The notes beneath the pieces were generated by a model. That model did not search any database. It was given only the letters and a program-made list of their open reading frames with translations, and had not been told where the DNA came from. A DNA stretch of 64,000 bases from Parcubacteria group bacterium Greene0714_7 (GTDB lineage: Bacteria; Patescibacteriota; Minisyncoccia; Phycocordibacterales; Phycocordibacteraceae), in the NCBI GenBank assembly GCA_007378985.1, contig VMHB01000005.1, forward strand, positions 9,235 to 73,234, written 5' to 3'. The number at the start of each line of letters is the position of its first letter. The stretch's first letter is position 1. Shown here in pieces: positions 1 through 64,000 of the stretch. Both the position numbers and the translations under genes were made by a program.

Positions 1-460
1 TTCTTTTCGACGTGATTCTAAAGAGTAATCGATTTTTTCCATAGAGAAAAAGCTTAAATTTTTTAAGAGAGCTATTTAAAAATATAAAAAGAATTGGGCG
101 CGAGTTACGCCCAAGTTTCTACAACAAAAAATCCATTGAAAACGGGTAGCGAAAAATACGAAAACACCTCAGCACAGAGCGTGCATAACAATAAAGAGAA
201 ATATGAGCGAGAAGTGTTCATTATATTTCTTACTCTCAACTACGAGAGGTGACCTTGCGAAACAGTGGAATTTGGTGCCTATACACTTCACCCAAATAAC
301 ACCCACACCTTGTGCAGGTTCCAGTAAATACCTTTTGACCAGAAGCATCTGAGGCAACTTCACGATACCTCCCGATGTGTTTTGAGGAACCTGGTTCTAA
401 GCCAACACAGACTGGTCGAGGAGCTAATTCAGCAGAGCTAAACGAGGGCATACTAATTTT

Positions 461-601
461 TTATCTAATATCTTTACAGGCAGCACATAAACGCTTCTTT
501 TTTCCATGCGAGCATTTCCCGTTACACACTTCGCAAAAAGCAGCATGTTTTAAATGCACGCAGTAAATTGGGTTTCTTTCGGATGTACTTGTTTCTGACA
601 T
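461..601 (-). CDS. small Cys-rich protein (46 aa, MSETSTSERNPIYCVHLKHAAFCEVCNGKCSHGKKKRLCAACKDIR); below ORF-track size cutoff
   Basis: Hand translation of minus strand; 6 Cys in zinc-ribbon-like spacing; start preceded by 18-nt leader motif shared with another minus-strand start at ~40-42. Confidence 0.3.
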   Translation of the reverse strand: MSETSTSERNPIYCVHLKHAAFCEVCNGKCSHGKKKRLCAACKDIR

Positions 602-1186
602 AGAGAATAAGCTTAAATTGAGAAAATAATAGATGCTATTTCGGAGTTTGAAGGACTAAATGAGGAATTTATCTTCCTTTGTGTTTTGGACACTGAGAAT
701 TTGGAATTCGAGTGCCACCAGGCAAGCGTACACACCAGCACACTGGGTCGAATGAACGAGTTCGTGAATCGAACCCTAGATTTCTTCTTTCAGACATAGG
801 AAAAAATTAGATTGGTGGTAAAAGGGACTATTACTGTAATGTGAAAATTTCTGGGCTTATGCCCAGAAATAAAAACCGAAGAAATAGAAAGCGACAGCAC
901 TGATGATGCCCGTTGGCTTGAGGTCAATGGCTATCGCTTTAGTCATTACAAAGTATGATATCAAAAATACCAACCATGTCAATGGTTGGTAGGTTATACC
1001 AAACTAGGAAAAGACTTAGTCAGTTTCACCGTGTTTCTCGCAAGTTTCATTTGGCACGCGCACTGTCCGCGTACCCTTCTTTTCAAACTGGCAAGTACAG
1101 CGAAAAGGTGATGGAAAAAATTCTGTCATGGTCAGCTATCCTACTATTCTTCGCGCTCGTCCGTCAAGTTTTGTACAAATAAACCA

Positions 1187-2461
1187 TCAAGAAAAACCTC
1201 GATCACGCTTCGCTTGTAAAATTCTTTCAGCAGCAAGAACAAATGCTGAAAGTCGATAGGGGGATCCATGCTCAGTCGCAATCTTGGAAACATCACTCCA
1301 TGCGGTATGCATCACTTCTTTTAATGATTCATTCACTTCGTCTCTTTTTAACATTTTGCCCGTTCTACCTTGTATCCATTCGAAATAGGAAACCGTCACA
1401 CCTCCTGCATTTGCAAGGACATCAGGTATGACTGAAATACCCCGTCTCTCGAGTTCCAAATCCCCTTCTGCGGTCGTGGGACCATTGGCAAGCTCAACCA
1501 CCACCTTTGCTTTAATTTGAGATGCTACCTCTTTCGTAATAACACCATCTAAGGCAGCTGGAATAAGAACATCGGTATCCATTACTAGAACATCGTTCGA
1601 CTCACCTAAGGTGACACCTTCTGCTTGTAACTTGCCCTCATCGCACACAGCACCTTTACAATAGACATCGCGAATCGACTGGTGATTATTTTTTATAGCA
1701 ATGAATACTTCAGGATTGAGGCCTTGCTGACTCATCACCGAACCTTTTGAGTCAGCGATGCCGACTATTTTAAATCCTCGCTCGTACAAAAGTGTGGCAA
1801 CCGTTGCCCCAGCGTTCCCAAAGCCATGAACTGCAACACGAAGACCTTTTGTGGTTAATTTCTTTTCTTGGAGATAGGCTTCAAGAACAAATGCGCCCCC
1901 CATTGCAGTTGCGGTGTCTCGCCCAGGAATACCGCCCAAAGAAAGAGGTTTGCCAGTGAATGTTGCGGGAGCGCTTTTCCCTAGAATTTTTTCATACTCA
2001 TCGAGCATCACGCCCATAACTTCAGCGTTGGTATACACATCAGGCGCGGGCACATCTAGATCAGGCCCTAGGTGCTCATGCATCGCACCAACGAACGCTC
2101 GAGATATTGTCTTTATCTCTTCAGGTGTTGCTGATTTCGGATTAAAAGTGACACCCCCTTTCCCTCCACCCATAGGAATGCCGACAACTGCACACTTCAC
2201 CGCCATCATAGCGGCGAGCGCTTTTACTTCATCCAAGTCCGCTGCTGGATGAAAACGAATACCGCCTTTATAGGGGCCACGTGCATTTGAAAATTGCACG
2301 CGGTACGCAGGAAGCTCAACTGCAACCCCTTCTACCATAACTCTAAGTTTCTTTTCAATAATGCGATCGGGTTCTAAAAACACTTTAGACTCTTCCGGAG
2401 AGAGTTTCAGAAGCTCAGTAACTCGTTTAACATGCGATAGATACTGATCAAATGCGTTCAT
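1187..2461 (-). CDS. gdhA: Glu/Leu/Phe/Val dehydrogenase family, NAD(P)-glutamate dehydrogenase
   Basis: 424 aa; GGGKGG and KGGIRFHP motifs typical of GDH; TGA stop shows standard code. Confidence 0.9.
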   Translation of the reverse strand: MNAFDQYLSHVKRVTELLKLSPEESKVFLEPDRIIEKKLRVMVEGVAVELPAYRVQFSNARGPYKGGIRFHPAADLDEVKALAAMMAVKCAVVGIPMGGGKGGVTFNPKSATPEEIKTISRAFVGAMHEHLGPDLDVPAPDVYTNAEVMGVMLDEYEKILGKSAPATFTGKPLSLGGIPGRDTATAMGGAFVLEAYLQEKKLTTKGLRVAVHGFGNAGATVATLLYERGFKIVGIADSKGSVMSQQGLNPEVFIAIKNNHQSIRDVYCKGAVCDEGKLQAEGVTLGESNDVLVMDTDVLIPAALDGVITKEVASQIKAKVVVELANGPTTAEGDLELERRGISVIPDVLANAGGVTVSYFEWIQGRTGKMLKRDEVNESLKEVMHTAWSDVSKIATEHGSPYRLSAFVLAAERILQAKRDRGFS

Positions 2462-2463
2462 AG

Positions 2464-3669
2464 TTATTGATTTGAAGTAGAGGCCTTCAGAACAGCAGAA
2501 GCAATAACCTCAACAACTCTCGTATCAAAGACGTCAGGAATAATGCAATCAGGAGATGGGCTTGGAACACAGCTGGCAAGTGCACTTACTGCCGAGAGCT
2601 TCATAGCATCAGTAATTTTTGGAGCGCGAGCATCAAGTGCACCTCGAAAAATTCCTGGGTAGGCTAAAACATTATTAACTTGATTAGGAAAGTCACTCCT
2701 ACCGCTTGCAACAATAAATGCACCAGCTTCTTTTGCAACATCCGGCATTATTTCAGGCGTAGGGTTTGCAAGTGCAAAAATGATAGGATCTTTTGCCATA
2801 GACATCACCATTTCTTTAGTCAGCACATTACCAACGCTCACACCAATAAAAACTTCTCTATCTTTAATACCATCTGAAAGCGTTCCGTGAATCTCGTGCG
2901 GATTAGTTAGCGCAAGGAGATTCTTTTTTATTGGAGAAAGATCTGTCCTATCGGTACTAATAATTCCTTTACTGTCGGCAATCAAAATATCTTTTGCGCC
3001 AAGAGAGACAAGCATCTTCAATATCGCTACGCCTGCGGCACCAGCTCCGTTAATAAGTATTTTTGCCTTTCCAAAAGAATTACCCGTTATTTTAAATGCG
3101 TTCGTAAGACCTGCGGAGACAACAATGGCGGTACCGTGCTGGTCGTCGTGCATTACAGGAATATCGAGCTCTGCCTTGAGTCTCTCTTCAATTTCAAAAC
3201 AACGAGGCGCTGAAATATCTTCAAGGTTAATAGCGCCAAATGAAAATGACAATTCTTTAGCTGTATTCACAAAAGTATCAACATCCTGCGTTTTCAAAAC
3301 AATTGGGAATGCATCAATACCAGCAAATTTTTTAAAAAGAACACACTTCCCTTCCATTACTGGTAATGCTGCTCGAGGACCAATATTTCCAAGCCCAAGC
3401 ACTGCTGAGCCATCAGTGATCACCGCAACCAAATTCCCTCGTGAGGTTAACTCCCATACCGCTTCAGGATTTTTAGCAATTTCACTGCTTGCACCAGCTA
3501 CTCCTGGTGTATAGGCAAGCGACAAATCGTGCCTATCATTTAGTGGAACCTTAGAGGTAATCGCTATCTTGCCTTTGTTTTTTTTATGAAATGCAATTGA
3601 TTCTTCGTAAATATCCACCCCGTTAGAAATTTTTCCAGATAGTTCTTTCTTTTTCATATACTTATTCAA
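2464..3669 (-). CDS. NAD(P)-dependent malic enzyme (malate dehydrogenase, decarboxylating), ~400 aa short form
   Basis: 401 aa; AYTPGVA...ITDGSAVLGLGNIGP...MEGKC motifs of malic enzyme N-terminal and NAD-binding domains. Confidence 0.8.
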   Translation of the reverse strand: MNKYMKKKELSGKISNGVDIYEESIAFHKKNKGKIAITSKVPLNDRHDLSLAYTPGVAGASSEIAKNPEAVWELTSRGNLVAVITDGSAVLGLGNIGPRAALPVMEGKCVLFKKFAGIDAFPIVLKTQDVDTFVNTAKELSFSFGAINLEDISAPRCFEIEERLKAELDIPVMHDDQHGTAIVVSAGLTNAFKITGNSFGKAKILINGAGAAGVAILKMLVSLGAKDILIADSKGIISTDRTDLSPIKKNLLALTNPHEIHGTLSDGIKDREVFIGVSVGNVLTKEMVMSMAKDPIIFALANPTPEIMPDVAKEAGAFIVASGRSDFPNQVNNVLAYPGIFRGALDARAPKITDAMKLSAVSALASCVPSPSPDCIIPDVFDTRVVEVIASAVLKASTSNQ

Positions 3670-3741
3670 ATAAAATATTTTAGAGTGAAGGAAAATATGT
3701 AGGTAGATTTCTAACGGGGTCCATAGTGCAAAATTGATGAA

Positions 3742-5961
3742 TCACTTAGCAACCTTAACTGCCTCTTCCAATTTTACTGATAATACTTTTGATACGCCAT
3801 CGTTCCCCATAGTGATGCCGTAGAGGATTCCAGCGCGCGACATGGTTTCTCGGTTATGCGTAATTATGGCGAGCTGTGATTTTTTTGAAAGCGCCTCAAC
3901 CATGTCACCGTACCTGCGACTATTAGACTCATCGAGCGCGGCGTCGGTTTCATCCAGCATAAGAAATGGCGGAGGATTAACTGATGACATAGCAAAAATA
4001 AGTGCAATTGATGTGAGGGTTCTCTCACCACCTGAAAGCATTACCAAACTCTTCACACGCTTGCGGGGAATCGAGAGCGAGATATCAATACCTGAAGATG
4101 TTTCTTCCCTAAACATCTCTTCTCCGAGAAGAGATGTCGGGCGAACATCCCCCTGGGATGTTTTAGCCTCGCTATCTTCATCAAAATCGTTTTTTACTTT
4201 CCGGACTGATTCTTCAACACGCACAAGTGATGCTGAGCCTCCATCAAACATCAAAGCAAAGAGTTTAGTAAATTCGGAATTGATAGCATCAATTCCCTCT
4301 TTGAAACGAACACTGAGCTCAGCTTCAAGGTTTTGAATAAGACCTTTTAAAGAAACCGAGGCAGTGCCGAGATCGGCAAGTTCATGCTCTAGAAATGCCT
4401 CTCGCTCGCTCACTTCTTTATGCTCTTTCAGCACATCAGCACTTGCACCTGTGCCCATTTCCTCAAGACGAATCTTAGTCTTTTCAAGTTGACGCTTTTC
4501 TTCCACCTGTTCATCGCGTGACGCCGACAAAGAGACATCGGCATCAGGATACAAAAGAACCTCTCTACCAATAAGAGTACCCGCCTCCAGTAAATCTCGT
4601 TCAAATTCTGCCTTTTCAAGTCCGAGTCGACCTATTTCACCTTCTAGAATATTTATACGATGACGCACTTCGCGCTCTGCGGTAGCAAGACTAAACAATG
4701 CTCGCTCTTTTTCTCGCTCGTTCGTTCGAGCGCTATCAAGCTCTGCTCTTATTTTTTCCAACGACTCTCCGAGTTCCGTTTCTCTTTGTATGCATTCTTT
4801 TTCAGTATTCACCGCAAGCTCGCGCTCACGCTTCAAAAGTGCGACATCATTCGAATCTTCTGCCGTTTGTGCAGTAAGTGCTTTAAATCTACTGAAGTAC
4901 TCACGGAAAAATGAAAGCACTTCCTGAATAGGAGTATTTGAAAATCCACTAAGCGCTCTCTCACCCTCTTCAACTAAACGAGACACTTCTCCGAGAGGAA
5001 TACTTGCATTACTCATCGTGCGCTCCATTGCTTCAATTTGACCTTCAAGGCGTGAAGCTTTGCGAAGCGCATCAGCTCGCTTACTTCTTGCATCATCAAG
5101 TGCACCTGATATTTCAAGAATTGCTCCACCACGCTTATCTTCTTCAGAATGTGCGAGCGCTTGTTTTGCTTCAGCTACTTTACTCGCAATGTCTGCAAGC
5201 TCTTTTCTCTTCTCTAACAGTTCACTTTCAAACCCTCCACCTGCAGTTTTTAAATATGCCTCTTCTCTTTTAAAATATGATTGAAAACGAACAACTGCGG
5301 ACGCACGCAAGACTTCGGCCTTTTCGACTTTCTCAACTTGTTTTTTGAGGAAGCGTAAGTGTGGAGCAATTTCCCTTCGGAGTGCCTCTACTTGTCGCAT
5401 GTTCTCCTCGGTTTTTTCGAGCTTGCGTGAAGACTCTTCAAGTTTGTATTGATATGCCTTTAAGCCGAGTGCATCCTCCAGCATTTCCCTTCGCTCCTTC
5501 GGAGGTGCGGAAAGTATTTTGTCGGCTTCACCTTGCGAAATGATGTGATGCCCAGTGGCACCAATATTTGCTCCTGCAAGTAATTCCAGAATGTCTTTGA
5601 GACGCACCTGACTACCGTTTAATCGATATTCATTTACACCATCCCGATGCACTATTCGCTCAATAACTACCTCATCAAAGTCTAAATTCAAAAAGCGCGA
5701 TGCATTGTCAAAGGTTATAGCAACAGATGCACGGTTAGCTCGAGGCGTTGTGGCGGAGCCATTCCAAATCAAGTCTTCTCCGCGTTTCCCACGCATAGAC
5801 TTCATAGACTGTTCACCCAATACAAAACGAACCGCCTCGGCAACGTTAGATTTACCCGAGCCGTTCGGACCCACTATGGCAACAACCGATGTATTGAAAT
5901 CAAAGCTGGTCTTTTTTGCAAAAGACTTAAAGCCTGCAATGTCGAGACGAGTAAGATGCAT
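3742..5961 (-). CDS. smc: chromosome segregation ATPase SMC, compact 739 aa form
   Basis: N-term FKSF...GPNGSGKSN Walker A; C-term LSGGE...LDE signature/Walker B; long coiled-coil middle; shorter than canonical ~1180 aa. Confidence 0.75.
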   Translation of the reverse strand: MHLTRLDIAGFKSFAKKTSFDFNTSVVAIVGPNGSGKSNVAEAVRFVLGEQSMKSMRGKRGEDLIWNGSATTPRANRASVAITFDNASRFLNLDFDEVVIERIVHRDGVNEYRLNGSQVRLKDILELLAGANIGATGHHIISQGEADKILSAPPKERREMLEDALGLKAYQYKLEESSRKLEKTEENMRQVEALRREIAPHLRFLKKQVEKVEKAEVLRASAVVRFQSYFKREEAYLKTAGGGFESELLEKRKELADIASKVAEAKQALAHSEEDKRGGAILEISGALDDARSKRADALRKASRLEGQIEAMERTMSNASIPLGEVSRLVEEGERALSGFSNTPIQEVLSFFREYFSRFKALTAQTAEDSNDVALLKRERELAVNTEKECIQRETELGESLEKIRAELDSARTNEREKERALFSLATAEREVRHRINILEGEIGRLGLEKAEFERDLLEAGTLIGREVLLYPDADVSLSASRDEQVEEKRQLEKTKIRLEEMGTGASADVLKEHKEVSEREAFLEHELADLGTASVSLKGLIQNLEAELSVRFKEGIDAINSEFTKLFALMFDGGSASLVRVEESVRKVKNDFDEDSEAKTSQGDVRPTSLLGEEMFREETSSGIDISLSIPRKRVKSLVMLSGGERTLTSIALIFAMSSVNPPPFLMLDETDAALDESNSRRYGDMVEALSKKSQLAIITHNRETMSRAGILYGITMGNDGVSKVLSVKLEEAVKVAK

Positions 5962-6182
5962 TCAGAGATTATAACAGCCGAAAGCTTCTAGGTTCTAGGT
6001 GCTAGGTGCTAGCTTAAATTAGAATCACAAATACACATGTTTAAAGTTTTCTATATATCAGTTAACTGATATATAGAAATACGGCCTACAAAAATAGTAT
6101 TTCTACTTTGTGCTAAACCCGGGTTTAGCACACAAGACCTAAAGGCTTAAAAAGCTAGAAACTAACAGCTGGAACCTGACAC

Positions 6183-6902
6183 CTATTTTTCTAGTAGTGC
6201 CTTTTTAGCAGCATTTTGTTCTGCCTCCTGCTTCGACTTTCCTTCCCCTTGAGCTAATTCAATATCTCCAACGGACACTGATACTACGAATTCTTTATCG
6301 TGGTCAGGACCTTCTGCGCGTATCGTTTCGTATTTTGGGGTCATGCCGTATTTTGCCTGTGCAAATTCTTGGAATTCACTCTTTGCATCTCTCCACGCAC
6401 CCGTTGCCAACACTTCTGGCATACGAGTAATAACGTGTCGATTTATGAAATCAGCGGCACCTTGATACCCTTGGTCCATATAAAGGGCGCCTACAATTGC
6501 TTCAAAGGCATTCGCAAGAATGGTTGCCCGAGCGCGACCAAGGTCGCGCGCTTCTCCTTTTGAAAGAAGTAAGCAATCATTTACTCCAAGACTCTCTGCA
6601 ATATCTGCAAGCATTACTGCATTCACAAGAGCGGCACGGTAGTTAGTGAGATCGCCTTCGTTTGAATCGGGATACGCACGAAATAGGTGGTCAGTCACCG
6701 CAAGCTCGAGTACTGCGTCTCCTAAAAATTCAAGACGTTCGTTGTGTTCACCGTGAGACGCAGGAGTTACGGATGAGCGAGATTCATTGATGTAGGAGCG
6801 GTGCGTAAAAGCAGTATCGATAAACATCGGGTTTTTGAATGAGATGCCTGCGCGAGCTTCAAATTGTGCGCGTGCTTTTTTGTGAGCGTCAGTTATAGCC
6901 AT
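6183..6902 (-). CDS. rnc: ribonuclease III
   Basis: 239 aa; ERLEFLGDAVL RNase III signature plus C-terminal dsRBD-like region. Confidence 0.9.
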   Translation of the reverse strand: MAITDAHKKARAQFEARAGISFKNPMFIDTAFTHRSYINESRSSVTPASHGEHNERLEFLGDAVLELAVTDHLFRAYPDSNEGDLTNYRAALVNAVMLADIAESLGVNDCLLLSKGEARDLGRARATILANAFEAIVGALYMDQGYQGAADFINRHVITRMPEVLATGAWRDAKSEFQEFAQAKYGMTPKYETIRAEGPDHDKEFVVSVSVGDIELAQGEGKSKQEAEQNAAKKALLEK

Positions 6903-7780
6903 AGTCGTTTTGCTTCTTGTATACCCGACTGTATCATCTCCAAAAGATCTTCATATATAGACATACCACTTAGTGCATCCTCAGAAAACCACCTGGCGTC
7001 TTTGATACCACCAGAAATTGGAGCAGTGAGCGGAACTGCCTCGGGTGTAGACACGAGGAAATAACCAACGGTGCGAACCACACGCCCAATGTCTGGGTCA
7101 TGTGCAATAAACTCATGCTCACCTAAGACCGCTTTTATTTCTGCTTCAATACCAAAATCTTCTTTCATTGCACGCTTCGCTGCAGAGTCTGACAATTCAT
7201 CTTCAGCACACTTCGCTTTTGGTAGTGTCCAACGGTCAAACGCGTCGAGAACCAGTGCAACCTGTACTTTGCCATCAGTGATCGTCGTAAGAACAACACC
7301 ACCCAAATGTTCATGTGGGAGTGGTGTGGAATCTTTTGGCATGTCGTCTTTCCCTGGACTTCCAATCGAGCGATACACTGCCCCAAGAACACCATTCACA
7401 AATTTACCGCTTGAGTCAGAGCCATACGATTTAGCAAGTTCAATTGCTTCATTCAATGCAACTTTTGGTGGCACTGCATTCTTGTCTCCAAAAAGAAGTT
7501 CATAAAGACCGATGCGGAGTATATTCCTATCGATAGGAGCAATTTTATCAAGTGGCCACTGCGGAGCAGACGTTGCCATAACTGCATCGATTTCAGATTG
7601 CTTTGCAAGAATGCCGTCAAGAAGTGACTCCGCAAAAGGTCCATCAGAATCACCTTCCGCAAAATCCTTTAAGTTGCGAGCGAGTATGGTGCGTGCTGAA
7701 TCAATAACAAAAGTTCCTTGAGCATCACACTCAAAAAGTGTTTGGAGAACGTGGGAGCGAGATAGATGTCGGGAAGCCAT
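6893..7780 (-). CDS. nusB: NusB-like antitermination domain fused to a C-terminal Nudix-like hydrolase domain
   Basis: N-term RIGLYELLF...VALNEAIELAK...KFVNGVLG matches NusB; C-term E-x7-RAMKEDFGI resembles a degenerate Nudix box. Confidence 0.55.
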   Translation of the reverse strand: MASRHLSRSHVLQTLFECDAQGTFVIDSARTILARNLKDFAEGDSDGPFAESLLDGILAKQSEIDAVMATSAPQWPLDKIAPIDRNILRIGLYELLFGDKNAVPPKVALNEAIELAKSYGSDSSGKFVNGVLGAVYRSIGSPGKDDMPKDSTPLPHEHLGGVVLTTITDGKVQVALVLDAFDRWTLPKAKCAEDELSDSAAKRAMKEDFGIEAEIKAVLGEHEFIAHDPDIGRVVRTVGYFLVSTPEAVPLTAPISGGIKDARWFSEDALSGMSIYEDLLEMIQSGIQEAKRLWL

Positions 7781-7784
7781 TGTG

Positions 7785-7818
7785 AACTAGGGTATAGGGG
7801 TTAGGGTTTAGGGAAAGA
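7785..7818 (+). repeat. 7-bp periodic array (TAGGGNN)x4, G-quadruplex-capable, telomere-like GGGTTAGGGTTTAGGG
   Basis: ctagggtataggggttagggtttagggaaag read directly; four G3+ tracts with 3-4 nt loops. Confidence 0.6.
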
Positions 7819-7882
7819 AAAAAAGAAAGAAAGAAAACCAGACATACATACAGAATAGCAAAAAATAGCCTGCGTATGCAGA

Positions 7883-8194
7883 CTATTTTGCTTGTTTCGA
7901 TTTCTTGGGAAGTTTCTTAGTTTCCTCTTTTACTTTCTTTGGTTCCTCGACTGCCTTTTCTTTCGCTGGTCCAGATTCTTGTTCTCGGCGAGTTGATGAT
8001 TTTTTAGCGCGGAGTGCTCGAGCTGAAGCTTTATCCATAACTGAACGACCACGGTACATAGTGCCATCCAAAAGGGCGCGGTGGCGTGGGTGCGCTGTAC
8101 CATCCTTTGCGGAGGTAAGCTGCATTTTCTTCAAAGCGTGGTGCGAACGGCGATTTGCCGTGTGCGCCCGCGTATGTCTCATTCGTACTACCAT
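7883..8194 (-). CDS. rpmF: 50S ribosomal protein L32 with Lys-rich C-terminal extension
   Basis: RMRHTRAHTANRRSHHAL resembles L32 N-terminus; true start may be the internal Met (~8182). Confidence 0.65.
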   Translation of the reverse strand: MVVRMRHTRAHTANRRSHHALKKMQLTSAKDGTAHPRHRALLDGTMYRGRSVMDKASARALRAKKSSTRREQESGPAKEKAVEEPKKVKEETKKLPKKSKQAK

Positions 8195-8437
8195 TGAAAG
8201 GAAGATACCAGAAAACCCCTAAAACAGCAAGGTTTCGAAAGAAGCTGCCAGGTTTCAGCTTCCAGTTGTCAGCTTTTAATTCAGAAAAAGTCAAAAGCTG
8301 GGGCGTCTCGCACTCTTGGGTGCAGTCAAAAATCTTTCAGATGCAAGACGCGAGTGAGCACCAAACCCAAGCCTATCGAGCATATGGTAAGGGAGGGGCG
8401 GAGCGAGTAACGACGCAGGTGAAGATTTTGGACGCAC

Positions 8438-8827
8438 CTAGCGCATTGCGTCAGTGAATTCTTTGAGGACACTCTCCGTCGCCTCTGCGAGCGCATGCAC
8501 CAACTCTTCTTGAGCAAATTTAGTACGAAAGAATCCTGCGACAGCATTCAAATCTGGCTCAACACCCGGCTCAAAGCCATTACCCATCTCTGCGAGTTCT
8601 TTTTTATCTTCATCTGAAAGCCTCTCGCCAAGTCGAACAAGTAGGTCAGCAGCAATAGCTTCCATCAAATTTTGCTCTACCTCTTTTCTCTCTTCGTCAG
8701 GCACTCGAAGCTCATTCAGCGTTTCGTCAACAGAGCTATAAAGTGCAACCACACGCTCAGCAAGCTCAGGATCGACAGGAAGGTCGGGAGTTTGGTTCCC
8801 TTGCAAATTCTGTGGTTCATCAGTCAT
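8438..8827 (-). CDS. hypothetical acidic protein (129 aa)
   Basis: Clean ORF in operon position between rnhB and rpmF; no recognisable motif. Confidence 0.35.
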   Translation of the reverse strand: MTDEPQNLQGNQTPDLPVDPELAERVVALYSSVDETLNELRVPDEERKEVEQNLMEAIAADLLVRLGERLSDEDKKELAEMGNGFEPGVEPDLNAVAGFFRTKFAQEELVHALAEATESVLKEFTDAMR

Positions 8828-9426
8828 GAGGCAATAGTACCATCGAGGATTCTTGAAAGAAAACTCATCCGGTGGATGGGTGAAGGTCCGTACTCTTTAA
8901 TAGCTTGAATGTGTGAAGCAGTTCCATACCCTTTATGTTTTTCAAAACCATATTGAGGATGTTCAAGCGCTAACTTCACCATCAAACGATCTCGAGTAAC
9001 CTTCGCAACAATTGAAGCGAGCATTATGGCAGGAACGAGTCCGTCGCCACCAATGATTGTTTCCTGCTCATACTCGGTAGGAGCCTTGAGTGAACCGTCA
9101 AGATATATTTTTCCTGAGTTCGCTTCGGGCATGAGTTTCCTCACGCCCTGCTCGAGCGCATGTGAAATGGCATATGAAATTCCCTTTGTGTCTATAACCG
9201 TCGAGTTCGAGAGGCATGCTACTGCTCGAAGATTTCCCTTCTGCATTTCCTCTTGCACGAGCAGAAACAATGCTTCCCGTTTTTTTTCTGAAAGTTTTTT
9301 AGAGTCATTCAATCCTGGAAATGCATCAAGTAAATCAAAACTACTCTCCACCGCAATAACACCAACAGAAACAGGTCCCGCCAATGGCCCCCTACCGGCT
9401 TCATCAATTCCAAGAATGTATGGCAT
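8824..9426 (-). CDS. rnhB: ribonuclease HII
   Basis: 200 aa; ILGIDEAGRGPLAGPV N-terminal catalytic motif. Confidence 0.9.
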   Translation of the reverse strand: MPYILGIDEAGRGPLAGPVSVGVIAVESSFDLLDAFPGLNDSKKLSEKKREALFLLVQEEMQKGNLRAVACLSNSTVIDTKGISYAISHALEQGVRKLMPEANSGKIYLDGSLKAPTEYEQETIIGGDGLVPAIMLASIVAKVTRDRLMVKLALEHPQYGFEKHKGYGTASHIQAIKEYGPSPIHRMSFLSRILDGTIAS

Positions 9427-9531
9427 ACAAAGGGTTCTAGTTTATAGGTGAAGAAAAAATGCTTTTCCAGATGTTAGCTGTGTAAAGCTAGCACCTAGAA
9501 CCTAACACCTAGAACCTTTATACTAGACCTA

Positions 9532-12500
9532 ATGTCTTCGTTCTCCCACCTTTCCGCACACAGCCACTACAGCCTACTCGACGGCATTATTCAGATAGAT
9601 GCACTTGTAAGCTCAGCCATGTTCTTTGGCATGCCTGCGCTCGCACTAACTGACCACAATAACCTCTACGGTGCTATTGAGTTTTACAAAGCCTGCAAAC
9701 AGGCTGGGATCAAGCCTATCCTTGGTGTTGACGCAGACATCCTTATTGGTGACACTGAAGACCATATAATTTTTCTTGCAGAAAATAATGAAGGATATCA
9801 GCACCTCTTAAAGCTGGTATCTCACGCCTATCTTGATCTATCAAAAGAAACAGACGGAAACGCTCTACCAAAAGTAACTGCCGAGCACATACAAAAATAT
9901 GGCAAAGGTTTGATTGCACTCATTCCAGACACCGCACTCGTGCGACGAAATTCTGAAGCTCTTGTAGAAACACTTAGGCAAGGACTCGGAAAAGAAAATG
10001 TGTACGCACGCTTAGGATGGAATGGTGGCAGAGACCAACAAATCCGCATCGCTGGCATAGCAACAGCCCTTGCACTTCCTATGGTAGCTTCAGACGATTC
10101 TTACTATCTAAAATCCGAAGACCGACAAGCTCGCGACATCGTGCGAAGAATCGCAACACCAGGGATTACCGCAGACACTCGAGATCTTACTTTTTGTAGC
10201 GTTGAGAGTGCGCAAGAACATTATCGTGATTTTCCTGAAGCGCTTCTCAACACAGAAAAAATTGCCGAACGAATAACGGTAGATTTGAATTTAGGCTCAT
10301 GGCTTTTCCCGCGCTTCCCTATTCCTAAGGGAACAACATACGAGAGTGAATTAAAAGTTGCAATTGCAAAAGGTTTGATTGAACGAGGTATGGAAGCAAC
10401 TGAGGAGGTAACAAAGCGTATCGACTATGAACTTTCAATAATCACCGCAAAAGGCTTCGCACCCTATTTCCTCACCGTCGCCGACCTACTTTCGCATGCA
10501 CGAACTAACGGCATCCTCACTACCACTCGAGGTTCAGCTGCTGGCTCGTTAGTTTCATACCTCACTGGTATTACCAATGTTGACCCTATTAGCTACCGTT
10601 TGCCCTTTGAACGATTCTTGAACCCCGAGCGCCCATCAGCGCCCGACATCGACATGGACTTTGCAGACAATCGTCGTGACGAGATGCTGGTGTACGCAAA
10701 AGAGAAATACGGGGAAGAATGCGTGGCACAAATTGGTACCTTTGGCACCATGATGGCGCGCGCAGCGGTACGAGATGTCGCACGCGCACTTGGCTATCCC
10801 TACGGCGTGGGTGACAGAATTGCGAAACTCATTCCACTCGGCTCGCAAGGTTTTCCCATGACGCTTAAAAAAGCTCTGGAGATGGAAGACGAATTGAAGA
10901 AATTATACAAGTCTGACGAAGATGCTGAAATAATTATAAATACCGCAAAACAAGTTGAGGGTAACGCTCGGCATATTTCCATTCACGCAGCAGGTATAGT
11001 CATTGCGCCATCTGCAGTTTCTGACTTCGTGCCAGTACAATTTGAACCCTCAGGAAGTGCCATCATTACCCAATACGACATGCATGAAGTTGAAGATGCA
11101 GGTCTTTTGAAATTCGACTTTCTTGGACTCACCAACCTTTCAATTCTTGGCGATTCGGTTGAACGCGTAAAAATACGAAAAGGTGTAGAAGTTGATATTG
11201 AAAACATTCCGCTTGATGACGCAAAAACATTTGCCATGCTCGCCCGCGGAGAAACGGGGGGAGTATTTCAGCTTGGAGGCTCAGGTATGACGCATTACTT
11301 GAAAGATCTAAAGCCAACATCCATTCACGACATCAACGCCATGGTGGCTTTGTATCGCCCTGGACCGATGGAGTCAATTCCTCAATATATTGAACGAAAG
11401 CATAATCCTGCACTCGTCACCTACTTAGATCCTCGCATGAAAGACATTCTTGACCGCTCGTACGGCATCATCACCTATCAAGACGATGTGCTCCTTATTG
11501 CTATTCATCTCGCAGGATACACATGGCTGGAAGCAGACCAACTCCGCAAAGCCATGGGTAAAAAAATTCCTGTAGAAATGGAAGCGCAAAAGGAAAAATT
11601 TATTCAAGGATGCGTTGAAAAAGGAAAAATACAAAAAACAAAAGCAGAAAGCTTGTGGAAGTTGATTGAGCCATTTGCAGCATACGGCTTCAACAAAGGC
11701 CATGCTGCATCATACGGAAAAGTTGCCTATCAAACGGCATACATGAAGGCAAATCATCCCGAAGATTACATGGCATCACTCTTGTCGGCTGACTCTGGAG
11801 ACACCGAACGCATCGCTGATGATGTTGCTGAATGTGAACGAATTGGCATTAGGGTGTTACCTCCCGACATAAATGAATCATATGAATCATTTACTGTTAT
11901 TGCCCATGGAATGATTCGCTTCGGACTCTCAACAATAAAAAACTTCGGCGAAGGCGCAGCAAAAACAATTATTGAGGAGCGCACACGCGGAGGAAAATTT
12001 ACCTCGATAGGAGACGTGCTGTCTCGAGTTCCTGGAAGCATTATCAACCGCAGAGCCTTGGAGTCCCTTATAAAATGCGGTGTCTTTGATGCATTCAACA
12101 ATCGGGGGATCTTACTTGCGAACATTGAAAAACTACTCCTTTTTGCAAAAGATGCTGGCGCAACATCCGCAGGACAAGACTCTTTATTTGGAACAATGGT
12201 ACGGCACACCGATATCGCACTTGATCCAGCTCGCGCGCTTTCGCAAATTGAAATGCTCAATTCAGAAAAAGAACTCTTAGGTATTTATGTATCCGGACAT
12301 CCGCTCGATCAATTTAAAGCTGAACTTGCAAAATATCCCCACTCAATTAAATTCGCCCGTGCAGAAGAGAGAAATGGCTATCCACTCACCGTGTGTGGTG
12401 TTATTGAAAGTATAAAAACGATTCTCACCAAAAAGGGTGACAAAATGGCATTTATCACTATCAGTGATAAAGACGGATTTATAGAAACAGTAGCGTTCCC

Positions 12501-12624
12501 TGAGGTCTACAAAACAAACGCTAGCGTGCTAGTGGAAGGCACATGCATACTCTTTAAAGGCAAGCTATCAAAGCGAAACGGCGAACCTTCAGTGTTAATC
12601 GATAAAGTGAAAGCACTGAGTTAG
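9532..12624 (+). CDS. dnaE: DNA polymerase III alpha subunit (1030 aa, compact)
   Basis: PHP domain HLSAHSHYSLLDGI; polymerase core motifs; OB-fold C-terminus. Confidence 0.9.
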   Translation: MSSFSHLSAHSHYSLLDGIIQIDALVSSAMFFGMPALALTDHNNLYGAIEFYKACKQAGIKPILGVDADILIGDTEDHIIFLAENNEGYQHLLKLVSHAYLDLSKETDGNALPKVTAEHIQKYGKGLIALIPDTALVRRNSEALVETLRQGLGKENVYARLGWNGGRDQQIRIAGIATALALPMVASDDSYYLKSEDRQARDIVRRIATPGITADTRDLTFCSVESAQEHYRDFPEALLNTEKIAERITVDLNLGSWLFPRFPIPKGTTYESELKVAIAKGLIERGMEATEEVTKRIDYELSIITAKGFAPYFLTVADLLSHARTNGILTTTRGSAAGSLVSYLTGITNVDPISYRLPFERFLNPERPSAPDIDMDFADNRRDEMLVYAKEKYGEECVAQIGTFGTMMARAAVRDVARALGYPYGVGDRIAKLIPLGSQGFPMTLKKALEMEDELKKLYKSDEDAEIIINTAKQVEGNARHISIHAAGIVIAPSAVSDFVPVQFEPSGSAIITQYDMHEVEDAGLLKFDFLGLTNLSILGDSVERVKIRKGVEVDIENIPLDDAKTFAMLARGETGGVFQLGGSGMTHYLKDLKPTSIHDINAMVALYRPGPMESIPQYIERKHNPALVTYLDPRMKDILDRSYGIITYQDDVLLIAIHLAGYTWLEADQLRKAMGKKIPVEMEAQKEKFIQGCVEKGKIQKTKAESLWKLIEPFAAYGFNKGHAASYGKVAYQTAYMKANHPEDYMASLLSADSGDTERIADDVAECERIGIRVLPPDINESYESFTVIAHGMIRFGLSTIKNFGEGAAKTIIEERTRGGKFTSIGDVLSRVPGSIINRRALESLIKCGVFDAFNNRGILLANIEKLLLFAKDAGATSAGQDSLFGTMVRHTDIALDPARALSQIEMLNSEKELLGIYVSGHPLDQFKAELAKYPHSIKFARAEERNGYPLTVCGVIESIKTILTKKGDKMAFITISDKDGFIETVAFPEVYKTNASVLVEGTCILFKGKLSKRNGEPSVLIDKVKALS

Positions 12625-12706
12625 GTTATAGCTTCTAGGTGCTAGGTTCTAGGTTTAAATTCAGCATCCGAAAAGCTAGCACCTAGAAGCTAGTCCCTAG
12701 AACCTG
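12621..12706 (+). repeat. inverted pair of 7-bp-periodic TAGGT/TAGCT arrays flanking an 18-nt spacer, between dnaE and thrS
   Basis: ttaggttatagcttctaggtgctaggttctaggttt ... gctagcacctagaagctagtccctagaacctg. Confidence 0.6.
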
Positions 12707-12728
12707 CCCTCTGTGGTATATTTTCAAA

Positions 12729-14474
12729 ATGCCTCAGGAACTTGAATACAAGCGCCATACTCTTGCCCATCTTATGGCAGCAGCGATTATGAATATCTGG
12801 CCTGACGCTAAGCGTACTATTGGCCCTGCTATAGATGACGGATTTTATTTTGATTTTGAATTTAGAGCCCCCCTTTCTGAAAAGGATTTCACTAAGATTG
12901 AGAAGGAGATGCGCAAACTCTTGCCGAGCTGGAAAGCCTTTGAACGATCTGAACTTACTCGAGACGAAGCAAAAAAAGAATATCCCGGAAACCCTTACAA
13001 ACATGAACTGATAGACGAGTTTACTGCCGACGGCTCTAAGGTAAGTTTCTACAAGTCAGGCGAATACTCTGACCTCTGCCGTGGAGGACATGTTGAAAAC
13101 CCAAGTATTGATATCAAACCTGATTCTTTCAAGCTCGATCGCATTGCAGGAGCATATTGGCGTGGCGATGAGAAAAATCCAATGTTAACTCGCATCTACG
13201 CACTCGCATTCGACACAAAAGAAGACCTCGAAGCGTATTTGGTACGACGTGAAGAAGCTAAAAAGCGTGACCATCGAAAAATTGCACGAGAGCAAGGACT
13301 TCTCGTTTTTTCTGATCTTGTTGGTTCAGGCATGCCACTCTTCACACCAAAAGGAAATATCATCCGATCCGAGATAATCAATCTTTCGCGCGAACTTAAT
13401 GATGAACTCGGATTTGGTGAAGTGCATACACCAAATATGAATAAGGGTGAGCTATTCAAAATTTCTGGCCACTATGACAAATACAAAGAGGACATGCTCC
13501 AAGTTGAGTCTCAGTATGTTGAAGACGAGATGTTCTTAAAGCCAATGAACTGCCCACAGCACACGCAAATTTATGCCGCGCAGCCTCGCAGTTACCGTGA
13601 CCTTCCTACTCGCTACAGCGACTTTGCTGTTCTCTATCGTGACGAACGCCCTGGTGAGCTTTCAGGGTTAACACGACTTCGTGCATTCTCACAAGACGAT
13701 GGACACATCTTTTGTCGAGAAGACCAAGTAGAAGAAGAAATATCTAATGTACTCAATGCGATCCAAAAGATTTTAAAAATTTACCAGATTGATTACTGGA
13801 TGCGCCTTTCGCTCCGCGACCCAGCTAAAAAAGAAAAGTACCTCGGGGGTGATGAGGTATGGGAAAAATCTGAGCCAATAATGCGCACACTCTTACAGAA
13901 AAAAGAAATTAACTTCAAAGAAGCTGTAGGAGACGCTGCGTTTTATGGCCCAAAGATAGACATTATGGCAGTTGATGCAATTGGCCGTGAGTGGCAGATT
14001 TCAACAATTCAACTCGACTTCAACATGCCTGGGCGCTTTGAGCTCGCCTACATGGACAAAGATGGAGTAGAAAAAACTCCCGTCATGATTCACCGAGCAC
14101 TCATAGGCTCTCCTGACAGATTCATGGGAGTACTTATTGAGCACTATGCTGGGGCATTTCCTCTCTGGCTTTCACCCATACAAGTCAAAGTGCTTCCTAT
14201 TTCTGAAAAACACAATGAGTACGGACACAAAGTTCTTGCTGAGCTAAAGACTGCAGGAATTCGAGCTGAAATTGACGATGCCAATGAGTCGCTCGGCAAA
14301 AAAATCCGCAATGCAAAAAAAGAAAAAACTCCCTACCTTTTTGTGGTGGGAGATAAAGAAGTTGAGGAAGGCACTGTGTCTGTAGAAAACCGCACAACCT
14401 CAGGAGGTACAAAGCCACTCAAAGAAGTTATTGCTTTCCTCTCACAACAAATCTCTTCTCGCGCTAGTGACTAA
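12729..14474 (+). CDS. thrS: threonyl-tRNA synthetase (lacks N-terminal TGS extension)
   Basis: 581 aa; class II aaRS core with HRKIAREQGLLVFSD, MNCPQH, anticodon-binding C-term. Confidence 0.9.
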   Translation: MPQELEYKRHTLAHLMAAAIMNIWPDAKRTIGPAIDDGFYFDFEFRAPLSEKDFTKIEKEMRKLLPSWKAFERSELTRDEAKKEYPGNPYKHELIDEFTADGSKVSFYKSGEYSDLCRGGHVENPSIDIKPDSFKLDRIAGAYWRGDEKNPMLTRIYALAFDTKEDLEAYLVRREEAKKRDHRKIAREQGLLVFSDLVGSGMPLFTPKGNIIRSEIINLSRELNDELGFGEVHTPNMNKGELFKISGHYDKYKEDMLQVESQYVEDEMFLKPMNCPQHTQIYAAQPRSYRDLPTRYSDFAVLYRDERPGELSGLTRLRAFSQDDGHIFCREDQVEEEISNVLNAIQKILKIYQIDYWMRLSLRDPAKKEKYLGGDEVWEKSEPIMRTLLQKKEINFKEAVGDAAFYGPKIDIMAVDAIGREWQISTIQLDFNMPGRFELAYMDKDGVEKTPVMIHRALIGSPDRFMGVLIEHYAGAFPLWLSPIQVKVLPISEKHNEYGHKVLAELKTAGIRAEIDDANESLGKKIRNAKKEKTPYLFVVGDKEVEEGTVSVENRTTSGGTKPLKEVIAFLSQQISSRASD

Positions 14475-14536
14475 CCAGAGTCTCACCTGGGTCTCATTTA
14501 GAATGTAACGCGGGAGACTAAAAAATTATCATGTGA

Positions 14537-14564
14537 CTCCATATACGATATATCGTATATGGAG
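14537..14564 (+). repeat. 28-nt perfect palindrome ctccATATACGATATATCGTATATggag (copy 1 of 3)
   Basis: Read directly; the same 20-nt core recurs at ~35251 and ~35691. Confidence 0.7.
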
Positions 14565-14726
14565 TGAGCTACTGTGTGCTGTTGCCATATACGAACCTAT
14601 CGCAACGATAATTCTCTGTATGATATATCATACAGAGAATTCATTTCACTATAGTGAAAATCCCCCACATGGGAGACACACGATGTCTGCCATGACTATC
14701 CCTGTGCACCGGAGGTTGCACAGGGA

Positions 14727-14897
14727 TTAGTAAGGGGAACTGGCTCCAATTTTTTTCAGAAATTCTTCTACCGCAGCCTTGGGAGCTCGGCTTATAAAGT
14801 CTAGGAAGTCTGCGTACCTACTACTCCCCTTACCAAGACCCCACCAGACATTTACTAGTTGCTCTTGAGTTACTGGTTTAGGAGTTTCTTGTGTCAT
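14727..14897 (-). CDS. hypothetical 56-aa protein (MTQETPKPVTQEQLVNVWWGLGKGSSRYADFLDFISRAPKAAVEEFLKKIGASSPY)
   Basis: Hand translation; stop followed immediately by a perfect 10-bp hairpin; below ORF-track cutoff. Confidence 0.2.
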   Translation of the reverse strand: MTQETPKPVTQEQLVNVWWGLGKGSSRYADFLDFISRAPKAAVEEFLKKIGASSPY

Positions 14898-15165
14898 ATT
14901 GTTTTTATGTATTTATACTAAACCCAGATGTAGCACAAAATCTTAATGGGTTTTAGAAAGGTAAATTTCTTCCTGTTTCTTTTCTGAATTCATCTCTTGC
15001 CTTCCGTTGATCATTAGTAGAGAGTCGATAAAACGGATCTGCTAAATCTGTATCTCTGAGAGCACCCTCAAGCACTAGATCAAGAATCTCTAAGAAATAA
15101 GTCCAAACACTTATTATTTTCTCTCCCTTATGTATCTGCCCCATAAAGAATAATTATCTTTTTTA

Positions 15166-16341
15166 TTAGCCAACAACCTCAAAGGCTTGAGCGAGAGCGA
15201 GCTTCACACCAGTAAATGGTGAAGCGTATACAGTGTCGAGAGAGTGCGTGAAGATGTTCACCAAGTGTGCAAGTTGCTCATCTGAGAGATGCGTTGCAGC
15301 ATCTGCAAGAGAGACATCAACAGCAGGACGGCTGTCTCTACGAGTGCGATACAGAGTATCGAGGGCAACAGCTGTTGAAGTCATGAGTGCAGTTGGACTC
15401 ATTCCGTCATGCTCAAAAGAACGCATAACACTGAAGGCAACATCGCGGTTACCTGAAACAACAGCGCTAGCAAACTGAGATGCGGCAACACTATCAACTG
15501 GACTCTTAACTACTACATCTATCGGAGCACCGACTGGTGTAGCAATTGGGAATGCAGAAGCCGTTGGAGGAGCGATACTTACACCCTGATCCATATTTCT
15601 AAGATCAGCAAAACGATCAGTGGTAAGCATAACCCAACCATTTTCTCGAGGAATTGTACGCACCGCTTCATTCAAGATATTTCCAAACACACGAAGTGAT
15701 TCTGCTCTGTCTGTTGAGATCGAAGTTGCGAGGGTGACTGCTTCTGGCGACATTAATACACCGGCTGCGTGTGCGCGAGATTCAATGACATCAGCAATGT
15801 TTGGAATACCATCAATTGCAGGTGCTGGCGAGCGTGCAGGTGCAACTGGAGCAACGGCTGTAAACAAATGTTCAACAGGGATAGATACCTCTTCTGTTTT
15901 TGTAGGTGACACAGCGCGTGCCTGATGCATTACTAAAGCATCAGGAGTTGGATACGGAGTTCCGTATACCTCCTCGCGTGCATGTTCATGTCTTTCAGCC
16001 GGAGTTTCTGGTCGAGCATGAGGAGTGGTGTTTGTATATCCCATCACAAATCTAATACCTCGTTTCCCCGCCACGATATATGCAATAAGTGCAGAGAAAA
16101 GTCCTATAGCAAGCCAGAAGAAAAAGGTAAGTGCTGGTCCTGCATCAAACCCAGTATATGGAATCTGTGAAAGCGAGATGAATGCCAACGGTTGATTGGA
16201 TGGTTGCTTATAGAGAACAACATTAGGAGGGTTGAGTCCCCCACCACAGTTACTGGTACAACCCGTAGGAGCGACCGTCACAGTCTTTTGACATGACACT
16301 GTGCCCAATATAGGTTGTATCGGATGGTGGGAACAGCTCAA
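15166..16341 (-). CDS. C-terminal part of the Ig-repeat surface protein (frameshifted continuation of 16250..18886), holding an IPYTG sorting-signal-like segment, a TM helix, KRGIR, and ~300 aa downstream
   Basis: N-term QKTVTVAPTGCTS continues the repeat pattern of the upstream ORF; QIPYTGF + 20 hydrophobic residues + KRGIR resembles an LPXTG cell-wall sorting signal. Confidence 0.5.
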   Translation of the reverse strand: MSCSHHPIQPILGTVSCQKTVTVAPTGCTSNCGGGLNPPNVVLYKQPSNQPLAFISLSQIPYTGFDAGPALTFFFWLAIGLFSALIAYIVAGKRGIRFVMGYTNTTPHARPETPAERHEHAREEVYGTPYPTPDALVMHQARAVSPTKTEEVSIPVEHLFTAVAPVAPARSPAPAIDGIPNIADVIESRAHAAGVLMSPEAVTLATSISTDRAESLRVFGNILNEAVRTIPRENGWVMLTTDRFADLRNMDQGVSIAPPTASAFPIATPVGAPIDVVVKSPVDSVAASQFASAVVSGNRDVAFSVMRSFEHDGMSPTALMTSTAVALDTLYRTRRDSRPAVDVSLADAATHLSDEQLAHLVNIFTHSLDTVYASPFTGVKLALAQAFEVVG

Positions 16342-18886
16342 TGGAGCCTCCCGAAACTGGGCTCACTGAACCTATTCCTCCAGTTATAGAACCACTTGTG
16401 GCATTAACTGATGTCCATGAAACAGTAACACTTTCACCTGTCCTTATTGAAGACCGAGAAACTGAAATCGTACATGCAGGTCCTGGGGTGGTGACTGTAA
16501 TAGTTGTCTGACAAGTATTGATTCCACCGAATGGGCTTGTTACTGTCATCGTGTAGGTAACAGTGCTCGAAACAGATACTGCAGTTGCCCCTGAAATAAC
16601 TGGAGTCACTGCACCAACACCGTGGTCAATCGAAGCCACGAGTGCATTGGTTGTTGTCCATGAAAGCGCTGACGCATCACCCGCATTCACAGACGAAGGT
16701 GTAGCAGTCAAAGTACATGCAGGTGTTGCAGGTGGTGTTACGACAACTGTCTGCTGACAGGTAACAGTTCCACCTGGACCCGTTGCGGTAAGTGCATAGG
16801 TGGTAGAAGAAGTTGGCGAAACTGATTGAGAACTATTTGCGGTCACTGTGCCGATACCCTGAGTTATAACAACAGAAGTAGCGTTCGTTGTAGTCCAAGA
16901 CAATACTGATGAACCTCCTGGAGCAATGGTTGTTGGGTTTGCATTCAGCGTACAGGTAGGAGCAGGGTTTGGTGTTACGGTAACATTCACGCCACAAAGC
17001 ACCGTACCTCCAGGACCCGTTGCGGTGAGACTATAGGTATGTGTGCCGACACCAAGCGCTGGAACAAAGTTGTAGAAACCTGAGAGTGCCAAGGGTGTTG
17101 GAATTGTAGGTGACGCAGTTGTTGGAATAATGGTAACGGAAGTTGCATTCGTTGTAGTCCAACTAATTTGATCCTTTGATAAGTCGAGCGAACACACCGG
17201 CATTGGTGAGACAGTGACAGTAATTATTTTTTGACAGGTAACTGTTCCACCAGGGCCTGTTGCGGTAAGAACATACGTTGTCGTTGAAGACGGACTCACA
17301 CTTCTCGAACCATTCGTTGCAACCGCACCAACGCCTGGTGCAATGCTTACTGAAGTTGCATTTGCGGTCGTCCACGAGAGTGTTGCAGACGCCCCGGAAA
17401 GAATAGTTGAGGCTGATGCAGTAAGACTACATGTTGGTGGAGGATTTGCTGAAACTGTAATTGTCTTTTGACAAGTAACAGTACCTCCTGCGCCCGTTGC
17501 CGTAAGCGTGTATGTCTTTGTAACAGTAGGCGAAATAGTGACTGAGCCATTGGCAGTAGAAAGCGAACCAACACCTTGATCAATAGAGAATGTAGTTGCA
17601 TTTGCTGTCGTCCACGAAAGTATCGAGGAAGCACCAGTAATAATAGAAGCTGGGTTGGCATCAAGAGTACAGGCCGGAGTAGAAGGCGGTGGGTCAATAT
17701 GGATAGTACCGATACAAATAACTATTCCTCCAGCACCTGTTGCAGTGAGCGTATACGAATGAGTACCTACGCCAAGATTGGGATTAAAATTATATGAACC
17801 GTTTAATGCAGGTGAAGGAACAGTCGGTGACCCTGTGGTCGACACAAGTGTAAGTGAGGTTGCATTCGTCGTTGTCCAAGAAATAGAGGTCGGAGAAAAA
17901 TCCAACATACATACTGGCGGTGGTGGTGGAATAACGGTAATTCCTTGCGCACACGTAACCGTGCCACCAGGGCCCGTTGCCGTAAGCGTATAGACTGTTG
18001 AAGTCGTTGGCGAAACAGATGTTGAACCTGAAGTCGCTACCCCACCAATACCCTGATTGATTGAAATAGATGTTGCATTAGTTGTAGTCCACGAAAGAGT
18101 CGAAGACCCACCACCTGTAATAGAGGTTGGATTGGCACTCAAGGTACAAGTCGGTGCAGGTTCTGGTGTAATCGTTACCGTCACTGCACACAGTACTGTT
18201 CCACCAGGACCCGTCGCAACGAGATTATACGAATGTGTACCGGAACCAAGCGGAGGAACAAAGTTGTAAGAGCCTGAAAGTCCATAGGGACCCGGAACTA
18301 CGGGAGAGCCTGCTGTAATTGTATTGATAGTTACTGATGTTGCATTAGTGGTGCTCCAAATGAGGTGATCTTTAGAAAGATCAGCGGAACAAACAGGGGT
18401 CGGTGGCACAATAACAACAACAGTTTGATCGCAAATCACTGTGCCATGCGAGCCAGTACCTCTGAGTGTGTAGGTAGTTGTCACTGAAGGAGCAATCAAT
18501 GTAGAGCCGTTCGTAGCAACAGATCCGACTCCATTATCAATGGAGACTGAAGTTACACCAGATGTAATCCAAGAAAGCGTCACACCTTGCCCTGGGCCAA
18601 CAGGATTTCCGCTGACACTAAGGACGCATGATGGAGAATAGCTACCGCCACCACCGCCTCCCCCTCCGCCACCACCGCCGTCTCGCTGTACCGTATAGTT
18701 CCAAACCCAAGAGCCATGACCACAACCACCACAACCTCCTGCAGCATCTGCAGTAATGGAGCTTGTATCAAAAGATATCTGTAGGGCATCAATAGAAAAC
18801 CATGCGCCAGCAAAAACCGCGATACTCGCAAGGATGATGAATGCAGTTTTTTGTACAATACTTGGTTTCATAATGATGTTATTCAT
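16250..18886 (-). CDS. secreted surface protein with signal peptide, poly-Gly tract, and ~9 tandem ~90-aa Ig-like repeats (...LSWTTTNATS...TVTCQKTITV...)
   Basis: 878 aa; hydrophobic N-terminus; periodic repeats; overlaps the next ORF by 92 nt in another frame, suggesting a frameshift. Confidence 0.6.
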   Translation of the reverse strand: MNNIIMKPSIVQKTAFIILASIAVFAGAWFSIDALQISFDTSSITADAAGGCGGCGHGSWVWNYTVQRDGGGGGGGGGGGGSYSPSCVLSVSGNPVGPGQGVTLSWITSGVTSVSIDNGVGSVATNGSTLIAPSVTTTYTLRGTGSHGTVICDQTVVVIVPPTPVCSADLSKDHLIWSTTNATSVTINTITAGSPVVPGPYGLSGSYNFVPPLGSGTHSYNLVATGPGGTVLCAVTVTITPEPAPTCTLSANPTSITGGGSSTLSWTTTNATSISINQGIGGVATSGSTSVSPTTSTVYTLTATGPGGTVTCAQGITVIPPPPPVCMLDFSPTSISWTTTNATSLTLVSTTGSPTVPSPALNGSYNFNPNLGVGTHSYTLTATGAGGIVICIGTIHIDPPPSTPACTLDANPASIITGASSILSWTTANATTFSIDQGVGSLSTANGSVTISPTVTKTYTLTATGAGGTVTCQKTITVSANPPPTCSLTASASTILSGASATLSWTTANATSVSIAPGVGAVATNGSRSVSPSSTTTYVLTATGPGGTVTCQKIITVTVSPMPVCSLDLSKDQISWTTTNATSVTIIPTTASPTIPTPLALSGFYNFVPALGVGTHTYSLTATGPGGTVLCGVNVTVTPNPAPTCTLNANPTTIAPGGSSVLSWTTTNATSVVITQGIGTVTANSSQSVSPTSSTTYALTATGPGGTVTCQQTVVVTPPATPACTLTATPSSVNAGDASALSWTTTNALVASIDHGVGAVTPVISGATAVSVSSTVTYTMTVTSPFGGINTCQTTITVTTPGPACTISVSRSSIRTGESVTVSWTSVNATSGSITGGIGSVSPVSGGSIELFPPSDTTYIGHSVMSKDCDGRSYGLYQ

Positions 18887-18895
18887 AAAAATTAA

Positions 18896-19675
18896 TTAAA
18901 CGCGTGTGATGCTAATGGGTTCTTCGAAAGTAAACTCTGCTTCAACGACATAACGTTTTGTTTTTTGTTTACCAAACGAATCGCAGGTAACCAAAGTAAG
19001 AGTTCTTGCCCCACCACCAATCTGTATTTCGGCATCACCTGCATCAACATATGAAATTGAAGTCACGCGATAGTGATAGTTAGTAGTTGCCGACGATACA
19101 ATCACATCATCTCCCGCACGAACATTTTGCAAACTGTTAAATGCCTTGAACGCCTGATTCTTCACCACTGGTAAATAACTTTGATGTCCAAAAATAAGCA
19201 TGGGAGCATTCTCGCCAAGGAGTGCTGAGGTAGGATAACGGACTGCACCTTTAAGAAGTGCGGTATCGAGCCCACTCACCGTAGTGGTGTTTGGGTTATT
19301 GACTGGAGTATCAATACCAACTTTCGGTATCGTAACTCTGAGTGGTGCATTAGTATCAGAGGCGTATGCAATTGTGTGTGCCACTGGAGCTACAGTATTT
19401 TTAGTGGCACTCAGAGATTCCGTAGTACGGATTGGCTCTGAGGCACTCAAAGTAACTACAGAAGCCTCTGCAACGCTTGCGGTATTACTTGAAGTTGGAG
19501 ATTCTGGAACAAAATCAATTGCAAAAAGAAACACCGATACAACAAAAAACACAATCAGAAAGATTGCAAGAAACTCCCACGGCCGTGAGGTTATTCGTCT
19601 ATGTTTCGGAGTGTCATTTTTAATCATAGTGAAAAAATCATTTGTTCCGAAAGCTGTTGCAGTGCCTTGGGTCAT
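18896..19675 (-). CDS. sortase family transpeptidase
   Basis: 259 aa; N-terminal TM; LIFGHQSY...; TLVTCDSF with catalytic Cys in the TLxTC signature. Confidence 0.8.
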   Translation of the reverse strand: MTQGTATAFGTNDFFTMIKNDTPKHRRITSRPWEFLAIFLIVFFVVSVFLFAIDFVPESPTSSNTASVAEASVVTLSASEPIRTTESLSATKNTVAPVAHTIAYASDTNAPLRVTIPKVGIDTPVNNPNTTTVSGLDTALLKGAVRYPTSALLGENAPMLIFGHQSYLPVVKNQAFKAFNSLQNVRAGDDVIVSSATTNYHYRVTSISYVDAGDAEIQIGGGARTLTLVTCDSFGKQKTKRYVVEAEFTFEEPISITRV

Positions 19676-19720
19676 GTTCTTTCATAATACATCACAAATC
19701 TAGATTTGTCAAATCACTCA

Positions 19721-22210
19721 TTATTGCGCCCTTCTAAGATCTGGGAAATCTCCTACGGAGCCATCTCTAGGTCGAGCTGTCTCAGTAATGCCTTCACGGA
19801 GAAACTGGAAGATAACTTTTGGTGAGCCATCAGGGTTTCTGTATGCTGCTGCCCCATCTGGATGCGCTGGCGTTGTGTGTAGTTCTTCATAGAAATGCAA
19901 CCAACGACCTAGTTCGCGGATTTGCTCATCACTCAAGATTCCACCAAATTCTGCTTTCAATGCTACAAATCGCACTCCTTCAGTACGGCCCTGAATGAAA
20001 GCCTCAGGAATCCTTGAAAGAAATGTTCTCTCAAGAACTGCTTGTGCATTTGACGATCCTCCCTCTTGAGGAATAATATCGTTTCCAATCAAATACATTT
20101 GATTATTAACAACATCATTTAAGGTACGGCCAATTTCATTTGCTTCCAAGATGCCATTGCCATTTATATCAATACCTGGAACGAAACGATTAGGTCTACC
20201 ATCACCATCTGGATCTACGGCAAAAAGTGGTATCGGATCTTTAGGACTGAGAACACTAATATCAGAGCCGCGGGCAGTGCGTGCACCACCAGTCATCCTC
20301 CATTCTTCACTCGTGCCAGTAACCAAACCGTCAAACTGCTCAGCTGTACGAACAACCTCTGTTCCTCTGTCGGTTACAATAGTTGGTTGAGAGAACTGAT
20401 TGTTTTCAAGATTCAAACAGTGGAAAGTATCTGTTCCTGTGAGGTTGTTGTGAAATCGGAGATACACAAACTTGTAGTCCATGTTTTTTTGGTAATCAAC
20501 CCACGCTGAACGCTCGCTGAGCGCTCTGATCATATACTGACGAGCCTCCTCAAGACTTTCACCTCTGTATTCAAGTATGCGAAGATTCGTAACCTTCATT
20601 TCTGGACCACACGAAGTACAGTCTGAAGCTACAAAGCCAGATTGTTCCGACCAAATAACGCGAGGCACAACAAGTACCGGTCTTTCTGGTGTTGGCGGAG
20701 GCACAAATGCTTCCGGTGGTGGTGCCGTAACTACGGTACTATCGCTATAAAGAGAAAAGTTATAACAATCTTGTTCACCAGAACCATCGGCTTTACCTAT
20801 TGGTATTTCAACCATGACCTCATGCAAAACACCACGTGCATCAGTGTACGAAAAAGGCATTTTTAACGCACGGTATACCGGAGGGTGTTCACCTCTAAAG
20901 CCAGGCTCTCTACTCGCATCAAAAAGAACTCTGTCGATACCATCACCGAGCACGCTGGGGACACCGCGAGTCCTAAATGCCTGCGCTTCCCACTCTCTCC
21001 TAGTAAAATCAACGAACTCCGGACTCTGATTGTTCTTAAAAGCATTTGCTGCTGCAATAAATTCTTCGCGTGCCTCAGGATTCATACCGCCTCGAATCAA
21101 CACGTCTGCCGCTTCACTAATGGAGCGAGGACTCAGTGCTTCTGTGAGACTTCTAGCCCATGGAGCACTTCCGAAATGTGTAATGAGTTGTGTTCGTCCT
21201 ACCTCAGGCGCTCCGCCTGTAGCTGTTTCTATAACTGCACTGCCTGTGCCAGTTGGAACATAACCCGCTCGTACTACTCCTTGCGAACCAGGAGCATGCA
21301 TCTCTGCCGCTGCTGCAGGACCTCCAAGTAATCCCTGTAACGCAACACCAGCTGCTACACCAACCTTTTGCATAAAATCTTGAAATGCCCCAGTACCATG
21401 AGCCAAATAGTCTGCCCATCCTTGCTCCAAACCTATGTGATGTAATCCAGCATCAACACCCTTAGAAGCCCACTGTCCTGCCGAGTGACCAACATGATCT
21501 GGTGTCAATACACCAGTTGTAATAACTGTCGCGGTAGTAAATCCAAGAGAAGCTACTAAGCGAGCGAGTCGTCTGCGTCCTATTGATTTTGCACGGCTAC
21601 GTAGAAGCTCTCGATTTTCTTTCTTAAAATCTTCAATAGTCTGCCCTGCTTTACGCGCAGCAAGTTCTTTTGATGCATACTCTTCTCGAATTCCTTTTGC
21701 TACAGGTTTAATTGCAAAATGCGATGCGACTCCAAAACCTGCACCTGCGGCAACCATTGCATACAAACTCGTGCCACCTAAGTGAAAAGCTGCAGCAAGC
21801 GGTGCAGCAGCCACTGCAGGCACTGCAATACTACCGACAGCAACAGTTGCAGACATCTGCTCTGGAGTAATGTGTTTTCCTGCAATACTTAAATACGGTC
21901 TTGCTTTCCAACTTTCTGCACCCACTGCTCGCTCCGCCGCATCAAGACCTTCTGTTTGAAAAATAAATTGCTTGTACGCTTGAAATGCTGCGCGATATTT
22001 CTGACGAGCTATTACGACCGCTGGATCTGTGTCATTTTTTGCTTTTACAAATACATCATGATAAATCGCTCTCGTAACCTTCACTGGTGCATATGCAGAA
22101 TCTTTGGCTGCACGAGCACGCTCACGCTGGAGTGCGCTTTCAGATTTTCTACGATTGCCCTTTTGATTGGCAATCTCTCGCGGAGCTTCTTCTGCTAAAT
22201 GTGTCGACAT
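19721..22210 (-). CDS. large membrane protein of unknown function with dockerin/EF-hand-like Ca-binding loop (DPDGDG...DINGNG)
   Basis: ORF extends to 22330, but MSTHLAEE at 22210 has an AAGGA upstream and is the likelier start; two hydrophobic segments; no catalytic motif recognised. Confidence 0.45.
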   Translation of the reverse strand: MSTHLAEEAPREIANQKGNRRKSESALQRERARAAKDSAYAPVKVTRAIYHDVFVKAKNDTDPAVVIARQKYRAAFQAYKQFIFQTEGLDAAERAVGAESWKARPYLSIAGKHITPEQMSATVAVGSIAVPAVAAAPLAAAFHLGGTSLYAMVAAGAGFGVASHFAIKPVAKGIREEYASKELAARKAGQTIEDFKKENRELLRSRAKSIGRRRLARLVASLGFTTATVITTGVLTPDHVGHSAGQWASKGVDAGLHHIGLEQGWADYLAHGTGAFQDFMQKVGVAAGVALQGLLGGPAAAAEMHAPGSQGVVRAGYVPTGTGSAVIETATGGAPEVGRTQLITHFGSAPWARSLTEALSPRSISEAADVLIRGGMNPEAREEFIAAANAFKNNQSPEFVDFTRREWEAQAFRTRGVPSVLGDGIDRVLFDASREPGFRGEHPPVYRALKMPFSYTDARGVLHEVMVEIPIGKADGSGEQDCYNFSLYSDSTVVTAPPPEAFVPPPTPERPVLVVPRVIWSEQSGFVASDCTSCGPEMKVTNLRILEYRGESLEEARQYMIRALSERSAWVDYQKNMDYKFVYLRFHNNLTGTDTFHCLNLENNQFSQPTIVTDRGTEVVRTAEQFDGLVTGTSEEWRMTGGARTARGSDISVLSPKDPIPLFAVDPDGDGRPNRFVPGIDINGNGILEANEIGRTLNDVVNNQMYLIGNDIIPQEGGSSNAQAVLERTFLSRIPEAFIQGRTEGVRFVALKAEFGGILSDEQIRELGRWLHFYEELHTTPAHPDGAAAYRNPDGSPKVIFQFLREGITETARPRDGSVGDFPDLRRAQ

Positions 22211-22395
22211 AATTATTTTATATTCCTTAAAAAATGTATGAAAATCCCGATTGGGAATTATTGAGACAGTATCACGCTTAAATGGCTTTGTCAAGTCTGG
22301 TAATGGGCACCTTTCATAGCCGTCTAACATTCAGAGTAATTACGAGAAGGATTAGAAGCTTGACAAGAGCAATCTTATATGATATACAGTGTTTT

Positions 22396-23454
22396 ATGGA
22401 AAACGATTTAAAAAAGACCCAGTCACGCCTCGGGGGCGTTGCAGTACGAGCTCTTGCCATTTTTGGCTTTCTCGCAATTATTATTGTAGGTATGTGGGGC
22501 TCTGTGCAGGTGGCGCGCGGTATCCCAAATGCATTCTCATCATTCGCATCAGCGATTGTGAGCTTTACTTCAATCTTCGTTCCTGCGGGAGAAAAGATTG
22601 CTCTTTCAGCACCTTCGCTCACTATCAATTCAAGCGAACCATTTGTACTTTCATGGACACATGAGAAGAAGAGCATCGAGGGTTCATATACATTCCGCTA
22701 CAACTGTGCGGACGGCGTATCATTCATGAGCGCTTCAACAACGGTCTACTGTAATGTTCCTTTCAATTTCACACACTCAAGCAACCAAATAACTCTCACT
22801 CCCCTTTCAACTAATAACCGATTCGTCGATGTGCAAGTCTTCATCGACTTCACACCAAACGGCGCAAATCGTCCTACTGTTACTGGGCAAACAACATTCA
22901 CTATTCAAAACACAGGAAATGCAACAAGCCCAGGAACGCTCACTCCTACAACTCCAGTAACAACAACACCAACTCCTACAACGCCTGTAGTAACAACCCC
23001 TCGTCCAGTGACCGCAGGCCCAACACAAACTCAGGTCTACCCAATCAACGGAGGTGTAGGTGTCTCTAACCCAAATGGCTATGTTGACCTCACTGCACGC
23101 ATTCTTGAAATTGGTGTCGTGGATAAAAGTTCTGGTGTCTTTACCGCAAGCTCAACTCCAAGCCGTACAAACACTCGTATTGCAGTTCGCTTTGCAGTCG
23201 AAAACATTGGTACAAAAACCTCACCTGAGTTTGACTTCAATGCAGTACTTCCAACACTCCCTGCAAACATCTTCTCAGCACCACTTCAGCAAGCTCTTGC
23301 CCCTGGTGACCGTATTGAATTCACTGTAGGATTTGACAGCTTTGACGCTTCAAAGCCAGACGGACTCTTCGTGGTAAATATTGATCCTGCAGGTCGCATC
23401 AACGAGCGCAACAAGGACAACAACATCGTGAGATACACGATCACAACGAGATAA
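22396..23454 (+). CDS. membrane-anchored protein with Thr/Pro-rich linker and C-terminal CARDB-like domain
   Basis: Start MENDL...; TM helix; TTPTPTTPVVTTP linker; C-term ...NERNKDNN typical of CARDB. Confidence 0.55.
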   Translation: MENDLKKTQSRLGGVAVRALAIFGFLAIIIVGMWGSVQVARGIPNAFSSFASAIVSFTSIFVPAGEKIALSAPSLTINSSEPFVLSWTHEKKSIEGSYTFRYNCADGVSFMSASTTVYCNVPFNFTHSSNQITLTPLSTNNRFVDVQVFIDFTPNGANRPTVTGQTTFTIQNTGNATSPGTLTPTTPVTTTPTPTTPVVTTPRPVTAGPTQTQVYPINGGVGVSNPNGYVDLTARILEIGVVDKSSGVFTASSTPSRTNTRIAVRFAVENIGTKTSPEFDFNAVLPTLPANIFSAPLQQALAPGDRIEFTVGFDSFDASKPDGLFVVNIDPAGRINERNKDNNIVRYTITTR

Positions 23455-23465
23455 TCTGAAGAAGG

Positions 23466-23498
23466 TTTTAGGTGCTAGCTTATAGGTTATAGCTTTTA
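23466..23498 (+). repeat. 7-bp periodic TAGGT/TAGCT array
   Basis: ttaggtgctagcttataggttatagctttt. Confidence 0.55.
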
Positions 23499-23510
23499 AG
23501 AAAGAAAAAT

Positions 23511-23669
23511 ATGACTGACCTCAATAAAGATAAGTCTCCTGTTCGGCAAGAGAAAGAAACCTGTAAAGGCTGTAGTGGTACTGGAGCGATAGAAATGTTT
23601 TCTGTGTACAAAAAATGCCAGAGGTGTAAAGGAACCGGTAAATCCTATCCATATTCACTAGACGATTAA
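23511..23669 (+). CDS. mini zinc-finger protein, 52 aa, two CxxCxGxG motifs (DnaJ CR-type-like)
   Basis: MTDLNKDKSPVRQEKETCKGCSGTGAIEMFSVYKKCQRCKGTGKSYPYSLDD; paralog 100 nt downstream with the same 5' leader and 3' element. Confidence 0.45.
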   Translation: MTDLNKDKSPVRQEKETCKGCSGTGAIEMFSVYKKCQRCKGTGKSYPYSLDD

Positions 23670-23769
23670 TAGCGGGCCACAACCGACGGGTGCGAACTCC
23701 AAGCAAAAAATAAAAGAATTAGTCATTATGAGAAGTAGAATAGATTTTAGTTTTTAAGAAATAAAAAAT

Positions 23770-23904
23770 ATGTCTGACTTCAGTAGAGACCAGCAACCTG
23801 AAAAGAGAGAAAAGTGTAGTACCTGTAAAGGCAACCGTGAAATACCAACCTCATTCGGGTATATCCCATGTGCTGTATGTAGCGGGAGCGGATACAAATC
23901 TTAA
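23770..23904 (+). CDS. mini zinc-finger protein paralog, 44 aa (CSTC...CAVCSGSG)
   Basis: MSDFSRDQQPEKREKCSTCKGNREIPTSFGYIPCAVCSGSGYKS; conserved leader ttttaagaaaNaaaaatATG and 3' CCGACGGGTGCGAACTCCAAGCAAAAAA shared with the upstream copy. Confidence 0.45.
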   Translation: MSDFSRDQQPEKREKCSTCKGNREIPTSFGYIPCAVCSGSGYKS

Positions 23905-23948
23905 AGAAATTCCGACGGGTGCGAACTCCAAGCAAAAAACTCTCCTTC

Positions 23949-23973
23949 ACCGGAGAGTTTTTCTGTTCTCATT
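23949..23973 (+). terminator. rho-independent terminator after the second mini zinc-finger gene
   Basis: ctctccttcaccggagag hairpin followed by TTTTT. Confidence 0.55.
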
Positions 23974-24024
23974 CATGCTCTACCCACTGCTTCCAAAAAC
24001 AATCACAACAGTGAATACTGACGG

Positions 24025-24060
24025 TATAGTATAAATTAACGATCGTTAACTTATACTATA
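24025..24060 (+). repeat. 36-nt near-perfect palindrome TATAGTATAAATTAACGATCGTTAACTTATACTATA (family copy 1)
   Basis: One mismatch; a perfect 52-nt version lies at 31546..31597. Confidence 0.65.
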
Positions 24061-24185
24061 CAGCCTTAAATAACATAAAAAGAAAAATCCAGTGACAATA
24101 GCGCAACCTAGCAATTAAAAACCCTCCTTAATCAGAGAGTTTTTAATTTCTGTATTGATGTTAAAAAGCTAAACGCTAGCCCCTG

Positions 24186-26288
24186 CTATATATCGAGTGT
24201 TGCTGCTTTGGCGTTTGATTGAATAAATGATTTACGCGCAGGAACATCCGTACCCATAAGGATGTCGAATACTCTGTCAGCATCTTGCCCATCTTCAACC
24301 TTCACTTGTTTCAACACACGGCGAGTAGGATCCATAGTAGTCTCCCAGAGCTCTTCTGGGTTCATTTCACCAAGTCCTTTGTAGCGTTGAATAGTTGGCT
24401 TTGCTTGTTTTTTTGTTGCCTTACTTTCAACCTGTTCTTCTGTTTCTTCCTCATCAACTTCCTCCAAAGATTCCTCGGTATTGAACTCCTCGCTCTTGAT
24501 ACCACGAGCCTTTAGAAGATCCTCCAACTCTGCTTCAGTTTGCAAGTAGAAAACTTCCTTCCCAAACTTTGCTTTAAAGAGTGGTGGCTGTGCAATATAC
24601 AAGAATCCGCCGTCAATGACTCCACGGAAATAACGATAAAAGAGTGTCAAAAGAAGTGTGCGAATATGGGCACCGTCAACATCGGCATCGGTTGCAATGA
24701 TTATCTTATGGTAACGAAGTTTTGAAATATCAAACAAATCCCCTATTGCAGTACCCATAGCAATAACGAGATTTTTAATTTCATTTGATGCAAGCATTTT
24801 ATCCAAGCGTGCGCGCTCAACATTCAAAATCTTTCCACGAAGCGGAAGTATTGCCTGTGTACGCCTATCCCGTCCCTGCTTTGATGAGCCCCCTGCTGAA
24901 TCTCCTTCCACAATGAATATCTCAGATTCCCATGCGTTCTTTGTCTGGCAGTCAGCAAGCTTACCGGGCAATGTCATGCCATCCAAGGCACCTTTGCGAA
25001 GCACTGAGTCTTTTGCAGCTTTTGCAGCTTTACGAGCTTTGAGTGCGAGAAGCACCTTCCCAATGATTGAACGCGCTTCATCGGGATGCTCTTCCAAGAA
25101 TATGTTAAACGCTTCACTGAAAACATTCTCAACTGCACCGCGTGCTTCAACTGAACCAAGTTTTCCTTTCGTTTGACCTTCAAATTGAATCTCGCGAAGC
25201 TTAACTGAAATGATGCAGGTAAGTCCTTCCAAAACATCCTCTCCAGTAAAATTTTCATCAGCTTCTTTAACGATATTGTTTTTCCGAGCATAGGTATTGA
25301 GTGTGCGTGTCAAGGCAGTTTTGAAACCAGTAACATGCGTTCCTCCTTCTGCGTTATAGGTGTTGTTAGCAAATGCCGTGATGCGTGCAGAAATATCATC
25401 AACATACTGCAACGCAACTTCTACCTGTACATCGTCCACTTCTTTCTCAACATAAAAAACACTATTGTGAACAGGTTTCTGAAAGCGATTATTAAAGATT
25501 ACAAGTGACTTGAGACCCCCTTCGAAATAAAATGTTTGCGACGGGACCAAGAACCCAAGTTCGCGAAAATAACGCACATCGGCAAGGTCAATTTTTCCCG
25601 GGTATTCACGTGCATCAACAATAGAAATACGCACTGCCTTCACGAGGTACGCCTGTTGGCGTAGGTGTTGCACTATTTTGTTAAAGTCATATTCAATAAC
25701 GGGGAAAATAGTTGGATCAGCCTCGAACGTTATGATAGAGCCTGTAAAATCGGTGGAGCCCACCTTCTTGACGCGAGCGCGAGCTTTGCCACGATCATAC
25801 TCTTGAAGATAGTAGCCACCGTCTTTATGTACTTCAGCTTTTGTATATGTTGATAGTGCATTAACGACTGATGCACCAACACCATGGAGTCCTCCTGACA
25901 CTTTGTAGCCATCACCACCAAATTTGCCACCGGCGTGCAGTGTCGTCATGATAGTCTCGAGTGCCGACACTTTAGTTGTCTTATGAATGTCAACGGGGAT
26001 ACCTCGACCGTTATCGATAACACGGATGCGATTATTGGGAAGTAGAGTTACTTCAATATCGTCCGCAAAACCACCCATCGCCTCGTCGCGTGAGTTATCG
26101 AATATTTCCCAAATGAGGTGATGCAAGCCGTCTAAACCAGTGGTACCGATGTACATTCCAGGACGCTTTCGTACCGGCTCAAGTCCCTCTAGAACAGTAA
26201 TGGATTCCGCACTGTACGTGCCCTCCTTAGCTTTAGCGGCGGAGGGTCCGTCTGATTTTTTAGCTTCTTTTTTAGGAGTTTTTGCCAT
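24186..26288 (-). CDS. gyrB: DNA gyrase subunit B
   Basis: 700 aa; GHKL ATPase, TOPRIM, acidic C-terminal tail; LHAGGKFGGDGYKVSGGLHGVG. Confidence 0.9.
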   Translation of the reverse strand: MAKTPKKEAKKSDGPSAAKAKEGTYSAESITVLEGLEPVRKRPGMYIGTTGLDGLHHLIWEIFDNSRDEAMGGFADDIEVTLLPNNRIRVIDNGRGIPVDIHKTTKVSALETIMTTLHAGGKFGGDGYKVSGGLHGVGASVVNALSTYTKAEVHKDGGYYLQEYDRGKARARVKKVGSTDFTGSIITFEADPTIFPVIEYDFNKIVQHLRQQAYLVKAVRISIVDAREYPGKIDLADVRYFRELGFLVPSQTFYFEGGLKSLVIFNNRFQKPVHNSVFYVEKEVDDVQVEVALQYVDDISARITAFANNTYNAEGGTHVTGFKTALTRTLNTYARKNNIVKEADENFTGEDVLEGLTCIISVKLREIQFEGQTKGKLGSVEARGAVENVFSEAFNIFLEEHPDEARSIIGKVLLALKARKAAKAAKDSVLRKGALDGMTLPGKLADCQTKNAWESEIFIVEGDSAGGSSKQGRDRRTQAILPLRGKILNVERARLDKMLASNEIKNLVIAMGTAIGDLFDISKLRYHKIIIATDADVDGAHIRTLLLTLFYRYFRGVIDGGFLYIAQPPLFKAKFGKEVFYLQTEAELEDLLKARGIKSEEFNTEESLEEVDEEETEEQVESKATKKQAKPTIQRYKGLGEMNPEELWETTMDPTRRVLKQVKVEDGQDADRVFDILMGTDVPARKSFIQSNAKAATLDI

Positions 26289-26369
26289 TTGTTTTAAAGA
26301 AAAATAGCCCGTACGAGCCTGGCTTCAATTGTAGCATATTTCGAAGCCTAATTCGCCTAATTTTAAGCA

Positions 26370-27632
26370 CTAAATACCCCAATTTGCACCTATATCCGAC
26401 CTATACTGCATACCGTCAAATTGCAGAGATTTGACGGTAGTATATGCGTTCGTTTTTGCTTCTTCTGGAGTCACCCCAAGGGCACTCACCCCGAGTACCC
26501 GCCCGCCTGCTGTAACCACTTCTTCCCCTTCCTTTTCAGTACCTGCATAAAATACAACAGCGGAGGAATCTGCAATCGCACTCAAGCCTTTGATGGGAAA
26601 ACCACTCGTGTACTTTCCTGGGTATCCTCCTGATGCAATGATGACAGTACATGCATAGCCTGTATTCCAATGGATTTCACGCCCCGCAAGTTTTCCCTCT
26701 ACACAGTCAAGCATGATGTCTAAAAGGTCGGAGTCGAGGAGTCGCATGTACGATTGCGCTTCAGGATCTCCAAACCGTGCGTTAAATTCAATGACGCGAA
26801 TACCTGCCTTTGTTACCATAAGTCCTGGATACAAGATTCCTACAAAAGGTGCACCTTCTACTGCCATACCTTTCATAACAGGTGCCACTATTTTTTCCTC
26901 AACTTCTTTTAAAAATTCTGCAGAAACCAAGACTGGTGCTATGGCACCCATACCTCCTGTGTTCGCTCCAGTATTCCCATCCCCAGCTCTTTTGTGATCG
27001 CGCGCAACAGGAAAAAGCTTCGCGACTGTTCCGTCACAAAATGCATGTATTGATATCTCGGGCCCTTCTAGAAACTCTTCGAACACAACTGTTTTTCCAG
27101 ATTCCCCAAATACCTCATCAACCATAAACGAACTGAGGGTTTTCTCGGCTTCTTCGTGTGTCTGTGCAATCACTACACCTTTCCCAAGCGCTAGTCCATC
27201 TGCCTTTATAACCATAGGCAACGCTTGAGTCTTCGAATACGCGAGTGCTTCATTGAATGTAGAAAATGTTGCAGACAGTGCTGTTGGAATACCATGGCGA
27301 TTCATAAAATCTTTAGAGAATGCCTTTGACCATTCAAGCTTTGCTGCTGATTTTGTAGGACCAAATGCGAGAATACCAGCAGAGTGCAGAGAATCTACAA
27401 TGCCTGAAGCTAAAAAGTCATCGGGGCCAATAACCACGAGCCCAATGTCTTTCTCTTTGCAAAAATTAATGACCTCTTTGTGATTTTGGGTATCAATTGA
27501 GACATTAGTTCCTACGAGTAGAGTTCCTGCATTCCCTGGTGCTATAAACAACCCTGAACAGCGAGGTGACTGAGAAATCTTCCATGCAAGTGCATGCTCT
27601 CTTCCGCCACTACCAATAACGAGAACGTTCAT
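26370..27632 (-). CDS. purD: phosphoribosylamine-glycine ligase
   Basis: 420 aa; MNVLVIGSGGREHALAWK N-terminus; ATP-grasp. Confidence 0.9.
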   Translation of the reverse strand: MNVLVIGSGGREHALAWKISQSPRCSGLFIAPGNAGTLLVGTNVSIDTQNHKEVINFCKEKDIGLVVIGPDDFLASGIVDSLHSAGILAFGPTKSAAKLEWSKAFSKDFMNRHGIPTALSATFSTFNEALAYSKTQALPMVIKADGLALGKGVVIAQTHEEAEKTLSSFMVDEVFGESGKTVVFEEFLEGPEISIHAFCDGTVAKLFPVARDHKRAGDGNTGANTGGMGAIAPVLVSAEFLKEVEEKIVAPVMKGMAVEGAPFVGILYPGLMVTKAGIRVIEFNARFGDPEAQSYMRLLDSDLLDIMLDCVEGKLAGREIHWNTGYACTVIIASGGYPGKYTSGFPIKGLSAIADSSAVVFYAGTEKEGEEVVTAGGRVLGVSALGVTPEEAKTNAYTTVKSLQFDGMQYRSDIGANWGI

Positions 27633-27646
27633 ATACGAATACTATA

Positions 27647-28477
27647 CTAACGATCCTTCCTAACAGCGACTTCCATTTGAGGGAAAGGAATTTCTATTTT
27701 TTCAGTTTCTAGGGTTTCCTTAATTTTTTCAACTACCATGAATAACGTGGCTCGTTCTTTGTCTGCATTATCAACCCACACACGAGCCAACATATTAATA
27801 GCAGAGTCACCGAAACCTTCTGCAACAACGGTTGGAGGAGGATCTTTACGTACACCTTTAATTTCAGATAACGCCTGAATTAACACTCCACGCACCCGCG
27901 GAATGGACTCCCTATAGGCGATTCCGAACGGCACAACAATGCGAAGCTCTCCATGTGAAGAGTGATTGACTAACACCTCGTTTGCAATCTTTTGATTTGG
28001 AATGACCACGAATGTGTTATCGAGTGTACGAATGCGTGTTGTGCGCATAGTTATTTTTTGTACTCTTCCGTACATATTGCCGACTGTAATCCATTGCCCA
28101 ATCTTAAATGGCTTATCTATATAAATGAGAACGCCTGAAATAATATTGGCAAGCGTATCCTGCGCAGCAAATCCAAGTGCAATACCCGCGATACCCAAGC
28201 CTGCAACTACTGCGGTGAGATTGATACCAAGCTGACCCGCAGCTATGACGACAGCAATAATAAAGAGAATGACGCGATAGACGGTATTTACCAGAAGTTC
28301 TGCATTTGCTGTCTGTACACCTCGCCATGCCAAGAGTCGCATAAGCGGACGCTGTGTTACACGGTAGATAATCCAAAAAATAAACAGTACAAAAAATGCC
28401 GACAACAAGTGAGGCAAAGAAACGGTCAGTGCTGATGTGAAGCCTTCAAAGTTGAGGGCTTTGTTAATCGTGTCCAT
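27647..28477 (-). CDS. small-conductance mechanosensitive channel (MscS family)
   Basis: 276 aa; three TM helices then GQWITVGN...GRVQKITMRTTRIRTLDNTFVVIPN. Confidence 0.85.
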   Translation of the reverse strand: MDTINKALNFEGFTSALTVSLPHLLSAFFVLFIFWIIYRVTQRPLMRLLAWRGVQTANAELLVNTVYRVILFIIAVVIAAGQLGINLTAVVAGLGIAGIALGFAAQDTLANIISGVLIYIDKPFKIGQWITVGNMYGRVQKITMRTTRIRTLDNTFVVIPNQKIANEVLVNHSSHGELRIVVPFGIAYRESIPRVRGVLIQALSEIKGVRKDPPPTVVAEGFGDSAINMLARVWVDNADKERATLFMVVEKIKETLETEKIEIPFPQMEVAVRKDR

Positions 28478-28530
28478 CTTTCGAGCGTATCATAAATTAC
28501 CCATTTACGCTGACATATATCTACACAAAG

Positions 28531-28914
28531 TTATAGATTTTTATCTAAGAAGCTTTTCAATGCTTCCAAGTCTCTCTTTTCTTTATCGTAATGATAGGCA
28601 GATATACCAACAGATGTGGCGCTTTTCACTGCTTCCTCATTGTGTTCAAAATACACAACATCATCTTTGTCTAAATTGAACTCAGTAAGTAATGTTTTAA
28701 AGTATGAGGGATCTGTCTTTTCGGGTTCATGCTTCTGCGTAAACAATTCATACGGAAGGTTACGTAAACCAAACTCATCCATCTGCGCATCGTTCGCATT
28801 TGTAAGAATGATTTTTTTGTTGGGGTATGCGTCGAGCATGTCCTGCATGGCGTGAAAAATGCCACTATTTTGTATCACGAAGGTATTTACAGCATCAACT
28901 AAAATAGTTTTCAT
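28531..28914 (-). CDS. hypothetical protein, possible degenerate HAD-like hydrolase
   Basis: Likely start MKTILVDAVNTF; weak resemblance to HAD motifs only. Confidence 0.3.
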   Translation of the reverse strand: MKTILVDAVNTFVIQNSGIFHAMQDMLDAYPNKKIILTNANDAQMDEFGLRNLPYELFTQKHEPEKTDPSYFKTLLTEFNLDKDDVVYFEHNEEAVKSATSVGISAYHYDKEKRDLEALKSFLDKNL

Positions 28915-28919
28915 ATATG

Positions 28920-30704
28920 TTATCGAACCTCCCAGTTTTTTTGAGTCACTGCCTTCGTTACTAAATCCATCCACCCACTTACTTCATCATCGGTGAGCGT
29001 TCTATCATCCGCTTGGAATACTAATCGAAATGCATACGAAGTTCTGCCGTCTTTAGAGAATGTATCGAAAAGCTCACACCGCACCAGTAGCGGTCCTGCA
29101 TTCTCCATTATGTGGGACCTCGTAGGTCCCACATCAGTGCCTTCGGGAGCCCAGAGGGCAATATCGCGGACAATAAAAGGATATACAGAGAAAGGCTGAT
29201 ACATACCGAGTTTATATTTTTTCGGTGTGTAATCTTTTCCATAGTCTTCAAGTTTTGCAATTGAAAGATTATCTACCGTGCCAGCGCCTTCTCCCCACGC
29301 AGAAACTCGTTCAGTCATGCGAAGCTCCACATATTCTCCCGCTTTAGGAAATACGGTGCCCACTTCAAAGAGTTTTAATTTTTCACCGGGCGACAGGAGA
29401 AGCGATTGATACTGCTTGCCTCGAGCGAGAGCGTCTTGAACTCCTATTTCAAGACTGGGACGAAGTGCCGGCATGGTTTTATCAAGCGGGTTCGCAAGAT
29501 ATTGCGTCGAAACTTCAACGAAGCCTTCCTCTACAAGCATGTCTTTCATCCGCTCAATACCTCGATAACGCGCTTGATCGGGTGCGGTGTTGAAGGTAGG
29601 CTCTACTCTAGGCACGCGATCATATCCCAAAATTCGCCCTACTTCCTCGATCAAATCTTCAGGAATCTTGAGATCAGTTCTTTCAAATGGGGGCGTTATG
29701 GTAAATGCATTTTCTGAAATGGAAACAGAAAGATCAAGTCGTTTAAAAACATCAGCGACTTCTTCTTTTAAGAAACCAGAACCAAGAAGTTGGTTAATAC
29801 GGTCGAGCGTGATCGAAACATCGATAGGCGTATCTTGAGGTTTATTACGAATGTCTACCACCCCAACCACTTCCCCTCCTGCAACCTGCTTGATGAGAGA
29901 AAGAATCGCCTGCATACCATACACAGTTAATTCAGGGGACGGACGATTTTGAAATCGTTGAGACGCATCCGTAAAGAGCTTTAATTTTTGTGAAGCCTTA
30001 CGAATGAGCGTACCGTCGTAATTTCCTGCAGAAATAAAGAGATCTTTTGTTTCGCTCGTGACTCCAGACGAGAACCCTCCTTTAATGCCAGCAATGTCGA
30101 GAAGCGATCCGCCGACTGCGTCGGAAAATGTAAACATCTCTTCCGTGAGTGTATATTCTTCGCCCGTGAGCACCTTTATTTTCTCACCTGCTTTCGCACG
30201 ACGAATATCTACCTTTACAACACCATTATCATCCTTTATTTTCGCAAGATCAAAAGCGCCTGATGGCTGACCGATATCAAGAAGCACATAGTTGAGTACA
30301 TCAACAACGTTATTGATTGATCGCTGTCCCACAGACTCGAGTGCACTCTTTAGCCACTCGGGCGAAGGCCCAACAGTAACTCCACGAACAAGTGCGCCCG
30401 TGTGCCGAAGCGTGTATGCAGGATCTGCCGTCACCATAAGTGTGTCGGTTTTCGGAAATTCAGGGATGGGTGCACGAAGTGGATCCGATTTTAAGGGGAG
30501 ATTAAGGATTGCAGAAATTTCTTTTGCGACACCACGATGCGACAAACAATCTGCGGCCCGATTTGGAAGTACTTTCACATCCATCGAAACCTCTTCAAGA
30601 TCCTCTATCTCGAATGCGTGGAATGTGAGCGCGTCCGCAATATCCTTCGGGCTCGGGAGCGGCGCGTCAAAGTATTTCTGTAGCCATGCAGTTGAAACTT
30701 TCAT
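28920..30704 (-). CDS. pheT: phenylalanyl-tRNA synthetase beta subunit (shortened)
   Basis: 594 aa; MKVSTAWLQKYF N-terminus; B3/4 and B5 domains; carries an in-frame copy of the 25-nt palindrome near the C-terminus. Confidence 0.85.
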   Translation of the reverse strand: MKVSTAWLQKYFDAPLPSPKDIADALTFHAFEIEDLEEVSMDVKVLPNRAADCLSHRGVAKEISAILNLPLKSDPLRAPIPEFPKTDTLMVTADPAYTLRHTGALVRGVTVGPSPEWLKSALESVGQRSINNVVDVLNYVLLDIGQPSGAFDLAKIKDDNGVVKVDIRRAKAGEKIKVLTGEEYTLTEEMFTFSDAVGGSLLDIAGIKGGFSSGVTSETKDLFISAGNYDGTLIRKASQKLKLFTDASQRFQNRPSPELTVYGMQAILSLIKQVAGGEVVGVVDIRNKPQDTPIDVSITLDRINQLLGSGFLKEEVADVFKRLDLSVSISENAFTITPPFERTDLKIPEDLIEEVGRILGYDRVPRVEPTFNTAPDQARYRGIERMKDMLVEEGFVEVSTQYLANPLDKTMPALRPSLEIGVQDALARGKQYQSLLLSPGEKLKLFEVGTVFPKAGEYVELRMTERVSAWGEGAGTVDNLSIAKLEDYGKDYTPKKYKLGMYQPFSVYPFIVRDIALWAPEGTDVGPTRSHIMENAGPLLVRCELFDTFSKDGRTSYAFRLVFQADDRTLTDDEVSGWMDLVTKAVTQKNWEVR

Positions 30705-30707
30705 AGT

Positions 30708-31436
30708 TTATTTATTATCAAAGCCAAGAACAAAACGAATATCTCCCGAGTGGAAAAGGCGTACATCTGGAATGCCATACTTCACCATTAAGAGTCGCTC
30801 CAAACCACCACCAAAGGCAAAGCCTTGTACCTTTTCTGGGTCGAGCCCGGCGTTTTTAAACACACTTGGATGGAGCATTCCTGCACCTGCCATTTCAAGC
30901 CACCTGCCTTCTTTCCCTTTCGGCTCGAACCAAACATCGATTTCAACAGATGGTTCGGTGAACGGAAAAAAGCTTGGGCGAAAACGCACTTTTGCACCTT
31001 CACCTAAATACTCTTTATAAAAACGATCGAAGGTACCTTTGAGATGTGCGAGTGTTATCTCTCCTCTTTGTGCGACAGCAAAGCCATCGAGCTGATAAAA
31101 CTGCGCTTCATGAGTCATATCAGTTGCTTCATTGCGAAACACCTTCCCAGGATTGATGGTGCGCATTGAAGTTGTTCCTGTCTTTGCCATTTGCTCTAAA
31201 CAGCGAATAGTTACTGAGGTGTCGTGAGTGCGAAGTACAAACCCAGGGCGGTCTTTTATCCAAAAGGTATCCTGCATATCACGCGCAGGGTGATCAGCAG
31301 GCACATTGAGTGCGCTGAAGTTATGAAACTCATCTTCAAGCTCAGGACCGTACGCAATACTGAAACCCATACGACCAAAAATATCCGCAATATCACGCAC
31401 TGCAACTGAAATTGGGTGTAGGCGACCGACTGGCAT
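30708..31436 (-). CDS. pheS: phenylalanyl-tRNA synthetase alpha subunit (catalytic core only)
   Basis: Class II core; ...KYGIPDVRLFHSGDIRF C-terminus; ORF-track start at 31460 reads into the upstream hairpin, so real start is MPVGR at 31436. Confidence 0.85.
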   Translation of the reverse strand: MPVGRLHPISVAVRDIADIFGRMGFSIAYGPELEDEFHNFSALNVPADHPARDMQDTFWIKDRPGFVLRTHDTSVTIRCLEQMAKTGTTSMRTINPGKVFRNEATDMTHEAQFYQLDGFAVAQRGEITLAHLKGTFDRFYKEYLGEGAKVRFRPSFFPFTEPSVEIDVWFEPKGKEGRWLEMAGAGMLHPSVFKNAGLDPEKVQGFAFGGGLERLLMVKYGIPDVRLFHSGDIRFVLGFDNK

Positions 31437-31447
31437 ATAGAGAAGAG

Positions 31448-31490
31448 TATACCCCCACACCTTTTAATTCTGAAAAGGTGTGGGGGTATA
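31448..31490 (-). promoter_or_regulatory. perfect 18-bp-stem hairpin 12 nt upstream of the pheS start codon; identical element upstream of the next gene
   Basis: tatacccccacacctttt / aattctg / aaaaggtgtgggggtata, then tatactcttctctatATG. Confidence 0.55.
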
Positions 31491-31545
31491 CCCCGTGAGG
31501 TAAATCATTTAAACACTACTCGCCTCCTAGGGTTTACAGTACCAA

Positions 31546-31597
31546 AAAGACTGTATAGTATAATTTAACGATCGTTAAATTATACTATACAGTCTTT
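31546..31597 (+). repeat. 52-nt perfect palindrome AAAGACTGTATAGTATAATTTAACGAT|CGTTAAATTATACTATACAGTCTTT
   Basis: Verified by reverse-complementing half-sites; family member at 24025. Confidence 0.7.
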
Positions 31598-31646
31598 ACA
31601 TGCTACGTGTGGCGATAGTGCGTGTTATTGCGTTCAACTTATGGCA

Positions 31647-32501
31647 CTAAAAGCCTGAGATATCGTAGAAGGCCGACCCGTCCTTCACAATCAAAGCACC
31701 ATTCACAATCCGAAACTGAGCCCCTGGTCTACTGTAGAGAGGGACAACGAGAGGAACCGGGCGAACATCATTTTCTGCAAGAAAGATTCCAGATTCTTTT
31801 GTTGAATACACTACGCCACCTGCAAAAAATTGTGCATGAGTGGTTGTCTCTCTACCTTTTTCAATAAAAAATTCCTGAACACAAGAAGAGGGTTTAATAC
31901 AAAATGAGCTCGGTACAGACTGCGGATCCTTCATCCATCTCACAATAAGATTGCCATCCTCGATATACAGTTCCGCCCCAGCACGAGTGTCAACTGGCGT
32001 CGATGTCGCCATACCTCCCTGAGTTGGCGCAGAAACTATTTTACGTGCAAAAGCTTTTACGAATGTATTATATTCATTCTTTGAAACAGCCCGAGTTGTC
32101 GATGCAGTATCCCCTTCTCGTATTTCAATCTCACGAATCAAAGTCGATTGAGGAACAAGGAAAGCAAAAACATCGGTGACGATACGTGCCTCTACAGTCA
32201 ACTTCTTTACCCAAGGATAGTATCCTTCACGAGATACCTGCACAGCATAGGTTCCAGCAATAAGGTTGTCAGTATAAAACGAACGAGTAAAAAGACTGCT
32301 CACACCCTCCTCCTTTCCATTAATGAAAACGCTCGCATCAGATAATGGCACAGAAACATACACTCCCCCAGTTTCAACAAAAGAAAGCCCGTTAAAACGG
32401 TATCCAGATGCATAAAAAACAGCGACGGGTACGGTGAAAAGAAAAGCGGTGATGGAAACAGCAAGATATATGAAGCGTGTTCGGCGCGAAAGAGGTTTCA
32501 T
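31647..32501 (-). CDS. membrane-anchored PEGA-domain protein
   Basis: Start MKPLSRR + TM; GTYAVQVSREGYYPWVKKLTV PEGA-like motif; ORF-track N-term MWGYTILY is translation of the hairpin repeat. Confidence 0.5.
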   Translation of the reverse strand: MKPLSRRTRFIYLAVSITAFLFTVPVAVFYASGYRFNGLSFVETGGVYVSVPLSDASVFINGKEEGVSSLFTRSFYTDNLIAGTYAVQVSREGYYPWVKKLTVEARIVTDVFAFLVPQSTLIREIEIREGDTASTTRAVSKNEYNTFVKAFARKIVSAPTQGGMATSTPVDTRAGAELYIEDGNLIVRWMKDPQSVPSSFCIKPSSCVQEFFIEKGRETTTHAQFFAGGVVYSTKESGIFLAENDVRPVPLVVPLYSRPGAQFRIVNGALIVKDGSAFYDISGF

Positions 32502-32512
32502 GTAGAGAATAG

Positions 32513-32555
32513 TATACCCCCACACCTTTTCAGAATGAAAAGGTGTGGGGGTATA
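32513..32555 (-). promoter_or_regulatory. second copy of the 18-bp-stem hairpin, 12 nt upstream of the PEGA gene start
   Basis: Same stems, loop cagaatg; followed by tatactattctctacATG. Confidence 0.55.
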
Positions 32556-32567
32556 CCCCGTGAGATG

Positions 32568-34178
32568 TTAGTTTTTTTGCACGACAGGCTGTGTGCGTCT
32601 ATTTTTTGGTGTCACCCAAAAACCAAGATATTTCCCAAACAAAAGTCGGACCTGCGCATCAAGACCAGGTATCGCACTGAAAATAACCATAGTGAACGGA
32701 ACAAGAATCCACTGGAGCGCCATAGTGATACTTCGGCGCCACGAGTACTCGTGTGGGCGCTGTGGAACTAAATACATAAAGAAAATTGAAGATGCTACGA
32801 GACCCGACATCGCAAGCGTCAAAAACCATGTGGCAACAATAGGAAGATTATATGAAAGCACCGTTGCGTTGAAAGTATGACCTCCAATAAAGAGCGGTAG
32901 CCATCCCACAGCAAAGAGAATTAATGGGTGTGTCGCTAAAGACCAGAACCCTTCAATTTGTATAAACGATAAACGCCACTTTTTCGAAAACGAAATACGC
33001 GGATTGTGCATGAAATTAAAAAGCATATACGCTATATTTTCTGCGCCGTATGACCAACGACGATGTTGCTTGTACAGACTACCCACGGTACTAAGCCAAC
33101 TCTGCGACACATTTGCATCCATAGACACCGGATACGACATAGGCACGACACGATAATTACCGTCGTAATGCATGAAAAGATTAAAGAAAATTCGAGAATC
33201 TTCTGATACCACATTCTTCTGCCAATATCCGACATCAACAAGTGCACGCATGGAGACAGCGTGCGAGGAAAATGTCGTAAGACGTTCAGGCATCTCCTGC
33301 TGAATCATTTGCCAGAAAGTTGAGGAATACGCGAGCACCCTTGAAAGAATTGGTGCATTCCAAATATTATTATTATAGAGAGGTACTGGCTGAAACGAAG
33401 CGTGAAGTGCATCATCCTCGGTAAGAAAGTACCAAGTAAGGCATGCAAAATAATCTGGATAGATTACAGTGTCGACATCAAATGCTGATACCAGTGTTTT
33501 TTCATAACTAATCCCACGCGCATCTAAAATTCGCTCCTTTGCTTCTTTGGCAGCGTACGCAATGTTTGAGCCCTTTCCAGGAAGCTCACCTAGGGTATTT
33601 GGTGGGTGCACTGTAACAATCACATCAGCAAAGTGGTCTTTAAATTCTTTTTGCAAACGAAGTGCTGTGCTCTTAGCGTCGGCACCAGCACGTTCTTCCG
33701 AAGCAATAACAATCGCAATTTGTTCTTTCGGGAAACGTGACTTTTGCAAGGCAGAAATACTTTCAGCAAGGACTTCATATGGCTCGTTGGCAAAAGGGAA
33801 AATTACGAGATGTAAAATATCCTGATATTTAAGGTTCAAGAGGCGTGCTTGCCAATCAAGTTCCATGTTATGACGAAGTCGCTTGAAGTTGTGCCATAAA
33901 TGAACCGAAAGAAAAATAGTCTTAAAAACCCAGTACCCTGAGAAAAGAATAGTGAAATAGGCAGCGAGTGCAGGAGCAAAAAATGAAAGCGCCACTAAAC
34001 CAAAGAGTGTTCCGAAGGAGAGGAGTCCTGGCAGTATTTCAAAAACACGGTACAAAGTTCGATTTTTACCAGTAAGGTCAGAAGCTCTACCTACATGTAG
34101 ATATGGATTTTTTTCTAAGGAGTTTTCCATATGGTGAATGAGTACAAGAAAATCTTTAGTGGCGAAATGCCCGAACAC
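32568..34178 (-). CDS. family 2 glycosyltransferase, processive membrane-embedded type (cellulose/PNAG synthase-like)
   Basis: 536 aa; multiple TM helices; QHRRWSYG (QxxRW) motif; start may be the internal Met at ~34130. Confidence 0.75.
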   Translation of the reverse strand: MFGHFATKDFLVLIHHMENSLEKNPYLHVGRASDLTGKNRTLYRVFEILPGLLSFGTLFGLVALSFFAPALAAYFTILFSGYWVFKTIFLSVHLWHNFKRLRHNMELDWQARLLNLKYQDILHLVIFPFANEPYEVLAESISALQKSRFPKEQIAIVIASEERAGADAKSTALRLQKEFKDHFADVIVTVHPPNTLGELPGKGSNIAYAAKEAKERILDARGISYEKTLVSAFDVDTVIYPDYFACLTWYFLTEDDALHASFQPVPLYNNNIWNAPILSRVLAYSSTFWQMIQQEMPERLTTFSSHAVSMRALVDVGYWQKNVVSEDSRIFFNLFMHYDGNYRVVPMSYPVSMDANVSQSWLSTVGSLYKQHRRWSYGAENIAYMLFNFMHNPRISFSKKWRLSFIQIEGFWSLATHPLILFAVGWLPLFIGGHTFNATVLSYNLPIVATWFLTLAMSGLVASSIFFMYLVPQRPHEYSWRRSITMALQWILVPFTMVIFSAIPGLDAQVRLLFGKYLGFWVTPKNRRTQPVVQKN

Positions 34179-35118
34179 CAGTGAGCGCCATAGCTACACC
34201 ACTGTCGTTACATGCTTGAATAGATTCTTGGTCACGGATAGAACCACCTGGCTGAATAATTGCCGATACACCTGCATTAATTAAAACATCCGTTGCATCA
34301 CGAAATGGGAAAAACGCATCGGATGCAACTAGAGCCCCCTTCATCCGCTCCCCTGCTTTTGTAACGCAGAGTTCTGCACAACGCTTTCTATCTTGTTGAC
34401 CAACCCCTGAAGCAATTAATGTTTTATTTTTTACTGCAACAACAGTGTTTGATTTTGAGCTCCGACAAATTGCCCACGCAAAAAGAAGATCATTTAATTC
34501 CTCCGGCGCAAGTTTTTTATCCGTTACTGTCTTTAGTTGCTCTACAGAAAATAGAGCAGTATCCGCATCCTCAACAAGCATTCCTCCGCGAATTTTATGC
34601 ATTGCTTTTGCAGTGGCAGGTAGAGGATTTTTCAGTGCTTCATTGGTAAGAATTCGCAGATTCGGCTTCTTTGCAAAAACAACAAGCGCTTCAGGAGTCG
34701 CGGAAGGTGCCATAAGTATCTCAAAAAAATTCTCAATCATTTTCTCTGCCAATGATGCGTCCACTTCTCTGTTGACCGCCATGATGCCACCAAATGCGGC
34801 GAGTGGGTCACCGTCGTACCATGCAGCCTTGTACGCATCAGTAAGATTCTCTCGAAGCGCTGCTCCGCAAGGGTTTGTATGTTTTACGATGACGCACCCA
34901 GCTTCAACACTGCCTAAATGTGAGAGTGCAAAAAGCGCTCCGTCCATATCAAGATAGTTGTTATAGGAAAGCTCTTTACCTTGAAGCACCTTGAAGTTCT
35001 GAATTGCCAATGGATCAACGCTCTCAGAATCGATTTCATAAAACCAACCCTCTTGATGAGGGTTCTCGCCATAACGAAGCTTTGTACTTTTACCAAACTT
35101 TAGGAAATCGTCTTCCAT
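34156..35118 (-). CDS. purH: AICAR transformylase domain protein (PurH C-terminal domain only, no IMP cyclohydrolase domain)
   Basis: 320 aa; YGENPHQ...VKHTNPCGAA AICARFT motifs. Confidence 0.8.
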   Translation of the reverse strand: MEDDFLKFGKSTKLRYGENPHQEGWFYEIDSESVDPLAIQNFKVLQGKELSYNNYLDMDGALFALSHLGSVEAGCVIVKHTNPCGAALRENLTDAYKAAWYDGDPLAAFGGIMAVNREVDASLAEKMIENFFEILMAPSATPEALVVFAKKPNLRILTNEALKNPLPATAKAMHKIRGGMLVEDADTALFSVEQLKTVTDKKLAPEELNDLLFAWAICRSSKSNTVVAVKNKTLIASGVGQQDRKRCAELCVTKAGERMKGALVASDAFFPFRDATDVLINAGVSAIIQPGGSIRDQESIQACNDSGVAMALTGVRAFRH

Positions 35119-35250
35119 GCAAGCATTATACCTATTTTAGTCTGAAATACAGACTCCACTTTATTATAATATTTCTGAACATTTTCTTCCTCAAAACTTC
35201 CCCTTACCCTCCCGATTACAAATAGCACTAAACAATATAAGAATGTTAAT

Positions 35251-35270
35251 ATATACGATATATCGTATAT
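35251..35270 (+). promoter_or_regulatory. 20-nt perfect palindrome ATATACGATATATCGTATAT overlapping the start codon of the TrpR/YerC-like gene
   Basis: Read directly; last nucleotides overlap the ATG at 35269. Confidence 0.6.
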
Positions 35271-35688
35271 GCCACATATATCCAAGCATCGACTGACACA
35301 AGAAACAAAGCAAGAACTTGAAGACCGGGTATTTGCATTCCTTTTCGATACACAAATGAGAGATCGTAAGAAGATATTCCGTGAACTTTTCACTCGAACG
35401 GAACGCACCATGATTGCAAAACGACTCACATTAATCTTTCTTATCTCACAAGAACTCCCGCCATACAGCATTAGTCGTGTTCTCAAGATGAGCCCATCTT
35501 CCGTTGCTCGTTTTCAAAAAGCCTTGAACAAGGGCGAATACGCTGCCACTTCATTATGGCTGAAGCCAAAAGGTATACGAGGGCAATTTCTATCTTTCTT
35601 CGACGATGTTGCTGATGTGCTTTTCAGTGGCAAGCGCAAATCAATAGCGCAGATTCTTAAAGATAATGAAGCGAGGGGTACATTCTAA
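35269..35688 (+). CDS. TrpR/YerC-like helix-turn-helix DNA-binding protein
   Basis: 139 aa; TERTMIAKRLTLIFLISQELPPYSISRVLKMSPSSVARFQKAL HTH resembling the Trp-repressor-like YerC/YecD family. Confidence 0.55.
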   Translation: MPHISKHRLTQETKQELEDRVFAFLFDTQMRDRKKIFRELFTRTERTMIAKRLTLIFLISQELPPYSISRVLKMSPSSVARFQKALNKGEYAATSLWLKPKGIRGQFLSFFDDVADVLFSGKRKSIAQILKDNEARGTF

Positions 35689-35719
35689 ATATATACGATA
35701 TATCGTATATATTTAGAAT
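35682..35719 (+). promoter_or_regulatory. 38-nt perfect palindrome ATTCTAAATATATACGATATATCGTATATATTTAGAAT spanning the stop codon of the TrpR-like gene
   Basis: Verified palindrome; third copy of the ATATACGATATATCGTATAT core. Confidence 0.65.
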
Positions 35720-35757
35720 ACGAGAGAAACGGTACATCAAGTCACTGAAATAAAAAA

Positions 35758-35825
35758 GGGCTACCTCCCGGATTCGAGCCCCAGTAGTAGACGCTGACGT
35801 CACTACGGGGCAGGCTAAGGACCTT
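35758..35825 (-). other. tRNA-like remnant (T-loop GGCTCGAATCC and variable-arm-like hairpin, no pairable acceptor stem)
   Basis: ggggctcgaatccgggaggtagccc resembles a tRNA 3' half; no complementary 5' acceptor strand found. Confidence 0.2.
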
Positions 35826-35846
35826 CTATCTTATTTTTCTACTGAG

Positions 35847-35919
35847 AGCCGCCTCCCAGATTCGAACTGGGGACCTTCACTTTACAAAAGTGTTGCTCTA
35901 CCAACTGAGCTAAGGCGGC
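35847..35919 (-). tRNA. tRNA-Thr (anticodon UGU), CCA not encoded
   Basis: rc reads GCCGCCTTAGCTCAGTTGGTAGAGCAACACTTTTGTAAAGTGAAGGTCCCCAGTTCGAATCTGGGAGGCGGCT; cloverleaf folds, loop TTTGTAA. Confidence 0.8.
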
Positions 35920-35929
35920 AATGGTACTA

Positions 35930-36334
35930 CTATACAGACTTTTCTTGTCCTGTGCCATCTCCTGACACTGTGTCAGGTTTTTCAGGTACGATAGTTTGAA
36001 GAAATGGTGAAACTTCTTTCTTGTTAGTATTCGATGCCGACATACGCATTCGATATGAAATACGTGTCAGAGGTCTCTCAACTGCACGGAGCGTAGCGAC
36101 GAGCAACAGTACGAACTGGTGAACAGTATGTTGTAAAAATGCAAAAAATTGTATGCGGTACTTCTGGGGAATACTTCCCGTGACAGCACTCCGATAGACT
36201 TCAACCACCTGCATATCGACACCCTCTCGCGCTCTTGCCCACATCCGAATACCTCGTTTCTCCTCCCACATTCGAAATATAACAAATGCACTCAAAAAAA
36301 TAAGAGCGACTACAAATGTATATACAGCAAACAT
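35930..36334 (-). CDS. hypothetical small membrane protein downstream of tsf
   Basis: 134 aa; N-terminal TM helix; operon position rpsB-tsf-this. Confidence 0.35.
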   Translation of the reverse strand: MFAVYTFVVALIFLSAFVIFRMWEEKRGIRMWARAREGVDMQVVEVYRSAVTGSIPQKYRIQFFAFLQHTVHQFVLLLVATLRAVERPLTRISYRMRMSASNTNKKEVSPFLQTIVPEKPDTVSGDGTGQEKSV

Positions 36335-36336
36335 AC

Positions 36337-36921
36337 TTACTTAGTTGAAAATCGTATAAAACGATCAATATCAACACGCTCACCAAATTTCTGAGTTGCT
36401 CCGTCAATAAGGTTTTGAATAGTTTTTTCAGGATCCTTAATGTATACCTGTTCCATAAGAACCATATTTTTCAAATACGCATCCACTTTCCCCGCAAGAA
36501 TAGTTTCTTTTAAATTCTCCGGCTTTCCTTCTACCTCTTTCAAGAACAATGTCTTAATTTCTTCGAGTTTCTCAGTAGAAATTTCTTCTCGTCGAACATA
36601 CTGTGGGTTTGAGGCTGCAACATGGAGAGCAATATCTCGAGCAAGAGCAACAAATTCGTCATTCTTAGCTACAAAGTCAGTCTCGGAACGAAGGATTACC
36701 ATCGATCCAATTTCTTTGTTCGAGTGCACATATGAAGAAACAATACCTGCCGCAAGCACTCGGTCTCCTTTCTTCAGAGCAAGTGCGCCACTTTTTTTAG
36801 AAAGAATCATTAATGCCTTTTCTTTATTGCCACCTGCTTCTACAAGTGCAGCTTTGCATTGCATCACCGATATTCCAGTCTCCTCACGAAGCGCTTTCAC
36901 CATCTCTGAAGTAATTTCCAT
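36337..36921 (-). CDS. tsf: elongation factor Ts (short form)
   Basis: 194 aa; MEITSEMVKALREETGISVMQCKAAL UBA-like N-terminus. Confidence 0.9.
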   Translation of the reverse strand: MEITSEMVKALREETGISVMQCKAALVEAGGNKEKALMILSKKSGALALKKGDRVLAAGIVSSYVHSNKEIGSMVILRSETDFVAKNDEFVALARDIALHVAASNPQYVRREEISTEKLEEIKTLFLKEVEGKPENLKETILAGKVDAYLKNMVLMEQVYIKDPEKTIQNLIDGATQKFGERVDIDRFIRFSTK

Positions 36922-36974
36922 ATTTGATATATGACTATAAATTAAAAGTCACCAGACACTTCACTCTTTCGTTT

Positions 36975-37715
36975 TTAACCTTTCACTGCAACTGTAGCCT
37001 CTTCTGTAGGAAGAACTCTTCCTTTCGTTCCTTCACGGTAGCCTTCAACGATTTGTGCAAGGAAAAATGAGACAGCCTCTTTTGATGCGTCGTTACCGAC
37101 AATTGGGTATTGAACTGCAGAAAAATCGCAATCAGAATTCATAATGCCCACAACAGGAATACCTAATGTTGCTGCTTCAGAAACCGCAATAGATTCAGCG
37201 CGTGTATCAACAATAACAAGTGCATCAGGAAGTCTCTCCATGCTGTTTAATCCAAGGAAATTCTCCTCAAGGCGATTAATTTCACGATCAAAAAGAACTC
37301 GCTCTTTCTTAGTGTATTTTTTTGCTGAAGCTCCCGTATCGCGTTCACCAATAAGTTCCTGCATGTGCTTTATGCGACGCTTGATTTCATTAAAATTGGT
37401 GAGTGTGCCACCGAGCCAACGACCAGCAACATACGGCATTCCGAGAGCCTCGGCAGTCTCCTTTACCAACTGTTTCATTTCAGGCTTTCCACCAACAAAA
37501 AGAACCGTCTTACCATGAGCACCAAGACCTCGCACAAAAGTAAGTGCTGTCTCAAGAATAGGAGCAGTTTTGGTAAGATCTAAAATGTCAGTCTTATTCT
37601 TTGAGCCATATACGAGCGACTTCATTGTTGCGTGGCGACGCGAACGGGAAAAACCAAAATGAGCCCCTACCTTAAAAAGGGCTTCGACGAGCGGAGAATC
37701 AGTATTCTGTGACAT
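36975..37715 (-). CDS. rpsB: 30S ribosomal protein S2
   Basis: 246 aa; VLFVGGKPEM...YVAGRWLGGTLTNF. Confidence 0.9.
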   Translation of the reverse strand: MSQNTDSPLVEALFKVGAHFGFSRSRRHATMKSLVYGSKNKTDILDLTKTAPILETALTFVRGLGAHGKTVLFVGGKPEMKQLVKETAEALGMPYVAGRWLGGTLTNFNEIKRRIKHMQELIGERDTGASAKKYTKKERVLFDREINRLEENFLGLNSMERLPDALVIVDTRAESIAVSEAATLGIPVVGIMNSDCDFSAVQYPIVGNDASKEAVSFFLAQIVEGYREGTKGRVLPTEEATVAVKG

Positions 37716-37740
37716 GCGGATTACTCTAACACAGAGAAAA

Positions 37741-37800
37741 CGGCTACTAGGTTATAGGTTTTAAATTCAAGCTAGAAGCTAGCACCTAGAACCTAGTACC
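37741..37800 (+). repeat. 7-bp periodic array: TAGGT units then reverse-orientation AGCT/ACCT units across ~60 nt, between prfA and rpsB
   Basis: ctaggttataggttttaaattcaagctagaagctagcacctagaacctagtacc. Confidence 0.6.
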
Positions 37801-37803
37801 TTC

Positions 37804-38748
37804 TTAAGCTGTCTCAGCTTCATTCGCCTTAGCTTTGAGAGTCTCCAGCATGGCATCAATATTTCCTTCCAAAATTGATTCAATATTGTGCCATGACTCC
37901 TTAATACGGTGGTCAGAAACACGGTCCTGCGTGAAGTTATATGTGCGTATCTTTTCGGAACGACTCCCTGTGCCAATTTGAGACTTTCTATGCGCAGCAT
38001 GTTCTGCGGCAGCCTTTTCTTCTTCAAAGCTTTCGAGTTTTGCAGCAAGAATTTGCATTGCTTTATCACGGTTCGCCTTCTGACTTCTCTCTGACTGCGC
38101 TCGCACTTCAAGACCTGTAGGGATATGAACAAGACGTACCGCTGTCTCAACTTTGTTAACATTCTGCCCCCCTGCCCCACCTGAGCGAGAAAATTCCATC
38201 TGCACATCAGCTGGATTTAACTCAAATTTTGGAAATTTCCTGATAGGCAGTATTGCAACAGATGCCGTAGAAGTATGAATGCGTCCTGATTTCTCAGTAA
38301 CAGGAATACGCTGAACACGGTGCACACCGGTTTCATACTGAAGTGCACTATATACACCTCTACCTGTTACTTCTATTGATTCTAAGTTTGGATCAAGAAC
38401 TTTTACCTCCCACCCCTTCGCTTCGGCATAGCGCATATACATACGCGCTAAATCCCCCGCAAAAATATTTGCTTCATTTCCGCCTGCTCCTGCACGAAAC
38501 TCCATCACCACAGCTACTGGCTCGTCTTCAGGTCCATCGGTAACAGGCGCAAGTATTTCCTGCATTTGTTCTAAGAGAGTCTGTCGTTGAGATTCTAGTT
38601 GCACCCGCTCCTCTTCCGCAAGCTCCGCAAGTGACGGATCGCTTTCTTTCAACTCCAGAACACGCGAGAGCTCATGTGTCAGTCGATCAAACTCAGCAGC
38701 GAGATATGCAGTTTTTGGATTTGATTTAAATTCTTGAATGTCCAACAT
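37804..38748 (-). CDS. prfA: peptide chain release factor 1
   Basis: 314 aa; GGQ motif SGGAGGQNVNK; RF1-type PVT tripeptide (RVQRIPVTE). Confidence 0.9.
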   Translation of the reverse strand: MLDIQEFKSNPKTAYLAAEFDRLTHELSRVLELKESDPSLAELAEEERVQLESQRQTLLEQMQEILAPVTDGPEDEPVAVVMEFRAGAGGNEANIFAGDLARMYMRYAEAKGWEVKVLDPNLESIEVTGRGVYSALQYETGVHRVQRIPVTEKSGRIHTSTASVAILPIRKFPKFELNPADVQMEFSRSGGAGGQNVNKVETAVRLVHIPTGLEVRAQSERSQKANRDKAMQILAAKLESFEEEKAAAEHAAHRKSQIGTGSRSEKIRTYNFTQDRVSDHRIKESWHNIESILEGNIDAMLETLKAKANEAETA

Positions 38749-38821
38749 AGTAATTAGCCACTAGTGATTAGGGTATAGGGAGTGTGGGGTTTTGCCTAGT
38801 GGCTATACCCTATTGGCTAAC

Positions 38822-39079
38822 TTATTTCTTTACAGCGCGAGCAGCGGTGCGCTTTTTGAATCTATCAACACGGCCAGCACGGTCGAGAGTGCTTTGTTTC
38901 CCTGTGTAGAAAGGATGCGAATCGCTTGAAATTTCAACAGTGTAGAGAGGGTATTCTTTCCCGTCCACGACAATAGTCTGCGTGGTAGGAACAGTCGAAC
39001 CAATGATGAATTCAGCACCAGAACCAGCGTCTTTGAAGACTACGAGTCTGTAATTTTTTGGATGGATATCATCTTTCAT
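38822..39079 (-). CDS. rpmE: 50S ribosomal protein L31 (Cys-less type B)
   Basis: 85 aa; [10 protein letters not shown]...HPFYTGKQ...GRVDRFKKR. Confidence 0.85.
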
Positions 39080-39158
39080 GTCGCACGATTATAACACTGC
39101 TAAATACACTCTGCAATAGAGCCAAATAATCCCTATCCTTAGGTTCCCTTCTTTAATT

Positions 39159-41525
39159 TTACTGTTCCCTAAATGCTGGCAAGATTTTTACCGTCGCCGA
39201 AACAGAGGGATGCAAACTGCCCGCAGTACATGAGAAGGTGTAGAGACTTTCTGAGGTAATAACTACGGACTTCGAACCTGCAGTGAGAGATGAGGAAAGT
39301 CCTGGACCTGAAACCGTACATGCATTCACACTACCGCCAACAAACCATGTAATGGTGACAGGGTCACCCGAGCGAACGAGCTGAGGAGTTGCAATAAGAG
39401 AGAGTGTTGGTGCAATAACAGTTACGGTTGCAGTACTGAACGCGCGGTTACCTGAGGCATCCGTGCAGGTAAGCGTATAGAGAGTCGTGTCAGTTGGAGT
39501 CACTGAAAGCGTTCCCGAAGTGCGTCCACCTGTATTGAAGTTCCCTCCCGTACATGAGACAGCATGAGCAGATGTCCACGATAAGAGTGAAGGTGCACCG
39601 TATACAACCGTTGTTGGAAACGCTGTGAGAAGAGCTGATACTCCTCCTGAGGTTGGCGCTGTTGGTGTGGTCGGTGGCGTACTTGGTGTAGGACATGATG
39701 GTCCAGTACAAGCTGGTGGAGTAACAGTTGGGCACGAAGGTCCAGTACAAGAAGGAGGAACTAAGATACACTCGATTCCAGTACAGACCAATGAACTACA
39801 GCTTGCAGTGACACTTGCAGTAGAGGAAGTTGTATTTGTAGTGGTTGTTTCAGTACCCGGATTAGTTGTAGTAGTTGGAACTGGAGTACCCCCTACGGCA
39901 AGACCTGCAAAATAATTGTAGTTAGTGCCATTTCCGCCAACAGTAAGACTGGTTGAATCTTTCTGTACGACAGAGGCACCTACATAAGAATTGTAACGAT
40001 AATAAGTATTCACTGCCTGCCCAGTTGGACTCACGACTTCACGTACCTCAACATTACAACAACCTCCTGAGGGAGTTATTTCACTACACACTTGCCCTAG
40101 AGTAGCGTCAACACCGCCCGTAAACCCAACCCCATCTTGCGTGTCGTTAGCACTGGCTATATAGGTACCCCCAGAACATTGCATGCCACCCTGAATAACG
40201 ACATGAGGCTGTCCCGAAGTAGTTGTTGTTGTAGTACCAGGGGTGGTAACAGTGCTCGTGGTATTAACTAGTGCAGTATCTGTAACTGTAACTGAAGCGG
40301 TTTTAATGCCTAGGGTTGAATAAATTTTTTCAATCAACGCACCTGTACCAGATAAACCGTCAGTGCCACTCCATTCGTAGCCATATGATCCTGAGCCTCC
40401 AGACACAACTGCAGTCCATGTAATTGCTGATCCGGGTGCAACAGTTGGGAATGACGGGGAGCACGACGCGCTTAAAACTGGTGACCCAACGTGCACAACG
40501 GCAGAAGCCGATGCGGTGAGGCCAGGGGTCACAACTGTTGATGTACCTCCTCCTGATGCACCGACACACTGATACACAGCTGTTTCAATCTGACATGAGT
40601 CATTTGCTACGTTTATTTTACAGATGTTTCCATCTCCAACTCCACCGCAGGCTTGCCCTGTTGGATTTGAGGGACACCACGCCACTCCAGAATATGCAAG
40701 GTTAAGACTAGACACCCTAGTCTGACCTGCGTTACAGAAGAAATCACTGATGTCATTATAGGAGAGTTGCCATGTGCCTGGAGTGGGAGATGTTGTTACT
40801 GATGAACTTGGACCTGAACATGTCACAGAGTAGTTGGTGGTTACACTCAAAGGACCCGTTGACACGGAGCCCATAACATTACCCCCTGTATCAAAACCAC
40901 TACCTGCACAAGAAATTGCATTGGTTGAATTCCAAGTAAGCGTTGATTGGGCGCCTATGGTCACCGTGCCTGGATTTGCATTGAGTGTTGCGGTTGGTCC
41001 TGGAGGTGGATTCACAGTTACGCTCGCATTGGAAGAAGCACTTTGAGTTCCGTCAGTACAAGTCACGGAATACACCGTTGAGTCTGCGGGGGAAACGATG
41101 AGGGATCCAGAAGTTGCACCACCTGTAGAGAAATTAGTTCCTGTACATGATGTTGCGTAGGAAGAACTCCATGAGAGTGACGAAGAGCCTCCGGTGTCAA
41201 TTGCTGAAGGCACTACGATGATGCCAGCGGTGGGTGTTGTTGGTTCTTCAATACATCCCTCATCTATGTCGCCGATAGTAGCTACTTGGTAGGTACTTTG
41301 CACCGTGTAACTGTCACCGCCGTAGAGCGCACGAAATGCCGCTTCACCTCCACTATTAGGAGGAAAGGGATTAGTTACCACAGTGTATTGATATTCCCAT
41401 GTCACACCACTACACCCACCACCTGTTGCCGGGCCAGCATATGTAGTATTCGGGATACTCGAAAACAAAAACCCAGTAAAAATAAAAACTGCAAGAAATG
41501 GAACAAGAGTTATTTTCATTCTCAT
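39159..41525 (-). CDS. secreted Cys-rich surface protein with Ig-like repeats (paralogous in style to 16250..18886)
   Basis: 788 aa; signal peptide; repeated ...LSWSS/LTWNSTNAISCAG... modules; Pro/Thr linkers. Confidence 0.5.
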   Translation of the reverse strand: MRMKITLVPFLAVFIFTGFLFSSIPNTTYAGPATGGGCSGVTWEYQYTVVTNPFPPNSGGEAAFRALYGGDSYTVQSTYQVATIGDIDEGCIEEPTTPTAGIIVVPSAIDTGGSSSLSWSSSYATSCTGTNFSTGGATSGSLIVSPADSTVYSVTCTDGTQSASSNASVTVNPPPGPTATLNANPGTVTIGAQSTLTWNSTNAISCAGSGFDTGGNVMGSVSTGPLSVTTNYSVTCSGPSSSVTTSPTPGTWQLSYNDISDFFCNAGQTRVSSLNLAYSGVAWCPSNPTGQACGGVGDGNICKINVANDSCQIETAVYQCVGASGGGTSTVVTPGLTASASAVVHVGSPVLSASCSPSFPTVAPGSAITWTAVVSGGSGSYGYEWSGTDGLSGTGALIEKIYSTLGIKTASVTVTDTALVNTTSTVTTPGTTTTTTSGQPHVVIQGGMQCSGGTYIASANDTQDGVGFTGGVDATLGQVCSEITPSGGCCNVEVREVVSPTGQAVNTYYRYNSYVGASVVQKDSTSLTVGGNGTNYNYFAGLAVGGTPVPTTTTNPGTETTTTNTTSSTASVTASCSSLVCTGIECILVPPSCTGPSCPTVTPPACTGPSCPTPSTPPTTPTAPTSGGVSALLTAFPTTVVYGAPSLLSWTSAHAVSCTGGNFNTGGRTSGTLSVTPTDTTLYTLTCTDASGNRAFSTATVTVIAPTLSLIATPQLVRSGDPVTITWFVGGSVNACTVSGPGLSSSLTAGSKSVVITSESLYTFSCTAGSLHPSVSATVKILPAFREQ

Positions 41526-41532
41526 ATCAGAA

Positions 41533-42435
41533 TTAAGGAATAATTCGATAATGTGAAGTCACTGGAAGATCAAATGCCTTTACACCAGCTGGTGGCATAG
41601 AGGCCTTGAAGCGCCATATATGTGCAGTGCCGTTTGTTTGACGTTCAACAGCGTAAAACGAATCGCCATTAAAAGCACCGTGTACGAGTGTCTGCGGTAT
41701 GTTTCCTAATGGGTTAAGACCCATAGGAGCTTCAATATGTGTGACAGAGAAAAGCTCATAATTCTTCGTGAGCCCATTTGGAATTGCTAGATATTTTCCA
41801 TCGCGACTAATATGAGCAGCGTAATCAATGAGACCAGGGTTCAAGAAGAATGTAGTTTGAGAAGTTTTTGTAGAAACATCCGCTACAGTAATTCCAGTAG
41901 GGCCAGTGAAGAGAAGCATGAGTTTTCCATTACTTTCAAAAAACTCTGGACCAAAACCAGTGCCCATAAGTGTTACCTCACCAGTTTTCACATCGAGAAC
42001 TTTAATAGTCCATGCAGAAAGTTGTGCAGTGAAATAGGTATCAGCAGGAGCGTTGGTGAGCGCAGCATATGCAACCATGGTGCCATCAGGAGAAACTGAT
42101 ACTGATGCCTTCCCTCCTCCATCTGCGCTAAGCGCTTGTGTTTTTGGCGAAAGCATCATGACATCCACTGCGTTCGTTTCAGCATTTCGCACCAAAGCAA
42201 CTGCCGTACCCCGCGCCGATGCATAGTCAGCAAGAGTGCCGTTTACTGCTACTTTCTTTTCATGGAAACCAGTAATGCCGAATGAAAATACCTTACCTGA
42301 AAGATATTGCCCTTCAAAAACTTTAAGACCTATGAGTCGAATAGGTACCGCACGAACATACAAAATGCCGAGAATAATAATGATGACTAACGCTATTGAG
42401 ACGAGAGCATAAACCCTCTTTGGAGAAGTGATCAT
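41533..42435 (-). CDS. membrane-anchored hypothetical protein, possibly beta-propeller-like
   Basis: Likely start MITSPKRVYALVSIAL (TM); ORF-track start at 42558 probably over-extended. Confidence 0.4.
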   Translation of the reverse strand: MITSPKRVYALVSIALVIIIILGILYVRAVPIRLIGLKVFEGQYLSGKVFSFGITGFHEKKVAVNGTLADYASARGTAVALVRNAETNAVDVMMLSPKTQALSADGGGKASVSVSPDGTMVAYAALTNAPADTYFTAQLSAWTIKVLDVKTGEVTLMGTGFGPEFFESNGKLMLLFTGPTGITVADVSTKTSQTTFFLNPGLIDYAAHISRDGKYLAIPNGLTKNYELFSVTHIEAPMGLNPLGNIPQTLVHGAFNGDSFYAVERQTNGTAHIWRFKASMPPAGVKAFDLPVTSHYRIIP

Positions 42436-42514
42436 ACTGGAATAGTATCGTGAAATAAAAGAGGCGCTATCAAGCCTTGTGGACATTGCAATAGGGCTTC
42501 TGCAATTAAAATAG

Positions 42515-42675
42515 CTCGAGCATGTTTTGAAACCTCCCCCTACCTGGGAGCCGTTCATTTTCTATTCAACATTTCGTCTCGTACTCAATGTACCTACCAT
42601 TTCGGACTCCGACTCATGTCTCATCACGAAAATGAACGGCTCCGGTTCGGGTACCACGAGTTTCAAAACATGCTC
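42515..42675 (+). repeat. ~160-bp element bounded by ~48-nt imperfect inverted repeats (GAGCATGTTTTGAAAC...GAGCCGTTCATTTTC / GAAAATGAACGGCTCC...GTTTCAAAACATGCTC), MITE-like or large structured RNA
   Basis: Arms found by reverse-complementing; outer 16 nt and inner 15 nt match exactly, middle differs; abuts the stop of the 42675..44021 gene. Confidence 0.45.
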
Positions 42676-44021
42676 TATAACCCCTTCAAGAAGTCGATAT
42701 TGTTTTGAAAATCCGTAGCTTTTGCTATGACTGAATTACCATAGAAACTATTTGCGGGTTTTTTAGAATCACATGAACGACCAGAATAGTATCTACATGC
42801 AGCGTTTCGCTCAGCCGAATAGGTACCTGCATCAGCCCCTAAATCAGACATATAGAGAGCCGTTGCCATGATTGCATCTTTAGCTTCCCAAGGATTAGGT
42901 TTCGATACACCAAGAGCTTTGGCAAGTCGCGCTTGATACAATACCCAAGTAGAAGGGATAAACTGCGAGGGTCCCATCGCTCCACCATATCCTCCAGTTG
43001 AAGGACACGACACTGGGGTCGTCGCCCACGGTAATCCAAGCGCACTAGTAATTTTAAGAAATGGATCAGTATCACGAGGTGACTTCATTACGCCAGCAAA
43101 AAACTTTCCAGTATTTTTACCAACACCGTCACCTGTTTGTAGACTAGAAATAAAACACGACCCAACATTCTTTCCTAAATCAGACTCTTGTGAGAGGATC
43201 GCTAAAATAAATGCTGCGCGCACACCAGTTTTTTGTGAAGCATACGATGCATAATCAAGCGCGGTACCGAAAGGAATTCCGCCACTATCACGAAGAGGAA
43301 ACAGGGCAGCACGAATTTTTGCCGCCTGCTGTTGTCGTTCAGCTAAAACCTTTTGATACGAGGCCTCTTGATTTTTTGTGATAGCAAGCAAGCTCTTTTT
43401 TTCAGCTTCACTTTGAGCAACAACTTTCTTTTTCGTTTCTACAACATAGCGAGCATCAAGCTCCTGAGTCTGTTGCTTTGCTAGAGTTTTTTTCTCAATT
43501 TCAGCCTGAGTTTTTGCGCCACGAATTGAAGTGAAGAGTTCATCGAGTTTCTGCTCCACCGTAAGTAGTGCATCAAAATCTGCAAAAAATTCCGATACAC
43601 TCTTTGAAGACAAGATAATTTCTGGCAAGGTTGAACTCTCTACTTCCCGTACCGTCTGCAACATTGAAGCTAAGGACTCCTGCCCCCGAACTATTCGCTG
43701 GTCTAGGTTTTTTATTTTTGCACTTCGGGCATTGATTTCCGCATTGAGATTAGAGATAGTGATACTGCGTTGCTTAATCTCCGCCTCTGCCTTTTTTATT
43801 TGGGCGTTCAACATCGTCACGTCACCCTGCAGACTATTTTTTTTAAGTTGAGTGTCATCAAGAATGCTCTGCCACTGCGCAATCTCTTTTTGAATTTCCT
43901 GATACTGCGCCTCCAAGCGAGCACGCTCTTCAGGCGAAAAGAATTCCGCGCGTGCATGGATAGGAAAAGTTGCCCCCACAAGTATGAGAAGAGACGCAAT
44001 TAAAAAAAGACGGACTTTCAT
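42675..44021 (-). CDS. secreted protein with long N-terminal coiled-coil and C-terminal lytic-transglycosylase-like peptidoglycan hydrolase domain
   Basis: 448 aa; signal peptide; heptad-rich 30-230; C-term ILSQESDLG...AMGPSQFIPSTW resembling SLT motifs ES...GLMQ. Confidence 0.5.
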   Translation of the reverse strand: MKVRLFLIASLLILVGATFPIHARAEFFSPEERARLEAQYQEIQKEIAQWQSILDDTQLKKNSLQGDVTMLNAQIKKAEAEIKQRSITISNLNAEINARSAKIKNLDQRIVRGQESLASMLQTVREVESSTLPEIILSSKSVSEFFADFDALLTVEQKLDELFTSIRGAKTQAEIEKKTLAKQQTQELDARYVVETKKKVVAQSEAEKKSLLAITKNQEASYQKVLAERQQQAAKIRAALFPLRDSGGIPFGTALDYASYASQKTGVRAAFILAILSQESDLGKNVGSCFISSLQTGDGVGKNTGKFFAGVMKSPRDTDPFLKITSALGLPWATTPVSCPSTGGYGGAMGPSQFIPSTWVLYQARLAKALGVSKPNPWEAKDAIMATALYMSDLGADAGTYSAERNAACRYYSGRSCDSKKPANSFYGNSVIAKATDFQNNIDFLKGL

Positions 44022-44039
44022 CCGTCTTAGTATAGCAAA

Positions 44040-44075
44040 AAGTAGGTGCCAGGTTTCAGGTGTCAGCTTTCTGGT
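44040..44075 (+). repeat. 7-bp periodic array of CAGGT/CAGCT units
   Basis: aggtgccaggtttcaggtgtcagctttctggttg; relatives at 8238..8275 and 6150..6190. Confidence 0.5.
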
Positions 44076-44115
44076 TGTAATTCAAGAAAACAATTCCACA
44101 AACGACGCTAAATAT

Positions 44116-44763
44116 TTATGCTTCTTCTGATGGCAGAGCTTCTTCTTCCTTCTTACCGCGATCTTCAGAAATGCCGATAGCAGACATATCAGGTCCTGTA
44201 ACCGGCTCCTCAACTTCTTCGTTTGCTGTCGCAATGAGTACCACAACCGCTTCTGCGTCAGTTACCAGCGTAACGCCAGATGGAAGTGTAATGTCACCTG
44301 CGAGAATTTGTGAATCAATAGCATTAAGCACTGACACATCAACAGTAATAGAGTGCGGAAGATTTGTTGCCTCAGCCTCAATTTCAATTTCGTGAAGTGC
44401 CTTAACTAAGTTGCCGTTGAGCTCTTTAACTGCAGGAGCAACACCAACGAATTCAATAGGTACTGAAATTTCAACCTTTTGACCTTTCTGAACTGCATAA
44501 AAATCAGCGTGACGAGGTATGTCAGTCACGGGATCCCTATCAACTTCATGAATGAGAACATTGTACTCTTTTCCGTCAACTGAGAGCTGAATCACCGTAG
44601 ATTCCCCTGCCTTTTCAAGTGTTTTTGTGAATTCGCGAAGAGGCATTTCAATAGCTGTTGCCTCTTGTTTTGGGCCATACACAATAGCTGGCATTGATCC
44701 TTCCTTGCGAAGCTGTTGTACTCCCTTACCAGAAACTGTTCGTTTTGTAGCTTTTAATTCCAT
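44116..44763 (-). CDS. rplY: 50S ribosomal protein L25/general stress protein Ctc
   Basis: 215 aa; MELKATKRTVSGKGVQQLRKEGSMPAIVYG. Confidence 0.85.
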   Translation of the reverse strand: MELKATKRTVSGKGVQQLRKEGSMPAIVYGPKQEATAIEMPLREFTKTLEKAGESTVIQLSVDGKEYNVLIHEVDRDPVTDIPRHADFYAVQKGQKVEISVPIEFVGVAPAVKELNGNLVKALHEIEIEAEATNLPHSITVDVSVLNAIDSQILAGDITLPSGVTLVTDAEAVVVLIATANEEVEEPVTGPDMSAIGISEDRGKKEEEALPSEEA

Positions 44764-44835
44764 GTCGAGAGAGTATATCCGAAAACTCCTAAAAAATCAA
44801 AGCTCTCTAGGCGGGTAGGCCTTACTACGCACTCC

Positions 44836-46512
44836 TTATATGGGTAAATCGAGGCGACTGGCAGACTCGGCAAATGAGGTACCCACTTTCTTACCTGGGT
44901 TGAATATATTCTCTGGATCAAAGATTCTCTTTACATCCTCAAAAAGCTTCTGCATTTCAGTGCCAAACATTTGCTCCACATATGGGGTGCGCACTAAGCC
45001 ATCATTGTGTTCGCCTGAAATAGAGCCTTTGTAAGAGAGTACGAGGTCATACACTTTATGTGAAAGCTCATCAATTATTTTTTTAGCATCAGGACGCTGC
45101 GGATCAATGAGTGGAATGATATGAAAATTACCATCACCTACATGACCTGCAACGGTGTACGTTAAATCATATTCAGAAAGTATGACGGCGAGTTTTGGTA
45201 AAAAATCAACAAGAGAGAGCGGTGGTACCACAAAATCGTCAATGAAAGGTGCTGCACGCATTCCCCGTACTTTTTGTCTTAATAGGTTAAAGCTCTCGCG
45301 CCGTATAACCCAATACTTTCTTGCAGCACGTTCGTTTTTAGCGATGCGAATTCCATCATGAAGATTGAGTGTCCTTACTTCCGCAACAAGATTTTTTGCT
45401 TTCTGAAGTGCTTCTTCTTGAGTGTCCCCTCGAAACTCAACCATTAATACCAACTTGGGAATACCACCAGTCACTAACATCCACAATTCTGGTAAAAACG
45501 AAAGAGCAAGAGAAACAATTCCCGCCTTCATTTGTGTTGCGAATTCGGGGAAATATTTTACCGCTAAAGAAAAAGTGTGTTCATCGTAGGATTCAAAGCT
45601 GTCAGGTTTGTGTGCAAGAATTTTTGGGACAAGCACACTCAAGTCATGAATATCTTTAAGAAAAAATACTGCCATTGAAGAATAGGCCTGCGGGCGCACT
45701 AACTTGAAACGAATTTTAGTAATGATTCCTAAAGTTCCTTGAGAGCCGACCATAAGCCTTGCAAGATTGAGCGAGCGCACGCCATCACCGATGTCCCATA
45801 GTGCATAGCCTGAAGAATTTTTCTCGACATGAGGCCTCCCTTTCTCGATTACTGAACGGTTTTCTTTGAGGAGTTTTGCAACGGATCGATACAACTCACC
45901 CTCAAAAGATTGCTCTACTAATTTTTCTTTGAGTGTGTCCCCTTCTAGTTTTTTCAATGTATGCACCTGCCCATCAGCAAGTACAACTTCAAGCTCTTCT
46001 ACATAGCGTGCAGTTTTTCCATATTTTAAATTTTTCTCTCCACCTGAATCATTTGCGACCATACCGCCAACAGCACATATTTCACGGCTTGCGGTGTAAC
46101 TCGGCAATTCAACATTCTTTTTCTTTGTTTCCTTATCAAAATCACGGAAATACATTCCCGGTTCCACTACCGCATAGCCACCTCCCTGCCCTGCAAGGAG
46201 TGGCGAGCTTTCAAGCTCAAGAAGCTTATTAAGGTGCGCAGTCATATCAAGAATAATCGAGGTATTCAAAGGCCCTCCCGACATATCTGTTCCCGCGGAG
46301 CGGGCGGTAATCGAAACATTTTCGCCATTCTTTTTCCTTTCAGTTGCAAATTGCACAATGCCCGCGATGTCTTCTGCACTTTGTGGTCGTACTATTACTT
46401 TTGGAAGTACGCGAAAAAGACTCGCGTCACGACTAAATTTTTCAAGGGTCTGAGAAGAATCATCCACCTCACCCCTCACACTATTCTTTAAATCCTCTAT
46501 CAAGTTACCCAT
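44836..46512 (-). CDS. FAD-linked oxidase (GlcD/D-lactate dehydrogenase family)
   Basis: FAD-binding PCMH domain then C-terminal oxidase domain; probable start MGNLIED at 46512, whose ATG overlaps the divergent kinase ATG (CATG). Confidence 0.7.
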   Translation of the reverse strand: MGNLIEDLKNSVRGEVDDSSQTLEKFSRDASLFRVLPKVIVRPQSAEDIAGIVQFATERKKNGENVSITARSAGTDMSGGPLNTSIILDMTAHLNKLLELESSPLLAGQGGGYAVVEPGMYFRDFDKETKKKNVELPSYTASREICAVGGMVANDSGGEKNLKYGKTARYVEELEVVLADGQVHTLKKLEGDTLKEKLVEQSFEGELYRSVAKLLKENRSVIEKGRPHVEKNSSGYALWDIGDGVRSLNLARLMVGSQGTLGIITKIRFKLVRPQAYSSMAVFFLKDIHDLSVLVPKILAHKPDSFESYDEHTFSLAVKYFPEFATQMKAGIVSLALSFLPELWMLVTGGIPKLVLMVEFRGDTQEEALQKAKNLVAEVRTLNLHDGIRIAKNERAARKYWVIRRESFNLLRQKVRGMRAAPFIDDFVVPPLSLVDFLPKLAVILSEYDLTYTVAGHVGDGNFHIIPLIDPQRPDAKKIIDELSHKVYDLVLSYKGSISGEHNDGLVRTPYVEQMFGTEMQKLFEDVKRIFDPENIFNPGKKVGTSFAESASRLDLPI

Positions 46513-47545
46513 GCGTATCTTGAATAATACACTACACACCTACGTCCGAGAGAAAGACGGAGATGGTACAATTGCGCCAATGAAGAGTGATTTTATAGCA
46601 ATTGGCGACACGGTAGTCGATGAATTCATTGAGCTTGAAGAAGCAAATGTACATTGTGATGTTAATAGCGAGCAGTGCACCATTTCAATGCGTTGGGGCG
46701 ACAAGATACCTTTTAAATCGGCTACGCTTGTTGCTGGCGTTGGAAATTCAGCCAACGCAGCGGTAGCAGCATCACGACTTGGATTAAAAGTGGCACTCGT
46801 TACACACACAGGTAAAGACAGCTATGGAGATGAAATTATTCGCACATTCAAAAAAGAGAGATTAAATACTTCATATATAGCGCGCCAAAGCGGGGTACCC
46901 ACAAATCATCACTACGTACTTTCCTATCAGTCAGAGCGCACCATTCTCGTGAAGCACGAGGCATACGCATACCGCTTCCCTAAAAATCTACCTGAACCTA
47001 AGACTATATACCTGTCCTCTTTGGCTTCGACCGCTGAAAGTTATCACGATGAAATTGCTAGCTATCTTGAAATACATCCGAATATCTTTTTTGCTTTCCA
47101 ACCAGGAACATTCCAAATGAAGTTAGGGGCAGAGCGACTCATGCGACTCTACCACCGTGCAAACATTCTTTTTGTAAATAAAGAGGAAGCGGGGCGCATC
47201 CTCAAAACACCTGAACTGAAAGATATACGGACACTCGCGGAAGGATTACGAAGTTTGGGTCCTAAAATAGTTGTGATTACTGATGGTCGCGCTGGAGCAT
47301 ATGCGTTAGATAAAGATGAGTTAATTCATCTCAACATGTACCCCGACCTCGCTCCTCCAATAAATCGCACAGGCGCAGGAGACGCATTTGCTTCAACTAC
47401 CGTAACCTACCTTACGCTTGGCATGTCACTCAAGGATGCAATGTTCCGAGGCACTATTAATTCCGCCCATGTAGTGCAGAAAATCGGTGCACAAAAAGGA
47501 CTCCTCACCAAAGAAGCGCTTGAAGAACTTGCAACAAAAAAATGA
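46511..47545 (+). CDS. PfkB-family carbohydrate kinase
   Basis: 344 aa; GAGDAFASTTVTYL anion-hole motif; overlaps tal start by 4 nt. Confidence 0.8.
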   Translation: MRILNNTLHTYVREKDGDGTIAPMKSDFIAIGDTVVDEFIELEEANVHCDVNSEQCTISMRWGDKIPFKSATLVAGVGNSANAAVAASRLGLKVALVTHTGKDSYGDEIIRTFKKERLNTSYIARQSGVPTNHHYVLSYQSERTILVKHEAYAYRFPKNLPEPKTIYLSSLASTAESYHDEIASYLEIHPNIFFAFQPGTFQMKLGAERLMRLYHRANILFVNKEEAGRILKTPELKDIRTLAEGLRSLGPKIVVITDGRAGAYALDKDELIHLNMYPDLAPPINRTGAGDAFASTTVTYLTLGMSLKDAMFRGTINSAHVVQKIGAQKGLLTKEALEELATKK

Positions 47546-48264
47546 CACCAAAAAAAATAGAGGAACTGCGAATAAAACTCTACGCCGATGGCTCTGAAGA
47601 GAAAGAGATGCTCGCACTCGCCGAGAAAGCCTACATCAAAGGCTTCACTACGAATCCTACCTTGATGCACAAAGCGGGTGTTACTGACTACACAGCATTT
47701 GCAAAAAAAATACTAACCGCTATTCCCAATAAACCAATATCGTTCGAAGTTTTTTCAGATGATTTTCCAGAGATGGAACGCCAAGCTCGCCTCATTGCTT
47801 CATGGGGCGAAAATGTATACGCAAAGATTCCTATCATGAATACAAAAGGAGAATCATCAGCCCCTTTAGTAGAAAAACTATCGAACGATAGCATCAAGCT
47901 CAATGTCACGATGATTCTGACCTCCGAGCAGGTACAAATCGCAACAGAGGCTCTGAGTACTTCAACTCCATCAATCATTTCAGTCTTCGCAGGACGAATT
48001 GCGGATGTTGGTATTGACCCAATTCCTGTGATGCGAGACTCAAAAGCAATTACCTCCACAAAATCCTCCATTGAACTTTTGTGGGCTTCTACTCGTGAGC
48101 TTTTTAATATCTATGAAGCAGAAAGAATCGGTGCAGAAATCATTACCGTTCCCCCATCGATTCTGAAAAAACTAGGAGACATCGGCAAAACTCCGGAGGT
48201 ACTCACCCTCGAAGGTGTGAAAGTCTTCTATGAAGACGGCAAAGAGGCTGGCTTCACCCTCTAA
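47542..48264 (+). CDS. tal: transaldolase / fructose-6-phosphate aldolase (short type)
   Basis: 240 aa; GFTTNPTL motif. Confidence 0.85.
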   Translation: MTPKKIEELRIKLYADGSEEKEMLALAEKAYIKGFTTNPTLMHKAGVTDYTAFAKKILTAIPNKPISFEVFSDDFPEMERQARLIASWGENVYAKIPIMNTKGESSAPLVEKLSNDSIKLNVTMILTSEQVQIATEALSTSTPSIISVFAGRIADVGIDPIPVMRDSKAITSTKSSIELLWASTRELFNIYEAERIGAEIITVPPSILKKLGDIGKTPEVLTLEGVKVFYEDGKEAGFTL

Positions 48265-48270
48265 CACATT

Positions 48271-48298
48271 CCTATATATCAGTTAACTGATATATAGG
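48271..48298 (+). repeat. 28-nt perfect palindrome CCTATATATCAGTTAACTGATATATAGG between convergent tal and tkt genes (copy 2; copy 1 at 6049..6078)
   Basis: Read directly; AT-rich, so more likely a protein-binding or REP-like site than an intrinsic terminator. Confidence 0.65.
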
Positions 48299-48320
48299 AA
48301 ACGCATCGGATTTAAAACAG

Positions 48321-49316
48321 TTACTTCGATTTTCTAGCGAGCACTTTCAGAACTGCTTTTTCTATGCCAATCGCATCAAGACCGTAGTAGTGTAAAAGCT
48401 CTTGTGGCTCGCCTGACTGACCGAACGCGTTATGCATACCCACAAACTCCATAGGCACTGGATGATTTTGTACGAGAAATTCCGCAACGGCACTGCCAAA
48501 TCCTCCCGCTACTTGGTGTTCCTCCACCGTTACTACTGCACCCGCATCTTTCACTGCTTCTAAAATAGTTTTTTCATCAAGTGGCTTTACTGTGTGACTA
48601 TTTATAACCGATACGCTAATCCCCTTTCCCTCTAACGACTTCGCTGCAAGAAGTGCTTCATATACCAAATGTCCCGCAGCTATAATTGCGACATTGGGTT
48701 TTTCTGGTTTCCAAAGATAGTATGCTTTCCCAATTTCAAATGGAGTTTCCGGAGTTGTAAATGTCGCAACTTTGTCACGACCAAATCGCAAGTATGTTGG
48801 CTTGCCATTTTTAGCAGATGCAACCACCGCTTTTCTTCCTTCTTCTGCGTCCGCAGGAACGATGACAATCATGTTGGGAAGCGCTCGCATCATTGCAATG
48901 TCTTCAAGCATTTGGTGTGTTGCGCCATCAGGACCCACCGAAATACCTGCGTGCATTCCACACACTTTCACCGGCACATTATTTAAAGCAATCGTGGTGC
49001 GAATCTGTTCGTAGTTACGCCCCGGACTAAACGCAGCGTAGGACGCGATGAATGGAATTTTTCCAACCGCAGCCATACCCGCCGCAACAGTTGCGAGGTT
49101 TTGCTCCGCAACACCAACCTCCACAAATCGATCTGGAAATTCTTTCTGAAACCACGATGCGCGCGTAGAGTCACCTAAATCAGCCGATAGAACAACAACA
49201 TTCTTGTTTGCTTTTCCTGCTTCCACGGTGCCCATACCAAGCCCATCGCGAGTAGGCGTTTTTTCAATTGCGTCGGTAAATACTTTTTCTGAGAGTTTTG
49301 CGTCTTGTGGAATCAT
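48321..49316 (-). CDS. transketolase, C-terminal section (pyrimidine-binding and C-terminal domains)
   Basis: 331 aa; split transketolase second half. Confidence 0.85.
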   Translation of the reverse strand: MIPQDAKLSEKVFTDAIEKTPTRDGLGMGTVEAGKANKNVVVLSADLGDSTRASWFQKEFPDRFVEVGVAEQNLATVAAGMAAVGKIPFIASYAAFSPGRNYEQIRTTIALNNVPVKVCGMHAGISVGPDGATHQMLEDIAMMRALPNMIVIVPADAEEGRKAVVASAKNGKPTYLRFGRDKVATFTTPETPFEIGKAYYLWKPEKPNVAIIAAGHLVYEALLAAKSLEGKGISVSVINSHTVKPLDEKTILEAVKDAGAVVTVEEHQVAGGFGSAVAEFLVQNHPVPMEFVGMHNAFGQSGEPQELLHYYGLDAIGIEKAVLKVLARKSK

Positions 49317-49474
49317 GAATATAGAATTGCAGTAAATCAGTTCGTAAGGAATCTCACTATAAGAATAAGCACGATTAGCGTAGCGACGAGTATGAGTACT
49401 TTTACTGCACCCTTAAACACAATGTCGTAAATCTTATTTTTATCCATATGTATATAGTATAACCGTGCTAAAAA

Positions 49475-50317
49475 TTACTTTTTTGCTGACTCGCGAATTT
49501 GCGCAATAAACGACTCCTCTTGGTCCGCTTTCGGTGGATTGCCATGCCAGTGGTAATCAAACTCAATCTCCTTAACGCCTTTCCCGGGAATAGTGTGGGC
49601 AAGAATCATCGTGGGCTTCTCATAAATAGCCTTCGCTTCTTCAACGGCACTCACAATCTCAGTCATGTTATGGCCATCAATTTCAATAACATGCCAATTA
49701 AATGCACGGTATTTATCTGCCAATGGCTCCAGTGGCATCACGTCTTCTGTCATGCCTTCTATCTGAATATTATTCCTATCCATAATCGCCGTGAGATTGT
49801 GCAATCTATTTTTGCCAGCAAACATTACGCCTTCCCATGTGTTTCCTTCTTGCTGTTCCCCGTCGGAAACTGCGCAATAGGTCCGCCATTTTTCCCCGTC
49901 CATCTTCGCTGCATATGCAATACCCGCCGCTTGTGACAAACCAGAACCAAGTGGTCCTGATGTTGTTTCAAGTCCTGGCAACATGTCACGCTCTGGATGC
50001 CCCTGAAGACGGCTGCCAAGCTTGCGGAGAGTCAAACATTCTTCAATCGGGAAATATCCAGCATGGGCCATTGCAGAATATCTAACAGGCGTTATGTGAC
50101 CATTCGAAAGAATAAGTCGATCACGCTCTTCCCAATCAGGATTTTTAGGGTCATGATTTAAAATATGAAAATAAAATGCAGTAAATATATCTGCCATTCC
50201 TAAAGGACCTGCGGTGTGACCAGACTTCGCAGCAACAAGCATGCGAATGATTGTCTCGCGTACATCGCGCGCTTTTTCTTCAAGAGCAGTAATTTGTTCG
50301 TCAGTTAAATGACTCAT
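49475..50317 (-). CDS. transketolase, N-terminal section (thiamine-diphosphate-binding)
   Basis: 280 aa; GHTAGPLGMADI, SNGH motifs. Confidence 0.85.
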   Translation of the reverse strand: MSHLTDEQITALEEKARDVRETIIRMLVAAKSGHTAGPLGMADIFTAFYFHILNHDPKNPDWEERDRLILSNGHITPVRYSAMAHAGYFPIEECLTLRKLGSRLQGHPERDMLPGLETTSGPLGSGLSQAAGIAYAAKMDGEKWRTYCAVSDGEQQEGNTWEGVMFAGKNRLHNLTAIMDRNNIQIEGMTEDVMPLEPLADKYRAFNWHVIEIDGHNMTEIVSAVEEAKAIYEKPTMILAHTIPGKGVKEIEFDYHWHGNPPKADQEESFIAQIRESAKK

Positions 50318-51000
50318 ACGCGTAGTGATTCCAAATAGTTGATGACTTCTTTTGGATTCTCCGATTTAAAAATAAATGAACCTGGCGCAAGTCGTGTAGC
50401 CCCTGCGGAAACTAATAACGAAGCAGTGTCTTTATTCACCGCACCATCAACTTCAATAATAACATTCGGATAGCGCTTTTTAACTTCACGAATTGATTCA
50501 AGAACTCTAGGGTCAAAAGGCTGCCCCTGCTTTCCTAGGTTAGCAATTCCCATGAGCTGAACAACGCTAATGTGTTCAATGTACTCATCGATACGCGAAA
50601 TTGGCGTATCCACATTAAGCGCAATTCCGAGCTCAATTTTATCCTTTGCAATGACTTGGCACGCCCCAAAATTATGTTTCGTTTCAATATGAATGAGCGC
50701 ACGACATATGCCAGCTTGAATCCAATCCGAAAGTAGATTTTCAGGATTGTGCACCATCATGTCTAACTCAAAATCAAAATCTTCCCAATGTGGCAAGGTT
50801 TCATCTCCTAATACAATTCGTTGAAATTGCTCTTGGTCTTCTGGGTGCATGGGCCACGAAATATTCGGGACAAATATTCCATCGGTGATATCAATTTGAA
50901 ATGTTGATACCAAACCTCGTACGCGACCAATTTTTTCATCGAGCTCTTTAAATGTACTCGCAGGAAGTGAAGGAATTACTTCAATCATGAAATCAATCAA
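50314..51000 (-). CDS. rpe: ribulose-phosphate 3-epimerase
   Basis: 228 aa; TIM-barrel RPE-like DITDGIFVPN. Confidence 0.75.
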   Translation of the reverse strand: MIDFMIEVIPSLPASTFKELDEKIGRVRGLVSTFQIDITDGIFVPNISWPMHPEDQEQFQRIVLGDETLPHWEDFDFELDMMVHNPENLLSDWIQAGICRALIHIETKHNFGACQVIAKDKIELGIALNVDTPISRIDEYIEHISVVQLMGIANLGKQGQPFDPRVLESIREVKKRYPNVIIEVDGAVNKDTASLLVSAGATRLAPGSFIFKSENPKEVINYLESLRV

Positions 51001-51499
51001 TCATTTCGTGCCGCCTTTGATGCCGAACGTTTCCACTAAACGGTGTTTCAAGCCAACGCCTTACTGCATCTTTTGCCTCTTCTTCGGTGAGAAATCTTCC
51101 AGCGAGAGAAAGTATGTTTGAATTGTTATGCTCGCGCGTTGAAGTGACCATATCTAGCTTAGCACCATCGGCATCTACTTGTGGTCCCTTTGGTTCACCG
51201 TAATACACAACTGCACGCACTCCTTTAAAACGATTTGCCGTAAATGCCTCGCCTTGCCCTGAGCCACCAATAACAATTCCACGTACATGCTCTGGATCTT
51301 CAGAAACCTTCACCCCCGCTTGTTTGATAAATAGTGGGTAGTCATCAGCCATATCAAGTGTAAAGGCGCCAACATCTTCTACTTCGTATCCAAGCCCTTG
51401 AACAAAGGGCTTCAATATTTCTTTTAGCGCAAAACCTCCATGATCAGCTGCAAAAACTATTTTCATCCCGTTAGAAGTCTTACCATAAACAGTTTTCAT
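50993..51499 (-). CDS. rpiB: ribose-5-phosphate isomerase B
   Basis: MKIVFAADHGGFALK (likely real start at ~51466). Confidence 0.85.
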   Translation of the reverse strand: MKTVYGKTSNGMKIVFAADHGGFALKEILKPFVQGLGYEVEDVGAFTLDMADDYPLFIKQAGVKVSEDPEHVRGIVIGGSGQGEAFTANRFKGVRAVVYYGEPKGPQVDADGAKLDMVTSTREHNNSNILSLAGRFLTEEEAKDAVRRWLETPFSGNVRHQRRHEMID

Positions 51500-51576
51500 A
51501 TAAAATATTTTAGAAACTTAGATTTGAATCTGCACAATATGCAATCCGTACGCTGGAACTTCTAACGGGATTCATA

Positions 51577-52602
51577 CTAAAGATATTTTCCTGCTTCCGT
51601 TACGTGCTTAAGTAGCGTATGCACATACCCCATTTCATTGTCATACCAACTGAGCACCTTAACGAGATTGCCATCAACCACACGAGTCATCGAAAGATCT
51701 GCAATGGCGCCGTAAGGTTCACCAATGATGTCAGAAGAAACAATTTCTTCATCGGTTGCAGTAAAAATTCCTTCCCAGCGCAGATCCTTTGCGGCTTTTC
51801 GTAAAACATCATTTACCTCTTCAACGGTGGTAGCTCTTTTTGCAATGAAGGTAATGTCTGCAACGGAGCCTGATGGAACAGGTACTCGAAGTGAAATGCC
51901 ATCAAACTTTCCTTTCAAAGGTTCGTACACTGTCGCAACGGCAACAGCTGCGCCTGTAGAAGAAGGAATAATGTTTTGTGCCGCCGCCCTTCCTTCTCGC
52001 ATATCTTTTTTGGAAATGCCATCAACAATCGCCTGACTTGCGGTGTATGCGTGTGTAGTAGAAAGAATAGCTTTTTCAATTCCAATTGCCTTGTCAAGAA
52101 TCGCAATCACGGGGCTCGCTGCATTCGTGGTGCATGACGCATTTGATGACACCTGGCAGGTTGCCAGCTTTTCATCGTTGATACCCATCAAAACCATTGC
52201 GCTTGTTACCCCTGTAGGAACTTCGCCTTTTGCAGGTGCAGTGATGACAACACGCTTTGCACCCGCAGTTATATGTACCGATGCTTTTTCATAATCATTA
52301 AAGACGCCAGTAGCTTCGACAACGATATCAACACCAATATCTTTCCACGGAAGATTTACAAGTTCTTTCTCTGCGGAAAAAACAACTTTTCTCCCATTCA
52401 CTAAAAGTCCGCCATCTGTAGGCTCGATAGAAAATAATGCGCGACGATATACAGAGTCGTATTTAAGAAGATAGGCAAGATTTTTTACCTCTGCCAAATC
52501 ATTAACCGCAACAACCTCTAAATTTGGATTCTCCTCGGCAAGCCTGAAGAATGCCCGTCCTATTCTGCCAAAACCATTGATAGCTACGCGAATTTTTTTC
52601 AT
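51577..52602 (-). CDS. gap: glyceraldehyde-3-phosphate dehydrogenase
   Basis: 341 aa; MKKIRVAINGFGRIGR; catalytic SNASCTTN. Confidence 0.9.
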   Translation of the reverse strand: MKKIRVAINGFGRIGRAFFRLAEENPNLEVVAVNDLAEVKNLAYLLKYDSVYRRALFSIEPTDGGLLVNGRKVVFSAEKELVNLPWKDIGVDIVVEATGVFNDYEKASVHITAGAKRVVITAPAKGEVPTGVTSAMVLMGINDEKLATCQVSSNASCTTNAASPVIAILDKAIGIEKAILSTTHAYTASQAIVDGISKKDMREGRAAAQNIIPSSTGAAVAVATVYEPLKGKFDGISLRVPVPSGSVADITFIAKRATTVEEVNDVLRKAAKDLRWEGIFTATDEEIVSSDIIGEPYGAIADLSMTRVVDGNLVKVLSWYDNEMGYVHTLLKHVTEAGKYL

Positions 52603-52640
52603 CCCGTGATTTTAACACGCTTAGTTTTCTCATCCCCACA

Positions 52641-53395
52641 CAATGTTCGACTTCGTAAGTCGAACATTGTAGAATAAAGTAAAGAATTATGGATCTGTAC
52701 CATGCACTTAATCGTGGAGTCGAAAAGAAAGATATTTTTCTTGATACGCAAGACTATGCACGTTTTGTGCACGATTTGTATGTATTCAATGATATTCGCC
52801 CAGCAGAAAATACGCGTCGCAACCTACAACCTCAAATGTTCGACTTACGAAGTCGAACATTTGAGAAGAGGGAGAAATTAGTGGAGCTGCACGGTTGGTG
52901 CTTAATGCGGAACCACTATCACCTGCTTCTATCAGAAAAAAGTGAAGGCGGTATTGCCAAATTCCTTCGAAAATTAAATATAGGGTATGCAAAATACTTC
53001 AATGAAAAATACGAACGGAATGGGTATGTATTTAGCGGACGGACGAAAAAAGTACTGATAGAAAATGACGCTCAATTCAACTATATCCTTCACTACATTC
53101 ATTTGAATCCACTTGATTATCTGAAAGGTGCTGAAGAGTGGAGAATACGGAGTAAAGGTGGTATCAAAAACCTGAAGGATGCGCTAGCGTACCTTAAATC
53201 CTACCGCTGGAGTAGTTACCTTGATTACATTGGGGAACAAAACTTCCCTTCTATACTTACCACTTCTCTTTTTGGAGAGCCATCAGGAAGTTACGAAAAA
53301 ACTATAGAGAAGTATCTGAAAGGTGCCGAACATACTGAGCTCAAATCAAACTCAATCGCGTTAGAATGATGTGGGACCTACGAGGTCCCACATAT
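52641..53395 (+). mobile_element. RAYT-like unit: Y1 (IS200-like) transposase gene flanked by two related 25-nt palindromes (ATGTTCGACTTCGTAAGTCGAACAT upstream, ATGTGGGACCTACGAGGTCCCACAT downstream)
   Basis: Both palindromes share ATGTnnGACn...nGTCnnACAT; inverted-orientation copies occur inside the RAYT CDS (~52836) and inside pheT (~29113). Confidence 0.6.
52689..53369 (+). CDS. IS200/IS605-family Y1 (HUH) transposase, REP-associated tyrosine transposase-like
   Basis: 226 aa; YHALNRGVEKKDIF...LMRNHYHLLL (HUH motif)...NYILHYIHLNP (candidate catalytic Tyr helix). Confidence 0.7.
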   Translation: MDLYHALNRGVEKKDIFLDTQDYARFVHDLYVFNDIRPAENTRRNLQPQMFDLRSRTFEKREKLVELHGWCLMRNHYHLLLSEKSEGGIAKFLRKLNIGYAKYFNEKYERNGYVFSGRTKKVLIENDAQFNYILHYIHLNPLDYLKGAEEWRIRSKGGIKNLKDALAYLKSYRWSSYLDYIGEQNFPSILTTSLFGEPSGSYEKTIEKYLKGAEHTELKSNSIALE

Positions 53396-53411
53396 TATTG
53401 ATTGGGGGGGG

Positions 53412-54347
53412 TTAGCGGATTTGAACACGACCTCCGCGAATGAGAAAACGACCTCCTTTTATTTTGAATTTTGCTAGAGAGGTACTGCCAGTTTCAGTTG
53501 AGGTGTAGGTGATGATGATGAGTCCGCCAGCGCCGTTGCCACCACTGCCAGCAAACCCATTGGCATCGCAACGCGCCCCACCTCCTCCTGCCCCACCACC
53601 ATAATTTCCTCCATTGCCACCGTTACCACCGCTAAATGCTCCCGGCCCTGCTGAACCTCCTACACCACCTCCACCGCCGGAACCATATCCTGGGGTAGTG
53701 CTGTATTCGTAGCCTGGATACCCAACTCCACCAGCGCCCCCGTCAGAAGGAAGATCAGGACAAAAATCAAATCCTCCGTCACCATTGAAACCACCAAAAC
53801 CAGCATCAGCATATCCTGTGACTACCTGTCCAGCGCCATTTGGTCCTGCCGCATTCCCCCCCCAACTCGCTCCATCGCTTCCACTATATTTAACGGTTCC
53901 AACTGAAGCCGCTGCGGTCCCTCCAGTTCCATTAGTTGAACCCGAAGCAGTTGTACCCCCCTTTGCACACACAGAAGGAGTTGGAGAACCAGCACAGGTG
54001 GTAGCCGTAGTATTAAAAACAGTATCAGAAGTCGCAATAACTCGATAGGTCACACTTGCGCCTGCAGTTAAATCAAGATTACTTATACTGGCGTACGCAC
54101 CACCACCACCGCCACCACCGCCAACGTTCGCCGAACCTCCGTGCCCACCACCGCCAATTGTCTCAATAGTGTCAACATCTGACCAATCGGCAGGAACTGT
54201 CCAGCTGGTTCCAGAAGTTAGGAAAACTCTTTTTGAAAGTGCGGCGTGAGCTTCATGCTGAGGAGTAATGAATGTGCTACCAAGAAAAACAAAAACACCA
54301 AAAACAAAAAGGTGGGCAAGGCCGTGTAATGTTTTTTCTATATTCAT
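53412..54347 (-). CDS. secreted glycine-rich protein (311 aa)
   Basis: Signal peptide; long Gly-rich stretches; poly-G DNA tract (9 G) immediately 3' of the stop. Confidence 0.45.
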   Translation of the reverse strand: MNIEKTLHGLAHLFVFGVFVFLGSTFITPQHEAHAALSKRVFLTSGTSWTVPADWSDVDTIETIGGGGHGGSANVGGGGGGGGAYASISNLDLTAGASVTYRVIATSDTVFNTTATTCAGSPTPSVCAKGGTTASGSTNGTGGTAAASVGTVKYSGSDGASWGGNAAGPNGAGQVVTGYADAGFGGFNGDGGFDFCPDLPSDGGAGGVGYPGYEYSTTPGYGSGGGGGVGGSAGPGAFSGGNGGNGGNYGGGAGGGGARCDANGFAGSGGNGAGGLIIITYTSTETGSTSLAKFKIKGGRFLIRGGRVQIR

Positions 54348-54727
54348 GGTGTTCCGTCAAGCCGTCGCCACTCCACACCGTTACATCCTAAAAATTTCTT
54401 GTAAAGTGCGTCGTATCGAATGGCACCTTCAATCGCTGTAGTACATTCTCTTGGTTCCGTTGAATAGGTACGAATCATTCCGTACACATCAAGCTCTGTT
54501 GTTGGCGCTTGATTACGAACTCCCACTTTTCCATCAGCGGTCACTGTAAAATAGTTGTCGCCCGTTGAACTTGCAACTTGAAAAATATTTCCACTGGTGT
54601 CTACACCATCAAAGACAATGCCGGAAGAATTCACACTCCAAAACCACACCCCGCCAACAACGAGTGCACCAAATACAAATGAAGCGAGCATGAGGATTGT
54701 ATGTGCGTTTTTCATATCGGCTTTCAT
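54344..54727 (-). CDS. small membrane-anchored protein with a single tail-fibre-type module (GKVGVRNQAPTTELDVYG)
   Basis: 127 aa; N-terminal TM; module matches the GNVGIGTTxPxxKLxV unit repeated in the downstream giant proteins. Confidence 0.4.
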   Translation of the reverse strand: MKADMKNAHTILMLASFVFGALVVGGVWFWSVNSSGIVFDGVDTSGNIFQVASSTGDNYFTVTADGKVGVRNQAPTTELDVYGMIRTYSTEPRECTTAIEGAIRYDALYKKFLGCNGVEWRRLDGTP

Positions 54728-54917
54728 TTTCTATCTAATTCTATTACGCTTTTTGCAGAGCATATAACTTACTCAACAACAGAATTGGAATCAACGCCAG
54801 TGATCAGCCCCCATGTTGGGTTTACGAAACCCAACATTTGAAACGGGGGGGGTCGAACTGGTCGACATACGATGTCTGCCATGGGGGTGTTCATACTACT
54901 CATACTAAGGAGAGTTT

Positions 54918-56665
54918 TCATGTGCCGGAGGGAGTGGATGTTGAGGAGGGTGTAGGGTTTAGCGTATCGGGTATAGGGGAAGCGGAGGGAGGAGTTGGTT
55001 CGGAAGTGCTTCCAGCAGACTCAACGATCACGGTGCGGGTGACGTTTGCGGTATTCCCCGCAACATCCACCGCTCGGTAGGTCACTGTGTGTGTGCCGGG
55101 AGCGCTCGTATCAAGATTCACTGTCAAGGTTTCAACGCCATCGAGTAGTGTAGTCATGCCGATGTTTTGGTCTACGTTGTCGGTGACCAACGCGCCAAGA
55201 TCAGCGTATGAATTACCTACCTGAATTGTTGCTGGATTGTTTCCATTAATAAGGATGGTGGGAGCTTGGGAGTCACCCTGAGGAAGGTTAGAGGTGCTAG
55301 GTTCTAGGTTAGAGGTGGAAGAAAATGTGGGAGTGGAGGTTGCGAGGTCAACGACGAAGTAGTCAAAAGATGCATCATTTTGAAGCGGTGCGTTCAGTGC
55401 AACAGTGAAACCACCGTCAGTCTTTTCACTCACATACCACCCGCTTCCAGTATTTGAATTGAAGGTGACAAACACTTTTGAATGTTCGGCAACGAGAATA
55501 TTTCGTACCAAGACACTCGTCTCCCCCGCTGGGATTGTTGCGGAGCCTGCGGGAGCGTCACCGGTAGCTCCTGGGGTTGCCACGAAGTGGTTTGCAGCAA
55601 GCGTGCTCGCAGTAACCGTACCATTTGCGATACTTACACTTTGACTCGTGAGTGCTGTTTCAAGTGCGCCCGCAATATTTCCAACTGCACCAGATACCGC
55701 ACCTGAGACACCACTTCCATTTTCCAAAGCAACAACGCGCGCGGTGAGTTCGGAAACTAGAGCAACGAGTGCATCAAATTTATTTGCCAAGCTCTGCAAA
55801 CCGCCCACCGCCACCGAAAGCAACTTGTACAAATCAATGCCGTTGCCTTTTGTGGAGCGAACAATCTGCGGAGCCTCTTCTGCAATGAGTCCCACTCTTC
55901 CTGCGCTTGCTGGTTCGTTTTTGTAGTGATACTCGGCAACCATGAGTCCGCGAACAGTTTCAAGGAAACTGTTCGCGGTAGTGGTGCTGATGTGTTGAAT
56001 GTCTGCCTTTGAATCCCCTTCTGAAAGATTCACGAATCCTGTTGCAATGATGTCGCCACCCACCGCAAGACGGTAGTTAGAACCTCCGGTGTTTGTTGGA
56101 GTAGTGGTGCCAATGCCCATGGTGCCGGTGGTCGCATCAATGGCGAAGTCCTGTGGCGCCAACCAGTACTGTGATGACACGAAAGTTTCTACGGTACCTG
56201 CAGTTGTTGAGGCTGTGTAATTTTCAAGTGCAATACCAATAGTCTGACCAGAATGGAGTGCTTTCACTGCAACGCCTGGTGTTGTGGTTGAAAGCATGAG
56301 TCTATCGCCAATTGCGATTGGGCCGTTTTCGATTGAAACTTTCACCGGTACACGACCAGAGAGATTAATCCTGGATCGGTTGAAACGACACCAAGTGGAA
56401 TAGAGCCGGGAGTCGCTGTGGTGATAGTCGTTCCGCTCGTCAAATCAAGTGAAGCAATAGTGCCTGCATTAATACTGACATCTGATGTTGGATAATTTTC
56501 TGCAACGTCGTAGGTACCTACAGAAGCGGAGCGGTAGTAGATACTTCCTGCCGTGGTGCCACAAGCAACAGTAGAGCCAGCACCTCCAGAGAAACAGCCA
56601 GCACCAACGACGGTGAAGTTGCTTTTTGGCGAGGTAGTACCCACGCCCACATTGCCGGTTGCCAT
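54918..56665 (-). CDS. tail-fibre-like protein, probably one gene split by a frameshift at ~56345 (ORFs 56342..56665 + 54918..56345), C-terminal Ig-like domain
   Basis: The upstream ORF opens with MATGNVGVGTTSPKSNFTVVG, the GNVG[IV]GTTxP fibre module found in the giant genes downstream; the ORFs abut with a 4-nt overlap in different frames; the CDS holds a 7-bp periodic TAGGT array (~55290..55325) encoding STSNLEPSTSNLP. Confidence 0.4.
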
Positions 56666-56697
56666 GATGTCAAAGTAGCTGGTGCCCGTTGAAGTGG

Positions 56698-57264
56698 CTA
56701 CCGAGAAAATATTATTCTTGGGGATGTGGAGGCGATACCAAGAAAACCGGAACCGTTAATGCGAATGTTTTCAACACCTCCGTCAGAAAAACTTAGCTGG
56801 TTTCCTGAATCCATGTCGAAGTTAAGAAGCCCTGAAGAAGGGTGCTTTATGAAGAGCGAGCTGTTGGTGCCGTCGGTAAATTTAGCAGAGGTACCTGCTG
56901 CTGACACAACCACGCTCAGTTTTTCACCCGGACTCGCCGTGCCAATACCGACGTTGCCACTTGCGAGAATACGCATGCGTTCAGTAAGTGCGGTGTCGCT
57001 CACAGCATTACGAGTTGAAAAAGCCAAATCACCGATAGTGTTGGTGGTTCCATTTGTAAGTAAGCCCTTAATGGCAGCAAAACCTACAGACCCAGCAGCT
57101 ACTGACTGAGCATTTCCAAAGGTAAGAGTTCCTCCATTTCCGGCTGCGGATCCGCTTGAATTGAGGGCAAGCATTCCCGTGGTCACTCCTGCATCAGTGA
57201 GTGCAGCAGTTGTTTGAGAGGCTCCGTACACTTCAAGGGAAGCTGTTTTTCTCCACACTATCAA
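56698..57264 (-). CDS. tail-fibre-like protein N-terminal domain paralog (188 aa)
   Basis: MIVWRKTASLEVYGASQTTAALTDAGVTTGMLALNSS... ~95% identical at DNA level to the N-terminal domain encoded at 60085..60410. Confidence 0.4.
   Translation of the reverse strand: MIVWRKTASLEVYGASQTTAALTDAGVTTGMLALNSSGSAAGNGGTLTFGNAQSVAAGSVGFAAIKGLLTNGTTNTIGDLAFSTRNAVSDTALTERMRILASGNVGIGTASPGEKLSVVVSAAGTSAKFTDGTNSSLFIKHPSSGLLNFDMDSGNQLSFSDGGVENIRINGSGFLGIASTSPRIIFSR
56925..57250 (-). repeat. ~325-bp direct repeat, ~90-97% identical to 60085..60410, encoding the conserved fibre N-terminal domain and gene junction
   Basis: Aligned by eye: 57129..57250 vs 60289..60410 differ at ~3 positions. Confidence 0.7.
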
Positions 57265-60200
57265 TACCGAAGGTGAGTCCGTAGCCTGAAGAGGTTGTGT
57301 TCAGAGCTGCGGTGCCGGAACCTGCGCTTCCGGTTGAAAGAAGACGTACCCCGCGATTTGAGTCGCTCGTATTCTGTATTTGCAACCCTACACCGCTTGC
57401 TCCTGCTATGTCGAGTGCATAGCTTGGGGAGATGTCGCCAATACCGACGTTGCCAGATGGAGTAATGCGCATGCGCTCAGTTGGTGTGTAGGCGGCATTT
57501 TCAGCAATGGTAGCTGCAGTATCGGAAAAGAACTGTATGCCATCATCATTAAACGCATTGAGACGCAGCCCACTCCTTCTCATTGACGAGCCGTAACTCG
57601 AAAGGTAGCTATCGGCTGAGGTACTTCCTCTAAATCCGGTAGCCAAAACAATACCCGAGGTAGAATATGGGGCATAGATGTTGGCATAATTACCCTCTGA
57701 CGCGCTACCGCCCCAAGCGATACCCCTGCCATTAGTTCCTGCTCCGAGGTCAAGGGTAGAGGCGGGATTTGTTGAACCAATACCGACGTTGCCTCCAGAC
57801 AAGATTCTCATTCTCTCAACTCCGTTGGTAGAAATTATTATAGGTAATGCTTGTGTCTGGCTGATGACGCTGTTGCCAGCGGTATCAACACCAAAATAGG
57901 TGCCATTGAGGCCGGTGTTTGAATTGCCTACTGCCATATACGTTGCGGTTGAACCAGTACGATAGAGGTTTAATGCTTGTGTGGGAGCGTTGCCAGCTGC
58001 GATACCAACATTGCCTGTGTTATCTACATACACGGCATTGGTAACGCCTCCAGTTGAAACACTGAATACTCCAGATGCAGGACTGCTTATAGTGGAGTAG
58101 TTTGAGTTGGTTGAATTGTAAAGACGTACTGCACTGCCTGCCATAATGGCAGTGGTTCCATTCACGGTAAGCGCCGAAGTGGGTGTCGTGGTACCAATAC
58201 CAACGTTGCCTGAGCCATCAATGCGCATTCTCTCTGTTCCAGCACCTGTGGTGAATGTCAGGAATCCTCCAGTGGTCCCACTCCCTCGATAAAAATGAAC
58301 GGAGGCATTTTCTGTAGTGCCATAGTAGAGGCCGGTATTAAAGGTAGTAGCATTGGCTGTAGCGGAACCGGAATTATATGTTCGCAACTTGAAACTCGAT
58401 TCACTTGCATTCTCAAGTTCAAACATATAGTTGCCGGCAGCCTTGCTTACGGTGAGTAGTGAACCAGGACTTGCCGTACCAATACCGACGTTGCCTCCAT
58501 TAGCATTAAGAGCGAGGCTCGCAGTAGAAGAAAGACCGGTACTTCCAGCACCCTGGATTTGTGCCACACCCGCAACAGAACCGATACCGACCGCTGCGCT
58601 TGTATCTCCAAAAGATGCGGCCCAGCTACCAGCTACATATGAAGTTAATTTTGTAGTTGGTGTAGTGGTACCAATACCGACGTTGCCAGCGAAATATGCT
58701 TTTCCATCACTTCCCTGCACTTCAAATAACGAAGTGCCTGAGGTGTTTTTCAAGATATGGCCGTATCCGGCACCGTTAAACACAGTTTCAATAAGTCCCG
58801 CTGTGCTCACAATGCCACCGCCAGGAGATGAGTTGTAGTGCAGAGACCAGTTAGTATCTGGGCTCGCTCCGTTCACTGAGAAGTAGTACTTAGAACCTGA
58901 AATGATATTTACATCGCCTTGTACTTGAAGCTTAGATGCTGGGGTGGTAGTACCAATACCAACATTTCCCGCGCTCGTGATGCGCATTCTCTCTCCATCA
59001 ACACCATCGAATAGATAGCCTGTGTATCCTGATTGAGAGCCGTAGAACTCCATGAGTCCGGTCGAACTGTTGCGTCCAAGACGATAGTACTCTGAACCCG
59101 CCGTACGAAGACGAAGCTGATCGCCTGAAGAACCGAGGATATCAAGCTTAGATGCTGGGGTGGTAGTACCAATACCGACGTTGCCGTTGCCTAAAATGGT
59201 CATCAATTTTGTACCAGAACCAACGGCCCCTGTTTCCACTTGGAGAACAGTCTCGAGTGCCCCCATCGCCTGTTCACTTGTTGTATTCTTTTTAGAACCG
59301 TTGAGGAGGAGGCCTGCTACGGTGTCAGTCGGATCAGTGACACCGATTACACCTTGTAAAGATATACCGGGGGTACCTGCCGCATCACTTGCACCAGTTA
59401 CCCATGCTCCGCCGTCAGAACTACTATAATTTTGAATTTTAAATGTAGCGGTTGTTGATAAAATACCGGTCATACCATGTGCTACATCTCCGTCCGAAAG
59501 TTGAAAGGTCGGATTGCTACTTGCAGCACTTGAGACATCCAGCAATGCTCCTGGGCTCACCGTACCAATACCGACGTTGCCTGCAGTCGCAACCGTTAAG
59601 CGAATGTTGTTGCCGTTGGTACCGAGCTGGAATGCACCTTCGGAACGGAGATTCAATGCGTCAGCAAGCTCTCCAGTGAACGTTGTGTCTGCACCAGTGC
59701 CTGTGTGGGCAAAACCTAAGTACCCTCGCACCGTGTCGCCAGTTGCGCCTCCCCAGAGTGCTACGAGCGCACCAGTGTCATTTGTTGTTTGTGTTTTTGA
59801 GAAGCTTGCGATTTCAATGGTGCCTGTTGGGACCGCGACTGAAAGTCTGTCGGTTGGATTGGTGGTACCAATACCGACGTTGCCTGCTGAAGTAATTGTC
59901 ATTCGATCACCACTGTTTCCGAAGAAGCGCAGATCGTCTGAAGAAGTTGGTTGATACATAATCCAATTTGTACCACTAGTACCTCCTGTAAGTTGCAAAG
60001 CAACTTGACCAGTAGACTGCGAAGCACGAGCGACATCGAGATATGCATTGCCGCTTGCTGTGGCTACAGTAAGCCTAGAACCGCTTGTTGGACTCGCCGT
60101 GCCAATACCGACGTTGCCACTTGCGAGAATACGCATGCGCTCGGTAAGCGCAGTATCCCCAACCGCATTTCGGGTCGAGAATGCAAGGTCACCGATGGTG

Positions 60201-60601
60201 TTACTACTGCCGTTAGTAAGCAGTCCCTTTATTGCTGCGAATCCAACGGAGCCAGCAGTTACTGACTGACTGTTCCCGAACGTGAGCGTGCCTCCATTTC
60301 CGGCTGCGGATCCACTTGAATTGAGGGCGAGCATTCCCGTGGTCACCCCTGCATCAGTGAGTGCAGCAGTTGTTTGAGAGGCTCCGTACACTTCAAGGGA
60401 AGCTGTTACCGACGTTGCCTGCACTTGTGATACGCATTCTCTCGTCAGACGTAGTGAAAGTGCTCGTATCAGCCGAGTTGCGGTTATAGAATGCGAGGTC
60501 ACCCATGCCTTGTGAATTGTTTCGCACAAGACCGATACCAGCCTTAAACGCGCTCGCGTCCCCAAGCGAGCTAGAATAGACACCGAAGCCAAGCGCAGCA
60601 A
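57233..60601 (-). CDS. giant tail-fibre-like repeat protein with ~12 ERMRIxxxGNVGIGTTxPxxKLxV modules
   Basis: 1122 aa ORF; first ~60 codons overlap the upstream gene in another frame and are probably not translated; conserved domain starts at TASLEVYG. Confidence 0.5.
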   Translation of the reverse strand: MLRLASVSILARLGTRARLRLVSVLCETIHKAWVTSHSITATRLIRALSLRLTRECVSQVQATSVTASLEVYGASQTTAALTDAGVTTGMLALNSSGSAAGNGGTLTFGNSQSVTAGSVGFAAIKGLLTNGSSNTIGDLAFSTRNAVGDTALTERMRILASGNVGIGTASPTSGSRLTVATASGNAYLDVARASQSTGQVALQLTGGTSGTNWIMYQPTSSDDLRFFGNSGDRMTITSAGNVGIGTTNPTDRLSVAVPTGTIEIASFSKTQTTNDTGALVALWGGATGDTVRGYLGFAHTGTGADTTFTGELADALNLRSEGAFQLGTNGNNIRLTVATAGNVGIGTVSPGALLDVSSAASSNPTFQLSDGDVAHGMTGILSTTATFKIQNYSSSDGGAWVTGASDAAGTPGISLQGVIGVTDPTDTVAGLLLNGSKKNTTSEQAMGALETVLQVETGAVGSGTKLMTILGNGNVGIGTTTPASKLDILGSSGDQLRLRTAGSEYYRLGRNSSTGLMEFYGSQSGYTGYLFDGVDGERMRITSAGNVGIGTTTPASKLQVQGDVNIISGSKYYFSVNGASPDTNWSLHYNSSPGGGIVSTAGLIETVFNGAGYGHILKNTSGTSLFEVQGSDGKAYFAGNVGIGTTTPTTKLTSYVAGSWAASFGDTSAAVGIGSVAGVAQIQGAGSTGLSSTASLALNANGGNVGIGTASPGSLLTVSKAAGNYMFELENASESSFKLRTYNSGSATANATTFNTGLYYGTTENASVHFYRGSGTTGGFLTFTTGAGTERMRIDGSGNVGIGTTTPTSALTVNGTTAIMAGSAVRLYNSTNSNYSTISSPASGVFSVSTGGVTNAVYVDNTGNVGIAAGNAPTQALNLYRTGSTATYMAVGNSNTGLNGTYFGVDTAGNSVISQTQALPIIISTNGVERMRILSGGNVGIGSTNPASTLDLGAGTNGRGIAWGGSASEGNYANIYAPYSTSGIVLATGFRGSTSADSYLSSYGSSMRRSGLRLNAFNDDGIQFFSDTAATIAENAAYTPTERMRITPSGNVGIGDISPSYALDIAGASGVGLQIQNTSDSNRGVRLLSTGSAGSGTAALNTTSSGYGLTFGIDSVEKNSFP

Positions 60602-63600
60602 CTCCGGTACCGCCGTTATCGTTAGTAATGCGAACTGGAATTTGCAAAGAATTACTTGAAGAATATACCTGGAGTTTGTCTACAGGAGTCGTTGTACCAA
60701 TACCGACGTTGCCATCACCTCTTGACCACGTCATTACATCGTAATCGGTACCTGCCACACGACGCCTGAGTGTTTGATTTCCGGTGACTGATTCGTCCTG
60801 AATGAGTTTCCATCCATACGCGTTATTCGAACCTGTGGTTTGCCATACGAGACTCTCCGCACCTCCCGTAAGCTGATAAAAAATGCCAGGCACGCTGGAG
60901 CTATTCCCTGCAATAGAGAGCTTTCCTGCTGGTGTTGTTGTACCAATACCAACGTTGCCTGCAGACGTAATACGCAAACGCTCACTACCGCCCGTGATTG
61001 CACGAATAGTGGAACCAAGCGTACTTGTCTGACCATCTATAGCGAAGCCTGTTGGCTGAGATGATCCTGCACTTATCTCAACGCTTTCGTTGTCCGCATA
61101 CGTATGGATCGAACCGACCTGTCCTGTCGTAAGACGACCGGTGGCGAGATTGCTTGAGAATGACAGTCCACTACCCGCACTTGCAAGAGAACCTCCACGC
61201 ACTACAAGCTTAGCGGTTGGATCTGTTGCGCCAATACCGACGTTACCTGCATTAGTCACTGCGAAGGAATTGCCCGCGGCCGTGCTGATACCGAATGCGT
61301 AGAATGCCGCTGAACTCCCGCTGTTCTCGACGTAGAGTTGAGGAGTATTCGCGCCTCCCCACGCAGTCCCCGCTCCCTGTTGGATGCGCAGCGAACCATC
61401 GGTCGTGTTGGTTATACCGAGCCCAAGTCCGCCAGTGAGATACGCATCACCTGCTACCGACAACAGTTGCGACGGTGAGGTGGTACCAATACCGACGTTG
61501 CCCGAGTCGAGAATCGTCATCTTGGTAGAAAGCACTGAATTTGTCCCTGTCTGGAACTCGAGCACACCATCATTTGCACCGGCACCCGAGTTAAGGGCTC
61601 TGAATTTTATTCCTGCCAAGTTCCCATAGAAACCATCCATTACGATTCTGCCGCTTCGAACATCGCTTGAGATCAGGTTATTCGCAAGTGTAAGAAGATC
61701 TTGATCTCCTGCAGTGTCACGCTTGATTACAAGTGGTGAGCTAGGAGTTGTTGAACCAATACCTACGTTGCCTGTTACTCGAGCCATCGACAAGATTGGG
61801 TTTGTGGTCTCAACAGAATTATTCAGCCCGTACCACTTGAATACACCGTCGGCGTCATTCCCTCTAAGCACCAACCCGTATGTATCAACATATCCTGGTT
61901 CGCCGATTTGTAACAACTTCTGATCACCACTTGTAGCTGTGCCTATGTGTAGCTTTGCAGCAGGAGATGCGGTACCAACCCCCACATTCCCACTCGCATC
62001 AATAATGAAGGGCGTTGAGTCTGGCGAGGTTGAGTCTTCAACCACAAACGACGGGCCCGTGCCAGTGTTAGTGACGGAGAGTTTGCCCCATGGAGTAGAC
62101 GAGGCAATACCAATGTTCCCACTTGATACCGTTGTGCCCTGACCGTCAATACCCGTACCGAAAATCAAGTTACCAATAGACAATTGATTTGACCCCGTGT
62201 TTGATGGCGCATCAATGTCGTACCCGAGAAGAATATTACTTGCACCGGTGGTGAGTGCATTGCCCGCCTGATATCCGATAAGGATGTTGTTGTCAGCGCC
62301 AGTGGTTGCAAGATATCCTGACCGATAGCCAATAAACACATTGTTCTGAAATGTTCCTCCAGTTTGATTTGCGTCTGCTCCTGCTCCCGAACCGATAGCT
62401 ATTGTGGACGTAGCATTATTTATGTAGCGTAGCGAATCATTACCAAACGCAACGTTGTTGGTACCTGTTTTATTGGTGTAGAGAGATGCATACCCGAAGC
62501 TTGCATTGGATCCAGCTGTTGTGCCTCGAAACTGAGATGAGTTACCAAACGCCGTATTGTCTTGTCCTGTAGTAAGGCTTTGAAGAGTCGTGTTGCCAAA
62601 AGCGTTGTTGGAACCACATCCTGTAGTACACGAACTGAGAGCAAAGTATCCAATAGCATTGTTGCTACCCGTCGTATTTGCAGTGAGCGCAGACTGTCCA
62701 ATGGCAATACTCTGACTACCAGTAGTGTTTGCGGCAAGTGCACCATTACCAATCGCCGTGTTGTATCCCCCGGTGGTATTTGCGGTGAGTGCGTTGTACC
62801 CAACTGCGGTATTTGGAAGTGTGGCACTAAATGTGCTGGTATTCCCCTTAAGCGCACGATATCCAATGGCAACATTTTGCGATGACGTAGTAGCATACGC
62901 CCCTGCTTCGTATCCAAAGAATGAATTCTGTCCTTGGTCGTTTGTTTTGTACCCTGCACGATATCCTACTGCGGTATTGTTGGCACCTGATGTGAGCGCA
63001 TTAAATGCCTCGTATCCAACCGCAACCGTTCCTCGACTCGTTGCACTCGTCGTTGCATTCTGCCCTCCTGCACCAAGTCCCCAGATAGTTGCGGTGTTGG
63101 TTGTTGATGCGTATCCAAGAAGACTGCTGTTCTGCTGGAACCCGCCATACTGCGAAGCGTTAAAGAAGAGTGCGGAGATTGAGCTGGTTGCGGTAATACT
63201 TGATGCCGAAAGTGTTCCTGAGAAAAGACCGTTTCCTTGGACACTGAGATTGGTTGATGGAGTTGTAGTGCCAATGCCAATGAGGCCTGTGGAGAGAGTT
63301 GCAGCTGTACCACTGTTGCCTGTGCCAAAAATTATATTTTGGATGTTAAGTTGATTTGAAGCGGTTGCAGATGGAGCCTGAATGTCATTACCGATAATAA
63401 TATTGTTTGAGCCGGTTGTTATGTTTGCGTTTGTACTCGTAACCCATGAACCAATTTGAATGTTCTTTGACCCCGTGGTGGTGTTGTACCCTGCTTGATA
63501 GCCAAGCATGGTGTTGTAGTCAGAACCAACATCAAGTAGACGACCTGCTTGATATCCAATTGCAACAGTTCCTTGGTTGTAGAGCGTTGTTGCGCCATAA

Positions 63601-63908
63601 CCGGCTCTCCATCCAATAACGACCGTTGATGTTGCTGACTTATTGTTAAGGCTTGCGCTATAACCAATAGCAACATTGTTACTTCCGCTCGTTGAACTAT
63701 CAAGAGCGCTGGCACCAATGGCAGTGTTGTAATTTCCTATCGTATTAGCGCCGAGAGCTTCTGCACCAATGGCAGTGTTAATGCTCCCTGTGGTATTTCC
63801 ACCAAGTGCGTTATAACCAACAGCCACTTGACTTAAGCCTGTGGTGGATACATCAAGCGCTCCAAAACCAAGAGCAACATTTCTATATCCTGTAGTGAGA
63901 TCATTCAA
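60393..63908 (-). CDS. giant tail-fibre-like repeat protein; repeat-containing sequence continues to the window end so the gene may extend beyond 64000
   Basis: 1171 aa; Gly/Asn/Thr/Ser-rich beta-strand repeats (NTAIGYxAL...); ends ...ERMRITSAGNVGNSFP* at the same NSFP junction as the next gene. Confidence 0.5.
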   Translation of the reverse strand: MNDLTTGYRNVALGFGALDVSTTGLSQVAVGYNALGGNTTGSINTAIGAEALGANTIGNYNTAIGASALDSSTSGSNNVAIGYSASLNNKSATSTVVIGWRAGYGATTLYNQGTVAIGYQAGRLLDVGSDYNTMLGYQAGYNTTTGSKNIQIGSWVTSTNANITTGSNNIIIGNDIQAPSATASNQLNIQNIIFGTGNSGTAATLSTGLIGIGTTTPSTNLSVQGNGLFSGTLSASSITATSSISALFFNASQYGGFQQNSSLLGYASTTNTATIWGLGAGGQNATTSATSRGTVAVGYEAFNALTSGANNTAVGYRAGYKTNDQGQNSFFGYEAGAYATTSSQNVAIGYRALKGNTSTFSATLPNTAVGYNALTANTTGGYNTAIGNGALAANTTGSQSIAIGQSALTANTTGSNNAIGYFALSSCTTGCGSNNAFGNTTLQSLTTGQDNTAFGNSSQFRGTTAGSNASFGYASLYTNKTGTNNVAFGNDSLRYINNATSTIAIGSGAGADANQTGGTFQNNVFIGYRSGYLATTGADNNILIGYQAGNALTTGASNILLGYDIDAPSNTGSNQLSIGNLIFGTGIDGQGTTVSSGNIGIASSTPWGKLSVTNTGTGPSFVVEDSTSPDSTPFIIDASGNVGVGTASPAAKLHIGTATSGDQKLLQIGEPGYVDTYGLVLRGNDADGVFKWYGLNNSVETTNPILSMARVTGNVGIGSTTPSSPLVIKRDTAGDQDLLTLANNLISSDVRSGRIVMDGFYGNLAGIKFRALNSGAGANDGVLEFQTGTNSVLSTKMTILDSGNVGIGTTSPSQLLSVAGDAYLTGGLGLGITNTTDGSLRIQQGAGTAWGGANTPQLYVENSGSSAAFYAFGISTAAGNSFAVTNAGNVGIGATDPTAKLVVRGGSLASAGSGLSFSSNLATGRLTTGQVGSIHTYADNESVEISAGSSQPTGFAIDGQTSTLGSTIRAITGGSERLRITSAGNVGIGTTTPAGKLSIAGNSSSVPGIFYQLTGGAESLVWQTTGSNNAYGWKLIQDESVTGNQTLRRRVAGTDYDVMTWSRGDGNVGIGTTTPVDKLQVYSSSNSLQIPVRITNDNGGTGVAALGFGVYSSSLGDASAFKAGIGLVRNNSQGMGDLAFYNRNSADTSTFTTSDERMRITSAGNVGNSFP

Positions 63909-64000
63909 TGCGAGGTACCCAATAGCCGTGTTTTGTCCGATAGAGCTAAAAGTATTTCCGTCTGCCGTTCCTGCAAGTGCTCCATATCCAATGGCAGTAT

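What the first reader, a model, noticed from the sequence alone, without database searches (positions are those of the whole stretch)
35251..35719. TrpR/YerC-like HTH gene bracketed by perfect copies of the same AT-rich palindrome, with a third copy 21 kb away
ATATACGATATATCGTATAT overlaps the start codon at 35269. A 38-nt perfect palindrome with the same core spans the stop codon. A 28-nt version lies at 14537-14564 in a hairpin-dense 250-bp non-coding stretch after thrS. This looks like an autoregulatory operator pair for the encoded repressor with at least one further regulon site. Alternatively the palindrome-bounded unit is a tiny mobile cassette.
Basis: inference. Interest (0 to 1): 0.5.

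Follow-up and report, generated by a model that had tools for sequence, protein, structure and literature searches.

The report
Palindrome-bracketed TrpR-like repressor gene
A small DNA-binding protein gene in an uncultivated Parcubacteria genome is flanked on both sides by the perfect palindrome that the protein most likely binds, and the same layout recurs around every related gene examined in other Patescibacteria, which points to an undescribed self-regulating switch in these minimal bacteria.

Summary
ATATACGATATATCGTATAT occurs exactly three times in the window (0 expected). It overlaps the start codon of a 139-aa TrpR-family gene, spans its stop codon inside a 38-nt perfect palindrome, and lies 66 nt after thrS inside a 30-nt palindrome.

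Comparative data support an operator for the encoded protein:
- The family is large (577 clusters). Where a source names the organism, it is Patescibacteria.
- 21 of 22 distinct genes examined are bracketed by the same kind of palindrome.
- Three lineages with an altered recognition helix carry a correspondingly altered core in both brackets.
- In most members the upstream copy fills the spacer of a TTGTTA-N17-TATTAT promoter that ends 6-7 nt before the ATG. This implies a leaderless, self-repressed gene.

Arms outside the core vary but stay complementary, and are longer at gene 3' ends. Rare mismatches are G·U on the sense strand, so a hairpin role is superimposed.

The window's third copy sits where the gene lies in other lineages (thrS-X-gyrB). 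It is more likely a relic than a regulon site.

Solo copies are few per genome, turn over between close relatives, and occur in promoter, convergent and even coding contexts. This is a new variant of a known kind. Binding is untested.

The parts
35251..35270 (.). Upstream bracket: a 20-nt perfect palindrome whose last two bases are the AT of the start codon. Proposed operator.
   Evidence: The equivalent copy lies 1-71 nt (mostly 1-14) before the ATG in 17 of 18 other family members with upstream sequence available.
35269..35688 (+). TrpR-family HTH protein gene, 139 aa. Invariant N-terminus MPH[IV]S; recognition helix SPSSVAR.
   Evidence: PF01371 at 27.2 bits against cut-off 27. A family profile hits PDB 3KOR, 3FRW, 3G1C and E. 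coli TrpR. AlphaFold2 model pLDDT 80.8; top Foldseek hits are all TrpR or TrpR-like. 100% identical to a protein of Parcubacteria group bacterium Greene0714_7.
35682..35719 (.). Downstream bracket: a 38-nt perfect palindrome with the same core, containing the TAA stop codon. Proposed second operator plus 3' RNA hairpin.
   Evidence: RNA hairpin -18.6 kcal/mol, z = -6.0. No T-tract follows, and the terminator scan does not call it. Downstream arms are longer than upstream arms across the family: median 18 vs 12, paired Wilcoxon p = 0.004.
14536..14565 (.). Third copy: a 30-nt perfect palindrome that starts 62 nt after the thrS stop, in a convergent non-coding gap. Probable relic of the gene's position in other lineages, and a 3' hairpin for thrS.
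   Evidence: thrS is followed by this palindrome in L001, L015 and L078, and by the TrpR-like gene in L001, L070, L078 and probably L077.
14610..14641 (.). 32-nt perfect palindrome with a symmetric variant core (ATGATATATCAT), 75 nt from the third copy.
   Evidence: The spacing resembles L078, where a long-arm copy after thrS lies 68 nt from the short-arm promoter copy. Whether the protein binds it is unknown.
35142..35170 (+). Best sigma70-like promoter candidate upstream of the gene in the window (CTGAAA-17-TATAAT). If used, the palindrome lies about 90 nt into the leader, at the start codon.
   Evidence: Consensus scan only, 10 of 12 matches. The number of hits in the region is not above shuffles. 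Weak.
12729..14474 (+). thrS, for context. In other lineages the TrpR-like gene follows directly.
   Evidence: Pfam. 57.6% identical to L070 thrS, which precedes a TrpR-like gene.

Best explanation
The gene encodes a TrpR-family helix-turn-helix repressor that binds, presumably as a dimer, the palindromic core (T)ATACGATATATCGTAT(A).

The copy at the 5' end of its own gene is its autoregulatory operator. In most family members this copy occupies the spacer and -10 region of a TTGTTA-N16-18-TAnnAT promoter that fires 6-7 nt before the ATG. The mRNA is therefore leaderless, and a bound protein would exclude RNA polymerase.

The copy at the 3' end is the same operator set at the top of a longer perfect stem. 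It probably acts as the transcript's 3' hairpin. Depending on context, it may also be a second operator for the next gene's promoter (fba, uvrA) or for cooperative or looped repression.

The third copy in the window marks the thrS-adjacent site where the gene lies in other lineages. It now probably serves only as a 3' hairpin or orphan binding site.

Shown: the bracketing architecture, core/recognition-helix covariation, promoter overlap in relatives, and pairing covariation of the arms. Inferred: binding, repression, dimer stoichiometry, the hairpin's function and the effector.
For: 1. Family and fold. Pfam PF01371 passes its cut-off. The family profile hits TrpR-like structures 3KOR, 3FRW and 3G1C at E = 7e-5 to 6e-4, and E. 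coli TrpR. Top Foldseek hits are all TrpR or TrpR-like, with target-normalised TM of 0.56-0.73. TrpR-family proteins bind 20-bp palindromes and often autoregulate (PMC9413887).

2. Association. Of 62 unique exact-20-mer sites in public genome and metagenome contigs, 20 abut a homologue of this one gene, 10 at the start and 10 at the stop. All 9 additional family members fetched by protein identity also carry a palindrome at the 3' end, and 8 of the 9 also a perfect one upstream; in L072 the upstream copy is degenerate.

3. Specificity covariation.
- SPATVAR goes with TTTATCATATATGATAAA (L070).
- SPTTINK goes with TATACAATATATTGTATA (L079).
- SVSTVTR goes with TACCGATATATCGGTA (L081).
Each variant core is present in both brackets. 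SPSTV, SPSSV and SQSTA helices keep ACGATATATCGT.

4. Promoter. In 12 of 20 genes the best sigma70-like match within 110 nt has the palindrome in its spacer, and its -10 ends 5-9 nt before the ATG.

5. Low copy number. There are 1-5 exact copies per genome or large contig.

6. Hairpin layer. The arm covariation score is 0.355 against 0.156 in shuffles (0 of 500 reach it) and 0.13-0.15 when the pairing is slid. Downstream arms are longer. All five imperfect copies downstream of a TrpR-like stop codon (L001, L051, L077, and two in L080) are G·U on the sense strand.
Against: - In the window and its close relatives the ATG is fused to the palindrome, and no good promoter overlaps it. The key mechanistic argument is therefore borrowed from other lineages.
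- A dimeric protein does not explain why individual sites are perfectly symmetric, or why arms outside the core co-vary.
- About a quarter of solo sites are where no promoter can be. Some lie in convergent gaps (window 14541, L012, L015, L025). Others are in frame inside coding sequence: miaA and a methyltransferase in GW2011_GWA2_40_14.
- Solo sites differ between genomes that are 87% identical, which is unlike a conserved regulon.
- The 3' hairpins lack T-tracts.
- The Foldseek E-values are weak (0.2-1.5).
- No binding data exist.
Confidence: 0.6

Rival explanations
1. Recombination or mobile module. The two identical palindromes are sites at which the gene can be excised and re-inserted, or deleted, in the manner of cassettes or dif-type modules. 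Solo palindromes are footprints or landing sites, and the protein is the element's own site-binding factor.
For: - The gene occupies at least 7 different contexts across the family: thrS-X-gyrB, pfkB<>X-fba, smc-X, uvrB..X-uvrA, a tRNA cluster, mscL<>X, and purH<>X..tRNA-Thr.
- The window keeps a solo copy exactly where the gene lies elsewhere.
- A relative that is 87% identical has a 240-nt insert with two copies where two window genes overlap, and three tandem copies where the window has one.
- Sites occur in all intergenic types.
Against: - No recombinase, transposase or nuclease motif is in the protein or reliably next to it.
- Only one gene copy was found in the window.
- No viral-contig hits.
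- Homology between solo sites stops at the palindrome.
- Each context is conserved within its subclade, as expected for ordinary rearrangement.
- The intragenic copies arose without any length change, so not by insertion.
Confidence: 0.12
2. Chromosome-level binding sites, like parS, matS or Noc sites. The protein marks a handful of perfect palindromes for nucleoid organisation, segregation or roadblocking rather than for promoter control. The copies at its own gene are incidental or autoregulatory.
For: - The core is perfectly conserved across very divergent genomes, where the proteins are only 25-30% identical.
- Sites are perfect or absent: the window has 3 exact copies and none with 1-3 mismatches.
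- In-frame sites inside miaA and a methyltransferase were created by substitutions, not insertion.
- Some sites lie in convergent gaps.
Against: - No GC-skew switch lies near the sites.
- The most constant sites are the two at the gene itself, and the upstream one is promoter-embedded.
- Solo sites are not conserved between close relatives.
- The family is TrpR-like, whose known members are metabolite-sensing repressors.
Confidence: 0.1
3. The palindromes act purely at the RNA level. They are 3'-end or 5'-end hairpins that stabilise or terminate transcripts, or a hairpin that the protein binds in its own mRNA. On this reading there is no DNA operator.
For: - Base-pair covariation of the arms.
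- G·U on the sense strand in every imperfect copy that follows a TrpR-like stop codon.
- Stable predicted hairpins of -18 to -20 kcal/mol.
- Many copies begin within 2-40 nt after a stop codon.
- In the window the start codon is buried in the stem.
Against: - It does not explain why the 12-18-nt core sequence, not just its pairing, is invariant across very divergent Patescibacteria lineages, or why it co-varies with the HTH recognition helix.
- Copies also lie in divergent promoter gaps (L016, L062, pfkB<>X).
- The upstream copies would lie in the promoter, upstream of the start of a leaderless transcript, and so not in the RNA.
- No T-tract follows the hairpins.
- TrpR-family proteins are double-stranded-DNA binders.
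Confidence: 0.08

Closest known systems
E. coli TrpR and its operators
   Same: Same Pfam family and fold. It is a small all-helical HTH protein whose operator is an 18-20-bp palindrome overlapping the core promoter, including that of its own gene (established knowledge of TrpR; PMC9413887).
   Different: - The Patescibacteria protein is 133-145 aa and has an extra C-terminal helical region of about 45 aa (lower pLDDT).
- It has an invariant MPH[IV]S N-terminus.
- The operator sequence is unrelated to TGTACTAGTTAACTAGTAC.
- A second copy always lies at the gene's 3' end.
- Sites are perfect palindromes with co-varying extensions.
- The effector is unknown.
HisR (YerC/YecD), the TrpR-family histidine repressor of Firmicutes
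   Same: A TrpR-family protein with a 20-bp palindromic motif. It is autoregulated in about half of genomes, and its motif differs by lineage (PMC9413887). The best PDB sequence hits belong to this group: 3KOR, 3FRW and 3G1C.
   Different: - It fails the YerC/YecD model (16.4 bits against a cut-off of 42.2).
- The HisR motif is cacTTTAnnnnnnTAAAgtg.
- No his genes are nearby.
- HisR has no bracketing or hairpin extension.
REP elements with their RAYT gene (REPtron)
   Same: A gene flanked on both sides by copies of a palindromic repeat that its product recognises. Further copies are dispersed in intergenic regions, often just after stop codons, where they act as mRNA 3' hairpins. Copy number varies between relatives.
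   Different: - The protein has no HUH/Y1 transposase domain.
- There are only 1-5 exact copies per genome or large contig, rather than hundreds.
- The repeats here are perfect palindromes with a conserved core and variable arms.
ParB/parS
   Same: An HTH protein with a perfect palindrome that stays identical across very divergent lineages. There are few copies per genome, some inside coding sequences and one next to the protein's own gene.
   Different: - A different protein family, with no ParB N-terminal CTPase domain.
- No clustering at an origin could be shown.
- The promoter-embedded position points to transcriptional control.
CIRCE/HrcA
   Same: An inverted repeat conserved across phyla. 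It is both the DNA operator of a repressor and an RNA stem-loop that affects the transcript (established knowledge). Three genomes here carry the palindrome between grpE and dnaK (L003, L014, L032).
   Different: - An unrelated repressor family.
- CIRCE has a 9-nt spacer.
- CIRCE does not bracket hrcA.

Membership tests
TrpR family (Pfam PF01371, Trp_repressor) | Sequence match to the family model at or above the curated cut-off | tested here: met
   27.2 bits against cut-off 27.0, E = 4.2e-6, residues 32-91. This is borderline, but most homologues carry a precomputed PF01371 hit, and the family profile hits 3KOR, 3FRW, 3G1C and E. coli TrpR in the PDB.
TrpR family (Pfam PF01371, Trp_repressor) | TrpR-like all-helical fold with the HTH in helices D and E | tested here: met
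   AlphaFold2 model with pLDDT 80.8, eight helices. The Foldseek PDB ranking is led by TrpR and TrpR-like chains (16 of the top 20, including the first seven), with target-normalised TM of 0.56-0.73. E-values are only 0.2-1.5.
TrpR family (Pfam PF01371, Trp_repressor) | Binds a roughly 20-bp palindromic operator as a dimer | not testable with these tools
   Only indirect evidence: the palindromes flank the gene, and the core co-varies with the recognition helix in three lineages.
TrpR family (Pfam PF01371, Trp_repressor) | An amino-acid co-repressor controls binding | not testable with these tools
   No ligand prediction is possible. The residues TrpR uses for tryptophan were not examined.
YerC/YecD = HisR subfamily (TIGR02531) | Match to the equivalog model at its cut-off | tested here: not met
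   16.4 bits against cut-off 42.2. The protein is 133-145 aa, whereas HisR is under 100 aa (PMC9413887).
YerC/YecD = HisR subfamily (TIGR02531) | Operator consensus cacTTTAnnnnnnTAAAgtg near his or yuiF genes | tested here: not met
   The core here is ACGATATATCGT. The neighbours are purH, tRNA-Thr, thrS, pfkB, fba and others, and no his genes.
REP/RAYT (REPtron) | The flanked gene encodes an HUH Y1 transposase-like protein | tested here: not met
   Only HTH families hit in Pfam. No PHROG hit.
REP/RAYT (REPtron) | Tens to hundreds of repeat copies per genome | tested here: not met
   There are 1-5 exact copies per genome or large contig (7 in 522 kb over two contigs of one metagenome), and few near-exact ones. 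The full source genome could not be scanned.
Intrinsic (Rho-independent) terminator | G+C-rich stem followed by a T-tract | tested here: not met
   The terminator scan finds nothing at 35682-35719 or 14536-14565. The stems are A+T-rich and are followed by ACGAGAG and GAGCTAC.
Known RNA families (Rfam 15) | Match at the gathering threshold | tested here: not met
   Only tRNA-Thr is found in the window. The relaxed searches around both loci give only chance-level miRNA and snoRNA hits.

The most novel reading that the evidence does not exclude
The palindrome and its TrpR-like protein form a gene-boundary module widespread in Patescibacteria, in which one short DNA element does three jobs at once. 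It is a bidirectional leaderless promoter core (TATTAT on both strands). It is the operator of a dedicated repressor. Once transcribed, it is the 3' hairpin of the upstream gene. The module propagates or is renewed by template-switch or recombination at the palindromes. That would explain the perfect symmetry, the co-varying arms, the tandem arrays, the intragenic copies and the relocation of the self-bracketed gene. On this reading the system sits between a regulon and a selfish repeat, with the repressor gene as its 'REPtron-like' master copy.
Probability: 0.15. Interest if true: 0.7.

Novelty: new variant of a known kind. Interest (0 to 1): 0.5.

Why it matters
Patescibacteria (CPR) have tiny genomes with very few transcription factors, and almost nothing is known experimentally about their gene regulation. 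Here a family of 577 protein clusters (named members are Patescibacteria) comes with a ready-made, sharply defined binding site. It also comes with a natural specificity-swap series (three helix/core variants) and a conserved promoter architecture implying leaderless transcription. That makes a protein-DNA recognition code, and the first autoregulatory circuit of this group, directly testable in vitro without cultivating the organisms. The overlay of sequence conservation (core) and pairing covariation (arms) in one element is also a clean case for separating DNA-level from RNA-level constraint. If it turns out to be only an ordinary autorepressor, the value is mainly annotational: 'hypothetical protein' or 'Trp operon repressor' becomes a defined Patescibacteria regulator with a known motif.

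Tried and rejected
- Known RNA. Rfam at the gathering threshold and relaxed searches around both loci found nothing but tRNA-Thr.
- Canonical terminators. Neither palindrome is called, and no T-tracts follow.
- Phage or mobile origin. There were 0 viral-contig hits for the 20-mer and no PHROG hit for the protein.
- Origin or terminus marker. The GC skew is monotonic across the window.
- Pseudogene of the TrpR-like gene or of the hydrolase in the 690-nt gap after thrS. tblastn gave no hit. A six-frame HMM search gave only a 3.3-bit match interrupted by stops, on the strand opposite a 63-aa ORF. I treat this as noise.
- A larger repeat unit (MITE-like) around solo copies. Homology between sites ends at the palindrome. 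The 94-nt match between L031 and L059 is explained by two palindromes in register.
- Promoter overlapping the window's own upstream copy. No convincing -35/-10 pair was found. The best candidates are 100 nt upstream on the + strand, or on the - strand pointing towards purH.
- L068 as evidence for duplication of the cassette. The two inverted copies differ by many 1-nt indels, so an assembly artefact is likely.
- Literature. The motif was not found in any relevant paper. The only prior mention found is 'trp repressor' genes heading tRNA-Trp/TrpRS operons in CPR.
- Not done: a whole-genome count in the source genome. Only the 64-kb window of a 76-kb contig was available, and the genome-collection scan did not return that assembly.

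Full report
**1. The observation**

The 20-mer ATATACGATATATCGTATAT occurs exactly three times in the window, at 14541, 35251 and 35691. No additional site exists within three mismatches, and none is expected by chance.

- The first copy at the gene ends in the AT of the ATG of ORF 35269-35688 (+, 139 aa).
- The second copy is the centre of a 38-nt perfect palindrome (35682-35719) that contains the TAA stop.
- The third copy is the centre of a 30-nt perfect palindrome (14536-14565) that starts 62 nt after thrS (the 20-mer core 66 nt after it).
- A fourth element at 14610-14641 is a 32-nt perfect palindrome with a symmetric variant of the core (ATGATATATCAT). GATATATC occurs nowhere else in the window.
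- The stretch after thrS is strongly structured, with z = -9.

The window as a whole has ten perfect palindromes with arms of at least 8 nt, against about one in shuffles. Palindromes are therefore a habit of this genome, but this family is distinct from the others.

**2. The protein**

- It passes the Pfam Trp_repressor cut-off narrowly (27.2 against 27.0 bits).
- It fails the YerC/YecD equivalog (16.4 against 42.2 bits).
- It is 100% identical to a hypothetical protein of Parcubacteria group bacterium Greene0714_7.
- A profile built from ten homologues finds 577 protein clusters. Few carry any name; where a source names the organism it is Patescibacteria, and most are 133-145 aa and mostly unannotated.
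- The family has an invariant N-terminus MPH[IV]S and an HTH of the form ...IS..L.VSPSTV.R.
- The family profile hits the TrpR-like structures 3KOR, 3FRW and 3G1C, and E. coli TrpR.
- An AlphaFold2 model (pLDDT 80.8) retrieves TrpR and TrpR-like chains as its top Foldseek matches. TM scores are moderate and E-values weak.

Membership of the TrpR family is therefore supported. Orthology to HisR/YerC is not.

**3. The palindrome belongs to the gene**

Scanning one genome per species and JGI metagenomes for the exact 20-mer returned 69 loci. No hit came from viral contigs.

After removing duplicates there are 62 unique sites. Ten lie directly before and ten directly after a homologue of this gene, although those homologues are only 25-38% identical to the window protein.

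Nine further family members were fetched by protein identity rather than by the DNA motif. All nine carry a palindrome at the 3' end, and eight also a perfect one upstream; in L072 the upstream copy has decayed to a half-site. In total, 21 of 22 distinct genes have a recognisable copy at both ends.

**4. Core and recognition helix co-vary**

Most members have SPSTV (or SPSSV, SQSTA, SPSTA) in the recognition helix and the core ACGATATATCGT. Three members depart from both, and each variant core is present in both brackets of its gene:

| Protein | Recognition helix | Core |
|---|---|---|
| P0101 | SPATVAR | ATCATATATGAT |
| P0043 | SPTTINK | ACAATATATTGT |
| P0108 | SVSTVTR | CCGATATATCGG |

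This is the strongest available evidence, short of an experiment, that the protein reads the palindrome.

**5. Promoter context**

I aligned the upstream regions on the palindrome centre. TTGTTA (or a near variant) lies immediately 5' of the core, and TATTAT, TATAAT, TACAAT or TATGAT lies at its 3' edge, with a 16-18-nt spacer filled by the core. The -10 element ends 5-9 nt before the ATG. In 12 of 20 genes this is the best sigma70-like match within 110 nt.

The inference is a leaderless mRNA whose promoter is occluded when the operator is occupied, which is classical negative autoregulation as known for TrpR and HisR.

The window and its close relatives are an exception. There the ATG is fused to the palindrome (CGTATATG) and no good promoter overlaps it. 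The best candidates are CTGAAA-17-TATAAT at 35142-35170, or a minus-strand match pointing towards purH. For the window itself the mode of repression is therefore uncertain. It could be a roadblock, occlusion of the start codon, or control of the divergent purH gene.

**6. A hairpin layer on top**

- Individual sites are almost always perfectly symmetric. Of 88 unique sites with the 12-nt core, 83 are perfect over their whole arm, and near-exact variants change both arms together.
- In a centre-anchored alignment of 69 sites, the positions outside the 16-nt core vary freely but stay complementary. The covariation score is 0.355, against 0.156 in shuffles (0 of 500 reach it) and 0.13-0.15 with the pairing slid.
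- A symmetric dimer does not require this symmetry. Either a hairpin or cruciform is selected, or a DNA-level process keeps the arms perfect and lets them grow. Template-switch correction of quasi-palindromes, known from E. coli genetics, is one such process; this is my inference.
- Copies at gene 3' ends have longer arms than promoter copies: median 18 against 12, paired Wilcoxon p = 0.004, n = 18, and the genomes are not all independent.
- All five imperfect copies that follow a TrpR-like stop codon (in L001, L051, L077 and two in L080) are G·U on the sense strand.
- The predicted RNA hairpins are stable, at -18 to -20 kcal/mol. No T-tract follows them, so they are not canonical terminators.

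I read the 3' copies as transcript-end hairpins that carry the operator at their tip. In tandem contexts the same copy lies 7-49 nt before the next gene (fba, uvrA, a tRNA), so there it can also be that gene's operator.

**7. The third copy**

In L001, L070, L078 and probably L077 the TrpR-like gene lies directly after thrS (in L070 after an intervening hydrolase gene) in a conserved block, rnhB-dnaE-thrS-X-gyrB. The window has rnhB, dnaE and thrS in the same order. It then has 690 nt without a gene on that strand, and the TrpR-like gene itself lies 21 kb away between purH and tRNA-Thr.

L078 shows thrS, a long-arm copy, then 68 nt, a short-arm promoter copy, and the gene. The window shows thrS, a 30-nt copy, then 75 nt, the variant copy, and no gene. 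L015 also has a solo copy after thrS.

The third copy is therefore best explained as what remains at the gene's position in other lineages, not as a new regulon member. No pseudogene remnant could be demonstrated.

**8. Solo copies in general**

- Exact copies are few. There are three each in GW2011_GWA2_40_14, a Zambryskiibacteria MAG and the MAG SRP300315_co1_23. There are five on a 206-kb contig and two on a 316-kb contig of the same metagenome.
- Their contexts are mixed:
  - directly before start codons: fmt, bcp, orf102-dnaK, HIT;
  - in divergent gaps: recJ<>HIT, dprA<>serS, pfkB<>X;
  - in convergent gaps: four cases;
  - in frame inside miaA and a methyltransferase, created by substitutions with no change in length.
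- Some positions recur across species: the grpE 3' end in three genomes, and the hydrolase locus in two.
- A syntenic relative with 87% identical DNA differs from the window. It has no exact copy after thrS. It has a 240-nt insert with two copies between rnhB and the next gene, where the window genes overlap. It has three tandem copies 51 nt apart after the TrpR-like gene.
- Homology between solo sites does not extend beyond the palindrome.

This turnover, and the non-promoter positions, are what the simple regulon model does not explain. They keep the recombination-module and chromosome-site rivals alive.

**9. Comparison with known systems**

- The system works like TrpR or HisR autoregulation and belongs to that Pfam family.
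- It differs in length, N-terminus, motif, obligatory bracketing and the hairpin extension.
- It resembles a REPtron in layout but lacks the transposase and the copy number.
- It resembles ParB/parS in how far the perfect site is conserved and in having intragenic copies, but it lacks the protein family and any tie to the origin.
- It resembles CIRCE in serving as both DNA operator and RNA stem-loop.
- I found no description of the motif or the architecture in the searchable literature. The only mention is of 'trp repressor' genes next to tRNA-Trp/TrpRS in CPR.

**10. Verdict**

This is a real, non-random feature. The best explanation is a Patescibacteria-specific TrpR-family autorepressor whose operator also serves as a gene-boundary hairpin (confidence 0.6). 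I rate it a new variant of a known kind, of moderate interest, because it offers a directly testable recognition code and regulatory circuit in a group of bacteria where none has been characterised.

Noticed in passing
window 6048-6079 and 48269-48300; 31546-31597 and 24024-24061; 31447-31491 and 32512-32556; 52640-52670 and 52831-52865; 55948-55978; 6109-6132: There are several other families of perfect or near-perfect palindromes, each with two or more copies, in intergenic gaps. The window has 10 perfect palindromes with arms of at least 8 nt, against about 1 in shuffles. The 52-nt one (GTATAGTATAATTTAACGATCG...) also occurs in the related contig at L041:4306-4353. The GTATACCCCCACACCTTTT hairpins overlap the 5' ends of two minus-strand genes. 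The GTTCGA/TCGAAC and CGAACAG types look like operators of other regulators.
   Followed up: partly
L006:3408, L008:5901, L061:231, L033:1590 (XRE genes); L044:448, L058:865 / L063:7441 (PadR genes): The identical 20-mer sits just upstream of Cro/C1-type HTH genes and PadR-family genes in non-Patescibacteria contigs (Firmicutes MAGs L006 and L008; other unassigned metagenome contigs). In two cases the XRE gene is next to a DUF1273-like gene (identified by eye). The same palindrome therefore seems to be used as an operator-like site by unrelated repressor families.
   Followed up: partly
L004:7105 (= L055:5448) and L017:258 (= L027:4910), Parcubacteria GW2011_GWA2_40_14: The palindrome lies in frame inside miaA (GGTGFYIRYIVYN, where orthologues have FYIQSIVEG, with the same length) and inside a methyltransferase (GFIYDISYIK). 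These copies were made by substitutions, not insertion. No TrpR-like gene was seen near any of the three sites of this genome.
   Followed up: partly
L031:2953-3223 compared with window 8824-8858: A relative with 87% identical DNA has a 240-nt insert carrying two palindromes 59 nt apart, between rnhB and the next gene. In the window these two genes overlap by 4 nt.
   Followed up: yes
L059:697-818; L066:1139 and 1271; L080:1043-1239; L074:9970-10925: Tandem arrays of two to four palindromes, 51-132 nt apart, lie downstream of the TrpR-like gene in some genomes. In L074 the gene sits inside a tRNA cluster together with two other perfect-palindrome families.
   Followed up: partly
window 35720-35846: A hairpin-rich stretch lies between the downstream palindrome and tRNA-Thr, including GCCCCGTAGTGACGTCAGCGTCTACTACTGGGGC. 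It has no Rfam or tRNA hit and cannot be aligned to the close relative.
   Followed up: partly
window 14953-15144 (-): A 63-aa ORF with no Pfam hit lies in the otherwise non-coding 690-nt gap after thrS. The rest of the gap is highly structured (z = -9), with several unrelated hairpins.
   Followed up: partly
L068:3180-3420 and 4355-4595: Two inverted copies, about 90% identical, of the upstream region, the palindrome and the 5' end of a TrpR-like gene. They differ by many single-base indels. They are probably an assembly artefact or decayed duplicates.
   Followed up: partly
Family alignments A1 and A2: The N-terminus MPH[IV]S is invariant across proteins that are otherwise 20-30% identical. 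No function for it (DNA-contacting arm, metal site or processed N-terminal proline) could be assigned.
   Followed up: no
Neighbours of TrpR-like genes and solo sites (window, L001, L015, L041, L049, L052, L053, L062, L070, L074, L078): Translation-related neighbours recur: thrS, serS, proS, tRNA-Thr, tRNA clusters, miaA, def and fmt. An earlier paper (PMC5370408) noted 'trp repressor' genes heading tRNA-Trp/TrpRS operons in CPR. Whether this exceeds what is expected in such small genomes was not tested.
   Followed up: no

What the first reader, a model, noticed from the sequence alone, without database searches (positions are those of the whole stretch)
52641..53395. IS200-like Y1 transposase (RAYT-type) flanked by two related 25-nt palindromes, with inverted copies elsewhere including inside coding sequences
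The ORF has the HUH motif (HYHLLL) and the IS200/TnpA_REP fold signature. It is bracketed by ATGTTCGACTTCGTAAGTCGAACAT (~52643) and ATGTGGGACCTACGAGGTCCCACAT (~53370), which share the skeleton ATGTnnGACn-7nt-nGTCnnACAT. Each has a second copy in the opposite orientation, with the loop inverted: one at ~52836 inside the RAYT gene itself, in frame and encoding PQMFDLRSRTFEKRE as an apparent loop insertion relative to canonical IS200 TnpA, and one at ~29113 inside pheT, encoding GTDVGPTRSHI. REP/RAYT systems are known mainly from Proteobacteria. A RAYT whose cognate REPs are tolerated inside essential ORFs would be unusual in a reduced genome.
Basis: partly seen in the sequence, partly recalled or inferred. 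Interest (0 to 1): 0.6.

Follow-up and report, generated by a model that had tools for sequence, protein, structure and literature searches.

The report
Hairpin-studded RAYT-like gene in CPR bacterium
A single-strand-DNA-cutting enzyme gene in a tiny-genome (Patescibacteria) bacterium carries its own 25-base hairpin over its promoter, inside its coding sequence and at its stop codon; this layout recurs in dozens of related genomes, and related hairpins sit in frame in essential genes such as pheT.

Summary
The ORF is a Y1 HUH enzyme whose best fold match is the E. coli REP-associated transposase. By sequence it fits the "subclass 2.1 / TIRYT-like" branch, not canonical RAYTs.

The new point is that the in-gene hairpin is not a stray insertion. 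In 52 of 78 homologous Patescibacteria loci the same hairpin sits at three fixed places: the -35/spacer of a leaderless promoter, codons ~50-58 in a disordered loop, and the stop codon. The three copies stay identical within a locus while stems differ between loci.

Other results:
- The locus is syntenic (next to gap), but the gene and its hairpins diverge far faster than the flanks.
- Hairpin type follows the N-terminal catalytic core.
- One relative has an empty site.
- The pheT hairpin causes no length change. It recurs at the same codons in ~30% of orthologues and shows a compensatory double change in a 96%-identical relative.
- Identical hairpins lie in frame in tgt, uvrC, trmD and holB-like genes elsewhere.

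Verdict: a new variant of the known REP/RAYT (REPtron) kind, with precedents for intragenic REPs. Function is inferred, not shown.

The parts
52640..52670 (.). Hairpin site 1: ACA-ATGTTCGACTT-CGT-AAGTCGAACAT-TGT (core 52643-52667). It lies between the divergent gap gene and the RAYT-like gene and overlaps the -35/spacer of the latter's promoter.
   Evidence: 39.7 bits. The same position relative to the ATG is occupied in 69/83 homologous genes.
52647..52675 (+). Promoter-like site: TCGACT, 17-nt spacer, TAGAAT. The ATG is 13 nt after the -10 box, so the leader is very short or absent.
   Evidence: In homologues, TAnnnT (TATACT/TATAAT/TAGAAT) is present in 52/67 and lies 6-8 nt before the ATG in 43/52.
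52689..53369 (+). RAYT/TIRYT-like Y1 HUH endonuclease gene, 226 aa.
   Evidence: Pfam Y1_Tnp 28.2 bits, above the cut-off of 23. 100% identical to a protein of 'Parcubacteria group bacterium Greene0714_7'. AlphaFold core pLDDT 77-93. Best PDB fold match 4er8_A, E. coli RAYT with REP hairpin, E=4e-6.
52914..52922 (+). HUH motif codons H76-Y77-H78 (NHYHLLL).
   Evidence: H76 and H78 are invariant in 32 homologues.
53094..53096 (+). Candidate catalytic tyrosine Y136, in the YIHLNP class-2 'Y---NP' motif.
   Evidence: Y136, H138, L139, N140 and P141 are invariant. The motif definition comes from Quentin et al. 2018.
52831..52865 (.). Hairpin site 2: CTCAA-ATGTTCGACTT-ACG-AAGTCGAACAT-TTGAG (core 52836-52860). 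It is the reverse complement of site 1, in frame, encoding M50-F58 (MFDLRSRTF) in the disordered loop between helix 1 and strand 2.
   Evidence: The loop has pLDDT <50. An internal hairpin is present at +146..+173 in 66/84 homologues.
53369..53393 (.). Hairpin site 3: ATGTGGGACCT-ACG-AGGTCCCACAT. It starts on the last base of the TGA stop. Its stem type differs from sites 1 and 2. It is also the only terminator-like site after the gene.
   Evidence: 40 bits. Site 3 is present in 70/79 homologues, with median start 2 nt after the stop and mode -4, where the ATGA foot supplies the TGA.
29110..29134 (.). Dispersed copy of the site-3 hairpin type, in reverse orientation. It lies in frame in pheT (ORF 28920-30704, minus strand) and encodes DVGPTRSHI in the C-terminal FDX-ACB domain.
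   Evidence: A relative with 96% identical PheT has ATGTGGGACTT-ACG-AAGTCCCACAT at the same place, a compensatory double change.
54813..54837 (.). Fifth perfect family member, ATGTTGGGTTT-ACG-AAACCCAACAT. It is intergenic, between two minus-strand genes.
   Evidence: 39.1 bits. The orthologous spot in L084 holds a hairpin with a different stem, ATGTGGGACAT.
54862..54884 (.). 5'-truncated relic hairpin: ...GTCGACAT-ACG-ATGTCTGCCAT, the right half of the ATGGCAGACAT type.
   Evidence: partial hit 54864-54876, 13.9 bits. ATGGCAGACAT is the cognate hairpin of the RAYT allele in relatives L083 and L003.
14669..14693 (.). Decayed family member, ATGGGAGACAC-ACG-ATGTCTGCCAT (9/11 pairs, ATGGCAGACAT type), in a 690-nt intergenic region.
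   Evidence: (17.9 bits, E=0.005).

Best explanation
This is a compact REPtron-like unit of a Patescibacteria (Paceibacteria) genome. It consists of a low-copy, largely vertically inherited class-2 Y1 HUH single-strand-DNA endonuclease gene (RAYT/TIRYT-like) together with its cognate 25-nt perfect 'double-foot' hairpin: ATG-NNN-G-R-Y-N-T, a CGT loop, then the complementary arm ending in CAT.

SHOWN:
- The hairpin occupies three fixed places: over the -35/spacer of the gene's own leaderless promoter, in frame at codons ~50-58 in a disordered loop, and at the stop codon.
- The three copies in a locus are kept identical, in either orientation, while the stem differs between loci and paralogues.
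- Hairpin type travels with the N-terminal catalytic core.
- The locus is syntenic, but the gene and hairpins turn over much faster than the flanks.
- Related hairpins occur sparsely in intergenic DNA and in frame in housekeeping genes, where they are replaced or compensated so that the palindrome stays perfect.

INFERRED:
- The enzyme binds these hairpins when DNA is single-stranded and cuts and rejoins next to them, as E. coli TnpA_REP does with REPs.
- This activity, and/or short-patch conversion between copies, writes the current hairpin over older ones. That would keep the three local copies in step and update the dispersed ones.
- Because the local copies cover the promoter, the early coding region and the stop codon, they most likely also throttle the gene's own expression (self-limitation). 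This last step is the least supported.
For: Enzyme identity:
- Pfam Y1_Tnp is above its cut-off.
- HUH and Y---NP are invariant.
- The best fold match is 4er8, RAYT with REP, followed by IS608 and ISDra2 TnpA.

Architecture:
- Perfect-hairpin scan of 84 genes and a relaxed scan: site 1 in 69/83, site 2 in 66/84, site 3 in 70/79, all three in 52/78, none in 4.
- In 1.09 Mb of loci, 106 of 280 hairpins with a 3-nt loop have ACG/CGT loops.

Concerted evolution:
- Within a locus, site 1 and site 3 differ by <=1 nt in 76% of loci. Between loci the figure is 1%.
- Shared mismatches are copied, and flipped copies are exact reverse complements (L005, L017, L055, L061).

Promoter and stop geometry.

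Domestication-like behaviour:
- Two conserved synteny contexts; gap lies upstream in 19 loci.
- Within-genome paralogues are at most 78% identical, median 62%.

Fast turnover:
- In L083, GAPDH is 94% and the Gly-rich neighbour 94% identical, but RAYT is 75% and the cognate stem differs (identity profile).
- Hairpin type follows residues 1-126. L083 vs L003 is 95-96% at the N-terminus and 77% at the C-terminus. L001 vs L002 is 92-100% vs 81%.
- Relic hairpins of another allele lie in the window at 14669 and 54862.

Dispersal in coding sequence:
- pheT shows a compensatory change.
- 36 of 120 PheT orthologues carry a hairpin-type peptide at the same codons.
- The identical 25-mer lies in frame in tgt, holB-like, uvrC, trmD, a SAM methyltransferase and a ComF-like gene in metagenomes.

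DNA level rather than mRNA level:
- Site 1 lies upstream of the likely transcription start.
- Mismatches show no excess of G-U on the sense strand.
Against: - No biochemical evidence; cleavage sites are unknown.
- The window's own cognate stem (TTCGACTT) is not found anywhere else in the 64 kb. Dispersed family hairpins are sparse: roughly 25-30 in 1.1 Mb of loci. This is far from the hundreds typical of REPs, so 'REP proliferation' is weak here.
- The NCBIfam RAYT model is below its cut-off, and there is no GTAG guide.
- Loop orientation at the three sites varies freely between loci. A strand-specific mechanism must accommodate that.
- The autoregulation step rests only on position.
- All relatives are MAGs. 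Collapsed repeats could hide identical copies.
- The loci analysed are the 78 most similar of 296 confirmed by the genome scan.
- The pairing statistics of the model alignment are circular, because the sequences were selected for pairing.
Confidence: 0.7

Rival explanations
1. The whole cassette, from hairpin 1 through the gene to hairpin 3 (about 790 bp), is an autonomous IS200-like or TIRtron-like insertion sequence. The flanking hairpins are its left and right ends, and it moves or excises as a unit.
For: - The size and layout resemble IS200: one small Y1 gene with subterminal hairpins at both ends.
- Several genomes hold 2-5 copies.
- L107 and L108 (GAPDH 87% identical) have an empty site: 45 nt between the Gly-rich gene and gap, where the window has the cassette.
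- The cassette is far more divergent than its flanks, as if replaced.
Against: - The same syntenic position next to gap is kept in 19 loci, across RAYT identities from 44% to 77%.
- Paralogues within a genome are at most 78% identical, each with its own stem. IS200 copies are ~99% identical (Quentin 2018).
- The Y motif is Y---NP, not the IS200 Y---Q.
- Replacement tracts are mosaic inside the gene: the N-terminal module is exchanged and site 3 is left behind. That looks like recombination, not transposition.
- The empty site is nested among RAYT-bearing relatives, so a deletion is equally likely.
Confidence: 0.12
2. The enzyme-hairpin partnership is real, but the in-gene hairpin (site 2) and the in-frame copies in pheT and other genes have no function. 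They are passengers in permissive loops, kept perfect only because conversion from other copies is frequent.
For: - The hairpin-encoded peptide has no conserved amino-acid sequence. It is read in two frames and both orientations.
- It lies in a disordered loop.
- 18 of 84 genes have let it decay without changing loop length.
- Published precedent treats intragenic REPs as tolerated insertions.
Against: - Retention at one position in 66/84 genes over deep divergence (54-77% identity), together with fixed sites 1 and 3, is more than a passenger would be expected to show.
- At least 21 state changes at the same pheT codons, with no length change, suggests targeting or selection.
Confidence: 0.3
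3. The hairpins are ordinary host regulatory elements: operators of a dimeric double-strand-DNA-binding protein, or terminators and mRNA stabilisers. Their association with the Y1 gene is incidental.
For: - Perfect odd palindromes are typical operator shapes.
- Hairpin 3 scores as terminator-like, and hairpin 1 overlaps a promoter.
- REPs elsewhere act on mRNA stability (literature cited).
Against: - The stem sequence changes with the RAYT allele and tracks its catalytic core.
- Each paralogue has a private stem.
- Copies lie inside coding regions of unrelated housekeeping genes.
- Mismatches show no sense-strand G-U bias.
- Site 1 is probably not transcribed.
Confidence: 0.05

Closest known systems
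REPtron: E. coli-type TnpA_REP (RAYT) flanked by its REP/BIME sequences (Nunvar 2010; Ton-Hoang 2012; Messing 2012, PDB 4ER8)
   Same: - Y1 HUH fold; 4er8 is the best hit.
- Y---NP motif.
- The gene is bracketed by its own cognate palindromes.
- One stem family per paralogue.
- Low copy number and synteny.
- Some head-to-head doublets, like REPINs.
   Different: - No GT[AG]G guide; the foot is a base-paired ATG/CAT.
- The stems are perfect 11-bp stems with a fixed 3-nt loop.
- Very low genomic copy number.
- There is a third, in-frame copy at a fixed codon position.
- The NCBIfam RAYT model is below its cut-off.
- The phylum is Patescibacteria.
TnpA_Y1 subclass 2.1 (Quentin et al. 2018), equal to Bertels group 1 RAYTs and to TIRYT/TIRtrons (Di Nocera 2013)
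   Same: - Motifs NH[YF]H, FQ, Y[IV]HLNP.
- C-terminal tail with the 'SS' motif (RWSSY).
- Length ~230 aa.
- About 2 divergent copies per genome.
   Different: - That subclass was reported to have no REP-like hairpins near the gene and to be flanked by TIRs (GGGGWSAS). Here cognate hairpins flank and enter the gene, and only a weak G-run/C-run lies outside them.
- No HTH or DnaA_C-like Pfam domain was detected in the tail.
TnpA_Y1 subclass 2.4 (Cyanobacteria/Bacteroidetes): 'double-foot' REPs, and REPs inserted in frame inside tnpA_REP
   Same: - A REP lies inside the transposase gene without breaking the frame, in a peripheral loop.
- The palindromes are double-foot.
   Different: - The motifs differ: subclass 2.4 has NH[IFV]H/WQ/YIxNNP.
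[quoted passage not shown] Here there is one fixed position before HuH, family-wide, co-ordinated with promoter and stop-codon copies.
Rickettsia palindromic elements (RPE) and intragenic REPs of other bacteria (Ogata 2000; Di Nocera 2013)
   Same: Palindromic repeats sit in frame in housekeeping genes, including tRNA synthetases and repair genes, of a reduced genome.
   Different: - The elements here are 25 nt, not ~100-150 bp.
- In pheT there is no length change.
- They are linked to resident Y1 genes.
- The stem is updated with compensatory changes.
IS200 (IS200/IS605 family)
   Same: A single small Y1 gene of ~0.7-0.8 kb with hairpins at both ends. A hairpin next to the start of the gene could limit expression.
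   Different: - The Y motif is Y---NP, not Y---Q.
- There are no near-identical copies.
- The location is syntenic.
- There is an extra internal hairpin.

Membership tests
Y1 HUH transposase superfamily (Pfam PF01797) | Match to the family model above the curated threshold | tested here: met
   Y1_Tnp scores 28.2 bits against a cut-off of 23, E=2e-6, over residues 62-138.
Y1 HUH transposase superfamily (Pfam PF01797) | HUH motif and a single catalytic tyrosine on the following helix | tested here: met
   H76-Y77-H78 and Y136 are invariant in 32 homologues.
Y1 HUH transposase superfamily (Pfam PF01797) | TnpA fold | tested here: met
   Foldseek against the PDB: 4er8_A E=4e-6, followed by IS608, ISDra2 and IS200 TnpA, all with probability 1.00. 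The core of the model has pLDDT 77-93; the C-terminus is poor. A PDB search by sequence alone found nothing.
RAYT / TnpA_REP (class 2 of Quentin 2018) | Y motif Y---NP (as opposed to the IS200 Y---Q) | tested here: met
   YIHLNP is invariant.
RAYT / TnpA_REP (class 2 of Quentin 2018) | NCBIfam equivalog REP_Tyr_transpos (NF047646) above its cut-off | tested here: not met
   35.1 bits against a cut-off of 80.
RAYT / TnpA_REP (class 2 of Quentin 2018) | Gene flanked by its own cognate palindromes (REPtron) | tested here: met
   The window has sites 1 and 3. Among homologues, site 1 is present in 69/83 and site 3 in 70/79. The same stem is found within a locus in 76% of cases, against 1% between loci.
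RAYT / TnpA_REP (class 2 of Quentin 2018) | 5' GT[AG]G guide tetranucleotide at the hairpin foot | tested here: not met
   The feet are ATG...CAT and base-paired (alignment A2).
RAYT / TnpA_REP (class 2 of Quentin 2018) | Cognate palindrome highly over-represented across the genome | tested here: inconclusive
   Only 64 kb of this genome is available. The cognate stem TTCGACTT occurs only at the gene. There are five family members in the window and ~25-30 dispersed copies in 1.1 Mb of relatives. The copy number is low, comparable to Bertels group 1 at ~12.
RAYT / TnpA_REP (class 2 of Quentin 2018) | Low copy number, divergent paralogues, vertical inheritance | tested here: met
   Synteny with gap in 19 loci. 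Paralogues are at most 78% identical. Caveats: allele replacement and an empty site.
RAYT / TnpA_REP (class 2 of Quentin 2018) | Hairpin-specific ssDNA cleavage and rejoining | not testable with these tools
   Requires biochemistry.
Subclass 2.1 / TIRYT | Motifs NH[YF]H, FQ, Y[IV]HLNP and the 'SS' tail motif; length ~238 aa | tested here: met
   NHYH; F-S in the window but F-Q in the family consensus (TLFQGR); YIHLNP; YRWSSY; 226 aa (against the table). This was a comparison of motifs, not a search with the authors' HMMs.
Subclass 2.1 / TIRYT | C-terminal HTH-like domain (Bac_DnaA_C / HTH_23 / HTH_28) | tested here: not met
   The Pfam scan at E<=1 returns only Y1_Tnp.
Subclass 2.1 / TIRYT | No REP-like hairpins; flanked by TIRs with GGGGWSAS | tested here: not met
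   Hairpins are present at three sites. Outside them there is only a partial match, GGGGATGAG / GGGGATAG (7/8), found in some loci.
Subclass 2.4 (REPs inside tnpA_REP) | [quoted passage not shown] | tested here: not met
   The motifs differ, and the internal hairpin lies before HuH at codons 50-58.
IS200/IS605 insertion sequence | Multiple near-identical copies; Y---Q motif | tested here: not met
   Maximum within-genome identity is 77.8% and the motif is Y---NP. Caveat: MAG assemblies may collapse repeats.
IS200/IS605 insertion sequence | Presence/absence polymorphism with defined ends | tested here: inconclusive
   L107 and L108 have an empty site, but no target-site signature was identified and a deletion is equally possible.

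The most novel reading that the evidence does not exclude
The Y1 enzyme is a natural 'hairpin writer'. It repeatedly overwrites about 25-27 nt at preferred sites with its current cognate hairpin, in frame and without length change. The sites include its own promoter, its own coding sequence, its own stop codon and fixed codons of housekeeping genes; pheT shows at least 21 gains or losses at one site. Specificity modules (N-terminal core plus hairpins) are swapped between strains at a fixed locus. On this reading it would be a self-targeting, self-limiting ssDNA-editing system under rapid specificity turnover, rather than a decaying transposon.
Probability: 0.15. Interest if true: 0.85.

Novelty: new variant of a known kind. 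Interest (0 to 1): 0.6.

Why it matters
REP/RAYT systems are the best-known case of a domesticated transposase living with its own repeat family, yet their function is still unknown.

Here the partnership appears in a stripped-down form in ultra-small Patescibacteria genomes, and in the Y1 subclass that was thought to have no hairpins. The cognate hairpin is hard-wired into the gene's promoter, reading frame and stop codon. The three copies evolve in concert. Specificity is carried on an exchangeable N-terminal module.

That gives a compact and testable system: one 226-aa protein and one 25-mer. It could be used to ask how Y1 enzymes recognise hairpins, how enzyme and repeat co-evolve, and whether such enzymes regulate themselves.

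The recurrent, length-neutral, in-frame hairpins in pheT, tgt, uvrC, trmD and other genes also matter for annotation and phylogenetics of CPR genomes. They parallel the Rickettsia RPE story in a second reduced-genome lineage.

Tried and rejected
- **PDB by sequence.** A profile of 32 homologues gave no significant hit. Only fold comparison linked the protein to 4ER8.
- **mRNA-structure hypothesis.** Mismatches in imperfect hairpins show no excess of G-U on the sense strand: site 2 has 8 GT against 17 AC, site 3 has 6 against 8. Site 1 lies upstream of the likely start. An RNA-level function is therefore not favoured.
- **Invertible or excisable 5' segment between sites 1 and 2.** I looked for inverted or truncated arrangements. 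The only truncated copy (L065, 11131-11529) is a plain 5'-deleted pseudogene next to another ORF. No evidence was found.
- **Hairpin 2 as an insertion.** Loop length is the same with and without the hairpin, 32 against 31 aa. Rejected.
- **pheT hairpin as an insertion.** There is no length change in 120 orthologues. Rejected.
- **TIRYT-type terminal repeats (GGGGWSAS).** Only partial G-run/C-run matches lie outside the hairpins. Not convincing.
- **Literature.** Searches for REP/RAYT/RPE together with Patescibacteria or CPR found nothing relevant.
- **Limits.** The rest of this genome could not be reached, so genome-wide counts of the two 25-mers in this organism were not possible. As a substitute, one stem type was traced in public metagenomes.
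Full report
**1. Observation**

The window belongs to 'Parcubacteria group bacterium Greene0714_7'.

The ORF 52689-53369(+) encodes 226 aa.
- 52643-52667, loop CGT.
- 52836-52860, same stem, loop ACG, in frame as M50-F58.
- 53369-53393, a different stem, loop ACG, starting on the last base of the stop codon.
- 29110-29134, the same stem as the third, loop CGT, inside pheT.

Chance expectation for the skeleton pattern is 0.21, and 0 of 100 shuffles reach the observed 5.

A fifth perfect member is at 54813-54837. Decayed ones are at 14669-14693 and ~54862-54884. A covariance model built from 50 family hairpins finds exactly these and nothing else of the family in 64 kb.

**2. The protein**

- Pfam Y1_Tnp is above its threshold.
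- The NCBIfam RAYT equivalog is well below its threshold, 35 against 80 bits.
- H76-Y77-H78 and Y136 in YIHLNP are invariant.
- An AlphaFold model has a confident core (pLDDT 77-93) and a disordered stretch at residues 41-58 that contains the hairpin-encoded peptide.
- Its best PDB neighbour is 4er8, the E. coli REP-associated transposase bound to a REP hairpin, followed by IS608 and ISDra2 TnpA. Sequence alone finds no solved relative.
- Against the published classification (Quentin et al. 2018, PMC6006769), the motifs NHYH / FQ / YIHLNP / RWSSY and the length fit subclass 2.1 (Bertels group 1, TIRYT-like). That subclass was reported to have no REP-like hairpins.

**3. The three-site layout is a property of the family**

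The protein has about 3900 relatives, and the top 120 are all 57-77% identical. Their alignment shows a hypervariable loop encoding peptides such as MNDLVGRSF, NVGFTKPYI and DVGGTTSHI. These are palindromes read in different frames.

I fetched 78 homologous loci from species-representative genomes, all Patescibacteria MAGs, and scanned 84 genes.

| Site | Position relative to the ATG | Genes with a family hairpin |
|---|---|---|
| 1 | about -20 to -40 | 69/83 |
| 2 | +146 to +173, in the CDS | 66/84 |
| 3 | at or just after the stop | 70/79 |
| All three | | 52/78 |
| None | | 4 |

Stems and loops:
- The stem differs from locus to locus (ATGAACGACCT, ATGTTGGGTTT, ATGAAAGACCT, ATGTCGGGACGT and others). 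Within a locus it is the same at all sites. Site 1 and site 3 differ by <=1 nt in 76% of loci, against 1% for pairs taken from different loci.
- Imperfect hairpins share the same mismatch at all three sites, and flipped copies are exact reverse complements including the mismatch (L005, L017, L055, L061). The 25-mer is therefore copied as a unit, in either orientation.
- Loops are CGT/ACG, less often CGG/CCG or CAG/CTG. In 1.09 Mb of loci they account for 106 of 280 hairpins with a 3-nt loop.
- G7-C19 and T11-A15 are invariant. The ATG/CAT foot is nearly so, and positions 4-6 vary most. The pairing statistics are circular, because the sequences were selected for pairing.

Geometry:
- Site 1 ends a median of 16 nt before the ATG.
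- A -10-like TAnnnT (TATACT, TATAAT, TAGAAT) follows the hairpin in 52/67 loci and lies 6-8 nt before the ATG in 43/52. The hairpin therefore covers the -35/spacer of a leaderless promoter.
- Site 3 most often starts 4 nt before the end of the stop codon, so the ATGA foot supplies the TGA. The invariant C-terminal Leu-Glu-stop reflects a conserved TYGAAT(G/A)A at the foot.
- Site 2 is read with ATG as a codon (48 genes) or shifted by one base (18 genes), never in the third frame, and in both orientations.
- Genes lacking a recognisable site 2 have loops of the same length that look like decayed hairpins, so the internal copy is ancestral to the subfamily.

A more distant paralogue subfamily (33-42% identity) is also bracketed by private hairpins of other types. 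One member also has an internal copy.

**4. Inheritance and turnover**

The gene sits in conserved contexts. A divergent gap gene lies ~100 nt upstream in 19 loci, including the window. A second context covers 13-17 other loci.

Paralogues within a genome are at most 78% identical, median 62%, each with its own stem. That is unlike an IS.

Yet in close relatives with the same synteny, the gene and its hairpins diverge far more than the flanks:

| Locus | GAPDH identity to window | Gly-rich neighbour | RAYT identity | Cognate stem |
|---|---|---|---|---|
| window | - | - | - | ATGTTCGACTT at sites 1 and 2; ATGTGGGACCT at site 3 |
| L083 | 94% | 94% | 75% | ATGGCAGACAT |
| L084 | 94% | 68% | 76% | ATGAACGACCT |

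DNA identity falls from 85-93% in the flanks to ~50% at sites 1 and 3, and to 52-77% in the 5' third of the gene.

Hairpin type follows the N-terminal catalytic core, not the host:
- L083 vs L003: 95-96% over residues 1-62, 77% over residues 127-226.
- L001 vs L002: 92-100% vs 81%.

So a 'specificity module', made of site 1, the core and site 2, is exchanged by recombination. The window and L001 are chimeras that kept an older site 3.

The two decayed hairpins in the window are of the ATGGCAGACAT type, which is the allele found in L083 and L003.

At the orthologous intergenic spot, the window and L084 carry hairpins with different stems.

L107 and L108 (GAPDH 87% identical) have an empty site: 45 nt between the Gly-rich gene and gap, where the window has ~790 nt more. 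Because RAYT-bearing relatives bracket them, loss is as likely as insertion.

**5. Hairpins inside housekeeping genes**

In pheT the hairpin causes no length difference among 120 orthologues.

A relative with 96% identical PheT has ATGTGGGACTT-ACG-AAGTCCCACAT in otherwise near-identical DNA. This is a compensatory double change that turns Pro-Thr-Arg into Leu-Thr-Lys.

36 of 120 orthologues carry a hairpin-type peptide at the same codons, with the same variety of stems as seen at RAYT loci. The rest share an unrelated, conserved pattern. On a neighbour-joining tree this needs at least 21 state changes. The tree is only a rough guide. At least P0131 and P0139 look mosaic, with a C-terminal domain close to the window's.

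A metagenome scan for ATGTGGGACCT-NNN-AGGTCCCACAT found 21 stretches:
- three RAYT triples;
- two pheT copies;
- in-frame copies in tgt, a DNA polymerase III delta'-like gene, a SAM methyltransferase, a ComF-like gene, uvrC and trmD, some as adjacent doublets.

**6. Mechanism**

What is shown is the anatomy, the concerted evolution, the tracking of stem by catalytic core, and the DNA-level maintenance of palindromes.

What is inferred, from the established mechanism of Y1 HUH enzymes (TnpA_REP, IS608):
- The protein recognises the hairpin on single-stranded DNA and cuts and rejoins beside it.
- This activity, or short-patch conversion, overwrites older hairpins and keeps the three cis copies identical.

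The three copies cover the promoter, the early coding region and the stop codon. That position suggests they limit the gene's own expression, but position is the only evidence.

An mRNA-level role is not favoured, because there is no sense-strand G-U bias and site 1 lies upstream of the likely start. Rivals are weighed in their own section.

**7. Comparison and novelty**

Already published:
- REPtrons.
- Double-foot REPs.
- REPs inside tnpA_REP genes (subclass 2.4).
- In-frame palindromes in essential genes (Rickettsia RPE and others).

I found nothing on Patescibacteria.

New here:
- The phylum.
- The occurrence in the subclass said to lack hairpins.
- The fixed promoter / in-frame / stop-codon triad with concerted evolution.
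- The modular allele turnover at a syntenic locus.
- The recurrent, length-neutral hairpin at fixed codons of pheT.

I rate it a new variant of a known kind, of moderate to good interest.

Noticed in passing
window 31447-31491 and 32512-32556: There are two copies of a different, long perfect palindrome: GTATACCCCCACACCTTTT(CA), loop, then the complement, with 19-21-bp stems. They sit at gene junctions on either side of the ORF 31647-32525(-). The orthologous junction in relatives L079 and L081 has the same palindrome with the loop flipped (GAA vs TTC). This is a second hairpin family, unrelated in sequence to the RAYT hairpins.
   Followed up: partly
window 6048-6079, 48269-48300, 14536-14565, 14610-14641, 24024-24061, 31546-31597, 35251-35270, 35682-35719: There are several AT-rich perfect palindromes without a loop, sharing cores such as ATATACGATATATCGTATAT or CTATATATCAGTTAACTGATATATAG. 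They may be bidirectional promoter or operator sites, or another repeat family. They score weakly with the hairpin model only because they are palindromic.
   Followed up: no
L016 17242-17778, L033 2708-3226, L058 14442-13774, L069 14046-13642, L075 836-1372, L078 11259-11768: A second, distant subfamily of Y1 genes (33-42% identity, CLMPNHFHLLL / YIHLNP / YSSY) occurs in the same genomes. Each gene is bracketed at about -80 and +640 by its own private hairpin of a different type, for example TGTCGAACAC-TCG-, AGATTGAGGT-TTA-, or a 20-bp GC-rich stem. The L016 copy also has an in-frame internal hairpin.
   Followed up: partly
L107 2956-3000 and L108 (GCA_040384425 and a Logan contig): Between the Gly-rich gene and gap there is an empty site of 45 nt, with a small imperfect palindrome, where the window carries the ~790-nt RAYT cassette. 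The cassette's outer flanks in the window are a C-run and a G-run: CCCCACACA before hairpin 1 and GGGGGGGG after hairpin 3.
   Followed up: partly
P0131 and P0139 (PheT orthologues) compared with window 28920-30704: The C-terminal ~80 residues (FDX-ACB domain, including the hairpin peptide DVGPTRSHI) are nearly identical to the window's, while the whole proteins are only 62-66% identical. This suggests mosaic pheT genes produced by recombination around the hairpin.
   Followed up: no
L097 ~5270-5330, L104 1439-1491, L019 ~5390-5440, L066 +748..+800 after the RAYT gene: Adjacent hairpins of the same or different stem types are separated by 3 nt (CTG/CAG/ATA/TTG). They form larger palindromes (REPIN-like doublets), and some lie in frame inside tgt and a DNA polymerase III delta'-like gene.
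   Followed up: partly
window 53412-54347 (-): The convergent neighbour is a secreted-looking glycine-rich protein (Pfam Gly_rich_2, weak, in the L083 orthologue). It is 94% conserved in one close relative but only 68% in another, with the divergence concentrated in the Gly-rich middle.
   Followed up: no
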